From Octopus vulgaris (Eukaryota), in NCBI GenBank assembly GCA_951406725.2, contig OX597832.1:56358001-56422000 (forward strand): 64,000 nucleotides of DNA, given 5' to 3'. Of the stretch, positions 1-64,000 are shown piece by piece (within the stretch, counting starts at the first letter, position 1; each line of letters begins with the position of its first letter). A program made the position numbers and the translations under genes. Below the pieces are notes generated by a model. That model saw only the letters and a list, made by a program, of their open reading frames with translations. It was not told the DNA's origin and searched no databases.

Positions 1-960
1 TTAGATGCTAAAACTATAATTCTGAAAAAAATGATCTCTGAAATATCTGAAAGAAACAGTAGACAATCCTGTTTGACACCGTGGTAGACTGCACCCAGCA
101 AATCTTAAGTCTTTAGCATTCAGGTTACACATTGTTTTGAATCAATCATTCATTATCTTAAAGCTTCAAAACTCCAATGATGTGACAGCTTATTTTTAGA
201 ATGATATCATAACTAGGTGGAAGAGATCAGATCTGGCCCCTTTGAACATGAACAGGTAGAAGATCTGGGTCTGATATGGCTAGTTTAAATGCTAATGGGT
301 TAAAAGGACTAATTTCTTTTATTATTATTGGGGGACATATTTTCTAGAATAAAAGTCAATTTGGTTTTATTACTTTTATTACTTTTTCCGATCTAATAAT
401 CATGCCTCTATCTGTCAGTCAATTCAGTATAACATGGGTCTTTTAAGTACAAATCTTCTGAAATAGTTGCACCCAAACACTTCCATGTCCAACACAACAA
501 ACCAATAGGGCTGTTAATAGCATTGTTATTTCTATCTGAATTCAGTGGTACACAACCACAGAGATCAAATTTCAAATAGATAATGATTATTTATTTTTTG
601 AAATCATTATCTATTTGAATCTGGTGACACACACCCCAGTGGTTGATGTTGGAAAACAAATACTATCACAGCTAATGTGTCTGAGATGGGTTCAATATTA
701 AAGGTTGGGTAAGAGTTTGAATATAAATTTTCCAACTGAATTTCATATTACTACAATAGATAATAACCGCCTGCTACTATCAATTGGAACAAGTTCTAAT
801 ATGCTTCTCCAACCAATTTTTGTGATTCAACATCAACTAGTGGAAATATGAATTGGTAGTTTAAAGTATTCAAAATATGAAGGAACCACATTTAACGGAC
901 ATACAATCATTTAACAGACTGGCATCTTCGAGGCAAAGCAATAGCAAGAATTAATTAGAA

Positions 961-1445
961 GTAAAGATTGCTTGCCAACATAACATGGCAGTCCTGGTTT
1001 AGGATGAATGTTGCTGTAATCAGCCCCAGGAGACATCGTCTCCAGTTAGCTATATTATATGATCTGTGTCCTTATATTTTTTCGAACAAGGGAATCTAGC
1101 ACCTGCACTCAGGGCAAAACAATATCTGTGTATTGCAATTTTCAGGTTATTTCCTTTCATCAGTACAGAATAATTGTTTGGCTAGAGGTGGCACTGCCAA
1201 ATTCCTGTTCGAAATATATAGTTTTCAAAGTGACAACTAGTCACTGACCTATAAATTAAAAACTAGGACATAGATTGTGTCATATAATATAAGGACACAG
1301 ATCATGTCAAATAACCAGCTGGAGACGATGTCTCCTGGGGCTAAATTACAGCAACATTTGTCCTAAACCAGAACTGCCATGTTATGTTGGCAAACAATCT
1401 TTACTCCAAAATACTGTAGCTGAATATCTCTCATTGTGAGATTTA
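961..1445. mobile_element. Penelope-like fold-back remnant (arms ~961-1077 / ~1287-1405) with a hammerhead-like motif in the spacer
   Basis: The arms are reverse complements (gtaaagattgcttgccaacataacatggcag... / ...ctgccatgttatgttggcaaacaatctttac). The right part resembles 12630-12785. Confidence 0.6.
1125..1169 (-). ncRNA. Hammerhead ribozyme-like motif (type I, minimal)
   Basis: Minus strand reads tctgta-CTGATGA-a-agg-aaataa-cct-GAAA-attgcaat-a-cacaga. Stem III region is palindromic (ATTGCAAT); one stem I mismatch and one extra A. Confidence 0.55.
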
Positions 1446-1829
1446 CAAATAGTAATTTTCTAAGAATTAATTAGTTTTAAACGAGTTCCAACAGTGCCAG
1501 AACTTTTATTTAGTCCACCACCACTACTATGGCTCCAACAACACCATGATTTTTATTTACAGTCCATGGCCACAATTAGTATAATTTATCACCCGCCTGT
1601 TTCAGTTGTTGATCCATCAAACTAGAGAAGTAGATGACTTTTGAGAAGTTTTAGTTGACTAATGAGTACCCAAAACCTCCTTGGAATTAAGGTAAACTCA
1701 ATACTAATATACTCTTGAATATCCTAGCTGATATTATACAATTTTCCTTGGAGTGGTCCTTGCCTGGTAGTGCAAACATTCTCATTATTAATTTGTCCTA
1801 TACTTTCCTTTATAAAGCTACAAGTGGGT

Positions 1830-2490
1830 TGTTTTTTTGTTTTTTGTTGCTCAATTTGCTTAGTATTCTACATGTATGACATTTTCCAATTAATAAACAC
1901 ATATTTATAACCAGAAAATTGTGCTTTGGAAATTTCTTCCTTTTAGCAACTGGCATTTTTAAGTTCTACTTTCAGAAAAATACCAACTAATTTTTGTTGT
2001 ACGAAGCTTAGACAGGCATTGAGTGACATATTTCCAAACTGTACTTGTTTATCAAACATCCTTGATCTATGGACTGCCTGATCCATACCTTCAACAAGTC
2101 TCAGTTGTATTAATTCATGTTCATTACCCAGCTTAACTATGGTTTTTATAATATCAAACCCAATTATAAAAGCCAAGCAAAATTTTTAAAATGATCTCAC
2201 ATGACTCTTGACACAGACACATAAACCAGCTTCATTCAGGAATGACCAACTTTTATTTTAGGTCACACATTATTCCATATAATCTACTGTATTCTCTGAA
2301 ACCCAAATGAACTACAGACCTTATTGTCAACCTTCCATAAAAATAAATTAACCTTCTTCAGACCACCAAGGTCATCACTATCTTTCAATTTCTTTCTTCA
2401 AGGTGGGAACTACAAAACATTATAACCATGTCTTATCAGGATCAGTAAGCGCCAATCAGGTATCCTACTGGCAATGCCATTTGTTGAGGA
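1830..2490 (-). mobile_element. Highly decayed CR1/L2-like LINE RT C-terminal fragment
   Basis: Broken minus-strand frames give WSEE, VVHLGFR and KTIVK in the order expected for the CR1-type WSxxW...KCxVLHxG...LYKxLVRP region; many stops and frameshifts. Confidence 0.3.
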
Positions 2491-2715
2491 AATATTAATT
2501 GATAACAATTCTTTCTACCATAGGCACAAAGCTGAAATTTTAGGGAGGAGAGTTAGTCGATGACATCGACTCCAGTACTTCAAACTGCTGCGGGTTAAGG
2601 GACACTTTGACTACAGCTGTAGTCCTTCCAGTCTTCTTAGCCACCTGTTACATACTGTTCAGACACCTATATTGCTAGATACACAGCTCAGAGGAGGAGA
2701 TATCATTCATACTAA

Positions 2716-2747
<32 letters not shown>

Positions 2748-2757
<10 letters not shown>

Positions 2758-3375
2758 CAAAGGACATACTAGGTATGTCAACCTGCTTGAAATAACAGTC
2801 AAAACTCTTATTATTAAATCACCGAAAAATACACCGGTGAAAAACTACAGAAATCAAACGAAGGCAAAATCAGGTTAAGATAATCTACTAACATACATTT
2901 AAGTATTAGGACTCACGTGGATCGATTTCTGCATTGAAAAGACCTTAGCTTCTTCAGCACGTGTTACCATTATTCAGTTGCAACACAGACTTCGAAGCGA
3001 TGGGTTGGGAGTCTCTAATAATGGTAACACGTGCTGAAGAAGCTAAGGTCTTTACCAATGCAGAAATCGATCCATGTGAGTCCTAATACTTAAATGTATG
3101 TTAGTAGATTATCTTAACCTGATTTCGCCTTCGTTTGATTTCTGTAGTTTTTCACCAGTGTATTTTTCGGCGATTTAATAAGAGTTTTGACTGTTATTTC
3201 AAGCAGGTTGACATACCTAGTATGTCCTTTGATTAATTTTAATCCCTCAGCTATTTAATGCTATTTTTTGGCCTGCTATCGCCTGTGTCATTGATTCTGT
3301 TATTATCATTTTTAAAATTGTTATCTTGGATAATAATAGAATTAATGACACCTTCGTAAATTAATTTTTGGTGAA
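2748..3375. mobile_element. Penelope-like fold-back element in (TA)n; ~225-bp inverted arms 2748-2974 / 3017-3241 plus unique tail
   Basis: Near-perfect reverse complementarity of the arms. Each arm has cacgtg-CTGAAGA...GAAA-tcgatc-cayGTG (plus 3028-3078; minus 2914-2963) with palindromic ATCGAT; stem II is weak. Confidence 0.7.
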
Positions 3376-3385
3376 ATATATATAT

Positions 3386-3628
3386 ATCTATACAATAATA
3401 TGTTACATTACTAGATAGTCAAGATAAAACTGAGTTTCAGATGCCGAAGTGGAAATCCACAACACCATCTCTTCGGTTATCTGATGGTGTTGTGGATTTC
3501 CACTTCGGCATCTGAAACTCAGTTTTATCTTGACTATTGAATAATGTAACATATTATTGTATAGATAAATTTCCTCTATTTACATAATATTGAGGTCTCT
3601 TTCTTTCTTTTGTTATCTTACCGTTTTA

Positions 3629-3632
<4 letters not shown>
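3386..3632. mobile_element. Penelope-like fold-back element, second family (arms ~3386-3469 / 3483-3567); relatives at 39050-39325 and 47780-47865
   Basis: Inverted arms between (TA)n tracts. Minus strand reads gataa-ccgaaga-gatg...catc-t-GAAA-ctcagt-t-ttatc (hammerhead with U4C). The tail is shared with 39050-39125 and 47780-47865. Confidence 0.65.
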
Positions 3633-3670
<38 letters not shown>

Positions 3671-3699
3671 TATATTGCAACATAAGAAGCATTCAGTTC

Positions 3700-4465
3700 A
3701 CTCTGAGGGTGGTTGGTGTCAGGAAGAGCATCCAGCTATAAAAACCATGCCAAAACTGATAGTGAAGTCTGGTGGTCTTCTACCTACCCAGCTCCTGTCA
3801 AACTGTCCAACTCATGCCTGCATGGAAAACGGACACTAAATGATGATGATATGTAAAGATATATCATCCTTTTAACATCAACTTTTACATACTTGCATGA
3901 GTCAGATGGAATTTGTTGAGACAGATTTTCAAGAGAGATGCCCTCCCTGCTGCTAACCCTCATCTGTTTCCTAGTAAGGTAAGATCCCCCCACATTCCTA
4001 CGCAAGGCATGTATGAGACCTGTATGACAGTGACACTCGTTTACAATTACCATGAGATTTCAAGAAAAGGAGACAGAAAACTACACACGCAATTACATTA
4101 TGTGTATGTGTGATGGGCTTCTTTCAGTTTTCATCAAAGAAATCCTCTCACAAGGCTTTAGTTGATCTAGGGCTATAGCAGAATACACTTGCTCAAGGTG
4201 TCACATTGTGGGACCAAACCTAAAATCAGTAAACAAACTTCTTAACCACACAACCATAAAGTTATCTTGAATGAACAGCAAGTTCATAAATGACAGTGAA
4301 TACATCATCATCATCATCATCATTTAGTGTCCGTTTTCCATGCTAGCATGGGTTGGACGGTTTAATTGGGGTCTGTGAAGCCGGAAGGCTTCATCAGGCC
4401 CAGTCAGATTTGGCAGTGTTTCTACGGCTGGATGCCCTTCCTAACGCCAACCACTCCATGAGTGT
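3700..4465. mobile_element. RTE LINE 3' tails (3700-3850 plus; 4305-4465 minus) and a degenerate SINE A fragment (4110-4255 minus)
   Basis: ggttggygtyaggaagrgcatccagc...catggaaaacggac..aaatgatgatgat motif, matching the 3' end of the RTE at 18509-19335. Confidence 0.8.
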
Positions 4466-6365
4466 AATACATAAGATTTAAAATGTGAAGTTGTGATTTT
4501 AATAATTATGGAATCAATTCTGGAGCAATTTAAGCAACACATAAGCTAAACTTATAATTAGTCATGAAAAGGATGTTTTTTTTTGGGGGGGGGGGGTAAC
4601 AGAGTAGTCCCTATATGGAATATAACCATGAGAAATATTTTGCTAAGTGTTTTCTGCAAGAGTTCAAATAATTTTAGGAATTTTCCCCATCTATGTCTTT
4701 CCTTCTGATACAAGTCTAATAATAATATTTGATGTAAATCAAGATGGTTACCATCTGAATACATAACAACACTTCATAAATACAATTAAAAAAATAATAA
4801 TAATATTGTGAGGTTAGATCTGGACATGCAGAGGGCTTTAGAAAAATGAGATGGCAAATCCAAGCTACCACGAGGGAGGGCGGTGGTGGTGGTGGTGTGG
4901 TGTGGTCTAGTGGCCTGGTGTTTCAGTTAAGCAACATTTTAATGCAGCTCAGTATTTTTTTTTTTTTAAAAGGCATGAACATCATAACGTCATTCTTTCC
5001 TTTGCTTTTAAATGTATATTTTCGCAGCAACGTAAAGAAATCACTAATATTCGAAGATTTCAGTGGGTGACAATTTCAAGTGGAATAAGGGGAATCGTGA
5101 GTTCGATTGTCACTGTTTCCTAAAAATTTATAATCACTGTCATAAGAAGAGATAAATGATAATAATTGTATTATCATCCATTGTATGAGCGTGTTTCGTC
5201 AATTTGTTTAAAAATATAAACATGGATGAATATATTTTCTTCTATCTAATTAAACATTCCACAGATCAGGTGATCAATAATTCTTGATCAGATATACACA
5301 TGATAAAACCCAATGGAGAGAGGGAGAGAGAGATTTATTCTATCCAGCCAAGTTAGCCCTTTCTAAGAACAGGGGCACGAAAATCAAGTTACGGAAGGCC
5401 GTAAAGTGAAACTCTAGGTAAAATATTAAATATTTACTGTAAGGCATTAGAATTTTTTCTTCTTTTTTTGCATACAATTTCAACATAACAGTAATACTTC
5501 CAACCACGTTACGACCCGTATGTATAGCTAAGGGTAGGTACGTACATGAATTCAAACATAACAGTATCAGTTTAATAAAAAATAAATCAATAAGAGGGAT
5601 ATCGTTAGTGGTAAGCCAACCTTAATCGCGCAGACCTATATTGATGAGAGACGTTCCACCAATATCAAGACTGCGTCATCTATGTTGTTCTCTTCAGGAA
5701 GTACGCTGTGATTTAGCTGCTGTTTCTAGCTGGTCAAGCACCTACTCTTCAGTTTTGTTGACGAAAACTTAAATCAAAACACTTGCTAAATGTAGAAAGT
5801 TTAATGTTTCCGACAAATCATTTCAACAAAACAAGTTTTAAAAGACATATTATACACAACCCATTTCGAGGGTGTAACTTCCTACTTTGAACAAAAATTG
5901 CTTTTTCTCTGGATAAATCTTAAAAACTTGGTTCAATATTTACAAGCACAACAGGAACAAGACAAAATTCAACTAATATCAGTATCTGGTTAGAGCTAGG
6001 TCAACCCTCATCCAGCAGATTTTACTTGCTGTTTTAGCTCCAGGTTAGCCCTCAACGAACAGATAGATCTATGGGCAAAGGTATCCTAACCATGACAGTC
6101 TCGCATTTCACCACCGATAAACCATATAATCCAACGTGTCCTTTTATCTAAAATGGTAGAAGTTTTGTGATATAAACGAAAACACTTCTGTTAAAATGCT
6201 ACATAACATGGGAGGTTTAAACCAACCAACAAGTTTATTTTTAAATAAAATTCAAACAGTATAAACTCGTTTTAGGAAGCTTAAGTTATAATATATCAAT
6301 ATTCTTCCATTTCGTTGACTACAGCAATGCACTTGAAAACTGCATTATCTCTTAATTTCCATATA

Positions 6366-6409
<44 letters not shown>

Positions 6410-7086
6410 CTATATATAACGCCTACTTTAGTCAACAGGAAACGAAGGCACTCCGCAATGTTAATCAGATAATTAACTCCATAACACTGAAATGTCACCG
6501 AATTTATGCTGCGAAATCTTCTCCACAATGGCACCAATAATAATCATTTCTGTCGTTGATAGAAGCCCGATGAGGGTGGCGAGAACAGTGGAGAAAACCA
6601 ACAGTATATATTACTGGTACTTATGTGACCGCCTCACGGAGGGATTGCTACAATAATAAACTATTTATTGTGGAAAGAACAAACGACAATGCTAATCGAC
6701 GACGTAAAACTAAATTTTAAATTAAATTGAACACACCCTGATTCTAAAAGAACATAAGCCACAGCTAAATCGATGTGACTTAGGCAACAGTCTCCAATTT
6801 GTTCATTTTTGTTTGTTTTTGCTTTTTTCAAATTCAAAGAAAGGGGTTGTCAGAATATGAAATGTGTGGGACAGGAAGCACAGAATAATTTATAAACAAA
6901 CAAATATATTTTGACTACAGTAAACAGATAAAAAATAAGTTCGCTATCTCTTGGGTCTGGTAATTACATAACATACAGGAGGGGGAGGAGGGGGAAGAGA
7001 AACAATTCACACACACACGTAAGTACGATTATGTGTATGTATATATATAAACATATATATACACACACGTCTGTGCATATATGTGC

Positions 7087-7133
<47 letters not shown>

Positions 7134-9693
7134 TATACACACACGTCTGTGCATATATGTGCGTATATATATATATATATATAAGTTTAAATACCTACAT
7201 ACAGGTATATATGTGTGTGTGTGTTTAAGTTTATATACATATTATGTGAAGAAATTCGCTATAATTATTGTACATTGGATGGAAACGAGATACGTGCTTT
7301 GTGTCATATAATTCATTTCCTATATACTACAACCCAAACTCTAAACTCAGGAAAAGAGGGCGGTCCTCTACGTGGTCACTAACCATACTAAAAACAGCAG
7401 CCAAAATTTCCCTGAAATCACACCCTGCAGACTTGGGTGGGTGGGGGAAAATCAAATTAGAGACGGATGATGTGGTCTTGGATGCAGCGTAAAGAAATGG
7501 TCATGGCTGGAACGTCTTTGATCTATCCGACCAAATGTGACCAAAACGACAGAAAAATATAGACGGAGATTGAATATAAATGCGATATACTTACGATGTA
7601 AATGGCTGTTCTTAGGTCAATAATAACACTAACAACTACTACTACTAATAATAATAATAATAATAATAGTCTACTATAGGCACAAGGCCTGAAATTTTGG
7701 GGGAGGGAGCGAGTCAATTTCAGCGACCCCAATACCTTTATCGACCCTCCGAAAGGATCAAAGGCAAAGTAGGACCTGGGCGGAATTTGAACTCAGATGG
7801 TAAAGTTGGGCAATTAAATGATATTGCAACTTTCTACGTCCTAAAACCAAAACAAACCAAAATCGAAAACGATGTGAACCGATTTCATCGTAAACTTAAC
7901 ATCAAACATAAGGAACAAAAGGTTTTTATGGTTGAGGTTTTTTGGGTCATAACATTTATGTAATGAACTTTTCTACGTACAAACAAAAACAGACGTTGTT
8001 TGATTTTATGGAGAAATTTGGGGATGGAAACAGCAAAGAATGGAACTGGATAGTTTTAGAGACAAACATAAATCTAAGATTACGATACATGTAAAGGTTA
8101 AAAAAAAAAAAGGGTTTTAAGTGTTTGGTTTGGGACACACCAACATAAATGTGTCGACTTTGTTTCCTCATTGCTTCTAGGAAAAATGTATATTTTTTAA
8201 AATGAAATCTTCTACAAATACACTTCAGATGCTGCAGATAATGATTATATCGGCATTTAATGTAATAATAATAAAAAAGAAAAGAAAACTCCAAGGGTGA
8301 GGTGGTGAGTTTCGGAAAATTCATACACGTCGACTTTATTGCCTCATATCTTTCAGAAAATGGGTATATATATTTTTTTTTCAATGAAATTTTCTACAGA
8401 TACTTTCTTAGTATCTAGAATACGATTATATCCAAATTTGATATGAAAAACAAAAAATTGGAGGGCTCGCACACACACTAGAACATCCCATTTTTTTCTT
8501 TTCTTTGAAGTTTCAAGTTTCATTTTGTAGATATCATATTTGTGATGTGTGCCAGTATGTATGCATAAAGCCTGCAATTCTTTTCCGTTTCTCATATTAA
8601 ATTCCGATATAATCATAATCCACACAATCTGAAAAGCATTTGTAGAAAATTTCATACAAAAAAATTAACAATTTTTCTGAAAGTTTTAAGAAAACAAAAC
8701 CGACATGGCAAAAAAAAATTTTTTTTTGTTTTTTCACCACAAATTCCAAGAAAATAGAAACCTGCAACCATCTGATGCGTATTTGTAGAAATTTTCATTA
8801 AAAAATAATATAAATTTTTCTCCAAGTTATGAGGCAATGAAATTGGAGAGGCACACGTGTAGGTGTGCCTGGTTTTGGCATGATCCATAACAATAATAAA
8901 AAATAAATATTTCAACTTCCTTCGTCCTAAAACCAAAAAATATGAAAGAAATTCTCCAGAAATTCAACAAGGAATATAGAATAAGCAGCAAAAGCTTCAA
9001 AGAATTCCAGAGTTTAACAGTTATATTTTGGCATCATAATATATATATATATATATATAGAGTTAGCTTTCTGGTGTACAATCAAAATAGAGACAAATAT
9101 TATATCAAGTGATATTTTGCTTCTATGGAGAAATGATGGGAGAAAGAAAACACAAACATAATAAAGAGGTGGGGATGGTTTTAGAGACAGACACGATTCG
9201 GGGGGAATGAAGGAATAAAAAGGAAACAAAGAAAAGGTTTCTGGGTGTTCGTTCGGTCATAATAAATGTTAGAACTTTCTATGTTCTTAAAGCCAAAACG
9301 ACATGAAGAAAATTCAACCATAAATTTAGCAAGCAACAACACATCAACAACGAGAGAAAGTTCGAGCTCCATAGCTGTGTTTTGGAATCACAAACACACA
9401 CACACGTATATATATATGTGTTGTATGTATTGCAGTAACCTTCCAACGTATAGCCAGAACATTGGAAAAGATATTTCAGTGAAATTATTTGCTGCTATGG
9501 AGAGATTTGGTGGAAGAGAAACGAAACACACAAACAAACAAACGGCAGATAATGGAGGTGGGTAGAGACAAGACAGACAGACAGACACATAAACATCGGA
9601 TTCGCGATACGCGTAGACGTGGACGGAAAACGGGGGGTGAAATAAACACAGTGCAAAGGTTTAGAACCGCAAAAATCAGAATGGCAAACTTAC

Positions 9694-9850
9694 TGGAATG
9701 TAACTGTAATTTCGAAGCAATAATTATTATCAAAGACGGTTGTTGTTGTTTTAAAGTCTACAATAATGATAGAGATAACAATAAAACGATAACATTGTGA
9801 AAGCACAACATGGCCGATTCTAATCACGTGGTCCCGGTCACATGACAGTC
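9694..9850 (-). promoter_or_regulatory. Candidate promoter and non-coding first exon
   Basis: YY1-like caacatggccg (9806-9816), E-box cacgtg (9825-9830) and gtcacatgac (9837-9846). Minus-strand donor cca|gtaagt at 9693-9688. Unique, CpG-retaining surroundings. Confidence 0.45.
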
Positions 9851-10139
9851 ATTCTGCCACTGCACATCAACCGTCCCCCCTCCCTCACTCGTTCTCCTCA
9901 TCATCATCTCTCTGCTTTTCGTCCTCTTTCTCTTCATCAAGCGAAGAAGAAAACCTCTACGTCAGTGATGGGCAAACCTATCTCCTTACTACCCACAAGG
10001 GGGCTAAACATAGAGGGGGCAAACACGGACAAACGGATTAAGTCGATTATATCGACCCCAGTGCGTAACTGGTACTTATTTAATCGACCCCCGAAAGGAT
10101 GAAAGGCAAAGTCAATTTGAACTCGGAACGTAACGTCAA

Positions 10140-10528
10140 TAGTGGGCAACCTGCGGCCCACGGGGCCCACATGCGGGAAGCTCGTGAGACTTTCTGTGTG
10201 GCACGCCTAACGAAAAAAAAATTATCATCTATTTTGTTCTTTAATAATATGCATGCAACTCTCCTTAGGATGAGCTATGTCTCATGCAGCCTGCTTCTCG
10301 TCCAAAAAGGTTGTCCAGGCCTGCTCTTAGAATGTGGTTGAAATAACAGTCAAATCACCATTAAAATCACACTCCACCCTTGTGTCAGTGGCGTTGCGTG
10401 GAGTATGGAAAGCGTACAGAGCGGCCACTGCGTATATATGTGTTTGATGCAATGGAAGATACGTTTAAAGTTAAGGGTCAACCAATTTGACTACTGCAGA
10501 GGGCGAACAAAACCTACACTACACCAGT
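10140..10528. mobile_element. Two small hAT-like MITE remnants (~10140-10325; ~10386-10528)
   Basis: gggcaacctgcggccc...aaaaggttgtccaggcctg ends and cagtggcgttgc...ctacaccagtg ends. Confidence 0.5.
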
Positions 10529-11455
10529 GACTCTTTTATCTAAAAAAAAAAAAAAAAAACATGTTTCCAGTATTGATGAAGTGGCCACGGCTGGAATGCC
10601 TTAATTTCAGTCTGATCGATCAGGGCTAACTTGGAGCTTATAACAACCATGAAGGCCTCTACGTGGTCCGTCTACCTGTTCGTTCTAGCTGTTAGAAATA
10701 GCAATCAAATCGCCCTCAAATCACATGCTACTATCAAATATGAAAGGAAAGGATACACAGGATCTAACCTCCAGACTTCAGATCAACCCTGATCCAGTGA
10801 ACCTATTATCAAAAGGTGATCCAGCGGTAACCATCTTGACTTCTTGTTGGTCATAGTCTACCTACGACTACATTATTCAATGTATCCTTCCATATTTTAA
10901 GATAGTTGGGTGTTATCTTTAGTTGATCTCGTTGCCTTTTCAGTTGCTGCCTAACCTGGATCGGCTCTAATCGAGCAAACCTGTTGATACTCTAGCCACG
11001 ACCATCCTGCCTTTCTAATGTGAGGCATACTATATCGAGAGCTCATTATCCATTGTGTTTTTATTGTTTAAATCCACAATTTTTAAGATATTTGACTGTT
11101 ATTTCTAGCGCTTCAAGCAACAGGCAGACGTCACCAATGTTGGCTCGTGCGTATACGTTTGTCTATGTATCCTGTTATTTAGCCCCGAATCAACCCCCGA
11201 TCCTGTAAACCCATGTTCCAGCTGTGTTAATACCGTCTTTATTTTTCATACATAGCGCATTTAGAGCTGCATTATCAAATGTGTCCTTCCTGTCTTTTAA
11301 AGAGGGGACGACGGGAGTTGAACAAGATTTGGTTGCTAATTCTAGCAAATCGAACGACCACAAAGCGGCTCCCTTGTTGGCTCGTTGATATTTTGTTATA
11401 TAAAGTTTAGCTCTAGCTTAACATTTATCAAGCAGACCAACTGATCAAAATGTAG

Positions 11456-11612
11456 GTACTACTTAAATATAGAGGTCCCTTAACGGTACTACTTAATTAC
11501 AGAGGTCCCGACGCATCTACGTAACCCTAACCCTAAAATCTAAACCTAACGCGTGTGCACTGTAAAGGCATCGTTACATAGATGCATCAGGACCTCTATT
11601 TAAAGGGGTGCC
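11456..11612. mobile_element. MITE with long TIRs and internal (TAACCC) repeats
   Basis: agaggtcccgacgcatctacgtaac ... gttacatagatgcatcaggacctct inverted pair; the left end is duplicated. Confidence 0.55.
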
Positions 11613-11825
11613 AAAATGTATAAGGCTTTCATCCATGACCCTCCTGTAGTGGCTTCATGCAGGTATAGCATGGATTTGATCTGGCCTCTCAGGGCAACCC
11701 TACAAAATCATTCTAAAAATTAACAGTTACCTTATCAAAATCTCAAAGCTATGGGATAATGCATGATTAATTGAAAACAATGTCACTAAAGAAACATTAC
11801 TTTTTGACAGAATCATCATCATCAT

Positions 11826-12212
11826 GGCGCAGGAGTGGCTGTGTGGTAAGTAGCTTGCTTAGCAACCACATGGTTCCGGGTTCAGTCCCATTGCGTGGCA
11901 CCTTGGGCAAGTGTCTTCTACTATAGCCTTGGGCCGACCAAAGCCTTGTGAGTGGATTTGGTAGACGGAAACTGAAAGAAGCCCGTCGTATATATGTATA
12001 TATATGCGTGTGTGTGTCTGTTTGTCCCCCTAGCATTGCTTGACAACCGATGCTGGTATGTTTATGTCCCCGTTACCTAGCGGTTCAGCAAAAGAGACCG
12101 ATAGAATAAGTACTGGGTTTACAAAAGAATAAGTCCTGAGGTCGAGTTGCTCGATTAAAGGCAGTGCTCCAGCATGGCCACAGTCAAATGACTGAAACGA
12201 GTAAAGAGAGAG
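11826..12212 (+). mobile_element. tRNA-derived SINE family A (representative; about 25 full or partial copies in the window)
   Basis: A-box-like tggctgtgtggtaag, B-box gggttcagtccc, internal (TA)/(TG) tract, tail ...gactgaaacaagtaaaagag. Other copies: 13686-14108(-), 17945-18103(-), 22169-22560, 23112-23520, 24800-24888(-), 29509-29918(-), 32510-33190, 33277-33668, 34467-34855, 37155-37577(-), 38581-39000(-), 41790-41970, 43154-43563, 46308-46718(-), 47275-47688(-), 48371-48545, 49490-49868(-), 52175-52580, 53735-53940(-), 56906-57010, 58825-59150, 62840-63210. Confidence 0.92.
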
Positions 12213-12517
12213 TATCATCATCACAATTTAATGTCCGTTGTCCATGCTGGCATGGGTTGGACAGTTTGACCGGGACTGGGAAGTTGGAAGGCTGCACTAG
12301 ATTCCAGTCCGATTTGGCATGGTTTCTACAGCTGGTTGCGCTTCTTAATGCCAAACCACTCCGAGTGCTATTGGGTTAACCGAAAGAAGGACAGTTTATT
12401 TCAGTAGAATTACGGTAACAAAACGGTTGAAGTGACCTAAATTAAAAACTTCTGTCAACATTTCATGTTACTTTGTTCCAAACACCAGCTTTAATAATGA
12501 AGAATTTATTTTATTAA

Positions 12518-12788
12518 GTATTTGTGAAGGGAACCTACTTCTCATCGACACCTGTGATTGTCACATGCTGATGACGGGTCAATACCCAGAAACTCGAGTC
12601 CGTGTGTATCATAAGTTGAAAATACTGATAGGGCACAGAAAGTGTGTCTATAGCCAGCTGGAGGAGGTGTCCTCCTGGGGCTACAAACTACAGTAGCATC
12701 CACCCTTAGGGGTTAGCCATATCTAAATGGCAAATATACGTCACGATGTGTTGTAGCTACTGTTTATAACTCGCTCTGAGATTTATTA
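12518..12788 (+). mobile_element. Penelope-like insertion with 13-bp TSD inside an older MITE
   Basis: tttattttattaa at 12505-12517 and 12789-12801. Contains a hammerhead; the 3' part resembles 1290-1445. Confidence 0.65.
12562..12606 (+). ncRNA. Hammerhead ribozyme (type I, palindromic stem III)
   Basis: cacatg-CTGATGA-c-gggt-caat-accc-a-GAAA-ctcgag-TC-cgtgtg: 6-bp stem I, 4-bp stem II, ACTCGAGT palindrome, GUC cleavage triplet ending at 12600. Confidence 0.8.
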
Positions 12789-13108
12789 TTTATTTTATTA
12801 AATTTTTCATTAATTTCAAAATTAAGTGGAACAAAAGTAGGGTATTTCAACAGAAATATGGTAACAGAATGGCTAATAATGGATGAATATAAACAATTAA
12901 AACCCTCAAAGACACTTTATAATCACTGATGGCCACTTGTGGCTGTCTTACATTAATATAGAAAATTATGTTCCAAAGACAAGCCTTTCAAAGTCAGAAT
13001 AACTACAAAGCATAAGAGCCACTCATAATTAAATATTACTCTTAAATTTTGGCACTAAGCCAGCAATTTTGGGGAAGAGAGAAGCTGATTACATCATCTC
13101 CAGTGCTC

Positions 13109-13360
13109 GTGGAGGTGTGTGGCTTAGTGCTTAGGGATGTTGGCCTCATGTTCATAAGATTGTGGTTTCAATTCCTGGACCAGGTGACTCGTTGTGTTCT
13201 TGAGCAAAACCCTTCATTTCACATTGCTCCAGTCCACTCAGCTAACAAAAATGAGTAACCTTGCGATGAACTAGCGTCCCATCCAGGGGGATAATTTATA
13301 TGACATGGAAGCCAGGAAACTGGCCCTTATGAGTCGGTATGACTCGGGAAGGTAACTTTA
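13109..13360 (+). mobile_element. tRNA-derived SINE family C (OR-type-like); relatives at 17310-17690(-), 26663-26810 + 27455-27600, 30188-30480, 44230-44350(-)
   Basis: tggcttagtgsttaggg A box, ggtttcrattcc B box, followed by gttgtgtycttgagcaa. Confidence 0.75.
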
Positions 13361-13622
13361 TCACCAGTGCTCAACTGCAACACTGGATTAACCATTAAGC
13401 AAAGTAAACACGTGCTCAGGGCATCAAGGGTCAAGGGCACCACAGAAATGAAAATGGTTTACAACACAAAAGAAATCACTTTAAACTTGCTAAAATAAGG
13501 TTCGTAATGCCTTATCTCTACTAAGTATAGAAGCAGAAGTTTTATGTAGAATTAATTTTAACAATATCATTGAATACTTCGCAATTAAAAAAACAAAACA
13601 AAGGAAACACTTTTCAAATATA

Positions 13623-13899
13623 AAAAAGAGCACTTAGAGAGCACAAACCTCCACCAAGGCAACAACAATATCCTCTCAACGATTTACTCTTTTACTTGTT
13701 TCAGTCATTTGACTGTGGCCATGCTGGAGCACTACCTTTAATCGAGTATATTGACCCCAGGACTTATTCTTAGTTTATTGGTCTCTTTTGCCGAACTGCT
13801 AAGTTACGGGGACATAAAACACACCAACATCGGTTGTCAAGCGATGTTGTGGGGACAAACACAGACACACAACCTATACACACACACATACATACATAC

Positions 13900-13949
<50 letters not shown>

Positions 13950-14220
13950 GATGTGCTTTCAGATTCCATCAACCAAATCAACTCACAAGGCTTTCATCGG
14001 CCTGAGGCTATAGTAGAAGACACTTGCCCAAGGTGCCATGCAGTGGGACTGAACCCAGAACCATGTGGTTGGTAAGCAAGCTACTTACCACACAGCCACT
14101 CCTACACCTATGGATTAGCCAGAGATGATTTTTAAAATGAGAATATCTGAAATAAATGACTGCTCTCACAAATGAGAATACAAAAAATGAACCTGATTGC
14201 TCTCAAACGGAAAAATAATC

Positions 14221-14251
<31 letters not shown>

Positions 14252-14768
14252 TGAGTGAGAGGTGAAGGAAGAGAAGATGAAATACTAATACAGTGAAGGA
14301 GAAGTAGTGAGAGTAATAGCTATGACTGAGAAGGAGTGAAGAAAGTAATGACAATGATAAAGATGAAACAAAGTGGCAAAGAGAGTGTCATATGAATGAG
14401 AAAGGAAGGGGAGATGCATGAATAAGGAAGGAAGGAGTGAAAAAGCTGATAAATGGGATTTGTGTGAAAAATGGAAATGGGATGGTAATGCTGACAATGT
14501 CTGAGTATATGTGTGTGATTGTGTACAGGAGAACTATGTGAAACTTTACATATACATGTAAAGTAAAAAAATTGGGACAATAATCCAGAATCCTTGTACT
14601 GGATCAATCCCAAACTCTAATCAGTTCATGTCAGTTATGAGGCGAAACATCCGTGAAAGTTTCATCTGAATCCATCCAGTGGTTCTTAAGATATCTTGTC
14701 CACGGATAAACAAACAAACAAATACGCCTGAAAACAATACTTCAGCCTTCGCTAAGGTGGAGGTAATA
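13623..14768. mobile_element. Helentron-associated (HINE-like) non-autonomous element containing a SINE A insertion
   Basis: aaacctccaccaagg near the left end; (acaa)n...ccttcgctaaggtggaggtaataa at the right end (subterminal inverted motif and hairpin). Confidence 0.5.
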
Positions 14769-14957
14769 AAATGAACACCAAAATAAACATTATTTTCCAT
14801 GTTACAGAGAATTTTGTTTCATTTTGAAAAATAAAAGTATATTTCATGGTTTATTATTGTTTTCATTTTGGATAATTTTTGTTTACATTTTGAACCATTT
14901 ACGTATACTTGAGGGCACAAAAACCTTTTAAGTGCTTAGGGCCACTATGGGCCTTAA

Positions 14958-15806
14958 CTCCTTAATGGATTATCCCGAGTTTACTCGTGCATCACAAATG
15001 TATCTTTTTAGAACTAGACGAGTATACTCGGACAAAATTAACTTTTAATTTTAGCACTCAAACAAGTTTATTTGTTTTGTGTCATTTCATTTATGAGCAA
15101 TCACGAATTTACTCACGTTGTCGCACGCCTGGCAGCACATATTCTGGGGCCATTTTAAAGAATTTATGCTTCTGAGTTTTGAACTTTTACTTCAGTGCAT
15201 ACTCAGATTCAGGAGGAGGTTGGTGTCATTTTAGAACCGTCTCATTTTGATTCTCTATTATCTATACAAATAAGAAATGGATGAAGATTTAGATATATTC
15301 AGCGATCACGAAAGCGATTTTTCATTTCATGATCTAGAAAGCTCTGGGGATGAATTAGACACGTGTAGCTCAGACTCTGACAATTTTTCAGAAGATGACA
15401 AAGATAATCAGATAGATGCACGTGCATGGCACGAAATCAATTGCTTGTCCGATTCAAAGAGAAAGCAGATACATGTGTAATGTCTGCAAGATAACTGTGT
15501 GTGTAACACCTTGTTTTAAAAATTATCATTCTAAATAAACTATTTCATTTAAAAAAATATTTTCCTTTGATTTAAAAGCAATACATCTTATAAAAAATCG
15601 AAGATAGTTAAGTTATATGTATCTTTTCAATGTCCGAGTTAACTTGTTTAAATCCAAATGAGTAAAAGTCCATTTTAATTTCAATAATAAAAAATAAAGG
15701 AAACATGATAAAAAAACTTCTTTTTTTTTTTGTAACTAACACAGTGTATATAATTAAAAAAGGAAATAAAAAATATGCTCTGAAATGAAATTGATCCCTT
15801 AAGGGG
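14958..15806 (+). mobile_element. Internally deleted piggyBac transposon
   Basis: TTAA TSDs (14954-14957, 15807-15810) and TIR cyccttaakggat. Acidic N-terminus MDEDLDIFSDHESD... is joined to the cysteine-rich C-terminus RYMCNVCKITVCVTPCFKNYHSK*. Confidence 0.85.
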
Positions 15807-16579
15807 TTAATCTGGCCCTGCTCAGCTGGTAGTTATTTTACCAACTCTGAAAGTATGAAAGGCAAAGTTGACCTCAGCAGACTCATAATTAAATATTAGT
15901 GTCACATCTGGGATGGTGCTGTTCTTAGACAATGGAATACAACTGACTCATAAAGGATAGTGCTGCCATTATGCACCCAAATATACAAGATCAGTAAGAG
16001 CTTTTAGTTTGTTTCAGTTATGCATGGGCGACTGCTGGTCTTCTATAAACAATCTTGCCCAGACTTGTGCCTTGAAGGGTAACTTTCTAGGTGCAATCCC
16101 ATGGTCATTCATGACTGAAGGGGTTCTTTTATATATATATGCTTAATTGTAACCAGCACAAAATGACTCTGAGAAGAGTAGCATTAATTCTCTTGGTTGG
16201 TCAATTTTTCTCAATCAATAAATGGGCTGAGTAAACCATCATCATCGTCGTTTAATGTCTGCTTTCCATACTGGCATGAGTTGGAGAATTTGACTGAGGG
16301 CTAGTGAGCCAGAAGGCTGCACCAGGCTCCAGTCTGATCTGGCAAAAGTTTCTACAGCTGGATGCCCTTCCTAATGCCAACCACTCCGAGAGTGTAGTGG
16401 GTGCTTTAACATGCTGCCAGCACAAGGGCCAATCAGGCGGTACTGGCATCGCCCACGCTCAAATGGTGTTTTTTACGTGCCAATGAATAACAAACCTATA
16501 ATGACTACTGGAAACAACTGTGAGTCAAATTTACTACAATAAAGAAATATATAAGGACCAATATTTATGCCTTGTCTTA

Positions 16580-16700
16580 TATGAAGGGGCACTGCAATAA
16601 GTGTGAATCTGAGAGGGGAATATGTTGAACAAAATCATAATTGACTGATCCTCCTGTATTTTCTTTTACCCAAAGCCAGGAACTTTTCAGCACACCATCA
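16580..16700 (+). mobile_element. Mariner-derived 3' end / MITE; related copy at 43600-43812
   Basis: Transposase C-terminus-like KCVNLRGEYVE followed by TIR ...ggaacttttcagcacacc; the same segment occurs reversed at 43603-43705. Confidence 0.6.
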
Positions 16701-16734
16701 TTCAAAATGTGACCTCGTGTGTACCGTTGGCAAT

Positions 16735-16915
16735 TTTTTTCCTCTGTCTTCCCTTCTTTGGATCTTTCCTTCTCCTATGTTTCCGACGAAGAGCTCCGTT
16801 CGAAACGTTAAATCCTCCTTCATTCCTTCTTTTCTGAGCGTCCAATAATACTATATTTGTTCCACATCCTCTCGTTGTTGTGTTTTTTTGTGCTTTCTTG
16901 TTTGGATTAACTTTA
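16735..16915 (+). mobile_element. Penelope-like tail with minimal hammerhead-like motif (16779-16813)
   Basis: gttt-ccgacga-a-gagc-tcc-gttc-GAAA-cgt-t-aaat (U4C, ACGT palindrome); ends in (TA)n. Confidence 0.5.
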
Positions 16916-17864
16916 TATATATATAGACATATTTATATAGATCCATTAAAGATCTAGGCATCTCAAAGTGAAGCATGCTACAAGTGATGGCTAGAAAGAA
17001 CAGCGCAAGTTACACAGTTAAGTAATCCATTACCAAAGTACAGAATGCATCGTTGAAGGGAAGTTCTTGGTTGTTTGGTAATCCACAACTCCAACAGATT
17101 AATTGCTATGGTGCTTGCTCTCTCCGTGTCTTTATTTCTAAGAAACGCTGACAGGTTGTTTATTTAGCTGAGTCATTATTGTAACCACTATTATATTGTA
17201 TCTTTATTTTTTGGAGACACTTTCGGGTCAGCTCATTTGCTGAATACCGAGTAGAAATATGGATAAGTTTAAAACACCTCATGTGTGTGTGTGTCTGTGT
17301 ACATAAGTATGTGGCACTCTGTCAGTTACGATGACAAGAGTTTCGGTTGATCCGATCAACGGAACAGCCTGCTCATGAAATTAACGTGCAAGTGGCTGAG
17401 CACTCCACAGACACGAGTACCCTTAACGTAGTTCTTGGGGAGATTCGGCATAGCACAGGGTGACAAGGCAGGCCCTTTGAAATACAGGTACAACAGAATC
17501 AGGAAGAAAGAGTGAGAGAAAGTTGTGGTGAAAGAGTACAGCAGGGTTTACCGTCACCCCTTGCTGGAGCCTCGTGGAGCTTTAGGTGTTTTCGCTCAAT
17601 AAACACTCACAACACCCGGTCTGGGAATTGAAAAGGTGATCCTATGACCACGAGTCCACTGCCCTAACCAGTGGGCCATTGCACCTCTACGTACATAAAT
17701 ACATCATAGGTATTTAGAAACTTGGAGAAATATGAAGTAAATTATGAGCAGCCTTTACCTTTCTTTTTCCCACCCAAAGGGTTCTTTAACACAGTATTCT
17801 TCTTGGTACTATTACTACTACTACACACATGTACATGTGTGTGTGTATATATATGCAATATATA

Positions 17865-17930
<66 letters not shown>

Positions 17931-18204
17931 CATATATATATACACACAATGGGCTTCTTTCAATTTCCGTCTACCAAATCCACTCACAAGGCTTTGGTCA
18001 GCCCAAGGCTATTGTAGAGGACACTTGCCCAAGGTTCCACACAGTGGAACTTGACTCAAAACCATGTAGTTGAAAAGCAAGCTTCTTACCACACAGCCAC
18101 ACCTATATACACATATGTACACACACATATATATGTATGAATGTACATATGTATGTATGTATCTGCCTATCTATCCATATATATATATATAAATGTATAT
18201 ATTC

Positions 18205-18505
18205 TTCTCTACTCTAGGCACAAGGCCCGAAATTTGTGGGGAGGGAGCCAGCTGGTACTTAATTTATTGACCCTGAAAGGATGAAAGGCAAAGCTGACCT
18301 TAGTGGAATTTGAACTCAGAACATAGCGATGAGTAAATGCCGGTAAGCATTTCACCCAGCATGCTAACGATTCTGCTCGCTTGCCACCTTAATAATAATG
18401 ATAATCCCTTCTATTATAGGCACAATTGCTGAAATTTGGTGGGAGGGGACTAGCTGGTTACATCAACCCCAGTATCTCACTGGTACTTAATTTATTGATC
18501 CTGAA
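18205..18505 (-). mobile_element. tRNA-derived SINE family B (Meta-SINE-like domain)
   Basis: Minus strand reads aaggtggcaagc..gcagaatcgttagc...gagttcaaattcc...gcctttcatcctttcagggtcaataaattaagtaccag. Other copies: 7670-7800, 9980-10135, 20265-20397, 40955-41172, 44380-44597, 45322-45830 (several tandem), 46940-47005(+), 58670-58767, 63570-63660(+). Confidence 0.8.
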
Positions 18506-18508
18506 GAG

Positions 18509-19335
18509 AGACGTTTGCGCTGGTATGGTCATGTGGCGAGAATGGATGAAGATAGTTGTGTGAAAAAGTGCCACACCCTAGCGGTTGAGGGAACCTGTGG
18601 AAGAGGCAGACCCAGGAAAACCTGGGACGAGGTGGTGAAGCACGACCTTCGAACTTTAGGTCTCACTGTGGAAAATGACTAGAGACCGAGACCTCTGGAA
18701 GTGTGCTGTGCGCGAGAAGACCCGGCAGGACAAGTGAGTCCATAACCCGTGGCCTTCTACATGGGATGGAGCCAGCCTACGTATGCATACCTTCCCTTCT
18801 TGGGACACAAAACTCTACTTGTGAAGACGTGTTGAGGCAAGTGAGGATCAGAATCGAAATCGATCAATGGAAATTGCGGATGTGTTACCAGTGCCGGTGG
18901 CATGTCGAAACTCTATTTGTGAAGACCCGTTGAGGCAAGTGAGGATCAGAATCGAAATCGATCAATGGAAATTGCAGATGTGTTACCAGTGCCGGTGGCA
19001 TGTAAGAGAACTTTCCGTTTCGCGACCGTTGCCAGCACAACCCCGTTTCGTGTCCGTTGCCAGCCTCGCCTGGCCCTCGTGCCGGTGGCACATAAAAAGC
19101 ACCATCTGTTCGTGGCCGTTTGCCAGCTCTGTCTGGCACCAGTGCGGGTGGCACGTAAAAAGCACCCACTACACTCACGGAGTGGTTGGCGTTAGGAAGG
19201 GCATCCAGCCGTAGAAACACTGCCAGATTTGACTGGGCCTGATGAAGCCTTCTGGCTTCACAGACCCCAGTAGAACCGTCCAACCCATGCTAGCATGGAA
19301 AACGGACGCTAAACGATGATGATGATGATGATGAT
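18509..19335 (+). mobile_element. 5'-truncated RTE-clade LINE (ORF C-terminus, 3' UTR and (GAT)n tail) inserted in a SINE B
   Basis: RRLRWYGHVARMDEDSCVKKCHTLAVEGTCGRGRPRKTWDEVVKHDLR...DRDLWK. The UTR has a ~100-bp tandem duplication and repeated gccggtggcacgtaaaaagcacc. Further tails: 12215-12370, 16238-16480, 21057-21640, 21730-22100, 27615-27740, 29165-29415, 31535-31858, 35812-36110, 36507-36680, 53077-53545, 57480-57670, 57846-58150. Confidence 0.93.
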
Positions 19336-19398
19336 GATGAAAGGATCCAAAGCAAAGTTGACCTCAGTAGAATTTGAACACAAAACGTAGCAACAGGC

Positions 19399-19424
<26 letters not shown>

Positions 19425-19429
<5 letters not shown>

Positions 19430-19960
19430 GCCCTGATGCAGTACCAGTCAGTGTATCTCATGGCTGCTGATCTTAACTGATTGGAAGTGTTATCATGTAC
19501 ATTGTTTTGTCTTGGTATAAAAGATGGTCTACAGCAAATATTCTGCTCAGTTCTACAGATTTGCTTGTCAGTTGTTTGACCATAACCAGTTGAGCATGTC
19601 CCTTAGTGGCTGATGATATGTGCATCTCTGATCACGAGCCGAAGTAGTGGGGGAGCATCTTAGCCATGTGTTGAGAAGGATACTTTGGAAATATGGGTGT
19701 TTCGTTCAACATCCTTAAACAAGCCTTATTCAGGGACCTTTTGGGCAGGACGGGTTACTTGACCAGAAGAAAATACTAACTGGGCTCCACCTGCAAGGTC
19801 ATGCTCTGTTTATCTTGATATGAGATCACCATGTCACGCACACATGGTTGTGATGCATGTGCCTAGTGTACCCTTATCAGACGGGTAGTCATGATGGGTA
19901 TACTGGGCTTCGTATATTTTACCCCAGTGTCACTTTGATGGCAGGCACTGCTCTCTCACT
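19425..19960. mobile_element. Unclassified ~535-bp element inserted in (TAA)n, possibly a non-LTR retroelement fragment
   Basis: Complex sequence sharply bounded on both sides by pure (AAT)n tracts. Confidence 0.4.
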
Positions 19961-19961
19961 C

Positions 19962-20011
<50 letters not shown>

Positions 20012-20016
<5 letters not shown>

Positions 20017-20112
20017 TCAAAAAATACCTTAGGAACGAGAACCCAGGTTCAAAATTTCCCCAAGACACCTGATGACGGCTGGAGGGTATATCCGCCAAAA
20101 TGTGTTAACAAT
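20012..20112 (+). mobile_element. Tail fragment of the tRNA-hammerhead element (degenerate hammerhead)
   Basis: aacatcaaaaaataccttaggaa...gacacctgatgacggctggagggtatatccgccaaaatgtgttaac matches 27300-27400. Confidence 0.75.
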
Positions 20113-23100
20113 AATATAATGATAATTACTAGTATAATGTCTCAGTTGAGTTAGAGCACAACTGAAAAAGACAAGGAGAGAAAAAGCAATCAATGCATGT
20201 GTGCACATATTAGTGCATCTGTTTGAATTAATCAGCGTAATTCTGCACACATTTGTACCTTTCTAAAGGTACAAAGTCTGAAATTTGGGTGGTGGTCGTC
20301 GACCTCGGTGGAATTTGAACTCAGAGCGTCAAGGTCGATGAAATGCCTCAAAGCATTTTGCCCAGTATGCTAACGATTCTGCCAGCTCACCACCTTAGGC
20401 TTATCTCATAGATACTGATAATAATAATCGTTCGCAAAAATAACAAGCAGAGATTGTGAATAATGCAGTGTTTAACATCTGTTTATCAAGTTCAGCAACA
20501 TGTCAACCAAACATCAAAGGCATGCATCTTTGATAATAGCCTTGGATCAACCAAAGCTGTGAGTAAAATTTGGTAGGCAGCCTGATTCAACACCATCACC
20601 TGGGTCTCTGGTGCCTTTTGCAAAGTCCATTTCATTACAAGTATTTAGACAAGGTCTCCAGTGTGAGGATAACTTCCTCCCATCATCCCACTTCTTTCAT
20701 AGTCCCTGAATAGGATCACAGACCTGGCCCTACCTCCTCTCATAAACCTAAGGGCCCAGGAACCGGGGGTGCATTTGCACTCCCAAAAATTTTGTCAGGG
20801 TGCAAGATTCAATATTGCACCTCCTACTTACCTTTCCCACACTTAGAAATTTGAACTTAAAAATTAATCAGTAAAAAGTTGCTTCAAGTTATGCTTCTTC
20901 ACAAAATAAAAAGAAAGAATTAAAATAAATAATTAAAAAAACACACCTCAAATCCCTAGAAAGATATATTGCTGGACTAAAGCATCCTCAACATTAACAT
21001 TAAAATTTTATATATATATAGATATAGATATATATATAAATTATATATAAATATATCATCATGCATGGGTTGGAAGGTTTGACTGGAGACTGGCAAGCCA
21101 GGAGGCCGCACCAGGCTCCAATCTGATCTGGCAAAGTTTCTACAGCTGGATGCCCTTCCAAACGCCAACTACTCTGAGAGTGTTGTGGGTGCTTTTTGTG
21201 TTCCACCAGCATGGGAGCTAGTCAGGTGGCACTGGCATTGGCCACATTTGGATGGTACTTTTTACATGCCACTTGTACAGGAGGCAGTCTGAGTAGGGGG
21301 AGGGGGCTGGCATCATCCACGTTTGGATGGTCCTTTTTATGAACCACCAGCATGGGGAGCCAGTCAGGTGACTTATCGCGTGCCATCAGCACTGGTAATG
21401 GCCACAACTACAATTTCCATTTGATTTTGATTTACTTGTTTCAGTAGGCCTCCTCAAGCATGGAATGTCGCCCGACGATTCAAAGGGCTGGTTATGTGTC
21501 ACTGGTGAAGACTACGGCTGTGATCTCACTTTCCTTGTCGGGTCTTCTCAATCACAGCATATCTCCAGAGGTCTCGGTCTTTGGTTATTGCTTCGGTGAG
21601 GCCCAACATTTGAAGGTCATGCATCATGGGTCTCCCTCTTCCATGGCTTCTTTCCACTGTTAGAGAGTGAAACATCTTCACACACACACGCATATATATA
21701 TATATATATATGTATATATGTGTGTGTGGAGCACCATTCAAGCGTGATCATTGCCAGTGCCGCCTGACTGGCTCCTGTGCTTGTGGAAGGTTTGATTGGA
21801 AGAAGCACCATTCAAACATGGTCGATCACAGTGCTGGCTGACCAGTCCATTCGAGCATGGTCATTGCCAGTCCCACCTGGCTGGCTCCTGCGCCAGTGGC
21901 ACATAAAAAGCACCATTCAAGTGTGGTCGATGCTAGTACCGCCTGACTGGTCCTCATGCCGGTGGCATGTAAAAGGCACCGACTACACTCTTGGAGTGGT
22001 TGGCGTTAGGAAGAGCATCCAGCTGTAGAAACTTTGCCAGATCAGTCAAACTGTCCAACCCATGCCAGCATGGAAAGCAGCGGTTAAATGACAATGATGA
22101 TGTTAATGGTGTGGTCGTGTACTGGGGTAATAGGAATGGTTGGTGATGATATGCTCGTAAATATTTTTAGGTGCAGGAGTGGCTGTGTGGTAAGTAGCTT
22201 GCTTACCAACCACATGGTTCCAGGTTCAGTCCTACTGCATGGCATCTTGGGCAAGTGTCTCCTACTATAGCCTTGGGCTGACCAAAGCCTTGTGAGTGGA
22301 TTTGGTAGACGGAAACTGAAAGAAGCCCAATGTATGTGTGTGTGTGTGTTTGCATGTTGGTGTTTGTCCCCCACCACCATCGCTTGACAACCGATGTTGG
22401 TGTGTTTACATCCCCGTAAATTAGTGGTTCAGCAAAAGAGACCGATAGAATAAGTACTGGGCTTACAAAGAATAAGTCCTGGGGTCGATTTGTTCAACAA
22501 AAGGCAGTGCTCCAGCATAGCCACAGTCAAATGAGTGAAATAAATAAAAGAATAAAAGAATATATATATACATAAACACACATATATATACATATACATA
22601 TATATATACACTAACACACATATATATATACATATACATATACATATTCCACAGTCATTCCTCGATACTAGTACAATTGATGACCTATTAAACTCTACGA
22701 TCAAGAGCCCTTCACAGTTTTGCTATCCACTTCCTCATTTTCTCTGAATGCCATAATTGGCCCATCATCATCACTGCTATAATCCTTACCACAAGTAAAC
22801 AATAGTAGCATCATCAAGATCAGCATCGGAGTCACTCTTCAATACTAAAACAATTGATGACCTGTTAGAGAGCACAGTCTCAAGTTCTCCACTGTCAGTC
22901 AGACCACTCAAATTCTTCGCAGAATAACACAAGAGGTCCATCATCACCATTCTCGTCCTATTCTGCTGGTATTATCATTACCACTACTACTTCTCCAATT
23001 AGTGAAGAATCACTCCTTTCTTTCTCCAATGTCCACCTCAATCTGAATGTATGCCTGACAACTCCATGATAGATTTTCCAACTTTAAATAAAATAAAATT

Positions 23101-23519
23101 ATGAACATATAGGCGCAGGAGTGGCTGTGTGGTATGTAGCTTGCTAACCAACCACATTGTTCTAGGTTCAGTCCCACTGCATGGCACCTTGGGCAAGTGT
23201 CTTCTACCATAGCCTAGGGCCGACCAAAGCCTTATGGGTGGATTTGGTAGATGGAAACTGAAAGAAGCCCATCATATATATATATGTATATGTATGTGTG
23301 TGTACATGTTTGTGTGTCTGTGTTTGTCCCCCCAACATCGCTTGACATCGATGCTGATGTGTTTACGTCCCTGTCACTTAGCGGTTCGACATAAGAGACC
23401 GATAGAATAAATACTAGGCTTACAAAGAATAAGTCCTGGGGTCGATTTGCTCAATTAAAGGCGGTGCTCCAGCATGGCCACAGTCAAAATGACTGAAATG
23501 CGTAAAAGAATAAAAGAAT

Positions 23520-24720
23520 ACGAAACCCCAAATATGCCACTATTTTCAACATGAGAGACTACGCACATGCAGTCATTGTAGCTTCGCCCATTTACCTGGG
23601 ACAAGACACAATTCATACAAGCAATACCAGCCAATGTCAAACCACACATCTCACACCACCACTAAATGCTAAATCATGCTTAATAACTTCTACACATGTA
23701 ACCTGGAATCTAAAATCTGCTTCTATTCTTAACACAAAAGGTTATGTCTGACGTGTGACTGTCCCTTCACCCATCTTCCAGGGACTCAATGCATTAGTAA
23801 AAACATGACACCAAATCACTACCAAACCCATGGGAGAAACATCCCTTGCAGTGGCAGTGTTGGTGCAGACTTACATTGAAACCCGGAAGTCACCCAGATA
23901 TCTACTGGGTACAATAGTAAAATCAACAGCCACAAACCATGTAATTATAACCATATTCAACAATGCCACCATACCAAGTCCAGACAATAACCCCTTCCCA
24001 AAGAAGAAAAGTCTTTTTTAGCAATGATGAAAAGAAATAAAAAGAAAATAATAAATTCTAGCTCTCACACAGCCCCAACCACTGCTATTACCTCAGTGCA
24101 CACCTATACCATTGTTGTCATTAAACCACAAACTTAACTCAATTAAAATGCAGAATGTACAAGGTCTTTCCCACTTCACAAAAACATACAAACAAAAGAA
24201 CAATACCTTAGAGACCTTGCACAGCGAGAAAAGACAATATGTGTAGCACTAAGTGAAACGCACCTGACCCCAGACATATCGGACGTGGAAGTACATATGT
24301 CAGGTCATGCACTACTCAGAACTAACTACAGAATACAGAAACAAGGAGAAATAGCGATCTTCACCCAAGAAGACCTGGTAACAAATGTCCTCCTCTCTCA
24401 CTCCAACACAGTGTGCAATACACTAATAATCCATGCGATTGACCTCAAATTGATCATAAGCATTACCTACTGTCTTCCTGATACGACTAACCATGCTTTG
24501 TCGCTTGTAAACCAAACCTCAAATAAGGCCAGTCCACAGGCCAATGTGATTTTAGCAAGGGATTTTAATTTTCTTAGTCTCAACCCGAAATTAAACAATG
24601 GAATGTAAAAGATATGAATGCTCTTCTCAATACCACTAAAGACTTCCTTATGAAACAAAAATCATCACCCATCCAACTACCTGGTCTTTACCACCAATAC
24701 AGACTCCATTCACAATATTC
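23520..24720 (+). mobile_element. Decayed LINE fragment with APE endonuclease domain
   Basis: NVQGL...VALSETHLTPDISDVEVHMSGHALLR...VILARDFN (EEP endonuclease motifs ETxL and GDFN-like) from about 24150. Confidence 0.75.
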
Positions 24721-24753
24721 ATGTGATATATATATTTTTATGTACATACATAC

Positions 24754-24802
<49 letters not shown>

Positions 24803-24888
24803 ACAAGCCTCTTTCATTTTCTGTCTACCAAATCCACTCACAAGGCTTTGGTTGGCCCAAGGCTATAGTAGAAGACACTTGCCCAAGT

Positions 24889-25588
24889 GTGGCTCATGTC
24901 GCTTACTCCAGGATCGCTTTCTCTGAACATTTCGGTAGATAATCCATTTCTCATCACCTGTCACAATTTGCTTTAAAAAAGGCACGTTTTCATTCCATTT
25001 ATAAAGCAAATCACAGATGGAAATGCAATCCAAAAGGTTCTTCTCACTCAACTCGTGTGGTACCCAAACATCGTAGCGATTTGTGTACCTAAGCTTTACC
25101 AGGTGCTCATGAACGACGGATTTTGATAGGTTGAGGCTTTCTGCCAATTCTCGGGTTGTGTAATGTGGGTTATTCTCAATTAATGACTTGATTTGGTCAT
25201 CATCTGTAGTGGATGGACTGCCTGATCACTCTTTATCAATAAGGCTAAAATCTCCAGCTCAGAACCTTGTGAACCACTTCCATACAGTTCTTACTGATAA
25301 AGAAACATCACCGTAAACTGCGCATATTTCTTTGGTTGCTTGTGAGGCATTTTTCCCCTTACGGAAAAAGAAAAGCATCAAGTGCCAAAAATAAACTTTC
25401 TTATCTTCCATTTTAAAGGGTTACAGAATTAACACGGGTTATAGGAACATAAACCTTCTTCCACAAAAAGATAGCTTAAACTGTGCTCTAAATGGCGGTT
25501 AGTCAAATCCTATTTTATGGACTCAACCATGTTCTAAAATAAGTCGAAAGGTAAGCTACTATAAATCGGCACAAACTTTCCGGACAAC

Positions 25589-25592
<4 letters not shown>
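24889..25592 (-). mobile_element. Mariner transposon 5' half (transposase pseudogene, ATG at 25411)
   Basis: TIR ttaggttgtccggaaagtttgtgccgattt next to (TA)n. MEDKKVYFWHLMLFFFRKGKNASQA...WVPHELSEKN...IVTGDEKWIIY, with in-frame stops; truncated at a SINE fragment. Confidence 0.93.
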
Positions 25593-25648
<56 letters not shown>

Positions 25649-26077
25649 AATTGAGATAGGGGTTGTGAGTGTAACCCACTATGGGATAACATATATCCAA
25701 TATACTGCCAGTAAAGCACGTTGGTTAATAAATTATGTGAATGGGTATTATCTGGTAGTTGATTATTGATTAAAGTGTATTCCTCCATTTTCTTATTTTG
25801 TATTATATGTCTTGCAAACTACTTGCACATGCAAGTGCTACCAGTTAAAAGCTCCGTATACCGAAAGCTAGCACGTGTATGGGGTCATCAGGAGAGAATG
25901 CGCGCCTTTTCGGGGCCTACTTCTCAACGGCATCAATGCGCACCGGCCCCCACCTCACTGATATGAGGCCCCGCTTGCTAGATCAGCTGGTTATGAAGAA
26001 CTCAATATACTTATAGCCATTGCTCATCGTCTCGTTTTAACCAAATTCAGTGGCTAGCCTTCTCCACTGTAGATTGG

Positions 26078-26141
<64 letters not shown>

Positions 26142-27009
26142 TTGTCACTAAAGTGACAAAGGGCATTAATCAGCACCAGCATTGCTAGAAATAACGGTCA
26201 AAACAACTAAATAGCCACATATATAACCTGCCTTTACAGGATTAGCGAAGTGCTGATGTAGTTAAGAGTAAATTTGTGTTTTGTTAAAAAAAAAAACACT
26301 CACACATTTTCAATTCAAATCATTTCGAAATTTTGTTTACACAAAGCAGCAGCAGCGGAACGAATTAAAATCATGCCAGAATGCATATACAAAAGAAAGA
26401 AGTAAGTTTTTGTGTGCAGTCGCCTGCAAAACAAAGGACTGTGCGTGGTGTTGGTTGAACAGTCTGCAGAAAAGGACTTTACCAAGAGGAAGAAGTAGAG
26501 CTGTAACTACTTCACAATTCAACATTGAATTGTGAAGTAGCTACAAGAGGACAGAGTACAAGTAGCAAAGGCAAAGACGTTTTGAACAGGAAACTACAAA
26601 ATCTGCTGATAAAGACATAACTATACATAGACTAAAGATTTCTTTTGTTATACAAGTGAAAGTGAAGGTATGTGGCTTAGCGTTTAGAGGTATACGGCTC
26701 ATGATCTTAAGGTCGCGAGTTCAATTACTGGTGGCATGGTGTGTCCTTGAGCAAGACACTTTATTTCACATTGCTTCAGTTCATTCAGCTGACAAAAATG
26801 AGTAGTTCTATATTTAAGAGATGAGGATTTATGTACATTATTTACATTCAATGGATATTTGTCCTAATCTTGTTTCTTGTTAACACAATGTTTCACCTGA
26901 TATACCCTCCAGCCTTCTTCAGGTGTCTTGGAGAAATTTCGAACCTGGGTATTTTTCGATGTTATTATCATTATTGTTGTTGTTGTTGTTGATATTATTA
27001 TTATTATCG

Positions 27010-27055
<46 letters not shown>

Positions 27056-27061
27056 CATTCA

Positions 27062-27134
27062 GGTCACTGCCTGGAACTGAACTCAGAATCTTGGGGTTAG
27101 TAGCCCGTGCTCTTAATCACTATGCCATATGCCC
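27062..27134 (-). other. tRNA-like SINE head (not a functional tRNA)
   Basis: gggcatatggcatagtgattaagagcacgggctactaaccccaagattctgagttcagttccaggcagtgacc: A- and B-box-like motifs, anticodon-loop-like CT-ACT-AA, imperfect acceptor stem. Confidence 0.65.
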
Positions 27135-27154
27135 ACAGGCATATGGCACAGTGA

Positions 27155-27208
<54 letters not shown>

Positions 27209-27351
27209 TGATGATGATGATGATGATAATAATGATAATAGTAATGATGATGATGACGACGACAACAACGACGACGACAATAATAATAATAATAATAATA
27301 ACATCGAAAAATACCTTAGGAATGGGAACCCAGGTTCGAAATTTCCCCCAA

Positions 27352-27397
27352 GACACCTGATGACGGCTGGAGGGTATATCAGCCGAAACATTGTGTT
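27352..27397 (+). ncRNA. Minimal hammerhead ribozyme motif
   Basis: gacac-CTGATGA-c-ggctg-gagggtatat-cagcc-GAAA-catt-gtgtt. Stems I and II pair; ACAT is plausibly CpG-decayed ACGT. Confidence 0.65.
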
Positions 27398-27749
27398 AAC
27401 AACAAACAAGATGAGGACAAATATCCGTCAAATGTAAATAATGTAAATAACAATAAGTAGTACCTGTAATTCAAAGGGACCAGTATTGTCACATTCTATG
27501 TCGTACTGAATCTCCCTGGAGTGCTCAACCACTTGCACGTTAATCTCAAGAGCAGGCCGTTCCATTGATTGGATCAACTGGAACCCTTGTTGTCATCATA
27601 CCAATGCCATTCATTTCCTGTCTAGCATGGAAACATGTAAGAGTTGGTGACAGGAAAGGCACCTGGCCCATAGAATATCTGCTACAATGAATTCTGTCCG
27701 ACTCATGCAAGCGTGGACAAGGTAGACATTAAAACAAGGACACACTGCA

Positions 27750-28225
27750 ATGACAGCGATGACAATGACGGTTGCGATAATTAATGGTGATGACAGTGGT
27801 GGGGGTAGTGGTGGTGGTGAAGGCAACCAAGCAGCAATGATGATGATTACAAAGGTAGTGTCGGTGATGATAATGATGATGATGATGACAATGATGATAA
27901 CGCCGATGCCGATGACGACGGTGGTGGTGGTGGGGGGTAGTAGTGGTGAAGGCAACCAAGCAACAATGATGACGATTACAAAGGTAGTGTTGGTGATGAT
28001 AATGATGATGATGACGATGATGACGACGGTGGTGGTGGTGGTGATGGTGATGCTGACAATGATGGTGATGACAGTAACAATAACAATGATGATGATGTCA
28101 ATGATGATGATGATGATGAAGATGATGATATTGACGGCGATGATGATGGTGATAACAAAGACGACAACGATGATGGTGATATAAAGCTAAAATAACAACT
28201 ACAACAACAACAACAGCAACAACAA
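27750..28225. repeat. Compound (GAT/GGT/AAC)n microsatellite with an internal ~140-bp duplication
   Basis: ggtgaaggcaaccaagcarcaatgatgaygattacaaaggtagtgt occurs twice. Confidence 0.85.
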
Positions 28226-29416
28226 AAACAAAACAGTTGTGACCTTTACTTTTTAAAAATTACAATAGAATGATGCGGAGGGGAGGGAGGGCTTTTGGCG
28301 GCCTGGCGGGGTGGGGACTTTTTTCTCCATCTCTTCCTCCTCCAGCCTCTCCTCCCTTCATTGCATAAATTATTTCGGCTGCATAAAACCACAAAGCATA
28401 ACCCCCCCCCCCACCTGCCATCTAATGGCATAATTTATTACTTCAGCTTTCTATTTCCTGGTACAGCACACAAGCGAATAACTAACGGCCACTGCCGATT
28501 CCTATAGGAAACAAATCAACAGATAGATTCCACTTTGGTAGAACTTGACAGCAGAACAGAAAAAAAAATTCATTATTGATATCCACTGCCAAAGCGGTTT
28601 AAAAATAGCGAAGTGTTATGGGATTTTATTTCATACTTCTGTTGTATTGGACATATTTTTCAGATAATCCAATAATTGTGTGAGGACTATATAAAACAGT
28701 TTTAATTCATTTTTTATAGTTTTTGTACAAATAAGCATGAACAATGGACATATGATAATTAGTTTTTATTGATGTTAATGATTCAGAATTTTCGTTTCAA
28801 GAAGGAATCGTAATGCAGGTGTATGTGGGCAAGTGAAGAAATGTCTGTTACTGTTACAACCCTGGGCTGGCTAAGAGCCTTGTGAGTGGACCTGCTAGGC
28901 AGAAACCAAAGAAAACCTATGTTATATGTATGCTGGCAGTGATCCAGCATGGCCACAGCCCATGGCTGAAACATATGAGAGAATAAAAGAATACAGATAT
29001 ACATTTTTCATCATAATCATCATCCTCATTGCTTTTATTGCTCACTTTTCCATATGTACACAGGGTGGATGGAGTTTATTGAGGCAGATTTTCTACAGCT
29101 TGATGCCCTCACTGATACCAACCTGTACATTTCCAAGTAATGTATATATAATATATATATATATATCATCATCATCGTTTAACGTCTGTTTTCCGTGCTA
29201 GCAAAGGTTGGACGGTTCGACCGGGGTTTGGGAAGCCAGGAAGCTGCACCAAGCTCCAGTCTGATCTGGCAGTGTTTCGACAGCTGGATGCCCTTCCTAA
29301 TGCCAACCACTCCCTGAGTGTAGTGGGTGCTTTTTATGTGCCACTGGCACAGGTGCCAGGGGAGGCTGGCAGTGGCTACAATCGGTTGGTGCTTTTTATG
29401 TGCCACTGGCACAGAA

Positions 29417-30150
29417 GAGACAACTATGTGGATCCCTTGTATACTAAAAATAGATGTCAAACTGTCTTACCACGAAATCTGTGTTCTCAAATTAGCAGGA
29501 CACTAGATACTCTTTTACTCTTTTACTTGTTTCAGTCATTTGACTGCGGCCATGCTGGAGCACCACCTTTAGTTGAGCAAATGGGCCCCGGGACTTATTC
29601 ATTGGAAGCCTAGTACTTATTCTATCGGTCTATTTTACCAAACTAAGTTACGGGGACATAAACACACCAGCATCGGTTGTCAAATGATGTTGGGGGGACA
29701 AACACAGAGACACAAACTCACACACACACACATACATATATATATATACATATATACGACAGGCTTCCTTCAGTTTCCATCTACCAAATCAATTCACAAG
29801 GCTTTGGTCGGTCTGAGGCTATAGTAGAAGACACTTGCCCAAGGTGCCACGCAGTGGGACTGAACCCGGAACCATGTGGTTGGTAAGCAAGCTACTTACC
29901 ACATAACCACTCCTGAACCTAGATGTTTACAAGATAGACAAATGAAAAGAAATAAACATTTGCCTAGCTTCTAAACATCTAGTGTCTTGCTAATTTGAGA
30001 ACACATATTTCATGGTAAGACAGTTTGACATCTATTTTTAGCATACAAGCGATCCACACAGTGGTCTCTCATATTGTTTATATTTAAACAGAATTCACAG
30101 TCCTCGGACGTTTTTAAAGTATGCTAACCACTGGTTGAAATTGATATTAT
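29417..30150. mobile_element. Fold-back element split by a SINE A insertion
   Basis: 29417-29508 is the reverse complement of 29978-30069; the SINE is flanked by duplicated ctagat. Confidence 0.7.
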
Positions 30151-32619
30151 TTAATAATATTATTTAATGATATTAATTTCTACTCTTGTGGAGGCATAAT
30201 GGCCCGGTGGTTAGGGCAGCGGACTCGCAGTCGTAGGATCGCGATTTCGATTCCCAGACTGGGCGTTGTGAGTGTTTATTGAGCGAAAACATCTAAAGCG
30301 CCACAAGGCTCTGACAGGGGGTGGTGGTGATCCCTGCTGTACTCTTTCACCACAACTTTCTCTCACTCTTTCTTCTGTTGGCCTGCTCGCTTAGCCAGCA
30401 GGGTAGCGTCATTTGAAGGCTAAAACAATGCAAAGTGCATTGAGACCAGCAATGTGTAGCAACATCTGATAGCCTGGTCGGAAAATGAAAAAGAAAAGAA
30501 AAGAAAAAGAATTTCTACTCTTTTTATATATATATATAAAATACACGCGCAGTACAATAATATATTGCAAAAAGACAGAAAAATGGACAATAAAGGAGAC
30601 ATAAAGTAGAAAGGGTTCTAAGAATTAACACTTCCTTCTCTAAGCCTAGATTTGAAACCGAATCCAAGAATTCTCGGTCGTCCAAACCACGATGATCAAC
30701 AGGCGCGAAAAAAGGTTTTCTTTGTCCTGTCAAAAATTGATTGATCATCTCCCTTTGACCTGCGACCTCAGCATGTCAGGCGAAGTTCAACTGGACAAGT
30801 GCTGACCTATTTAGGTACAAACTCTGCTGCAGTATGTCTGTCTTTCTAGCTGCCACAAATATTATAAAACCGGTGGTGGAACACCAGAGGCAGACAGACG
30901 AGATAGATCTATCTACGACCCAAGGTTTTGGCAGGCCGCAGGGACAGAGAGAAATGATCGAAGTGCCGATAGACTACTGTTTTGAATGAAACATGCACAC
31001 AGGCACATACACAAACATATTCATTCCAAATATGTACTCTGTATTTCTAGCAACTCGTAGCAGTTGCCTACATTTTATATATAGTGTACCTATAACAAAT
31101 CAAACTCTGTAAATAAATTCCTTTCAATCATGAATCGGTTTACGTATTTGTTTACTTACACACTTAACCACTACAGGGTGCACAGGTACATCAGAATTGG
31201 TGTTAGTGAATTTTGAGAAGTGCAGAATTTTTGAAGGGCGCAGTGTCCTGACAGCTAATGACTGAAGCAGGTAGTTTATTCCCTGCTTCATCAATTCTGA
31301 TTATGAAAAAGCGTTTACAAAAGTCAAGAGTGTTGCACTTTTTGTTTATATTTTGCAAGTTCATTTACTAGTGGTTGAGGTATTGAACGGGGGAAAAAAA
31401 GGGAGCCAAAGTTGTTCTGTCTGCACTCAGTGACCCAACTCCACAAAGGTATTAATAATGCATTTATGTTCTGTTTTAAATTTATGATACCTTAACATAA
31501 ACAGCATAAATACACACACACACACATCGACTGACTTCTGTGCTGGTGGCACGTAAAAAGCACCATCCGAATGTGGCCGATGCCAGCGCTGCCTTGACTG
31601 GCTTCCGTGCCGGTGGCACGTAAAAAGCACCAATCCGATCATGGCCATTGCCGGCCTCGCCTGGCACCTGTGCCGGTGGCACGTAAAAAGCACCCACTAC
31701 ACTCACTGAGTGGTTGGCGTTAGGAAGGGCATCCAGCTGTAGAAGCACTGCCAGATCAGACTGGAGCCTGGTGCAGCCTTCTGGTTTCCCAGATCCCGGT
31801 CGAACCATCCAACCCATGCTAGCATGGAAAACGGATGTTAAACGATGATGATGATGATATATATTTATATTATCAACAACATACACTTAACGTATGTGAC
31901 TCATGTATTTGCTAGTTGACTGCAATTTGGTGTGGTGTAGATTACTCTTTTTCAAAGCACCAGATATTGAAAGACCTGACAGTCATGGACAGGTGAGACA
32001 GCTCACCCCAGATCTCCTCTAGGAGTGATGGACATCGATGTTTCATCATTCTGTGGCTTATCAACATCACATACCTCAACTGGGTCAGAGATTAATCATA
32101 TCACCAGTCCATGAGTAATATGCATACAGTATGTTTCTTCCAATTACTTTAAATATAACAAAGAATTTAGTAAAATAAGTTATCATTTAGCTAATGTTAG
32201 AAACTTAAGTTGTGACTAAGGTTTGGTGGAAGAATTTAATTCAAAACTTATGAAAACAAGACATTTGTACTCAGAGCCAGAGCTGGTTGCAGCTGGGTTG
32301 GTAACGAAAGGATTAAGACAGAAAAATGAAGTGGATGTGATGTTTTGAGCACAGCTCTTCATCAGAAGATGGAACCAGGAAAGGTCGTGTGAGAAGGAAA
32401 AAAGTAGTCCAAGAAATGCACATGTGTGGTTCCATAGCTGAAGTGATTGGAAGTCTTGTATTTTTTCTGTCAGCCTCTTTTACCATTGATACACATATAA
32501 ATATATATTGTTCTGGGTTTAGTCCCCCTACATGGCACCTTGGCAGCTATCCTCTACTACAGCTTCAGGCTGATCAAAACCTTGTGAGTGGATTTGGTAG
32601 ACAGAAAGTGAAAGGAGCT

Positions 32620-32696
<77 letters not shown>

Positions 32697-34902
32697 TATT
32701 TACATACACACACATATATATATCATCATGTTAAACCCTACACATTTTATTTCTCTCTGTTTTTTTTTTATTCTCCCCATTTTTTTCCTTTCACTCCTTT
32801 CTATCGAAGCGCATAAGCTTGAAACATCAAAGACTTTTCTTTTCTGCCTGAGCGCCAAACTAATACACCTGCTTGCTGCTCCCTCACCTGTCTTCATCTT
32901 TTGTTTTCTGCAAATTTGAACTTTGTGCGTGTGTGTGTGTGTATGTGTGTGTGTCTTTGTGTCTGTGTGTGTGTCTTTGTGTCTATGTTTGTACTTTACC
33001 ACCCTTGACAACTAGTACGGATGTGTTTACACCTTTGTAACATAGCAGTTCAGCAAAAGAGCCTAACAAAATAAACATCAGGCTTAACGAAAAGAGTTCT
33101 GAAGTTGATTAGATTGACTAAAAATTCTTCAAGGCGGTGCCCCAGCATGGCTGCAGTCTAACGACTGAAACAAGTAAAAGATAAAAGAACAGAGAAGAAA
33201 TATTGCATCTAAAAATTATCCAATGTCACCTTCATTTTCTAAAACAGTTAGTGTAAGTTGAGAGAGATTTGTTGTTTGGCTGTGTGGTAAGTAGCCTGCT
33301 AACCAACCACATGGTTCCGGGTTCAGTCCCACTGCATGGCATCTTGGGCAAGTGTCTTCTGCTATAGTCTCGGGCCAACCAAAGCCTTCTGAGTGGATTT
33401 GGTAGACGGAAACTGAAAGAAGCCTGTCGTATATATGTATTTATATGTATGTGTGTGTATATGTTTGTGCGTCTGTGTTTGTCCCCCTAGCATTGCTTGA
33501 CAACCGATGCTGGTGTGTTTACGTCCCCGTCACTTAGCGGTTCGGCAAAAGACACCGATAGAATAAGTACTGGGCTTACAAAGAATAAGTCCCGAGGTCG
33601 ATTTGCTCGACTAAAAGGCGGTGCTCCAGCATGGCCGCAGTCAAATTACTGAAACAAGTAAAAGAGTAAGGCTAGCGACTACAAAACACGTCCCATCAGT
33701 AGCTTATAAAGACAGTTTTGGGCTCAGAGTGCTCTCCCTTTTTTTCAGTGTTTATTTTTGGTAGGTTGACTTAGGGACTACCACAGCTGACGGCGAATAT
33801 TATGAACTGGTGATCAAAGATAATGGCCCGGTTGGCCAAATAGATAATTTAATACCTTTTACAAGTTTCGCAGCAAGGCAGCGTAATATTCTTCAAATAC
33901 TCACTACAGTCGCCAAAATTAGGCATTCTTTGAAACAGTCAGAAAAACAGGCAAAACTTAAAAACAAAAAAAACTGATAGAAAAAGGAAGAGTTTGACAA
34001 GAATTATTGAGGACTTTTTTCATAATTTTCAACAAAGTTATCTCCCCTGAAATAATTTATGAGCGAGAACATAATCATAATTTATCTACGTGAGTATATA
34101 ATGTGTGTGTGTGTGTGTGTGTGTGTGTGGAGAGCTGTATCTGTTATCTTTTATTTGTTTCAGTCATTGGACTTGCGGTCATGCTGGAGCACCGCCTTGA
34201 AGTGTCTTAGTGGAGCGCATCAGTAATTAGTTATTGATCGACTGACTGATTTGAAGCCTGATGTTTTATTTTATCGGTCTCTTATACCGAAGTGCTCGGT
34301 TTCGGGGACGTAAATAAACCAGCACCGGCTGTCAAGCGGTGATGGAAGCAACAGCAAACACAAAGACGCGCGCACTCACGCACACCCAAATGTGTGCGGG
34401 GCCAAGTGATTAGGGGTCACAGTCAAATGACTGAAACAAGTAAAAGAGTAAAAAGAGTATGTATATGCAGGAGTGGCTGTGTGGTAAGTAGCTTCTTTAC
34501 CAACCACATGGTTCTGGGTTCAGTCCCACTGTGTGGTACCTTGGGAAAGTGTCTTCGGGCCGACCAATGCCTTGTGAGTGGATTTGGTAGACGGAAACTG
34601 AAAGAAGCCCGTCGTATATATGTATATATATATGTGTGTGTGTGTGTTTGTGTGTCTGTGTTTGTCCCCCTAGCATTGCTTGACAACCGATGCTGGTGTG
34701 TTTATGTCCCCGTCACTTAGCGGTTCGGCAAAAGAGACCAATAGAATAAGTACTAGGCTTACAAAGAATAAGTCCCGGGGTCGAGTTGCTTGATTAAAGG
34801 CGGTGCTCCAGCATGGCCACAGTCAAATGACTGAAACAAGTAAAAGAGTAAAAGAGAGAGTATATACACACACACACCTTGTTACTCATTTATACACATA
34901 CG

Positions 34903-34934
<32 letters not shown>

Positions 34935-34937
<3 letters not shown>

Positions 34938-35252
34938 CTGGGTACCAAACTGTTAATCTGTTAATCATTAATTAATGAAGTGAACATTTCATTAACGAAT
35001 AAACTTATATGTTAATTTGGAAATCATTATTTCCATTACATGTAACAGATTTTATAGTTTTGGCACTTTCTAAAGTGGTTTTGGAGCAAATGCTGATTTT
35101 TTTTTGATTTTTTTCTATAATAAAAATTAATGTTAATGGTTTATCCATAACTTCCATTACATTTTTAAAGAATTAACTTATCAAAGTTAACTTTTTGGTT
35201 AACGGATTGATGGTTAACAAAGTTAACATTTCAATTAACGGTGCCTACCTTT
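34935..35252. mobile_element. hAT-like MITE with repeated GTTAAC subterminal motifs
   Basis: Right end ...gttaacatttcaattaacggtgcctacctttg; degenerate left end with multiple gttaa motifs. Confidence 0.45.
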
Positions 35253-35325
35253 GTATATACATAGATATGTATAAATGTTAAGGGAAATAAAGAAATACAA
35301 TTGACATATAAATTTATTAACATTA

Positions 35326-35695
35326 TCTCTATATATATAAACGGCAAAATGTCTGTCTGTGTGTGTGTCTGTATCCGTTATACAAATCCACAATTTTTCA
35401 GTTAGAGGGCTCACACTTTCTATGGTCATTCAAAACCAAGGGTGGTTGTGCACATCTTTACATTTCCCCAGTCACCCAGCAAAGACATTAAAAAATCAAT
35501 AGAAGTGACTTTTTTGTGAATTTTCCATCCAAAACCCAATCAAAATGCCCGAAACTTGATATGCCAATTGAATGCCAGCTAGCTGTATGAGATTGGTCGG
35601 AGATTTGGACAGTACTCGCATGTATGTGCACACGCATGCAGCTGTATATGCATGCACTAGCACTATGACCCGGCAACACCAGGTCATAGTGCTAG
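35326..35695 (+). mobile_element. Non-autonomous Helitron
   Basis: 5' a|TCtctatatatataa, 3' hairpin and CTAG|t terminus; insertion between A and T. Confidence 0.75.
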
Positions 35696-36209
35696 TAATA
35701 TAGCATAATTATACTATAAAAAGATATAAAATAAAAACCAATGAAAATTGATTGTTTTCCATCCCTTAGGAGGAAATTGCTTTTTCCTTACATTGAATGA
35801 TACATATATATCATCATCATCATCATCATCATCATTATCATTGGTTAACGTCTGTTTTCCATGCTGGCATGGGTTGGACGGTTTGACTGAAGTCTAAAAA
35901 GCCAGCAGCTGCATCAGTCTCCAATCTCATCTGGCAATATTTCAACAGTTGGATGCACTTCCTAATGCTAACTACTCCGAGAGTGTAGTGGGTGCTTTTT
36001 ACATGCCACCTGCACAGGAGCCAGTCAGGCGAACCTGGCATCGATCACATTCAGATAGTGCTTTTTATGTGCCACTGGCCACAGGAGCCAGTCAAGGGGC
36101 ACTGGCCACATCTACGATTTTGGTTGTATGTCTGCATCTACGATTTTGGTTGTATGTCTGGTGTTACTTCTCCAGCCCATTTAAAAGTGCATGTATGTAT
36201 GTATGTATG

Positions 36210-36322
<113 letters not shown>

Positions 36323-36804
36323 TTCATTTTGATGTTCACCTTGTTTATTTAAAGAGTTTATTTAAAATTGGACAAAAAAAAATCATCAAACTAAAAGACA
36401 TCAGATCAAAAGACATGCACGAAGTGACATTGGACAAAGTGAAATCAGACAAAAAGTTGGGTCATGATTCATACATGTACAGACATATGTATGAATATTC
36501 ATACATATCATCATCATCATCATCATCATCATCGTTTAGCGTCCGTTTTCCATGCTAGCATGGGTTGGACGGTTCTACTGGGGTCTGTGAAGCCAGAAGG
36601 CTTCATCAGGCCCAGTCAAATCTGGCAGTGTTTCTACGGCTGGATGCCCTTCCTAACGCCAACCACTCCGTGAGTGTAGTATGTATAGAGTGTACATATG
36701 TATATTCATATACATACATACACATATGTATATATCTATTTATGCACATATACACGTGTACTCAGATAAAAATGGGTGGATGAAGGAATATGATATATAT
36801 ATAT

Positions 36805-36957
36805 ATTCTTCTCTCCTTGTTTTTTCTGTGTCCCTTTCTGTAGAAGAGCGTAGGCTCGAAACGTAAAAGACTTTTTCTATTCCTGAGCGTTATACTAATA
36901 CATCAGTTTGTTTTGTACATCACCTGTCTTCATCTTTTGTTTTTTTGCGTAAAATCT

Positions 36958-36962
<5 letters not shown>
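36805..36962 (+). mobile_element. Penelope-like tail family with CTGTNGA hammerhead-like motif; copies at 32740-32920, 53560-53695(-), 61165-61312
   Basis: cttt-CTGTAGA-a-gagc-gtag-gctc-GAAA-cgt-a-aaag (36834-36869); shared downstream cctgagcg..ctaataca...cacctgtcttc; copies lie in or next to (TA)n. Confidence 0.7.
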
Positions 36963-37009
<47 letters not shown>

Positions 37010-37012
37010 ATA

Positions 37013-37378
37013 TAGGGAAGCTTAAAAGTAGGTTTACAGTTATCACGTAGGCACTTTAATTTTCTTTCAAAACATTTTATTATATTTAAATTTCTATCTT
37101 ACAAACTGAAAAGGGAGCTTGACAAAATTAACTAAATTAGCATAAAATAATGGTTTACTCTTTACTCTTTTACCTGTTTCAGTCATTTGACTGTGGCCAT
37201 GCTGGAGCACCACCTTTAGTTGAGCACATTGACTCCAGGACTTATTCTTTATAAGTCTAGTACTTATTCTATTGGTCTCTTTTGCCGAACAACTACATTA
37301 CGGGGACATAAGCACACCAGCATTAGTTGTCAAGTGATGTTGGGGGGACAAACACAGACACAGAAACATATACACATG

Positions 37379-37418
<40 letters not shown>

Positions 37419-37662
37419 TACGACGGGCTTCTTTCAGTTTCCGTCAACCAAATCCACTCACAAGGCTTTGGTTGGCCCGAGGCTATAGTAGAAGACACTT
37501 GCCCAAGGTGCCACACAGTGGGACTGAACCCAGAACCATGTAGTTTGTAAGCAAGCTACTTACCACACAGCCACTCGTACTTCATATTTTTTTATAATTA
37601 AGATCTAAATTGTTGATATATGAATGCGAAAGAGATAATTGTAAACCTACTTTTGAGCCAAC

Positions 37663-37666
<4 letters not shown>
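37013..37666. mobile_element. Tc1/mariner-type MITE interrupted by SINE A
   Basis: aaaagtaggtttacagttatc ... gataattgtaaacctacttttgagccaacctgta TIR pair with TA flanks. Confidence 0.6.
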
Positions 37667-37739
<73 letters not shown>

Positions 37740-38547
37740 CATACTTCACATATATACATATGGGTGTGTCTCTGCAGTTATATATAGATATGGGAGAGAG
37801 CAAGAATAATTATATATGCTTGTGTGTATGTATATTTCTCTCTCTCTCTCTCTCTTTCTTTCTCTCTTTCTATATATATATGTGTGTCTGTGTGAATGAA
37901 AGCATACACAAACACACACACCCACACCACCTATATATGTATGAGTATGTGTATACACACACACACACTTATATATGTATGTATATAAATGCATAACAGG
38001 AGGAATGTGCACATGTGTGTGTATTATGTTTAGGTAAACACACAGACATGTGAGATTTTATAAGAGTGCACATGTGCACAATAGCGTGTGCACACGTGCA
38101 TAACTGTGTGTGTGTGCATATGCATATGCACACTTGCACTTGTTCGTGTGCATAAGAGGAAGGAAAATCTTGAAGGAGAGAGAGCAGGGAAGAGAAGGAG
38201 GGCGCTAGTCTCTCTATAGAATCCTTAAAACGGCTCTAATGGAATGACAATATCTCCATTTCTGATAACCTCATTGGTCTTTTATGGTCTCCTCTATCTT
38301 TCCCTCCCACTTGCAAACACACACACATTCGTGCGCTCGTGCGTATGCACACACAGACAAACACACACACAGACACACACATAAACACACACACACAAAT
38401 ATACAGACACACAGACACACAATTCTAATTTAAAACTATTGGTAAATCTAATTCAGGCACCAGCTTGACCTTGATAGCAGGAATTTATGGCATAAACACT
38501 TAAGACTGTAGCAGAGTCACTGATATCAATGGAGATACATCAACTCA

Positions 38548-38579
<32 letters not shown>

Positions 38580-38787
38580 GTTTTACTCTTTTACTTGTTT
38601 CAGTCATTTGACTGCGGCCATGCTGGAGTACCTTTAGTCGAGCAAATTGACCCCAGGACTTATTCTTTGTAAGCCTAGTACTTATTCTATCGGTTTCTTT
38701 TGCCAAACCACTAAGTTACAGGTATGTAAACACACCAGCATTGGTTGTTAAGCGATGTTGGGGGGACAAACACTGACACATAAATAT

Positions 38788-38836
<49 letters not shown>

Positions 38837-39001
38837 CATATATACGATGGGCTTCTTTCAGTATCTGTCTACCAAATCCACTCACAAGGCTTTGGTCAGC
38901 CCGAGGTTATAGTAGAAGACACTTGCCCAAGGTGCTAGGCAGTAGGACTGAACCTGGAACCATGTGTTTGGTAAGCAAGCTACTTACCACACAGCCACTT
39001 C

Positions 39002-39049
<48 letters not shown>

Positions 39050-39051
<2 letters not shown>

Positions 39052-39320
39052 ATAGAAATGGTAAGACAACAAAAGAATGAAAAAGACCTTGATATTATGT
39101 AAATAGAGGAATTTATCTGTCAATATAATATATGACAGTTATTCAGTAGCCATGATAAAACTCTGAGTCTCAGATGTCGGAATGGAAATCCATGCAGACA
39201 TCTCTTCATCTTGGGCCATCAAAGAAAATGATCGATGGCCCGATAACTGAAGAGATGCCGGTGTGGGTTTCTGCCCCGACATCTGAAACTCCTAGTTTTA
39301 TCATGGCTACTGACAAATCA

Positions 39321-39325
<5 letters not shown>
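39050..39325. mobile_element. Penelope-like fold-back (arms ~39143-39220 / 39234-39313) with a hammerhead at 39242-39302
   Basis: gataa-CTGAAGA-gatgccgg...ccgacatc-t-GAAA-ctcctagt-t-ttatc; same family as 3386-3632. Confidence 0.7.
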
Positions 39326-39359
<34 letters not shown>

Positions 39360-40229
39360 GAATACAAAAAATAGGACAAGAACACAAAACATCCAGACAG
39401 ATGATACAAAAAAGGTACAAGAAAAAACACAGACAGGTTGTTCAAAGTTTTCTTTTCTCAGTCGAGTTCCAGATTATCTTTGCAATTTCGGCTGGTCATA
39501 CTTGAGATTGCTCCAATCTGGCCAGCCCTAAGGGAAAATAAGCTAAGAGCATTAGATTCAGTGGAAGAAAGCAGGGAATGTATATGAAAACAAGGACGGG
39601 AAAAATCAGAGAAATAGTACAAAAATACAAATGCATTCACACATACGTCTATATATCTATATATGTGCGTGCATATGTATGTGTGTGTGTGTATGTGTGC
39701 GTGTGTGTGCATGTACAAATCAGAGAAAATGTTCTCAAAATATTGTCCATTTAATTTATTCAATCATTTAATGTGAATGCTTTGAAGTTTATGGATACAT
39801 ATAAACACACACTCACACACACACACACACACACACACACGTACACACATGCACAAACATACACACGCACAAAGACACACAGAGTTCCAAAACGAACTTG
39901 AAATGCATTGATTAATTCACACAGAACCAGTTTCAGTGCTCAACTTGTTCAAGATATACCGCTCCTTTTGCCTTATATACATACGTACATACATATGCGT
40001 GTGTGTGTGTGCATGTAAATGTATGTATGTATGTATGTATGTATGTATGTATGTGTACATCTTTTATAAACACACACATGCACACACTCACATCTCTCTC
40101 TCTTAATGTGTGTGTGTGTGCCTTTGTGTTTGTGCTTAACCCCATACTACCCCACTACAACTTGACAATCAGAGTTAGTGTGTTCACATTCTGTAACTTA
40201 GCAGTTCAGCAAAAGACACCAATAAAATA

Positions 40230-40498
40230 AATTTTTTAAAGTATATAATTATAAAAATATAATTATAATTAAGGGCTACTGGAAATAACCAGCACCTGGG
40301 CTAGAAGTAGATGTCAAATACCCACAATCTACTCTATTTTCTTGCTCATTCTCTCGTGTTTGACCTGTGGTTGAATATAGAGAACAAATTTTAGAGTAGA
40401 TTGTGGGTATTTGACATCTATTTCTAGCCCAGGTGCTGGTTATTTCCAGTAGCCCTTAATTATAATTATATTTTTATAATTATATACTTTAAAAAATT
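40230..40498. repeat. Near-perfect inverted repeat, arms 40230-40336 / 40392-40498
   Basis: Direct reverse complementarity with about one mismatch; no hammerhead core seen. Confidence 0.9.
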
Positions 40499-40500
40499 AA

Positions 40501-40532
<32 letters not shown>

Positions 40533-40538
<6 letters not shown>

Positions 40539-40938
40539 CAAAACAAGCAACAAGGATATCCAAGGTAGTGTAGTACAATCGTTTCATGCTACTTCATTTT
40601 ATTAAACAATGTAAGTATTACATCAGTTTTGAAATGTAGAACACTCTTCAGCCACATATGGAATTTTCTAAAATTAAATTGACAATGGAATAAGTATAAA
40701 AATGAACATTGTCAATTTAATAAAAAAAAATTCCATATGTGGCCGAAGAGTGCTCTACATTTTAAAACTGATGTAATACTTACATTGTTTAATAAAATGA
40801 AGTAGCATGAAACGATTGTACTACACTACCTTGGATATCATGTTGCTTATTTTGATTATAATCACCCCATTTGATTTATATAGATAATACCATACCAAAT
40901 TCTGGTGCCTTTAACTTAAGTATCATATTCATCTGAAT
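40533..40938. mobile_element. Penelope-like fold-back (arms 40533-40687 / 40707-40860) with long-stem-II hammerheads; relative at 55722-55990
   Basis: Minus 40569-40656 reads tgtgg-CTGAAGA-gtgtt...agcat-GAAA-cgattgt-a-ctaca. The plus arm has ccgaaga. The sister copy retains the perfect ACGATCGT palindrome. Confidence 0.7.
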
Positions 40939-41504
40939 ATATATATGTATAAGGTCTAATAGTGGCTCAAGGCTAGTGATTAAAAGGGTAAGGATGAGGA
41001 GTTAATGGCATCAGTTCTAGTACTTGACAGTTATTTTATTATAGTGACCCTATAAAGATGAAAGGCTAAGTTGACCTTGGCAGCATTTGAACTCAGAACG
41101 TAAAAAAGTCGGAAGACAAACCACAAAGCCACTTTTCCCCATCAACAAAGAATTCTGCTAGCACACTGCCTTTGTATGCATACATACATGTGTGTGTGTG
41201 TGTGTGAATGTGTGTGTGTGTGTATGTGTGTGTGTGCATATGTGTGCATGTGTACATATATATATATGTTAATTTTGACTCAGGCCTGATTAATCAGGTA
41301 TTATTTTGTAGCTTCAAAATTTTTATGATGTGGTTGTATATTTTCAGAATGACATTGAAGTGTAGGTGTGATAGGCCGGATCTGGCTAGCTAGAACATAA
41401 AGCAAGGAGCATATTTGGGCTGGATGTGGCCAGTTTAAATGCTAAAGGATTCAATGTTTGAACAGGAAACTATAGGACTGAAAGGGTTTAAGTTTACAGA
41501 TAGA

Positions 41505-41795
41505 TGCAGTTGTGGCTAGGTACAGGTGTGGCTAGGCACAGGTGTGGCTAGGTACAGGTATGAAAAATCACAGGTGTGGTTAGGTACAGTTGTGGCTAGG
41601 CACAGGTGTGGATAGATACAGGTGTGGCTAGGCACAAGTGTGGCTAGGCACAGGTGTGGCTAGGTACAGGTGTGGATAGATACAGGTGTGACTAGGCACA
41701 AGTGTGGCTAGGCACAGGTGTGGCTAGGTACAGGTGTGGAAAGCACAGGTGTGGCTAAGTACAGGTGTGGCTAGGCATAGGTGTGGCTAGACACA
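41505..41795 (+). repeat. 16-bp minisatellite (ACAGGTGTGGCTAGGY)n, about 17 units, abutting a SINE A head
   Basis: Tandem units visible directly. Confidence 0.9.
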
Positions 41796-41971
41796 AGTAT
41801 GGTCATGTGGTTGAAAAACTTGCTTCTCAACATTGTGGTCCTAGGTTCAGTCTCACTGAAGAGCACCTTGGGTAAGCATCTTGTCCTACTATAGCCCTGA
41901 TCTGACCAAAGCTTTGGGAGGGAATTTGGTAGACAGAAGCTGAGAGAAACTCCTTGTAAATATGTGTTGTA

Positions 41972-42003
<32 letters not shown>

Positions 42004-42062
42004 TGGGTGAAGGTATGTGTGAAAGTGTGTGTTAGAGAGAGGGAAAAGAGAGAGAGAGAGAG

Positions 42063-42097
<35 letters not shown>

Positions 42098-42359
42098 ATG
42101 TGTATATCCTTGTCTTGAGATCTCATGATGGTTGTAAATAAGTGTCACCATCATACAAGTGAGGTTGTTCATTTCCAGCGTTTTGTGACAAATATAATTA
42201 GCCATAGAAAACATTAACTTGCTTGGCAACAACAGGTGAGGATTAGTGACAGGAAGAGCATCCCAGCATAGAAAAGGCTGCTTCAACACATTCACTCTGA
42301 CCCATGCAAACAAGGAAAAATGTAAGTTAAACGGCAATAACAAATTATGATGATGTGTA

Positions 42360-42870
42360 TTTCGAAGCACTAGACACCATAATCTTTTCTATTGATCTCC
42401 ACTTTGATCAGGCAAGGCACACGATACATTTAAGGCTGGCGACATTTACTTCTAAAGGTGACCAACAAAGAGAACCATGTCCATCTGACATAAATTATTT
42501 GATAGTTCAATTTCTGATATTTGAAGTTTCTCAGAGCAATAACTCCATTTGCTGTTTGGCAGACATTGTAAGCTAGCTGAATGCAAAAAGTAGCCAATTG
42601 CAAGCATTTGATATCAAAGATTTGTTCAATTTTCCCACTTTTACTGGTAATTCCGGAAACATATTCTACAGCTGAATGAACATTTCCTCCTGCAGTAAGA
42701 TGATTAAAGACATGTCTTTGGTCAAAAATGACACAAGCAAAATTAAATTCTCTAGTTTTACATCCATGTAACAAAGAACAAACAGAAATGGTAAATCTGA
42801 TTGCAAGTTGCTGCACAATTTGATTTCCTAGAATGAGAAGTTGCAAAAGAATCTGGTAGATTCTGACTGA
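42360..42870 (+). pseudogene. hAT transposase C-terminal dimerisation-domain relic
   Basis: LLLVIPETYSTAE*TF...KTCLWSKMTQAKLNSLVLH...KEQTEMVNLIA, matching the hATC consensus TxxxAERxFS...LRSxMxQxRLxxL. Confidence 0.8.
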
Positions 42871-44609
42871 CGGATGATAAAAATGTGTTCAATAATGACA
42901 TTACAAGTCAAATAACTTGTAGGAACACCAGATTTTGTTATGCAAGCATAATATACTACTATCAAATATATTAAAGGCCTTATAAGTCAATATTGCGTCT
43001 TACCATGTTAGCAGTGCTACTAAATCACCTTTAGAGATTATTTTTCATCTTTTATTGGTTTCATTCATTAGATTGCAGCCATGCTGGAGCACTGCCTTGA
43101 AAAACTTTTAGTCGAATCTCCACACATCCTCTATAGAAATTATATCCAACTCTAGGCACAGGAGTGGCTGTGTGGTAAGTAGCTTGCTTACCAACCACAT
43201 GGTTCTGGGTTCAGTCCCACTGCGTGGCACCTTGGGCAAGTGTCTTCTACTATAGCCTCGGGCCGACCAAAGCCTTGTGAGTGGATTTGGCAGACGGAAA
43301 CTGAAAGAAGCCCGTCGTATATATGTATATATATGTGTGTGTGTGTGTGTTTGTGTGTCTGTGTTTGCCCTCCCCCCAACATCGCTTGACAACCGATGCT
43401 GGTGTGTTTACATCCCCATAACTTAGCAGTTCGGCAAAAGAGACTGATAGATTAAGTATTAGACTTACAAATGATAAGTCCTGGGGTCAATTTCCTCGAC
43501 CAAAGGCGATACTCCAGCATGGCCACAGTCAAATGACTGAAACAAGTAAAAGAGTAAAAGAGTAACACTGACTTTGCGACAATATTTCAATTCTGAATAC
43601 ATCTGAAAAGTTCTTGGTTTTGGGTAAAAGAAAATACAGGAGGATCAATTAATTACGATTTTATTCAACATTATTCTCCTCTCAGATTCACACACTTATT
43701 GCAGCGGTCCTTCAGTTTTTCTAAGCCCTGTAAAAGAACACAGAATGCAAAAAGGCCTCCTACCAGGCCTTTTGTGATAACCAAAAGTCAGGAACTTTTC
43801 AGCACCCCCTTGTACATACTTGTATTCATACATATATAATTACCTATGTAGAACTTAGATACAATCTTATACACATTTATTTATTTATCTATTTATTTAT
43901 GTGGATTTAATGTAGATTTAACGTACAGCTGGACTTTACAGGATCAATATTTTCATTGGACAACTAGTGTAAAGGCTGGTCGATCACATCCTACGCTGTG
44001 TCTAATGTCAAGACACTTAAATGACAAACAACCCTGTTGACCTCTCTGTAAACATACACAACAGAGCTGGGATACACAACATATTCCTGTAAGAGACAAT
44101 GGTGAGTGGGGAAGGCCTCTGTGCTGTCTCTTGATCTGCTAGAAATAGATGCTCATGATCAAATGTATGTGCTGTGCATTAGCTTACTCCCTCTATCAAA
44201 TCAATGTTGTCCGAGCAGTGTCAAAGTGATTACAGAGCAAAGTGAAATGAAGTGTTTTGCTCAAGAACACAACACACTACCTGGTCTGGGAATTGAAACC
44301 AAGATCTCGCGATCATGGGTGCGACACCCTGACCACCAGCCATGCTCCCTCATAATAACAACAACAACCATAATAATAATCCTTTCTACTAAAGGCACAA
44401 TGCCTGAAATTTTTTGGGGAGGGGACTAGTCGATTACCATTGGTCCCAGCGTTTCACTGGTACTTAATTTATCAGCCCCGAAAGGATGAAAGGCAAAATC
44501 GACCTTGGCGGAATTTGAACTCAGGACATAAAGATGGACAAAATGCCACTAAGCATTTTACCCAGCATGCTAACGATTCCGCCAGGTTACTGCCTTAATA
44601 ATAATAATG

Positions 44610-44647
<38 letters not shown>

Positions 44648-45322
44648 TCAATCTTTTATTGGCCACAAGGGCTCACTTAAAATTACATTAAAAGACATAC
44701 AACATAAAAGACAAAAACAGGATGATACAATGGGTTTTACAATGTATAAACAATATAAATAACAATTATAAATTAAACAATTTAAAAATCCCAATAGGGG
44801 AGGCGCTTTAAGGTCCTTGTGGAAAACCCCACAAAAGCCCCAGGTGCCTGAACAACAGGGCAAAAGCCCTTCTTTCTTTTACAGGTGCATGCTCAGAATT
44901 AATCCTTTCACACTGGCCATTCTTCCAACATTCACCCACCTTTCAACAGACTTGCTACAAGGCAGCACTTCCCTCTCCACCCTCAACTTCCTTTTCAAGT
45001 GAAACTTGATAATGTTGATGAGGGCTTGGCCAAAAAGGAAAGTGTCTGTCTTTAGCCCTTTCAAACAGGTTCACCATACTGCTTCTTTCGCTACAGCCAC
45101 TAGACAAATAAAAATTGTCTGTCCCTCCTGGCCAAAAGAGGGTGGTGGATTAATCCTCACAGTGGATTCAGCTGATAGCCAGATCCATCCCACATGCGAC
45201 AGCAGATGTTCAACATAAACCCACAGGTCAGCAATACTCGGGCACTGGTTTCATTGTTCTGGGCGCACCTCGTAAAGTTTGTCCTGAACAGGCAGTGCCC
45301 CTCGGTAGCACTGCCAGGCAAG
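44648..45322 (-). mobile_element. Tx1/L1-like LINE 3' end inserted in (TAA)n
   Basis: LAWQCYRGALPVQDKL...QCPSIADLW...AVAKEAVW...KFHLKRKLRVEREVL (zf-RVT-like C-terminus), then a 3' UTR with AATAAA before the microsatellite. Confidence 0.75.
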
Positions 45323-46246
45323 TCAACCCCAGTGTAATTTGAACTCAGAACATAGCAACAGGCTAAATACTGCGAAGCACTTCACCCGGCATGCTAACGG
45401 TTCTGCCAGATCACCACCATAATAATGAAAAAATAATAATTATTATTTCAAATCTTTGCCACAAAGTGGTACTTATTTTATCAACCCTGAAAGGATAAAA
45501 GTTAAAGTTGACCTTGGCAGAATTTGAACTCAGAACACAGTGACGAGCAAAATACCTATTTTTTTACTACCTACAAGGGGCTAAACACAGAGAGGACAAA
45601 CAAACGGATTAAGTCGATTATATCGACCCCAGTGCGTAACTGATACTTATTTATACGATCCCAAAAGGATGGAAGGCAAAGTTGACCTCGGAAGAATTTG
45701 AACTGAAAACATAGTAGCAGACGAAATACCATTGAGCATTTCGCCTGGCGTGCTAACGTTTCTGCCAGCTCGCTGCCTTATGCCGCCAAGCATTTCATCC
45801 AGTGTGCTAACAATTCTGCCAGTTCATTACCTTAATGATGATGATGATGACGACGACGAAGATGATGAACTTATTTTTTGCAGGGCTCAAGTGTACTACA
45901 ACTTTTTAAAACAAAGATTAGAAGGTGTGACAGGAAGTGGCCATAAATCAAGGAAAGAAAGACAGCAATGGAAGCTGGAAATCTTGTGCAAAGTACACAG
46001 AATAAAGCACGTAAAAAGAGGGAAAAAAAAACATGAAGAATAAAAGAGCCATGAAGAGGAGTAGAGAGTGCACAGGTAGTCGAGAACAGCGTTGATGAAT
46101 TTCAGAAAGAATGGAATGTTTGAAGGGATCAGTGTCCTGATGTAACCCAACCTGGGTACTCTTCTTTCATTCACCTCAACCAACAGACACAATCTATCTC
46201 AAGTTACATAATCTAATGTTCTTTCTTTTGTTTTGTTTTCTTGCAG

Positions 46247-46282
46247 TGAATATAACAACCTGCAAAGAAAGGAAGCCAGCAG
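46247..46282 (+). CDS. Candidate 36-nt frame-preserving microexon of an unidentified gene
   Basis: Branch-like ctaat (46213-46217), strong pyrimidine tract ...ttttcttgcag|, donor cag|gtaaac. Open in two frames (EYNNLQRKEAS or NITTCKERKPA). Confidence 0.45.
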
Positions 46283-47731
46283 GTAAACGATACCTGAACA
46301 TAATACACTTTACTCTTTACTCTTTTACTTGTTTCTGTCATTTGACTGCGGCCATGCTGGAGCACCGCCTTTAGTCAAGCAAATCGACCCCAGGACTTAT
46401 TCTTTGTAAGCCCAGTACTTATTCTATCGGTCTCTTTTTGCCGAACCGCTAAGTGACGGAGACGTAAACACACCAGCATCGGTTGTCAAGCAATGCTAGG
46501 GGAACAAACACAGACACACAAACATACACATACATATACATATATATACATATATACGACAGGCTTCTTTCAGTTTCCGTCTACCAAATCCACTCACAAG
46601 GCATTGGTTGGCCCGGGGCTATAGCAGAAGACACTTGCCCAAGATGCCACACAGTGGGACTGAACCCGGAACCATGTGGTTGGTTAGCAAGCTACTTACC
46701 ACACAGCCACTCCTGTGCCAATCTTTGCTTCAGTTATTTAAGAGTTGAATTTTAGAGGTGGTCTTTTAGTTTAGTACCCCACATTGCCTGTCGTCGGTCA
46801 ACAGGTTGTAGCATGTTGTTTGGTGGTTGATAAAGATATTTTTTTCCCCTCAAAGATTCTGTTTTTAAGTATATTTTGTCTTGCAATAAAGATGTGATGT
46901 TACGGTTTCAAAATGTTTAGTTCTATGTATTATTTTGACTCTTTACGCTCTGAGTTCAAATCCTGCTGAGATCAACTTTGCCTTTCATTCTTCCAGGGTC
47001 AACTAACCAATTAAAATTACTGGCTTTGTGCAAAAATTTGAAACAATTATTCTTTGAGTCGAGGCTCATCATGCACACGCACACACACACACAAACACAT
47101 ACATGCATACATAAACAAACATACATACACATACACACACATGCACACACAAACACATACACACACACAGATGTATTGTGTTTGTATGTATGGATATGTA
47201 TTGATGTGTATCTCCATATATATATATATATTTATATTTATATATATATAGATAGATATTTATATATATATATACTCTTTCTCTTTACTCTTTTACTTGT
47301 TTCAGTCATTTGACTGCGGCCATGCTGGAGCACCGCCTTTAGTCGAGCAAATCGACCCCAGGACTTATTCTTTGTAAGCCCAGTACTTATTCTATCGGTC
47401 TCTTTTGCCGAACCGCTAAGTGACGGGGACGTAAACACACCAGCATCGGTTGTCAAGCAATGCTAGGGGGACAAACACAGACACACAAACATATACACAC
47501 ACACTTATATATATATACATATATACGACAGGCTTCTTTCAGTTTCCGTCTACCAAATCCACTCACAAGGCATTGGTCGGCCCGGGGCTATAGCAGAAGA
47601 CACTTGCCCAAGATGCCACGCAGTGGGACTGAACCCGGAACCATGTGGTTGGTTAGCAAGCTACTTACCACACAGCCACTCCTGCGCCTATATGTATATA
47701 TATATATATATACATATATATGTATGTGTAT

Positions 47732-47773
<42 letters not shown>

Positions 47774-47889
47774 TATATATTGGTAAAAACAGTAAGATAA
47801 CAAAAGAAAGAAAGCGACCTCAATATTATATAAATAGAGGAAATTTATCTGTAAAATAATATATGTTTTCCACCTCGTCATCCGAAACT

Positions 47890-47961
<72 letters not shown>

Positions 47962-48539
47962 TATGCGCATACTTGCATAAGAGCCTAGAAATGCTAAGAT
48001 TTTCTTAGAGAATGCAAGTGTCAGATACTTGCCTTCCAAATCCAATCTATTAGCAGCTTGGTGCCATTTCAAAAATTCTCCATCTGAGATTCTGTGAACA
48101 GATTCACTCATACACTTGGTTGTGTATATCGACAAGGACACACATCTAAATATTAAAGAGACATATTCACACTATTTGGAAGTACAGGTGTATAAGTACA
48201 GGTGTACATACCACCAACCATAAGTACAGGTGTATATACCTTCATATACACACACACAGACTCGACTACATATTTATGTATTTACAAACCTTGCAAACTG
48301 TCTTAACTTGAAAAGTCTTGCTACTTTATTAATGACTTGAATTCTGTCGAGCATGAAGCATGAAGAAAATGGGCGTGGCTGTGTGGTAAGAAGTTTGCTC
48401 CCCAATCACATGGTTCTGGGTTCAATTCTACTGTGTGGCACCTTGGGCAAGTATATCTTCTGCTATAGTCCCAGAGCCAACCAAAGCCTTGTGTGTGGAT
48501 TTGGTAGACGGAAACTGGAAGAAGCCCATCATACATACA

Positions 48540-49344
48540 TATATATGCGTGTGTGTGTGCGTGTGTTCATGTGTGTGTGTGTTTATGTGTGTGCATGTGC
48601 ATATGTTCGTGTGTGTGTGTGTGTGCAAAAATGAATGTGTGAGAGTGTTTGTGAGTGTGTAAGTTTGTGTGTATGAGTGCATTTGTCTGAGTGTAAGTGA
48701 ATATGTGAGCATGAGTGAGTAAGTGAGTGTGTGTATGCATGTGTGTCTGTGAAAGTGTGTGTGTGTTTGTGCATGAGTGTATGCGCGTCTGTGTGTAAGT
48801 ACATGTGTGAGTGTGTGTCTGTCTGAGTGAGGGTGTATGTAAACATGTGAGCGATAGTGTGTGCACGTGTATCATTCTATATTTAAGCAGATCAGTTTGC
48901 AATATGCATTTACAGCATTGTATGTGCATATATGTATGCATGCATGTATGTATACATGTGTGTGAGTAATGCATCAGAGGTAGAAAGACAGATAAAGAGA
49001 GAGAGAGAAAGAGCGAGGTATGACTAAAAATATATGTCATCAATATCTATAATTGGCTCTGACAGAGAATGTTATTATCAATATTTTATTTATCAATATT
49101 TTTCGTAGAGATATTGATGCAGTCGCTCATGCGTGAAGTCTTTTGGCTGATTCTGATGGCTGTCTTTGCTTTCTTTCTGTTTTTTTTTTTTATCAGGGAT
49201 GAGGTTGATTTTGATTGAGTTAATACCTTCCATCCTTGACACCCTCTACTGAAGAAGCTATTTAAATATATAAGCCGGTGCTCCAGAATGGCTACAGTCC
49301 AGCAACTGAAACCAGGGAAACAATAAAAGGATATATATATGCAC

Positions 49345-49404
<60 letters not shown>

Positions 49405-49436
49405 GTGTGTGTGTGTGTGTATGCAAAAACACACAC

Positions 49437-49474
<38 letters not shown>

Positions 49475-51170
49475 CTTTTGCTCTCTTTTAATTTTTTCAG
49501 TCATTTGACTGTGGCTATGCTGGAGCACCGCCTTTAGTCGAGCAAATTGACTCCAGGACTTATTCTTTGTAAGCCTAGAACTTATTCTATCGGTCATTTT
49601 GCCCGTGGACGTAATCACACCAGCATCGGTTGTCAAGCAATGTTAGGGGGGAGACAAACACAGACACACAAACATACATATACACAGATACACACACATA
49701 CATATATATATACATATATACGACAGGCTTCTTTCAATTTCCTTCTACCAAATCCACTCACAAGGCTTTGGTCGGCCTGAAGCTATAGTAGAAGACACTT
49801 GCCCAAGGTGCCATGCAGTGGGACTGAACCCAGCACCATGTGGTTCGTAAGCAAGCTACTTACCACACACATATATATCATCATCATCATCATCTGACAT
49901 CTGTTTATCTGTTTTCCATGCTGGCATGGGTTATACACATATGCATATGTGTATATATGCATATATATGTGTGTATGTGTGTGTTTGTTTGTGTGTGTGT
50001 GAGCACAAATATACATATATATACACACATGCATCCATATACATATATACTTGCATACATACACAGTGTGTGTGTGTATGTGTGTGGGGATGTATTGATT
50101 TGAGTATGTATGAGAAAACAAATACAAGCAAGTGTGCATGTGTGTGTCTGTGCATGTCTGTGTGTGTATCTGTGTACGTGTGTAAGTCTGAGCATGCGTG
50201 TGTGTGTCTGTGCAAGTGTGTGAGTCTGTGCATGTGTGCGAGTATATGTGTGTGTTTGATATCCATGTGTGGAGAGGGAGAGTGGGAGAGAGAACGAGAG
50301 AGAGAGAAATGAGGGAGAGAGGTGAGAGAGAGCAAAGTGATGGAGAGCGGTGACAGAGAGAGAGTGGGGGGTGACAGAGAGGTGAAGGAAAAAGAGAGGA
50401 GAGAGAGAGAGAGAGAGATAGAAAAGTGATTTTGCATTAGTCTTTGAAACAGAGAAAGGTGTATGTGCAGATATATGCATCAACGATCGATCGTCACTGA
50501 GATTGATAGGCAAGCTGACAGGCAGACAGGCAGGCTGACAGGCAGACAGGCAGACAGACAGGCAGACAGACAGGCAGACAGACAGATATACAGGTCTGAT
50601 AGAGAGTCTTATTTAAGTTGTATGCTCGGAATAAAATAGGATATATTAGTATATATACATATGTAAATGATGTAGAGTTAAGGTGTGTAAGGTGTATATG
50701 AGAATTTGTGTGTGTGTGTGTGTCGTGTTCAAAATAGAACAGGTATATTTGCACACGTGTTTGAGTGTGAGAAAAAGATCTAATTACAAAGAGAGCTTGT
50801 GTGCGGTTGAAAATATAACTAGCTGAATGTGTGTGCTTGTGTGTGTTTGCGTGTGTGTGTGCGTGTGTGCATGTGTGTATGTGTGTGTGTGAGGTTGGTA
50901 AATGAGGGAAAAAGACTAACAAGTTGTGTGTGTGTGTGTGTGTGTGTGTATTTTGTTTTTAGTGGAACAGCTAATTGTTCACAACTTTATGTATATGTGT
51001 GTACATGCATCTGTGTGTGTGTGTGAGTATGTGTACATGTGGAGAAAGAGAGACAGAGAGAAAGTGTAAGAAAGACAGAGAGAAAGTGTAAGAGAGACAG
51101 AGAGAAAGATTAAGATAGACAGAGAGACAGAGTAAGCAGGAGACAGAGAAAGAGAGAGAGAGTGGCAAAA
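48540..51170. repeat. Large compound (TG)n/(TA)n/(AG)n/(CAGA)n low-complexity region
   Basis: Visible directly; source of many spurious ORFs. Confidence 0.9.
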
Positions 51171-53692
51171 AGGTGTAAGGTTGCTAATATGCCTCAGAAT
51201 GTTTATAGTTATCTGTGAAGTTTAAGTCTTTTACTATTTTTCATTGGTTTATTGGACCAACGGGAGAACAATATATCTCAAATCCTGGCCATAGAAATGG
51301 AATGCAGTCCAGACTGTTTCCTCAGCAAAATTTAACCACAAAAAACCTCTATCTCTCTTTCCCTCCCCCCTCTATCTCTCCATACAGAAATCTACCCAAG
51401 TAGAATTTATCATTGTCTACTCTTGTTTCAGTTAGTCTTCATACAAGAAACATTATACCTGAATGAGATATTGATTTGCTGTATCTCTTTTCCACAAAGT
51501 TTCCGACCACATTCATTGATACCCTCCAACTTTTTTCTCTTTTTATCATCAATATTTTAACATTCTCACTACGCATGAAACTTTAGGAAGAACTTTCTTT
51601 GAAGAACAAATGCCTCATGCTACTTCTACAATGCATAACCCCACCCACCAAAAAAAAAATCTGGAAACTCTTAAATTCTCTGTATAAATTTCTGTTGTAC
51701 TCAAACTTGTACGTTACAAACTTTTGGAAGTAAACATGATCTGTTTTACCGTGTTGAATTATTGTACCACTTAAGCTGGTTGAGGTCAAACTTCTAGTGA
51801 TACACAGAAAATAAAAATAAATGAAATTATATACTTAATTGTCATTGTACCTAATATGTTTATTTTCAACATTGGTAACCTCACATTTCAATCAAACAGC
51901 CTTTGTCTGTTTATAGCTACAGAGATTACTCCATTCATAATGTAGTGTTCTGGAACAATCTAAAATGTAATGCACCTGGTTTTTGTGTTTCTAATAAACA
52001 TGCAATTTTAGCCATATTGTGAAGAGGAAACAAAGTGGTTCTGCCATTTTGCATCACATTTCAAATTACCCCAAAATTCTGCATAGCAGTACATTATAAA
52101 TTAGCCTTTCACACTTACCCTACAATGTCATTCTAAAAAAACAAACAATCACGTCATTGAAACCTCAACGTATAGGCGCAGGAGTGGCTGTGTGGTAAGT
52201 AGCTTGCTTACCAACCACATGGTTCTGGGTTCAGTCCCACTGCGTGGCACCTTGGGCAAGTGTCTTCTACTATAGCCTCGGGCCGACCAAAGCCTTGTGA
52301 GTGGATTTGGTAGACGGAAACTGAAAGAAGCCTGTCGTATATATGTATATATATATGTATATGTATGTGTATGTTTGTGTGTCTGTGTTTGTCCCCCATT
52401 GCTTGACAACCGATGGTGGTGTGTTTACGTCCCTGTAACTTAGCGGTTCAGCAAAAAGAAGCCGATAGAATAAGTACTAGGCTTACAAAGAATAAGTCCT
52501 GGGGTCGATTTGCTCGACTAAAGGTGGTGCTCCAGCATGGCCGCAGTCAAATGACTGAAACAAGTAAAAGAGAGAGTAAAGAGAATAATACAAGGTAAAA
52601 CATGACTGATTCATATCAAAGTAGACAAGCAAGCATTACATTTGGCAGAGAAAGCTGAACAAATGCTAAAAGGCTAAAGCTATTATCTTTTAGGCCCATG
52701 AGTAACCGAAACCAGATGCCATAGCAACAAATGCCACTAAACCGTTACGGTCTGAACTTGTCCACCATTAGGCGACATCAGCCTGGCTGTGATACGACAG
52801 GCCCAATACTGGTTCCTTCCACCAGCCTCTCAGGTACTGTAACATAGAACAGTGACCTGCTCAATGCCTACATCACTCCAACTAGCAGAAAGCATGATGA
52901 GATCATAGATAGCAAGAATATGTGTCAGCTCAAAAACTGTTGCCAAAACTCTTCAATTTTTGCAGTTGCTGATTTACAATGCAGGACTCTAAAACAAACA
53001 ACCTCACTTTACAAACTGGTTGGGCTTTCACCAGAGAACATATGGTTGCCAGTAAGGTAAACGTAAGTAATGTATACATCATCATCATCATCATCATTTA
53101 ACGTCCGCTTTCCATGCTAGCATGGGTTGGATGATTTGAATGAGGACTGGCGAACCAGATGGCTGCACCAGGTTCCAATCTGATCTGGCAGAGTTTCTAC
53201 AACTGGATGCCCTTCCTAACACCAACCACTCTAAGAATGTAGTGGGTGCTTTTACATGCCACCGGCATGAGGGCTGGTCAGCTAGAAGTGGCAATGGCCA
53301 TGCTCAAATGGTGTTTTTTACATGCCACCTGCACAGGAGCCAGTCCAGCAGCACTTGCAACAACCTCGCTCAAATGTTTTTTCACGTGCCAGTAAGGCGA
53401 TGCTGGTAATGATCACTCTCGAGTGATGCTTTTTATGTGCCACTGGCATGGAAGCTAGTTAGCTGTTCTGGCAACGATCACATTCGGATGGTGCTCTTAG
53501 CACTCCTCTAGCACAGATGCCAGTCATCGAATTTGATTTTGATTGATATATATATATATAGTTGAAATTTATAGAAAAACAAAAGATGAAGATAGCAACA
53601 AGCAAGTGTATAAGTTTGATGCTCAGGAAAAATGAAAAGATCTTTTATGTTTTGAGCCTATGCTCTTCAACAGAAAGGAAGATTTCAGAGGT

Positions 53693-53738
<46 letters not shown>

Positions 53739-53939
53739 TTTTATTTGTTTCAGTCATTTGACTGTGGCCATGCCGGAGCACTGCCTTTAGTTGAACAAAT
53801 CGACTCCAGGATTTATTCTTTGTAAGCCCAGTACTAATTCCCTTTTGCCAAACTGCTAAGTTACAGAGACATAAACACACCAGCATCAGTTGTCAAACGA
53901 TGGTCGGGGGACAAACACAGATACACAAACATATACATG

Positions 53940-53993
<54 letters not shown>

Positions 53994-54205
53994 GAGCAAC
54001 TATTTTATCGAAAGCATATATTGTTGTTAAATGCTTGAAATCCGAGAGTAGAAAAGCAGCCAACAACTGATGAAGGGACGTTCTTTATGTGGTTTGTTTT
54101 CCAGTTGTGTCTTTTGTTGTTTGAAAAAATAGTTCATATTCCATGCACTTGTACTTTGAATTTTTTTGTTGTACATATTTTCTGATGTCCTGTGCCCACA
54201 TATGC

Positions 54206-54236
<31 letters not shown>

Positions 54237-54499
54237 CGTATATATGTAAGTATGTACATGTACATATGTATATATGCATATATATATATATTATTTCTAT
54301 TATTACATACATATATATATGCATGTGTGTGTGTATATATATGTATGTATGTATGTATGTCTGTATACACACACACACACACATATATATATACACACAG
54401 TGAACTTCCATTCAGTTTTTGTCTACTGGATTTACTGAGAGACCCTTTGTCGCCAGTAGGGGAAGAAGCTTCCTAAACTTTGCCCAGGCTATTCTTATT

Positions 54500-55615
54500 C
54501 TAGTGGTGACACTCTCTAAACATCCACCCCCGCTACTAACTTAGTCACCTAGGTAGCGGAAACTATCAACTACTAGTTTCTCCCCAGGAGTGTAATAGAA
54601 TCTGTTTCTGAGTATCAATGGTGTCTATTGCCCCTGTGCATCTACCGCACATGAAAGCTATCTTCCCAGTTAATTTTCCTTTAATGTTGTTGCATCTTTT
54701 ACGTGTTCATAGCTTACACTGAGTACATCTTACGGAGTTTCTACCTACACCTTTTCTACAGATCAAGCAGGGCCACCTACCTGAAGGGGTGTGTGGTGAG
54801 TTTGCCTTCCTACTTACTAGAACTTTGGTCTTTGCTACATTGACTCTAAGGCCTTTTGATTCTAAACCTAGTTTTCACACACAAAATTTCTTCTCTATTT
54901 CCGGTAGTGATTCTGCTACGAGGGCTAGGTCATCAGCATAGAGGAGCTCCCAGGGACAACCTGTCTTGAATTCCTCTGTTATTGCCTGGAGGACTATGAT
55001 GAATAGAAGGGGACTGAGGGCTGAGCCTTGGTGGACGCCAACTTCTACTTGGAATTCTTCACTGTACTCATTGCCAATCCTAACCTTACTAACAACCTCT
55101 CTGTAAAGGGCCTGTACAGCCCTTATTAACCATTCGTCAATCTCCAGTTTCCAGATCGCCCACCAGATAAGAGATCGGGGGACCCTGTCAAAGGCTTTCT
55201 CCAAGTCCACAAAAGCTAAGTAGAGGGGTTTATCTTTGGCTAGGTATTTCTCATGCAGTTGTCGAACCAGGAATATGGCATCAGTGGTGCTTCTACCCGA
55301 CACAAAACCGAACTGCCTCTCATCTAAGCAGACTCTCTCCCTAATGAGATGGGCTATGACCCTCTCTGTGACCTTCATCACCTGATCCAACAGTTTAATA
55401 CCCCTGTAGTTATTTCTATCTAGAGCATCACCATTACCCTTGTAGCAGTTGACTATGGTGCTGTTACACCAGTCGTTGGGTGTGACTCCGTCATGAACTA
55501 CCTGTTTTACAATGCGGGTGACTAGGCCGTAGCCCACACCACCATATGTTTTAATCATCTCAGCAGTGATTCTTGATGGGCCGGGGGCTTTTCCTGGCTT
55601 CATACTCTTAATTGC
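54500..55615 (-). mobile_element. RTE-clade LINE reverse transcriptase fragment (ORF 54875-55603)
   Basis: KAPGP, NYRGIKLL, QFGF, FVDLEKAFDRV, GVHQGSALSPLLF, LLYADD. Continues after a frameshift as GLESKGLRVNVAKTK...WPCLICRKGVGRNSVRCTQCK. Confidence 0.95.
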
Positions 55616-55721
55616 TTACACATATATATCCCTTTTGTTGTCATATTTCTGTTGAAATACACTGCCTTTGTTTTCTGAAAATAATGAAGAATATATATAT
55701 ATGTGTGTGTGTGTGTATGTA

Positions 55722-55990
55722 TATAATCAAAATAAACAACAAAGATATCCAGAGGTAATGTAGTACGATCGTTTCATGTAACTCCATTTAATAGAACAAT
55801 ACTATCATTACATCAATTGATGCAATGATTGCATTGTTCAATCAAATGGAGTGGCATGAAACAATCCTACTGCATTACCTCTGGATATCTTTGTTGTTTA
55901 TTTTGATTTTAATCACCATACTTTGAAATTGTATGGATAATATACCGTACTGAATTCTGGTGCTTCAACTCAAGTACCATATTCATCTGA
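55722..55990. mobile_element. Penelope-like fold-back of the 40533 family, flanked by a ~60-bp direct duplication
   Basis: Arms ~55722-55814 / 55817-55910 centred on catcaattgatg; the tail matches 40861-40938. Confidence 0.7.
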
Positions 55991-58551
55991 ATCTATATAT
56001 ATATAGATAGATAGATAGATATATATGTGTATGTATGTATGTGTGTATGTATGTATGTATGTATATATGTATGTATGTACGTATATACACATATATATCG
56101 CTTTTGTTGCCATATTTCTGTTGAAATACACTGCCTTTGTTTTCTGAAAATAATGAAGAATTTATTGAAATAACTGTCATTATCAAACTTGTGTTTGGAA
56201 TGTTAATTAACATGTAATTTTGATGGAAGATTTTAATTCAGATAACTTCAAAACAGAATATTTCTGACGTAGAACCAGAGAACAGTTTTAGGTGGGTTGG
56301 TATCAAAAGTAGTGTGTTTATAAATATATATAAAGAGAGAGAGAGAGAAGATAATTTATTATATTCATCCCTACATACCTCTAATCTCCATCCCTGTCAC
56401 TGTGCATCCCTTATTTCTCATATTTACGGTTTTATTATACTGCTGCTCTCTACCCATTTCATGTTTTTGTACAACCACTTATATCCTCCTCCTCTCTGAC
56501 CCCTACTATTTGTTTTACTGCCCCCTTTCCCCAAAACTGACCATGCTTCCATCCTTGTTCATCATTCACTGCATTAGCTGCTTCCTTATCTTTAACCACC
56601 TATCAGTCCTCTTCCATACTCTTGCAAATTTACTCACTCACACCTCCCGATCATCTGTCCCTACACTCACTTATATTCACCTTCTTTAACCCTAAAGGTA
56701 ACGCTGGATTAACCATTAAGCAAAATAAGCATGTGCTTAGGGCATCAAGGGAAGGAGGGGGAGGGGGCACCACAGAAATGGTAAATGGTTTACAGCACAA
56801 ATGAAATCACTTTAAACTTGCTAAAATAATATTCGGGATGCCTTTATCTCTACTAAGTATAGATGCAGATGTGTTACCTAAGATTAATTTTGAGGATGTG
56901 ATCAAAGGCACAGGAGTGGCTGTGTGGTAAGTTGCTTGGTTACCAACAACATGGTCCTGGGCTCAGTTCCACTGCTTGGCACTTTGGGCAAGTGTTTTCT
57001 ACTATAGCCTCAAACAAAAGCTGAAACTGGAGAGAGAAAAAAAAACTTTGCAATTCAAAAAAGTAGGAGGAAACTTTTCAAATATAAATAAAGTGGAATT
57101 ATACAAAAAAATAAACATTATTTTCCCTCTTGCTGTTTTGTTTCGCTTTGAAAAATAAAAATTTATTTTATGGTTTGTTATTGTTTATATCTTAAATTAC
57201 ATAATCTTTTATAGGGGCACCAAAATCTTTTAGGTACTTAGGGTCTCGATGGGTCTCAGTCTGGCCCTGCTTGAAGGAACACCCTAACACCTCATTACCA
57301 TCATCTTTTCCCTCTTTCCATCTGGAGTAGCCTTGTATTTCCTCTGCAGCATGACACCTGTTCTCGTCTCTCCATTATATTTTAACTTCTCCTCACCTGG
57401 CATGAAGCTACCTTTGACAATACCACACCAACACTCCTATTCAGCCAAGTGGTCTTGACTTACATTACTTGGTTACCTCACTAGTGCTGGTGCCACAGAT
57501 TAAACACCCAGTAAACTGTAAAATGGTTGACATTAGGAAGAGCAACAAGTCATAGAAACCATGCCAAAGTAGACACAGGAGCTCAATTTAGCTCTCTGGC
57601 TTGTCACATCTTGTCACACCATCCAACACATGCCAACATGGAGGAGGAACATTAAATGATGATGATCATCATCGTGTTATATTTATGCATGTGAGTATAT
57701 GTATCTACATGTAGACTAGGGGTTACCAAACTTTTTCGACCATTAACCCCCTTTAGCCACTTCTTCCACATCAACCACCCTCCTCATTTAAAATATCTTA
57801 ATACACTACCCTACCATACCATATCTTAAATGCATACCAGGTACTCATCATCATCATCATCATCGTTTAACGTCCACTTTCCATGCTAGTATGGGTTGGA
57901 TGATTTGACTGAGGACTGGCGAACCAGATGGCTGCACAAGTCTCCAATCTTGATCTGGCAGAGTTTCTACAGCTGGAGGCCCTTTGTAACGCCAACCACT
58001 CCAAGAGTGTTGTAGGTGCTTTTACGTGCCACCAGCATGAGGGCCAGTCAGGCGGTACTGGCAACGGCCATGCTCAAATGGTGTTTTTTACATGCCACCT
58101 GCACAGGAGCCAGTCCAGCAGCACTGGCAACAACCTTGCTCAAATGTTTTTTTTGTACTGAAGCTGGCAATTAAAATGTTAGCTAAAATATACATGTACG
58201 ACAAACTAAGAAATTCTATTGAAGATAACACACTTTTTACATTTAAAACTACGTGTACAAGTATAAAGTATTAAACTTTCAATTTCTATGAAATTGTTTC
58301 CATGGTTAGAAAGTGTGAAAAACGCACCATATTGCTGGATTATCTTTTATTGAAATTCACAAAATCAATGTGTGGGATGGGCATGGCACCGACTAAGTAT
58401 TTCAAGCAGTTCATCTAGGTGAGCTGATCTTTCGCATGCCGACCCCTATTTGACCCCCCCCTGTTATTCCCCGCCGACACATAGGGGTCCCTTGGACTCC
58501 TTTTGGCGAACCCTGGTGTAGACAGACAAACAGACAAATAGACAGACACAC

Positions 58552-58624
<73 letters not shown>

Positions 58625-58774
58625 TAACGTACAGATATTCAACATGGGTTTCAAATATTTTGGGATAGAAGGCCAATAATTTTGAGGGCAAGGAGTAAGT
58701 TGATTATATCAACCTCAACTGGTTCTTGTTTTATTAACCCCGAAAGGGATGAAAGGTAAAGTCGACCATATATA

Positions 58775-58826
<52 letters not shown>

Positions 58827-59154
58827 GTGGCACCTTGGGCGGGTTTCTTCTACTAAAGCCTCAGGCTGACCAAAGCCTTGTGAGTGGATTTGGTAGACGG
58901 AAACTGAAAGAAGCCTGTCGTATATATGTTTACATATATGTGTGAGTGTGTGTTTGTCCCCCCCAACATCGCTTGACAACCGATGCTGGTGTGTTTACGT
59001 CCCCGTCACTTAGCGATTCGGCAAAAGTGACCGATAGAATAAGCACTGGGCTTACAAAGAATAGGTCCCGGGGTCGATTTGCTCGAATAAAAGGCGGTGC
59101 TCCAGCATGGCCGCAGTCAAATGACTGAAACAAGTAAATGAGTAAAAGAGAGAG

Positions 59155-59190
<36 letters not shown>

Positions 59191-59279
59191 TATATATATA
59201 CGTGTGTGTGCGTGTATGTATATGTATGTATATGTACACACACACACACACACACAGGTAGGTATGTAGCATTGTAGGC

Positions 59280-59780
59280 AGCTAATGAGGTAGTCTTTCC
59301 GTCGTCACGTGTAGCTCGAATAGAAGCCATGCTGCACACACGTTCTACAGTTACATAAACATAATTAGCGGGGAGATTATTGTGTTTAAGCCAAGTAAAT
59401 ATAGACACACACACACCATCAGATCACACATTCCTGACATCATCTCTCCGCTTTTTTTTCTTTTTTTTTTTTGTTTTTTGTTTTTTTCAACGAACCGAAA
59501 CAAACACAATTAGTTACGAGACGAAGCACACACACACACACACATCGCCAATTTGCTGCGACCAAGCTTTCGTAATCACCGACTAGGTTGGTCAAGCTAG
59601 TGGGGGCGGTTAACCGACCCCAGGTTGTTCGCTTGCATTAAGGGGTTAACACACGAGTATTTATAGGTGTTGTAAATGTATAATACTATGCAGGGAAGGC
59701 TTTTATTATTGTTGTTGTTGTTTTTTCTGTCTTCGTTTCTCTGCGAGAAAGCATCGTCTCTAAGAAATGCCGCAACTGTG
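59280..59780. promoter_or_regulatory. CpG-rich unique region, possible promoter or enhancer
   Basis: gtcacgtg, gggggcgg GC box, tctctgcgaga, many intact CpGs. Confidence 0.3.
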
Positions 59781-60026
59781 TATTGAAATAAATTCTACCG
59801 TTGTTTTTTTGGGTTTTATTACTGTTACAGACATCTATGAGGCAGCAGACACATGTATTTGACAGATGTAATTTTACATACACTCACACATACAACACAC
59901 ACATACACACACACACACACACATCAACAGTAGATACTCGTATGTGCTTGGCTATATATATCTATATTTGTACATTTACACAAACACATACACACATATT
60001 AAATACGCATACACACACACAAACAC

Positions 60027-60540
<514 letters not shown>

Positions 60541-61019
60541 ATAGATGTTCTTAAAGAATAGAGTCGGAAATTATTTAGTGCGCCAAAAGCCGGAATTTTT
60601 GCATGTATATGTATGTATTAAGCAGCGGAATTTATGAATTGAATAAAAGAATATTTCACTTTGATTTATTTTCGAACAATTTTTCTGAATTATGTTACGC
60701 ATATTTTTGAAAAGTTATAATGTCAGAGAACTTAAACATAAATCTGACAAAATGTTTTCTGTAAAATAACTAAAAACCGAAAAATACCAGGAAAAAAAGT
60801 AAGTGAATGAGGTAACCACCCACTACAGTCCATCCCATTTTTTTTTTTTGTTTTTAATTACTATACATTTATTTCCAGAACAGTAAATGTTCGGTCATTA
60901 AAACATACACATCCAACGAAATTGCAGTTTTTAGCGCAATAGATAACTTTCGTCTCTATTGTGCGCGCATGCGTGTGTGTGTGAGAGAGAGAGAGAGAAA
61001 TAGATATACAAACGCATAC

Positions 61020-61054
<35 letters not shown>

Positions 61055-61099
61055 TTAAACATATCAAAAGGAAACATTTAAACATGTGTTTAAATGTAC

Positions 61100-61155
<56 letters not shown>

Positions 61156-61419
61156 TATACATTTCTCTCTGTGTATCTTTCTGTTGAAGAGCGTAGGCTC
61201 GAAACGTTAAAGACTTGTTTTATTTATATTTCCTGAGCGCCATACTAATACAATTGTTTGTTTGTTTTCCACCTGCCTTCGTCTTTTGTCTATTTTCATA
61301 AAGCTTCCCGTTATATATATGCGTGCATGTATGTATCCACACACACACATATATATACTTACACACACACACATATATATACTCACACACACATATATGC
61401 ATGCATACATACATGCATG

Positions 61420-61975
61420 CACGGTGGCTGCCCCCTCGTTATCGAGTATGGCCATTGCACGAAGCTTAATCAATGTTGTTATCGTGTAATGCTTGTGCAA
61501 GAAGATATTTTTTTAAGTGAGGAAAGGCTGTGCATTGAGTCAATCCCACTCACTAAGCAACAGCAGCCATAATCCGAAAAGAAGAACAAGTCAACATCAT
61601 CGGTAACCACTGAGCCGCAGGTTTTATGTCGGAGTTATCCCAGTTACCTGAGTTGCCTTCTCCTAGAAGGATGCCCTGACAAAGGCTAGGAGTCCTTCAC
61701 TCCCAATGGTTTAACTGCGCGATCGGGTATTCAATCCGATTATTTCTATGTCCCCGCGCATGATACAGCTTTAAGACATTTATTGGATGGCCGTTGATTC
61801 TCAAGATTTCCTCCGTCCTTTGACGGGTTTTGTTTTTCATCCCGCAGGGTGACCAAAAAATATCCTCCTCACCAAGCTCGCTTGGTGGGGTTGCTGGTTT
61901 AGTCGCCGACGACCCGACCATGCAACAGATAGTACTGGGTTACATGTTACCAGTAGCACTCGAAAGTGACCTGAC
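61420..61975 (-). mobile_element. Probable RTE-like LINE 5' UTR fragment
   Basis: Minus-strand ctcctagcctttgtcagggcatccttctaggagaaggcaactc resembles RTE 5' UTR motifs; GC-rich hairpins; bounded by microsatellites. Confidence 0.45.
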
Positions 61976-62194
61976 ATATGTATATATATATTAAGATTAA
62001 TCAGCCGAAATTACTACGATGATCCGGTTCTTGACTGAAGACTGAGGGCTTCGAATGTCCTGTCTGTGTTTGTTGTATCGTCTTCTAAGTTTTTATGCGT
62101 TCTCGTCTCAGTTTGTATTTTTCTACATATCATAATATATATGTATGTATGTATATATGTATGTATGTATACATATATGTATGTATACATACGT

Positions 62195-62730
62195 GCGTAC
62201 AACTGCGAGAAAATGTCTTCCAGATATTATCTTCCCATGAGACATGATGCAGTGGCCAGAACAAGGGGTTATTGATCCCAGAACAGTTAGGAACAAAATA
62301 ACAAAAAAGAAAATACCTACAGATGAAGTTGACCATATTGAGACCGATGGGTCAATAGAATATTGATGGAACTTAAAAATTAAAACCGCCCCCAAGTTAA
62401 AACACAACCGACCAGATATTGTTGTGTTGGACCACAAGGAAAAGATATGTTCTGCTGTGGAAACCAGCAATACCAATATAGTTAGAAAAATATAATAGAA
62501 AGAGAACATCTATGGACCATCGATAAGGAATTTGTAAATCCAGTACCCAAGATACACTTTCAGCTTCATACTATTATTATTGGTTCAACAGGATACATAC
62601 CAACCCGTCTGGAGCAAAGCATTGTTGAACTTGGGATCTTGGGGAGAGAACGCAAATCCCTAATTTGTACGCGGCGATCACGATTTCTGGGACTATAAAA
62701 ATTTTTGCAAGACCGTCTGTAGGTTTAAAT
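62195..62730 (+). mobile_element. R4/Dong-like non-LTR retrotransposon 3' fragment (restriction-like endonuclease)
   Basis: C..MSSRYYLPMRHDAVART ... WNLKIKTAPKLKHNRPDIVVLDHKEKICSAVE ... IIGSTGYIP, with stops and frameshifts. Confidence 0.8.
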
Positions 62731-63745
62731 GTATGGTGGTTAAAACGAGATGTTTTCCTTCACAAACTTGCTACCAAGTAGGTGGCCCGTCAAAATTTAT
62801 TCGAAATTTAAAAAAAAGAAGAGAAGAACAAATTATCGAGGTGTAAGAGTGGCTGTGTGGTAAGTAGCTTGCTTACCAACCATATGGTTCCGGGTTCAGT
62901 CCCACTGCATGGCACCTTGGGCAAGTGTCTTCTACTATAGCCTCAAGCTGACCAAAGTGAGTTGATTTGGTAGACGGAAACTGAAAGAAGCCTGTTGTGT
63001 ATATGCATATATATGTGTGTGTCTGTGTTTGTTCGCCCCGACATCGCTTGACAACCGATGTGTTTACGTCCCTGTAACTTAGCGGTTCGGCGAAAGAGAC
63101 CGATAGAATAAGTACTAGGCTTACAAACAATAAGTCCTAGGGTCGATTTGCTCGACTAAAGGTGGTGCTCCAGCATGGCAACAGTCAAATGACTGAAACA
63201 AGTAAAAGAGTAATCGAATGGAAACGAGCCTGGGCGTGTGTATGCATGCATTACAATTCTGATGGAACTGGAGTCTTGACAAACCGACCCGTGAACATAG
63301 GGAGGGCACCTGGCTGGTAACGACAACGAGGTTGACAACGACGACGACGACGATGATGATAATATATGTGTATTTATGTGTATATGTATGTGTGTATGTA
63401 TGTATATGTATGGGATTTCTTTGAAACCACTTACTTTCAGAGCTCTGTCGTAAAGAGTGCGTGTACACCTCTGAAATCTGTCTCAGACCTACAGATGCCC
63501 GTAAAATTGGCAGGATAGGAGAATACATCGCGATACTCCTGCTCTCTCCACTGAAAGTTAAAATCCTACCGAGGTCAACTTACCGGCTCAGGGCAGGGAA
63601 TTAGCGGGCGAGATACTTTACGTTATCTGTTCCGACTCTTGACATTCTGTGTTCAAATTCCTCCGATTACCTCTGGCCAGAGATAATCCCCAGTCTACGA
63701 GAACACAACTTATAAAAAGCTTCTTTGTGGCTGTCAAATTAAGAT

Positions 63746-63801
<56 letters not shown>

Positions 63802-64000
63802 GTGAGACCGGATCAGGCTGTTTCAGTTAGGTAACTCCTACTAAATGCGTTGAGTTCCTCTTTCTCTCGTTTGTCCCCTCACACCTACATGTGTGTGTGT
63901 GTGCGTGTGCATGTATATGTATGCATGCATGTACGTGTATGTATATGTACGTGTGTATGTATGTATGTATACTCTTACTTGGTATATATACATACACACA

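Follow-up and report, generated by a model that had tools for sequence, protein, structure and literature searches.

Penelope-like elements of rotifers are inserted as inverted pLTRs with a 31-bp tail on one of them, target duplications of 8-10 bp and palindromes at the junctions (PMC3846280), and the Penelope class has likewise been described with these insertion traits (PMC8557442). In Poseidon of Anolis carolinensis, the open reading frame (ORF) is described as starting at a hammerhead ribozyme, and the tail lies between two internal starts of reverse transcription; in the in vitro work reported there, uncut RNA was used, and the hammerhead needed the protein (PMC11167929).

The feature at 26797-27461 of the window, by which we mean the whole 64-kb stretch of Octopus vulgaris DNA analysed here, is a single insertion composed of two inverted pLTR copies of an autonomous Penelope/Poseidon-type retrotransposon. 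With Poseidon and the Adineta vaga Penelopes, as described in PMC11167929 and PMC3846280, the family shares a single ORF with reverse transcriptase (RT) and C-terminal GIY-YIG domains, no linker zinc finger, a pLTR containing the ORF start, a hammerhead over the first codons, an inverted 5' copy, solo pLTRs, an optional 30-40 nt tail on one end, and junction palindromes. Target duplications are 8-10 bp in those elements and 8-20 bp here. Particular to the octopus pLTR are a tRNA-like head with A and B boxes, a microsatellite linker and a TTTT-poor ORF, whereas the promoters of the Poseidon and Adineta elements are given in these accounts as TATA/Inr-type or unspecified, with no mention of a tRNA-like head.

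Short repeats that combine a polymerase III-type promoter with a downstream type I hammerhead also occur in Schistosoma, as SM-alpha and Sj-alpha; these are described in the available accounts as non-coding, often tandem and freed by cleavage, with no ORF link given, whereas the same layout here is the end of a coding element (PMC6765202, PMC8490949). Small-RNA-derived polymerase III promoters in the terminal repeat and SINE-like solo repeats are shared with TRIMp3 (Cassandra, Helenus and Ajax), but the members of that group are given as LTR elements that are non-autonomous and 311-1263 bp long, whereas the octopus element is a 2.8-kb protein-coding Penelope (PMC10886601). Assignment to TRIMs was rejected, since TRIMp3 are LTR elements with PBS and PPT, a 4-5 bp duplication and no ORF, and the octopus element has 8-20 bp duplications and an ORF. 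Animal non-LTR retrozymes are likewise short hammerhead repeats from Penelope pLTRs; however, their arrays are defined in the source as head-to-tail, and a retrozyme array was rejected for the octopus copies, which lie dispersed as inverted pairs, have target duplications and carry a tRNA-like head (10.64898/2026.07.22.740005).

Organization of the inverted pair

The left copy of the target duplication (26797-26806, plus strand, 10 bp) is identical at 9 of 10 positions to the right copy (27452-27461, plus strand, one mismatch) and shares the last 3 nt of the long arm. Because this single 10-bp duplication frames both arms, the pair represents one insertion. It interrupts an older, unrelated SINE, as the first-pass annotation had proposed: the left part of that SINE occupies 26651-26803 on the plus strand, the right part resumes at about 27459, and the two flanks adjoin each other in 5 other copies.

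On the minus strand, the tRNA-like head reported earlier is present at 27059-27134, with its +1 at 27134 and with both the A box (27127-27117) and the B box (27084-27073) mutated in this copy. An (AAT/AAC)n linker (26966-27058) leads from the head to the ORF start, and the pLTR body of the long arm follows (26804-26965), in which a 16-nt deletion takes out the ATG region. The minimal type I hammerhead of this arm (26882-26927) is damaged: stem II is mismatched, CAUU stands for CGUU, and the minimum free energy (MFE) fold lacks the hammerhead stems. The arm closes with a ~30-nt 3' extension (26804-26833), the 'tail' of Penelope elements (below, tail denotes the pLTR body), which occurs in the minus arm only and is coding, being continuous with the ORF in full-length copies. 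The arm had been recognized, but its limit had been set at 26829, and the extension, absent from the plus arm, reaches 26804.

On the plus strand, the second head (27137-27159) is internally deleted, 12 nt of its start being joined to 11 nt of its end. This collapse had been noted and ascribed to ggca microhomology; the collapse stands, but two extra bases at the join speak against a clean microhomology deletion. An (AAT/GAT/GAC)n linker (27160-27299) and the pLTR body of the short arm (27300-27450), which lacks the extension, follow. The start codon lies at 27322-27324, and the frame is soon broken in the window copy. The linkers between heads and tails, proposed as (AAT)n/(GAT)n, are thus present as (AAT/GAT/AAC)n. 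The opposite orientation of the second copy was correctly seen, but not its distance of 4 bp: the heads meet over a 2-nt centre (27135-27136) on a 12-bp near-palindrome (27130-27141) that spans the head start in the intact element.

The divergent tails of the two arms are 90.7% alike across 118 nt. The third tail, previously placed near 20012-20112, was found at 20011-20114 (plus) as a 3'-truncated pLTR body with a damaged hammerhead. Inside the (AAT)n run of this third copy is a LINE-like 3' fragment (19427-19961), also encountered in L019, L157, L147, L186, L227, L228, L235 and L247; (AAT)n follows it in 14 of 14 matches, some of them duplicate. This LINE-like element, often inside the Penelope linker, looks like a microsatellite-targeting parasite of the Penelope family. 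At least two other abundant tRNA-like SINE families (11826-12212, 22170-22556 and elsewhere; D11-D20) have many inverted copies across the window.

Family size and insertion patterns

Exact 22-23-mers from the head end and from the extension matched 3545 and 3395 times, respectively, and reversed controls 0 times, and the head/tail unit is therefore not a chance arrangement. The exact extension word was kept in 10 of 55 long ends, from which roughly 19,000 long ends can be estimated. The expected genome-wide co-occurrence of head and tail was borne out, a tail following the head in 27 of 29 best-hit loci and in 19 of 30 position-ordered loci. For the 11 of 30 heads without a near tail, a SINE consisting of the head alone was weighed and rejected; no other body common to them was found, and 2 of them keep the first 17-19 nt of the tail. 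In several of these 11, LINE sequence takes over after the (AAT)n.

Two divergent arms were found in 31 of 59 loci, a lower bound since arms more than 420 bp apart were not chained; 28 were long plus short, 3 short plus short and none long plus long. Among 30 loci picked by the extension alone, 20 had a second arm, and 15 of these 20 had a target duplication, called at 8-20 bp, compared with 14 of 380 mismatched flank pairs (3.7%) in the control. The asymmetric arms and the target duplication support the earlier suggestion that a Penelope RT and endonuclease made the insertion. The junction centre of 12 long-plus-short pairs (5 GT, 3 AC and 4 ambiguous) has no strict polarity, which argues against one fixed snap-back order, although twin priming is not thereby proven. 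Direct tandems of two are occasional (L002 and several more), and the pairs are otherwise inverted. A 9-nt unit before the extension (tail positions 135-160) is in frame and variable in copy number, and short arms end within it.

The repeat is the end of a coding Penelope-like element

The position-ordered loci led to the autonomous element that had been sought. The order of the unit, which we regard as practically certain, is head, (AAT)n, ATG, hammerhead within the coding sequence, 30-nt extension, RT, GIY-YIG, stop, about 31 nt and again a head; short and ORF-linked copies form one population, and pairs are asymmetric with one target duplication each. In the position-ordered sample, GIY-YIG-like coding sequence stands directly before the head in L160, L163 and L169 and, inverted, in L158 and L174. 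Searching with this ORF gave 1176 candidates. In 24 of 30 ORF-anchored loci, the query locus included, the head and/or the tail directly follows the ORF stop, and the other 6 break off earlier; in 34 distinct ORF-end/head junctions, about 31 nt separate the stop from the head that follows. At the other end, 24 of 30 loci retrieved with the ORF start have the tail joined directly in front of it. L241 begins at -2 and reads head, linker, tail, extension, 2.3-kb ORF and head, its 3' tail being missing. The element's own terminal repeat is therefore the head-linker-tail unit.

About 35 nt ahead of the hammerhead core, an ATG opens the frame, which L268 and L273 keep uninterrupted across hammerhead and extension. 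The 150-residue translation of L268 is 38% identical to an outside protein, P0122, over 141 aa (E 3e-27), with the match beginning at the stretch encoded by the hammerhead, which indicates that the tail is coding sequence. The RT domain scored over the cut-off (RVT_1, E 1.2e-7). A YVDD motif and a GIY-YIG-like C-terminus were read by eye in broken copies, and the Pfam GIY-YIG model scores the homologue P0122 weakly. The RT-endonuclease linker is short and without the extra cysteine cluster (zinc finger) of Neptune and Nematis. In an RT tree of 35 rows hand-chosen from 240 matches plus two own copies, a set free of named Penelope, Nematis and Hydra references, the own copies group with their closest homologues, P0121-P0123 (100/99), separately from the 7 Neptune rows (100/100) and on the side of an 836-aa Anolis carolinensis protein that was taken as Poseidon by inference. 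The element is thus, with very little doubt, an endonuclease-positive Penelope-like element, and the clade is most likely Penelope/Poseidon.

The first-pass annotation had seen in the unit a separate non-autonomous SINE parasitising a Penelope element, and this part of it does not hold. Solo and ORF-linked copies, compared outside the 60 best-hit loci and the duplicate loci, had no differing column, with net divergences of -0.0002 for the tail (30 vs 59) and 0.0007 for the head (21 vs 34). Because the ORF stop adjoins the head, the tail is the ORF start and solo and linked copies lack a diagnostic difference, the unit is not a separate SINE. Classification as a tRNA-derived SINE family was likewise rejected: an A/B-box head is present, yet the unit belongs to the partner itself, being its repeat and coding for its N-terminus.

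No intact full ORF was found among the copies examined, and copies differ from one another by 10-15%; on these grounds, the family may be dead. Contigs from four runs aligned to L257 cover the pLTR and the ORF start, and starts, ends, strand and level are not resolvable from contigs. The near full-length L245 (1430-1510, oriented) contains four tandem copies (26-27 nt) of the extension/ORF junction, as if reverse transcription had restarted there. Nine loci (L246, L248, L250, L253, L255, L264, L265, L267 and L271) exit the ORF 220-260 nt past the extension into another pLTR piece. This exit site is a template-jump hot spot, perhaps reflecting a protein-binding region or a small internally deleted subfamily.

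A young 781-aa Neptune family and other families with a zinc-finger linker were rejected as partners, as none found in a GIY-YIG profile search (150 of 6136 candidates scored, 60 stretches examined) shares the tail. The rejected Neptune family bears its own U3-A8 hammerhead, and the true partner surfaced in the position-ordered loci only. L091-L100 (e.g., L094:1426-3771, plus) hold a young Neptune-type Penelope in which many frames run through 781 codons unbroken and a hammerhead of the U3-A8 variant lies close to the 3' end; this family has probably been active recently.

Hammerhead ribozyme

The type I hammerhead predicted in the tail is of the minimal Penelope type. In the plus arm (27352-27397), it lies within the coding sequence, with stem I at 27352-27356/27393-27397, CUGAUGA at 27357-27363, GAAA at 27385-27388 and a predicted cut after 27392; its stem III palindrome is broken (CAUU), and all three hammerheads of the window carry mutations. 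CAUU, which had been listed as part of the motif, is indeed present, but it is the decayed state; the commonest is GAAACGUU (72 of 195 copies). The family hammerhead has a stem I of 5 bp, a stem II of 6 bp, an unpaired base after A9 and the palindromic GAAACGUU, and it is fully intact in 37 of 195 copies.

Metazoan Penelope minimal hammerheads, as described in PMC4209133, also have a 5-bp stem I, a 6-bp stem II and an unpaired base after A9; G10.1-C11.1 and the loopless palindromic 15.2-16.2 are common to both, and cleavage as a dimer is predicted there. Nothing of substance differs from the accounts given in that source, and no Rfam model matches the octopus version. A covariance-model scan with Rfam, suggested as a check, accordingly gave no hammerhead call in the window or in 20 loci at E up to 1. 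Stem I/II pairing across copies was confirmed, with 93% of cells paired in 30 copies. No compensatory change was found within the family in the same number of copies, as expected for neutrally decaying copies.

Free-energy folding forms stems I and II in intact copies and in the plus arm. In dimer folding, the MFE structure (-31.4 kcal/mol) differs from the active dimer (-24.3 kcal/mol), and folding therefore does not show activity. Among 61 internally truncated arms, counted without 30 tail best-hit loci, 11 (8 loci) begin at 90-95, near the predicted cut at 93, and none at 69-89, whereas an 8-bp control palindrome at tail 39-46 has 2 of 61 ends. Truncation ends remain frequent up to 110, and a second palindrome sits at the predicted cut. 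The cluster at 90-95 is a hint of hammerhead cleavage that is confounded by this palindrome. Other hammerhead-like motifs, with different stems and in other repeat families, occur at L116:1660 (plus) and L079:26 (plus).

tRNA-like head

Eight head copies align best with genomic tRNA-Arg(TCG) (z 10.3), L018 being collinear with 45 of 70 positions identical; the panel comprised 25 distinct rows of 6 isotypes, and the Arg assignment is provisional. The A box is intact in 83 of 109 heads and the B box in 75 of 109. The cloverleaf has been lost, 1 of 8 heads being called at a relaxed ARAGORN threshold; ARAGORN and Rfam gave no tRNA call in the window, and Rfam gave none in 20 loci at E up to 1. In eight metagenome relatives (35-42% identity), represented by contigs of 1-2.7 kb mostly without ends, neither an A/B-box match nor a convincing hammerhead was found. 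Cleavage by RNase P at +1 seems unlikely, since by eye the acceptor and T stems pair poorly and since ends extend as far as -7.

Copy starts and TTTT scarcity

The 5' ends of 50 arms were distributed as follows: 31 within -10 to +10 of +1, 13 further inside, 1 at -13 and 5 running into the upstream ORF. Inversion junctions on the native palindrome make up 25 of the 31 ends near +1, and plain flank junctions the other 6; 32 of 37 arms reaching the head start stop there. L260, like L241, begins at -2, and template jumps without inversion enter at -6/-7 (L253 and L267).

ORF copies contain 16 TTTT runs in 57,854 bases (0.28/kb vs 1.99 expected), and TTTT is nowhere the commonest state. TTTT is absent (0) from 2355 nt of natural open stretches, with P 0.036 under one codon null and 0.013 under another; these P values are modest and refer to one ancestral sequence, part of the ORF being at one-copy coverage. 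TTTT amounted to 2.1-9.1/kb in 10 Neptune groups and to 5.4/kb (23 in 4248 nt) in four related ORFs on metagenome contigs; 3 of 7 LINE groups are also poor (0.0, 0.86 and 0.89/kb). The ORFs at L233:1-975 (plus) and L239:1675-3021 (plus), which we take to be R4/Dong-like, have 0.0 and 0.89 TTTT per kb. A TATA-like word (TATA[AT]), made of the last codon plus the stop, lies about 28 nt before -6 in 30 of 34 ORF-end/head junctions.

Model of transposition and alternatives

We lean, at slightly better than even confidence, towards a Penelope pLTR pair whose RNA is initiated from a polymerase III promoter of tRNA origin that opens the repeat. The A and B boxes would recruit polymerase III, and the 2.8-kb unit, having no TTTT terminator, would be readable; this step is the least certain. 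An RNA start at the head is favoured by the ends near +1, and polymerase III by the boxes kept on a decayed cloverleaf and by the scarcity of TTTT in the ORF; the palindrome and the TATA-like word at that site and the TTTT-poor LINEs weaken the case. By analogy with Poseidon biochemistry (PMC11167929), the element protein would bind the RNA near the ORF start and nick AT-rich DNA, and reverse transcription would start internally, at one or the other of two RNA positions separated by about 30 nt, giving the long or the short end. When priming occurs in the 5' pLTR, the cDNA would run off the RNA 5' end after about 300 nt, yielding a SINE-like product without a SINE master. Two cDNAs, one per target strand, could then meet via the palindrome at the RNA 5' end to form the head-to-head pair; alternatively, a single cDNA could snap back at this palindrome with the same outcome. 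The hammerhead would cut slowly, as a dimer or helped by the protein, such that most templates stay uncut and a minority of copies begin at the predicted cut. The fuller version, in which polymerase III transcribes the whole 2.8-kb coding unit, TTTT terminators have been purged, run-off pLTRs are SINE mimics and copy ends record hammerhead cleavage in vivo, is put forward tentatively, and we think it has a real but minority chance of being right.

Polymerase III RNA is uncapped, which makes translation of the ORF hard to explain under polymerase III. This difficulty is solved if polymerase II starts the RNA of the same pLTR near -6 from the TATA-like word at the upstream ORF end in tandem arrays, the tRNA-like piece being either the remnant of a SINE or tRNA that was captured or a promoter element acting from downstream. 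Other pLTRs are reported to carry TATA/Inr motifs (PMC3846280), TATA[AT] stands at a fitting distance in the 30 junctions mentioned above, and tandem ORF-head-tail-ORF copies exist (L257 and L259). This polymerase II start nevertheless seems rather unlikely to us: it leaves unaccounted for why the head has matching A and B boxes although its tRNA pairing is gone, and it does not explain the 7-fold shortage of TTTT relative to all 10 other Penelope groups, although some LINEs of the same genome are also TTTT-poor. Moreover, the TATA-like word is also simply a last codon plus stop, and TATA boxes precede many tRNA genes too.

The pile-up of 5' ends might instead come purely from RT snap-back at the palindrome on a longer read-through RNA, with a head that has no promoter role. 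That 25 of the 31 ends near +1 are inversions, that ends also gather at the second palindrome, at the hammerhead cut site, and that Penelope elements are known for palindromes where inverted copies join (PMC3846280) would all fit. The 6 plain flank junctions and L241, L260, L253 and L267 do not, the 8-bp palindrome at tail 39-46 collects few ends, and arrest of 32 of 37 arms at the head start is much for a 5-bp stem; we therefore consider pure snap-back improbable. Least credible, and largely refuted, is a tRNA SINE that is non-autonomous and distinct from the Penelope element, has borrowed its tail from it and is amplified from master copies of its own. Short copies do far outnumber ORF-linked ones (3545 exact matches of the head end vs 742 of the upstream-spacer word) and start at the tRNA +1, and some solo copies could be re-transcribed and re-copied. 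However, the head belongs to the autonomous element at both ends, sequence does not split solo from linked copies, and a solo copy lacks the ORF sequence past the extension that the Poseidon protein is reported to need on its template in vitro (PMC11167929).

Novelty and implications

Three octopus SINEs were reportedly described by Ohshima and Okada in 1994. In Octopus vulgaris, 190 Penelope-like and hundreds of unclassified SINE families have been counted, and the repeat library of that study may hold the tRNA-headed family under either label (PMC13282606). No Penelope with a tRNA-like head was found in the full-text literature, mostly open-access and with most matches judged by their title-level entry, and the available portions of PMC3531059, PMC4758252 and PMC8967140 contain no description of one. 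The Penelope/Poseidon-type anatomy is thus known; the tRNA-like pLTR head, the ends near +1 and the TTTT-poor ORF are unusual.

If the element is driven by polymerase III, a coding retrotransposon would break the usual split between autonomous elements transcribed by polymerase II and short SINEs transcribed by polymerase III, and the question would arise how an uncapped, tRNA-headed RNA with a ribozyme in its first codons is translated. Run-off pLTR copies would then also offer a ready route to the birth of Penelope-dependent SINEs. Even without polymerase III, about 19,000 short 'SINE' insertions, by the rough estimate above, are Penelope ends and a trap for repeat annotation, and SM-alpha-like elements are worth re-examination as Penelope ends. 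The family constitutes a large natural record of the steps of Penelope transposition, including the two start sites, the inverted pairs and the role of the hammerhead.
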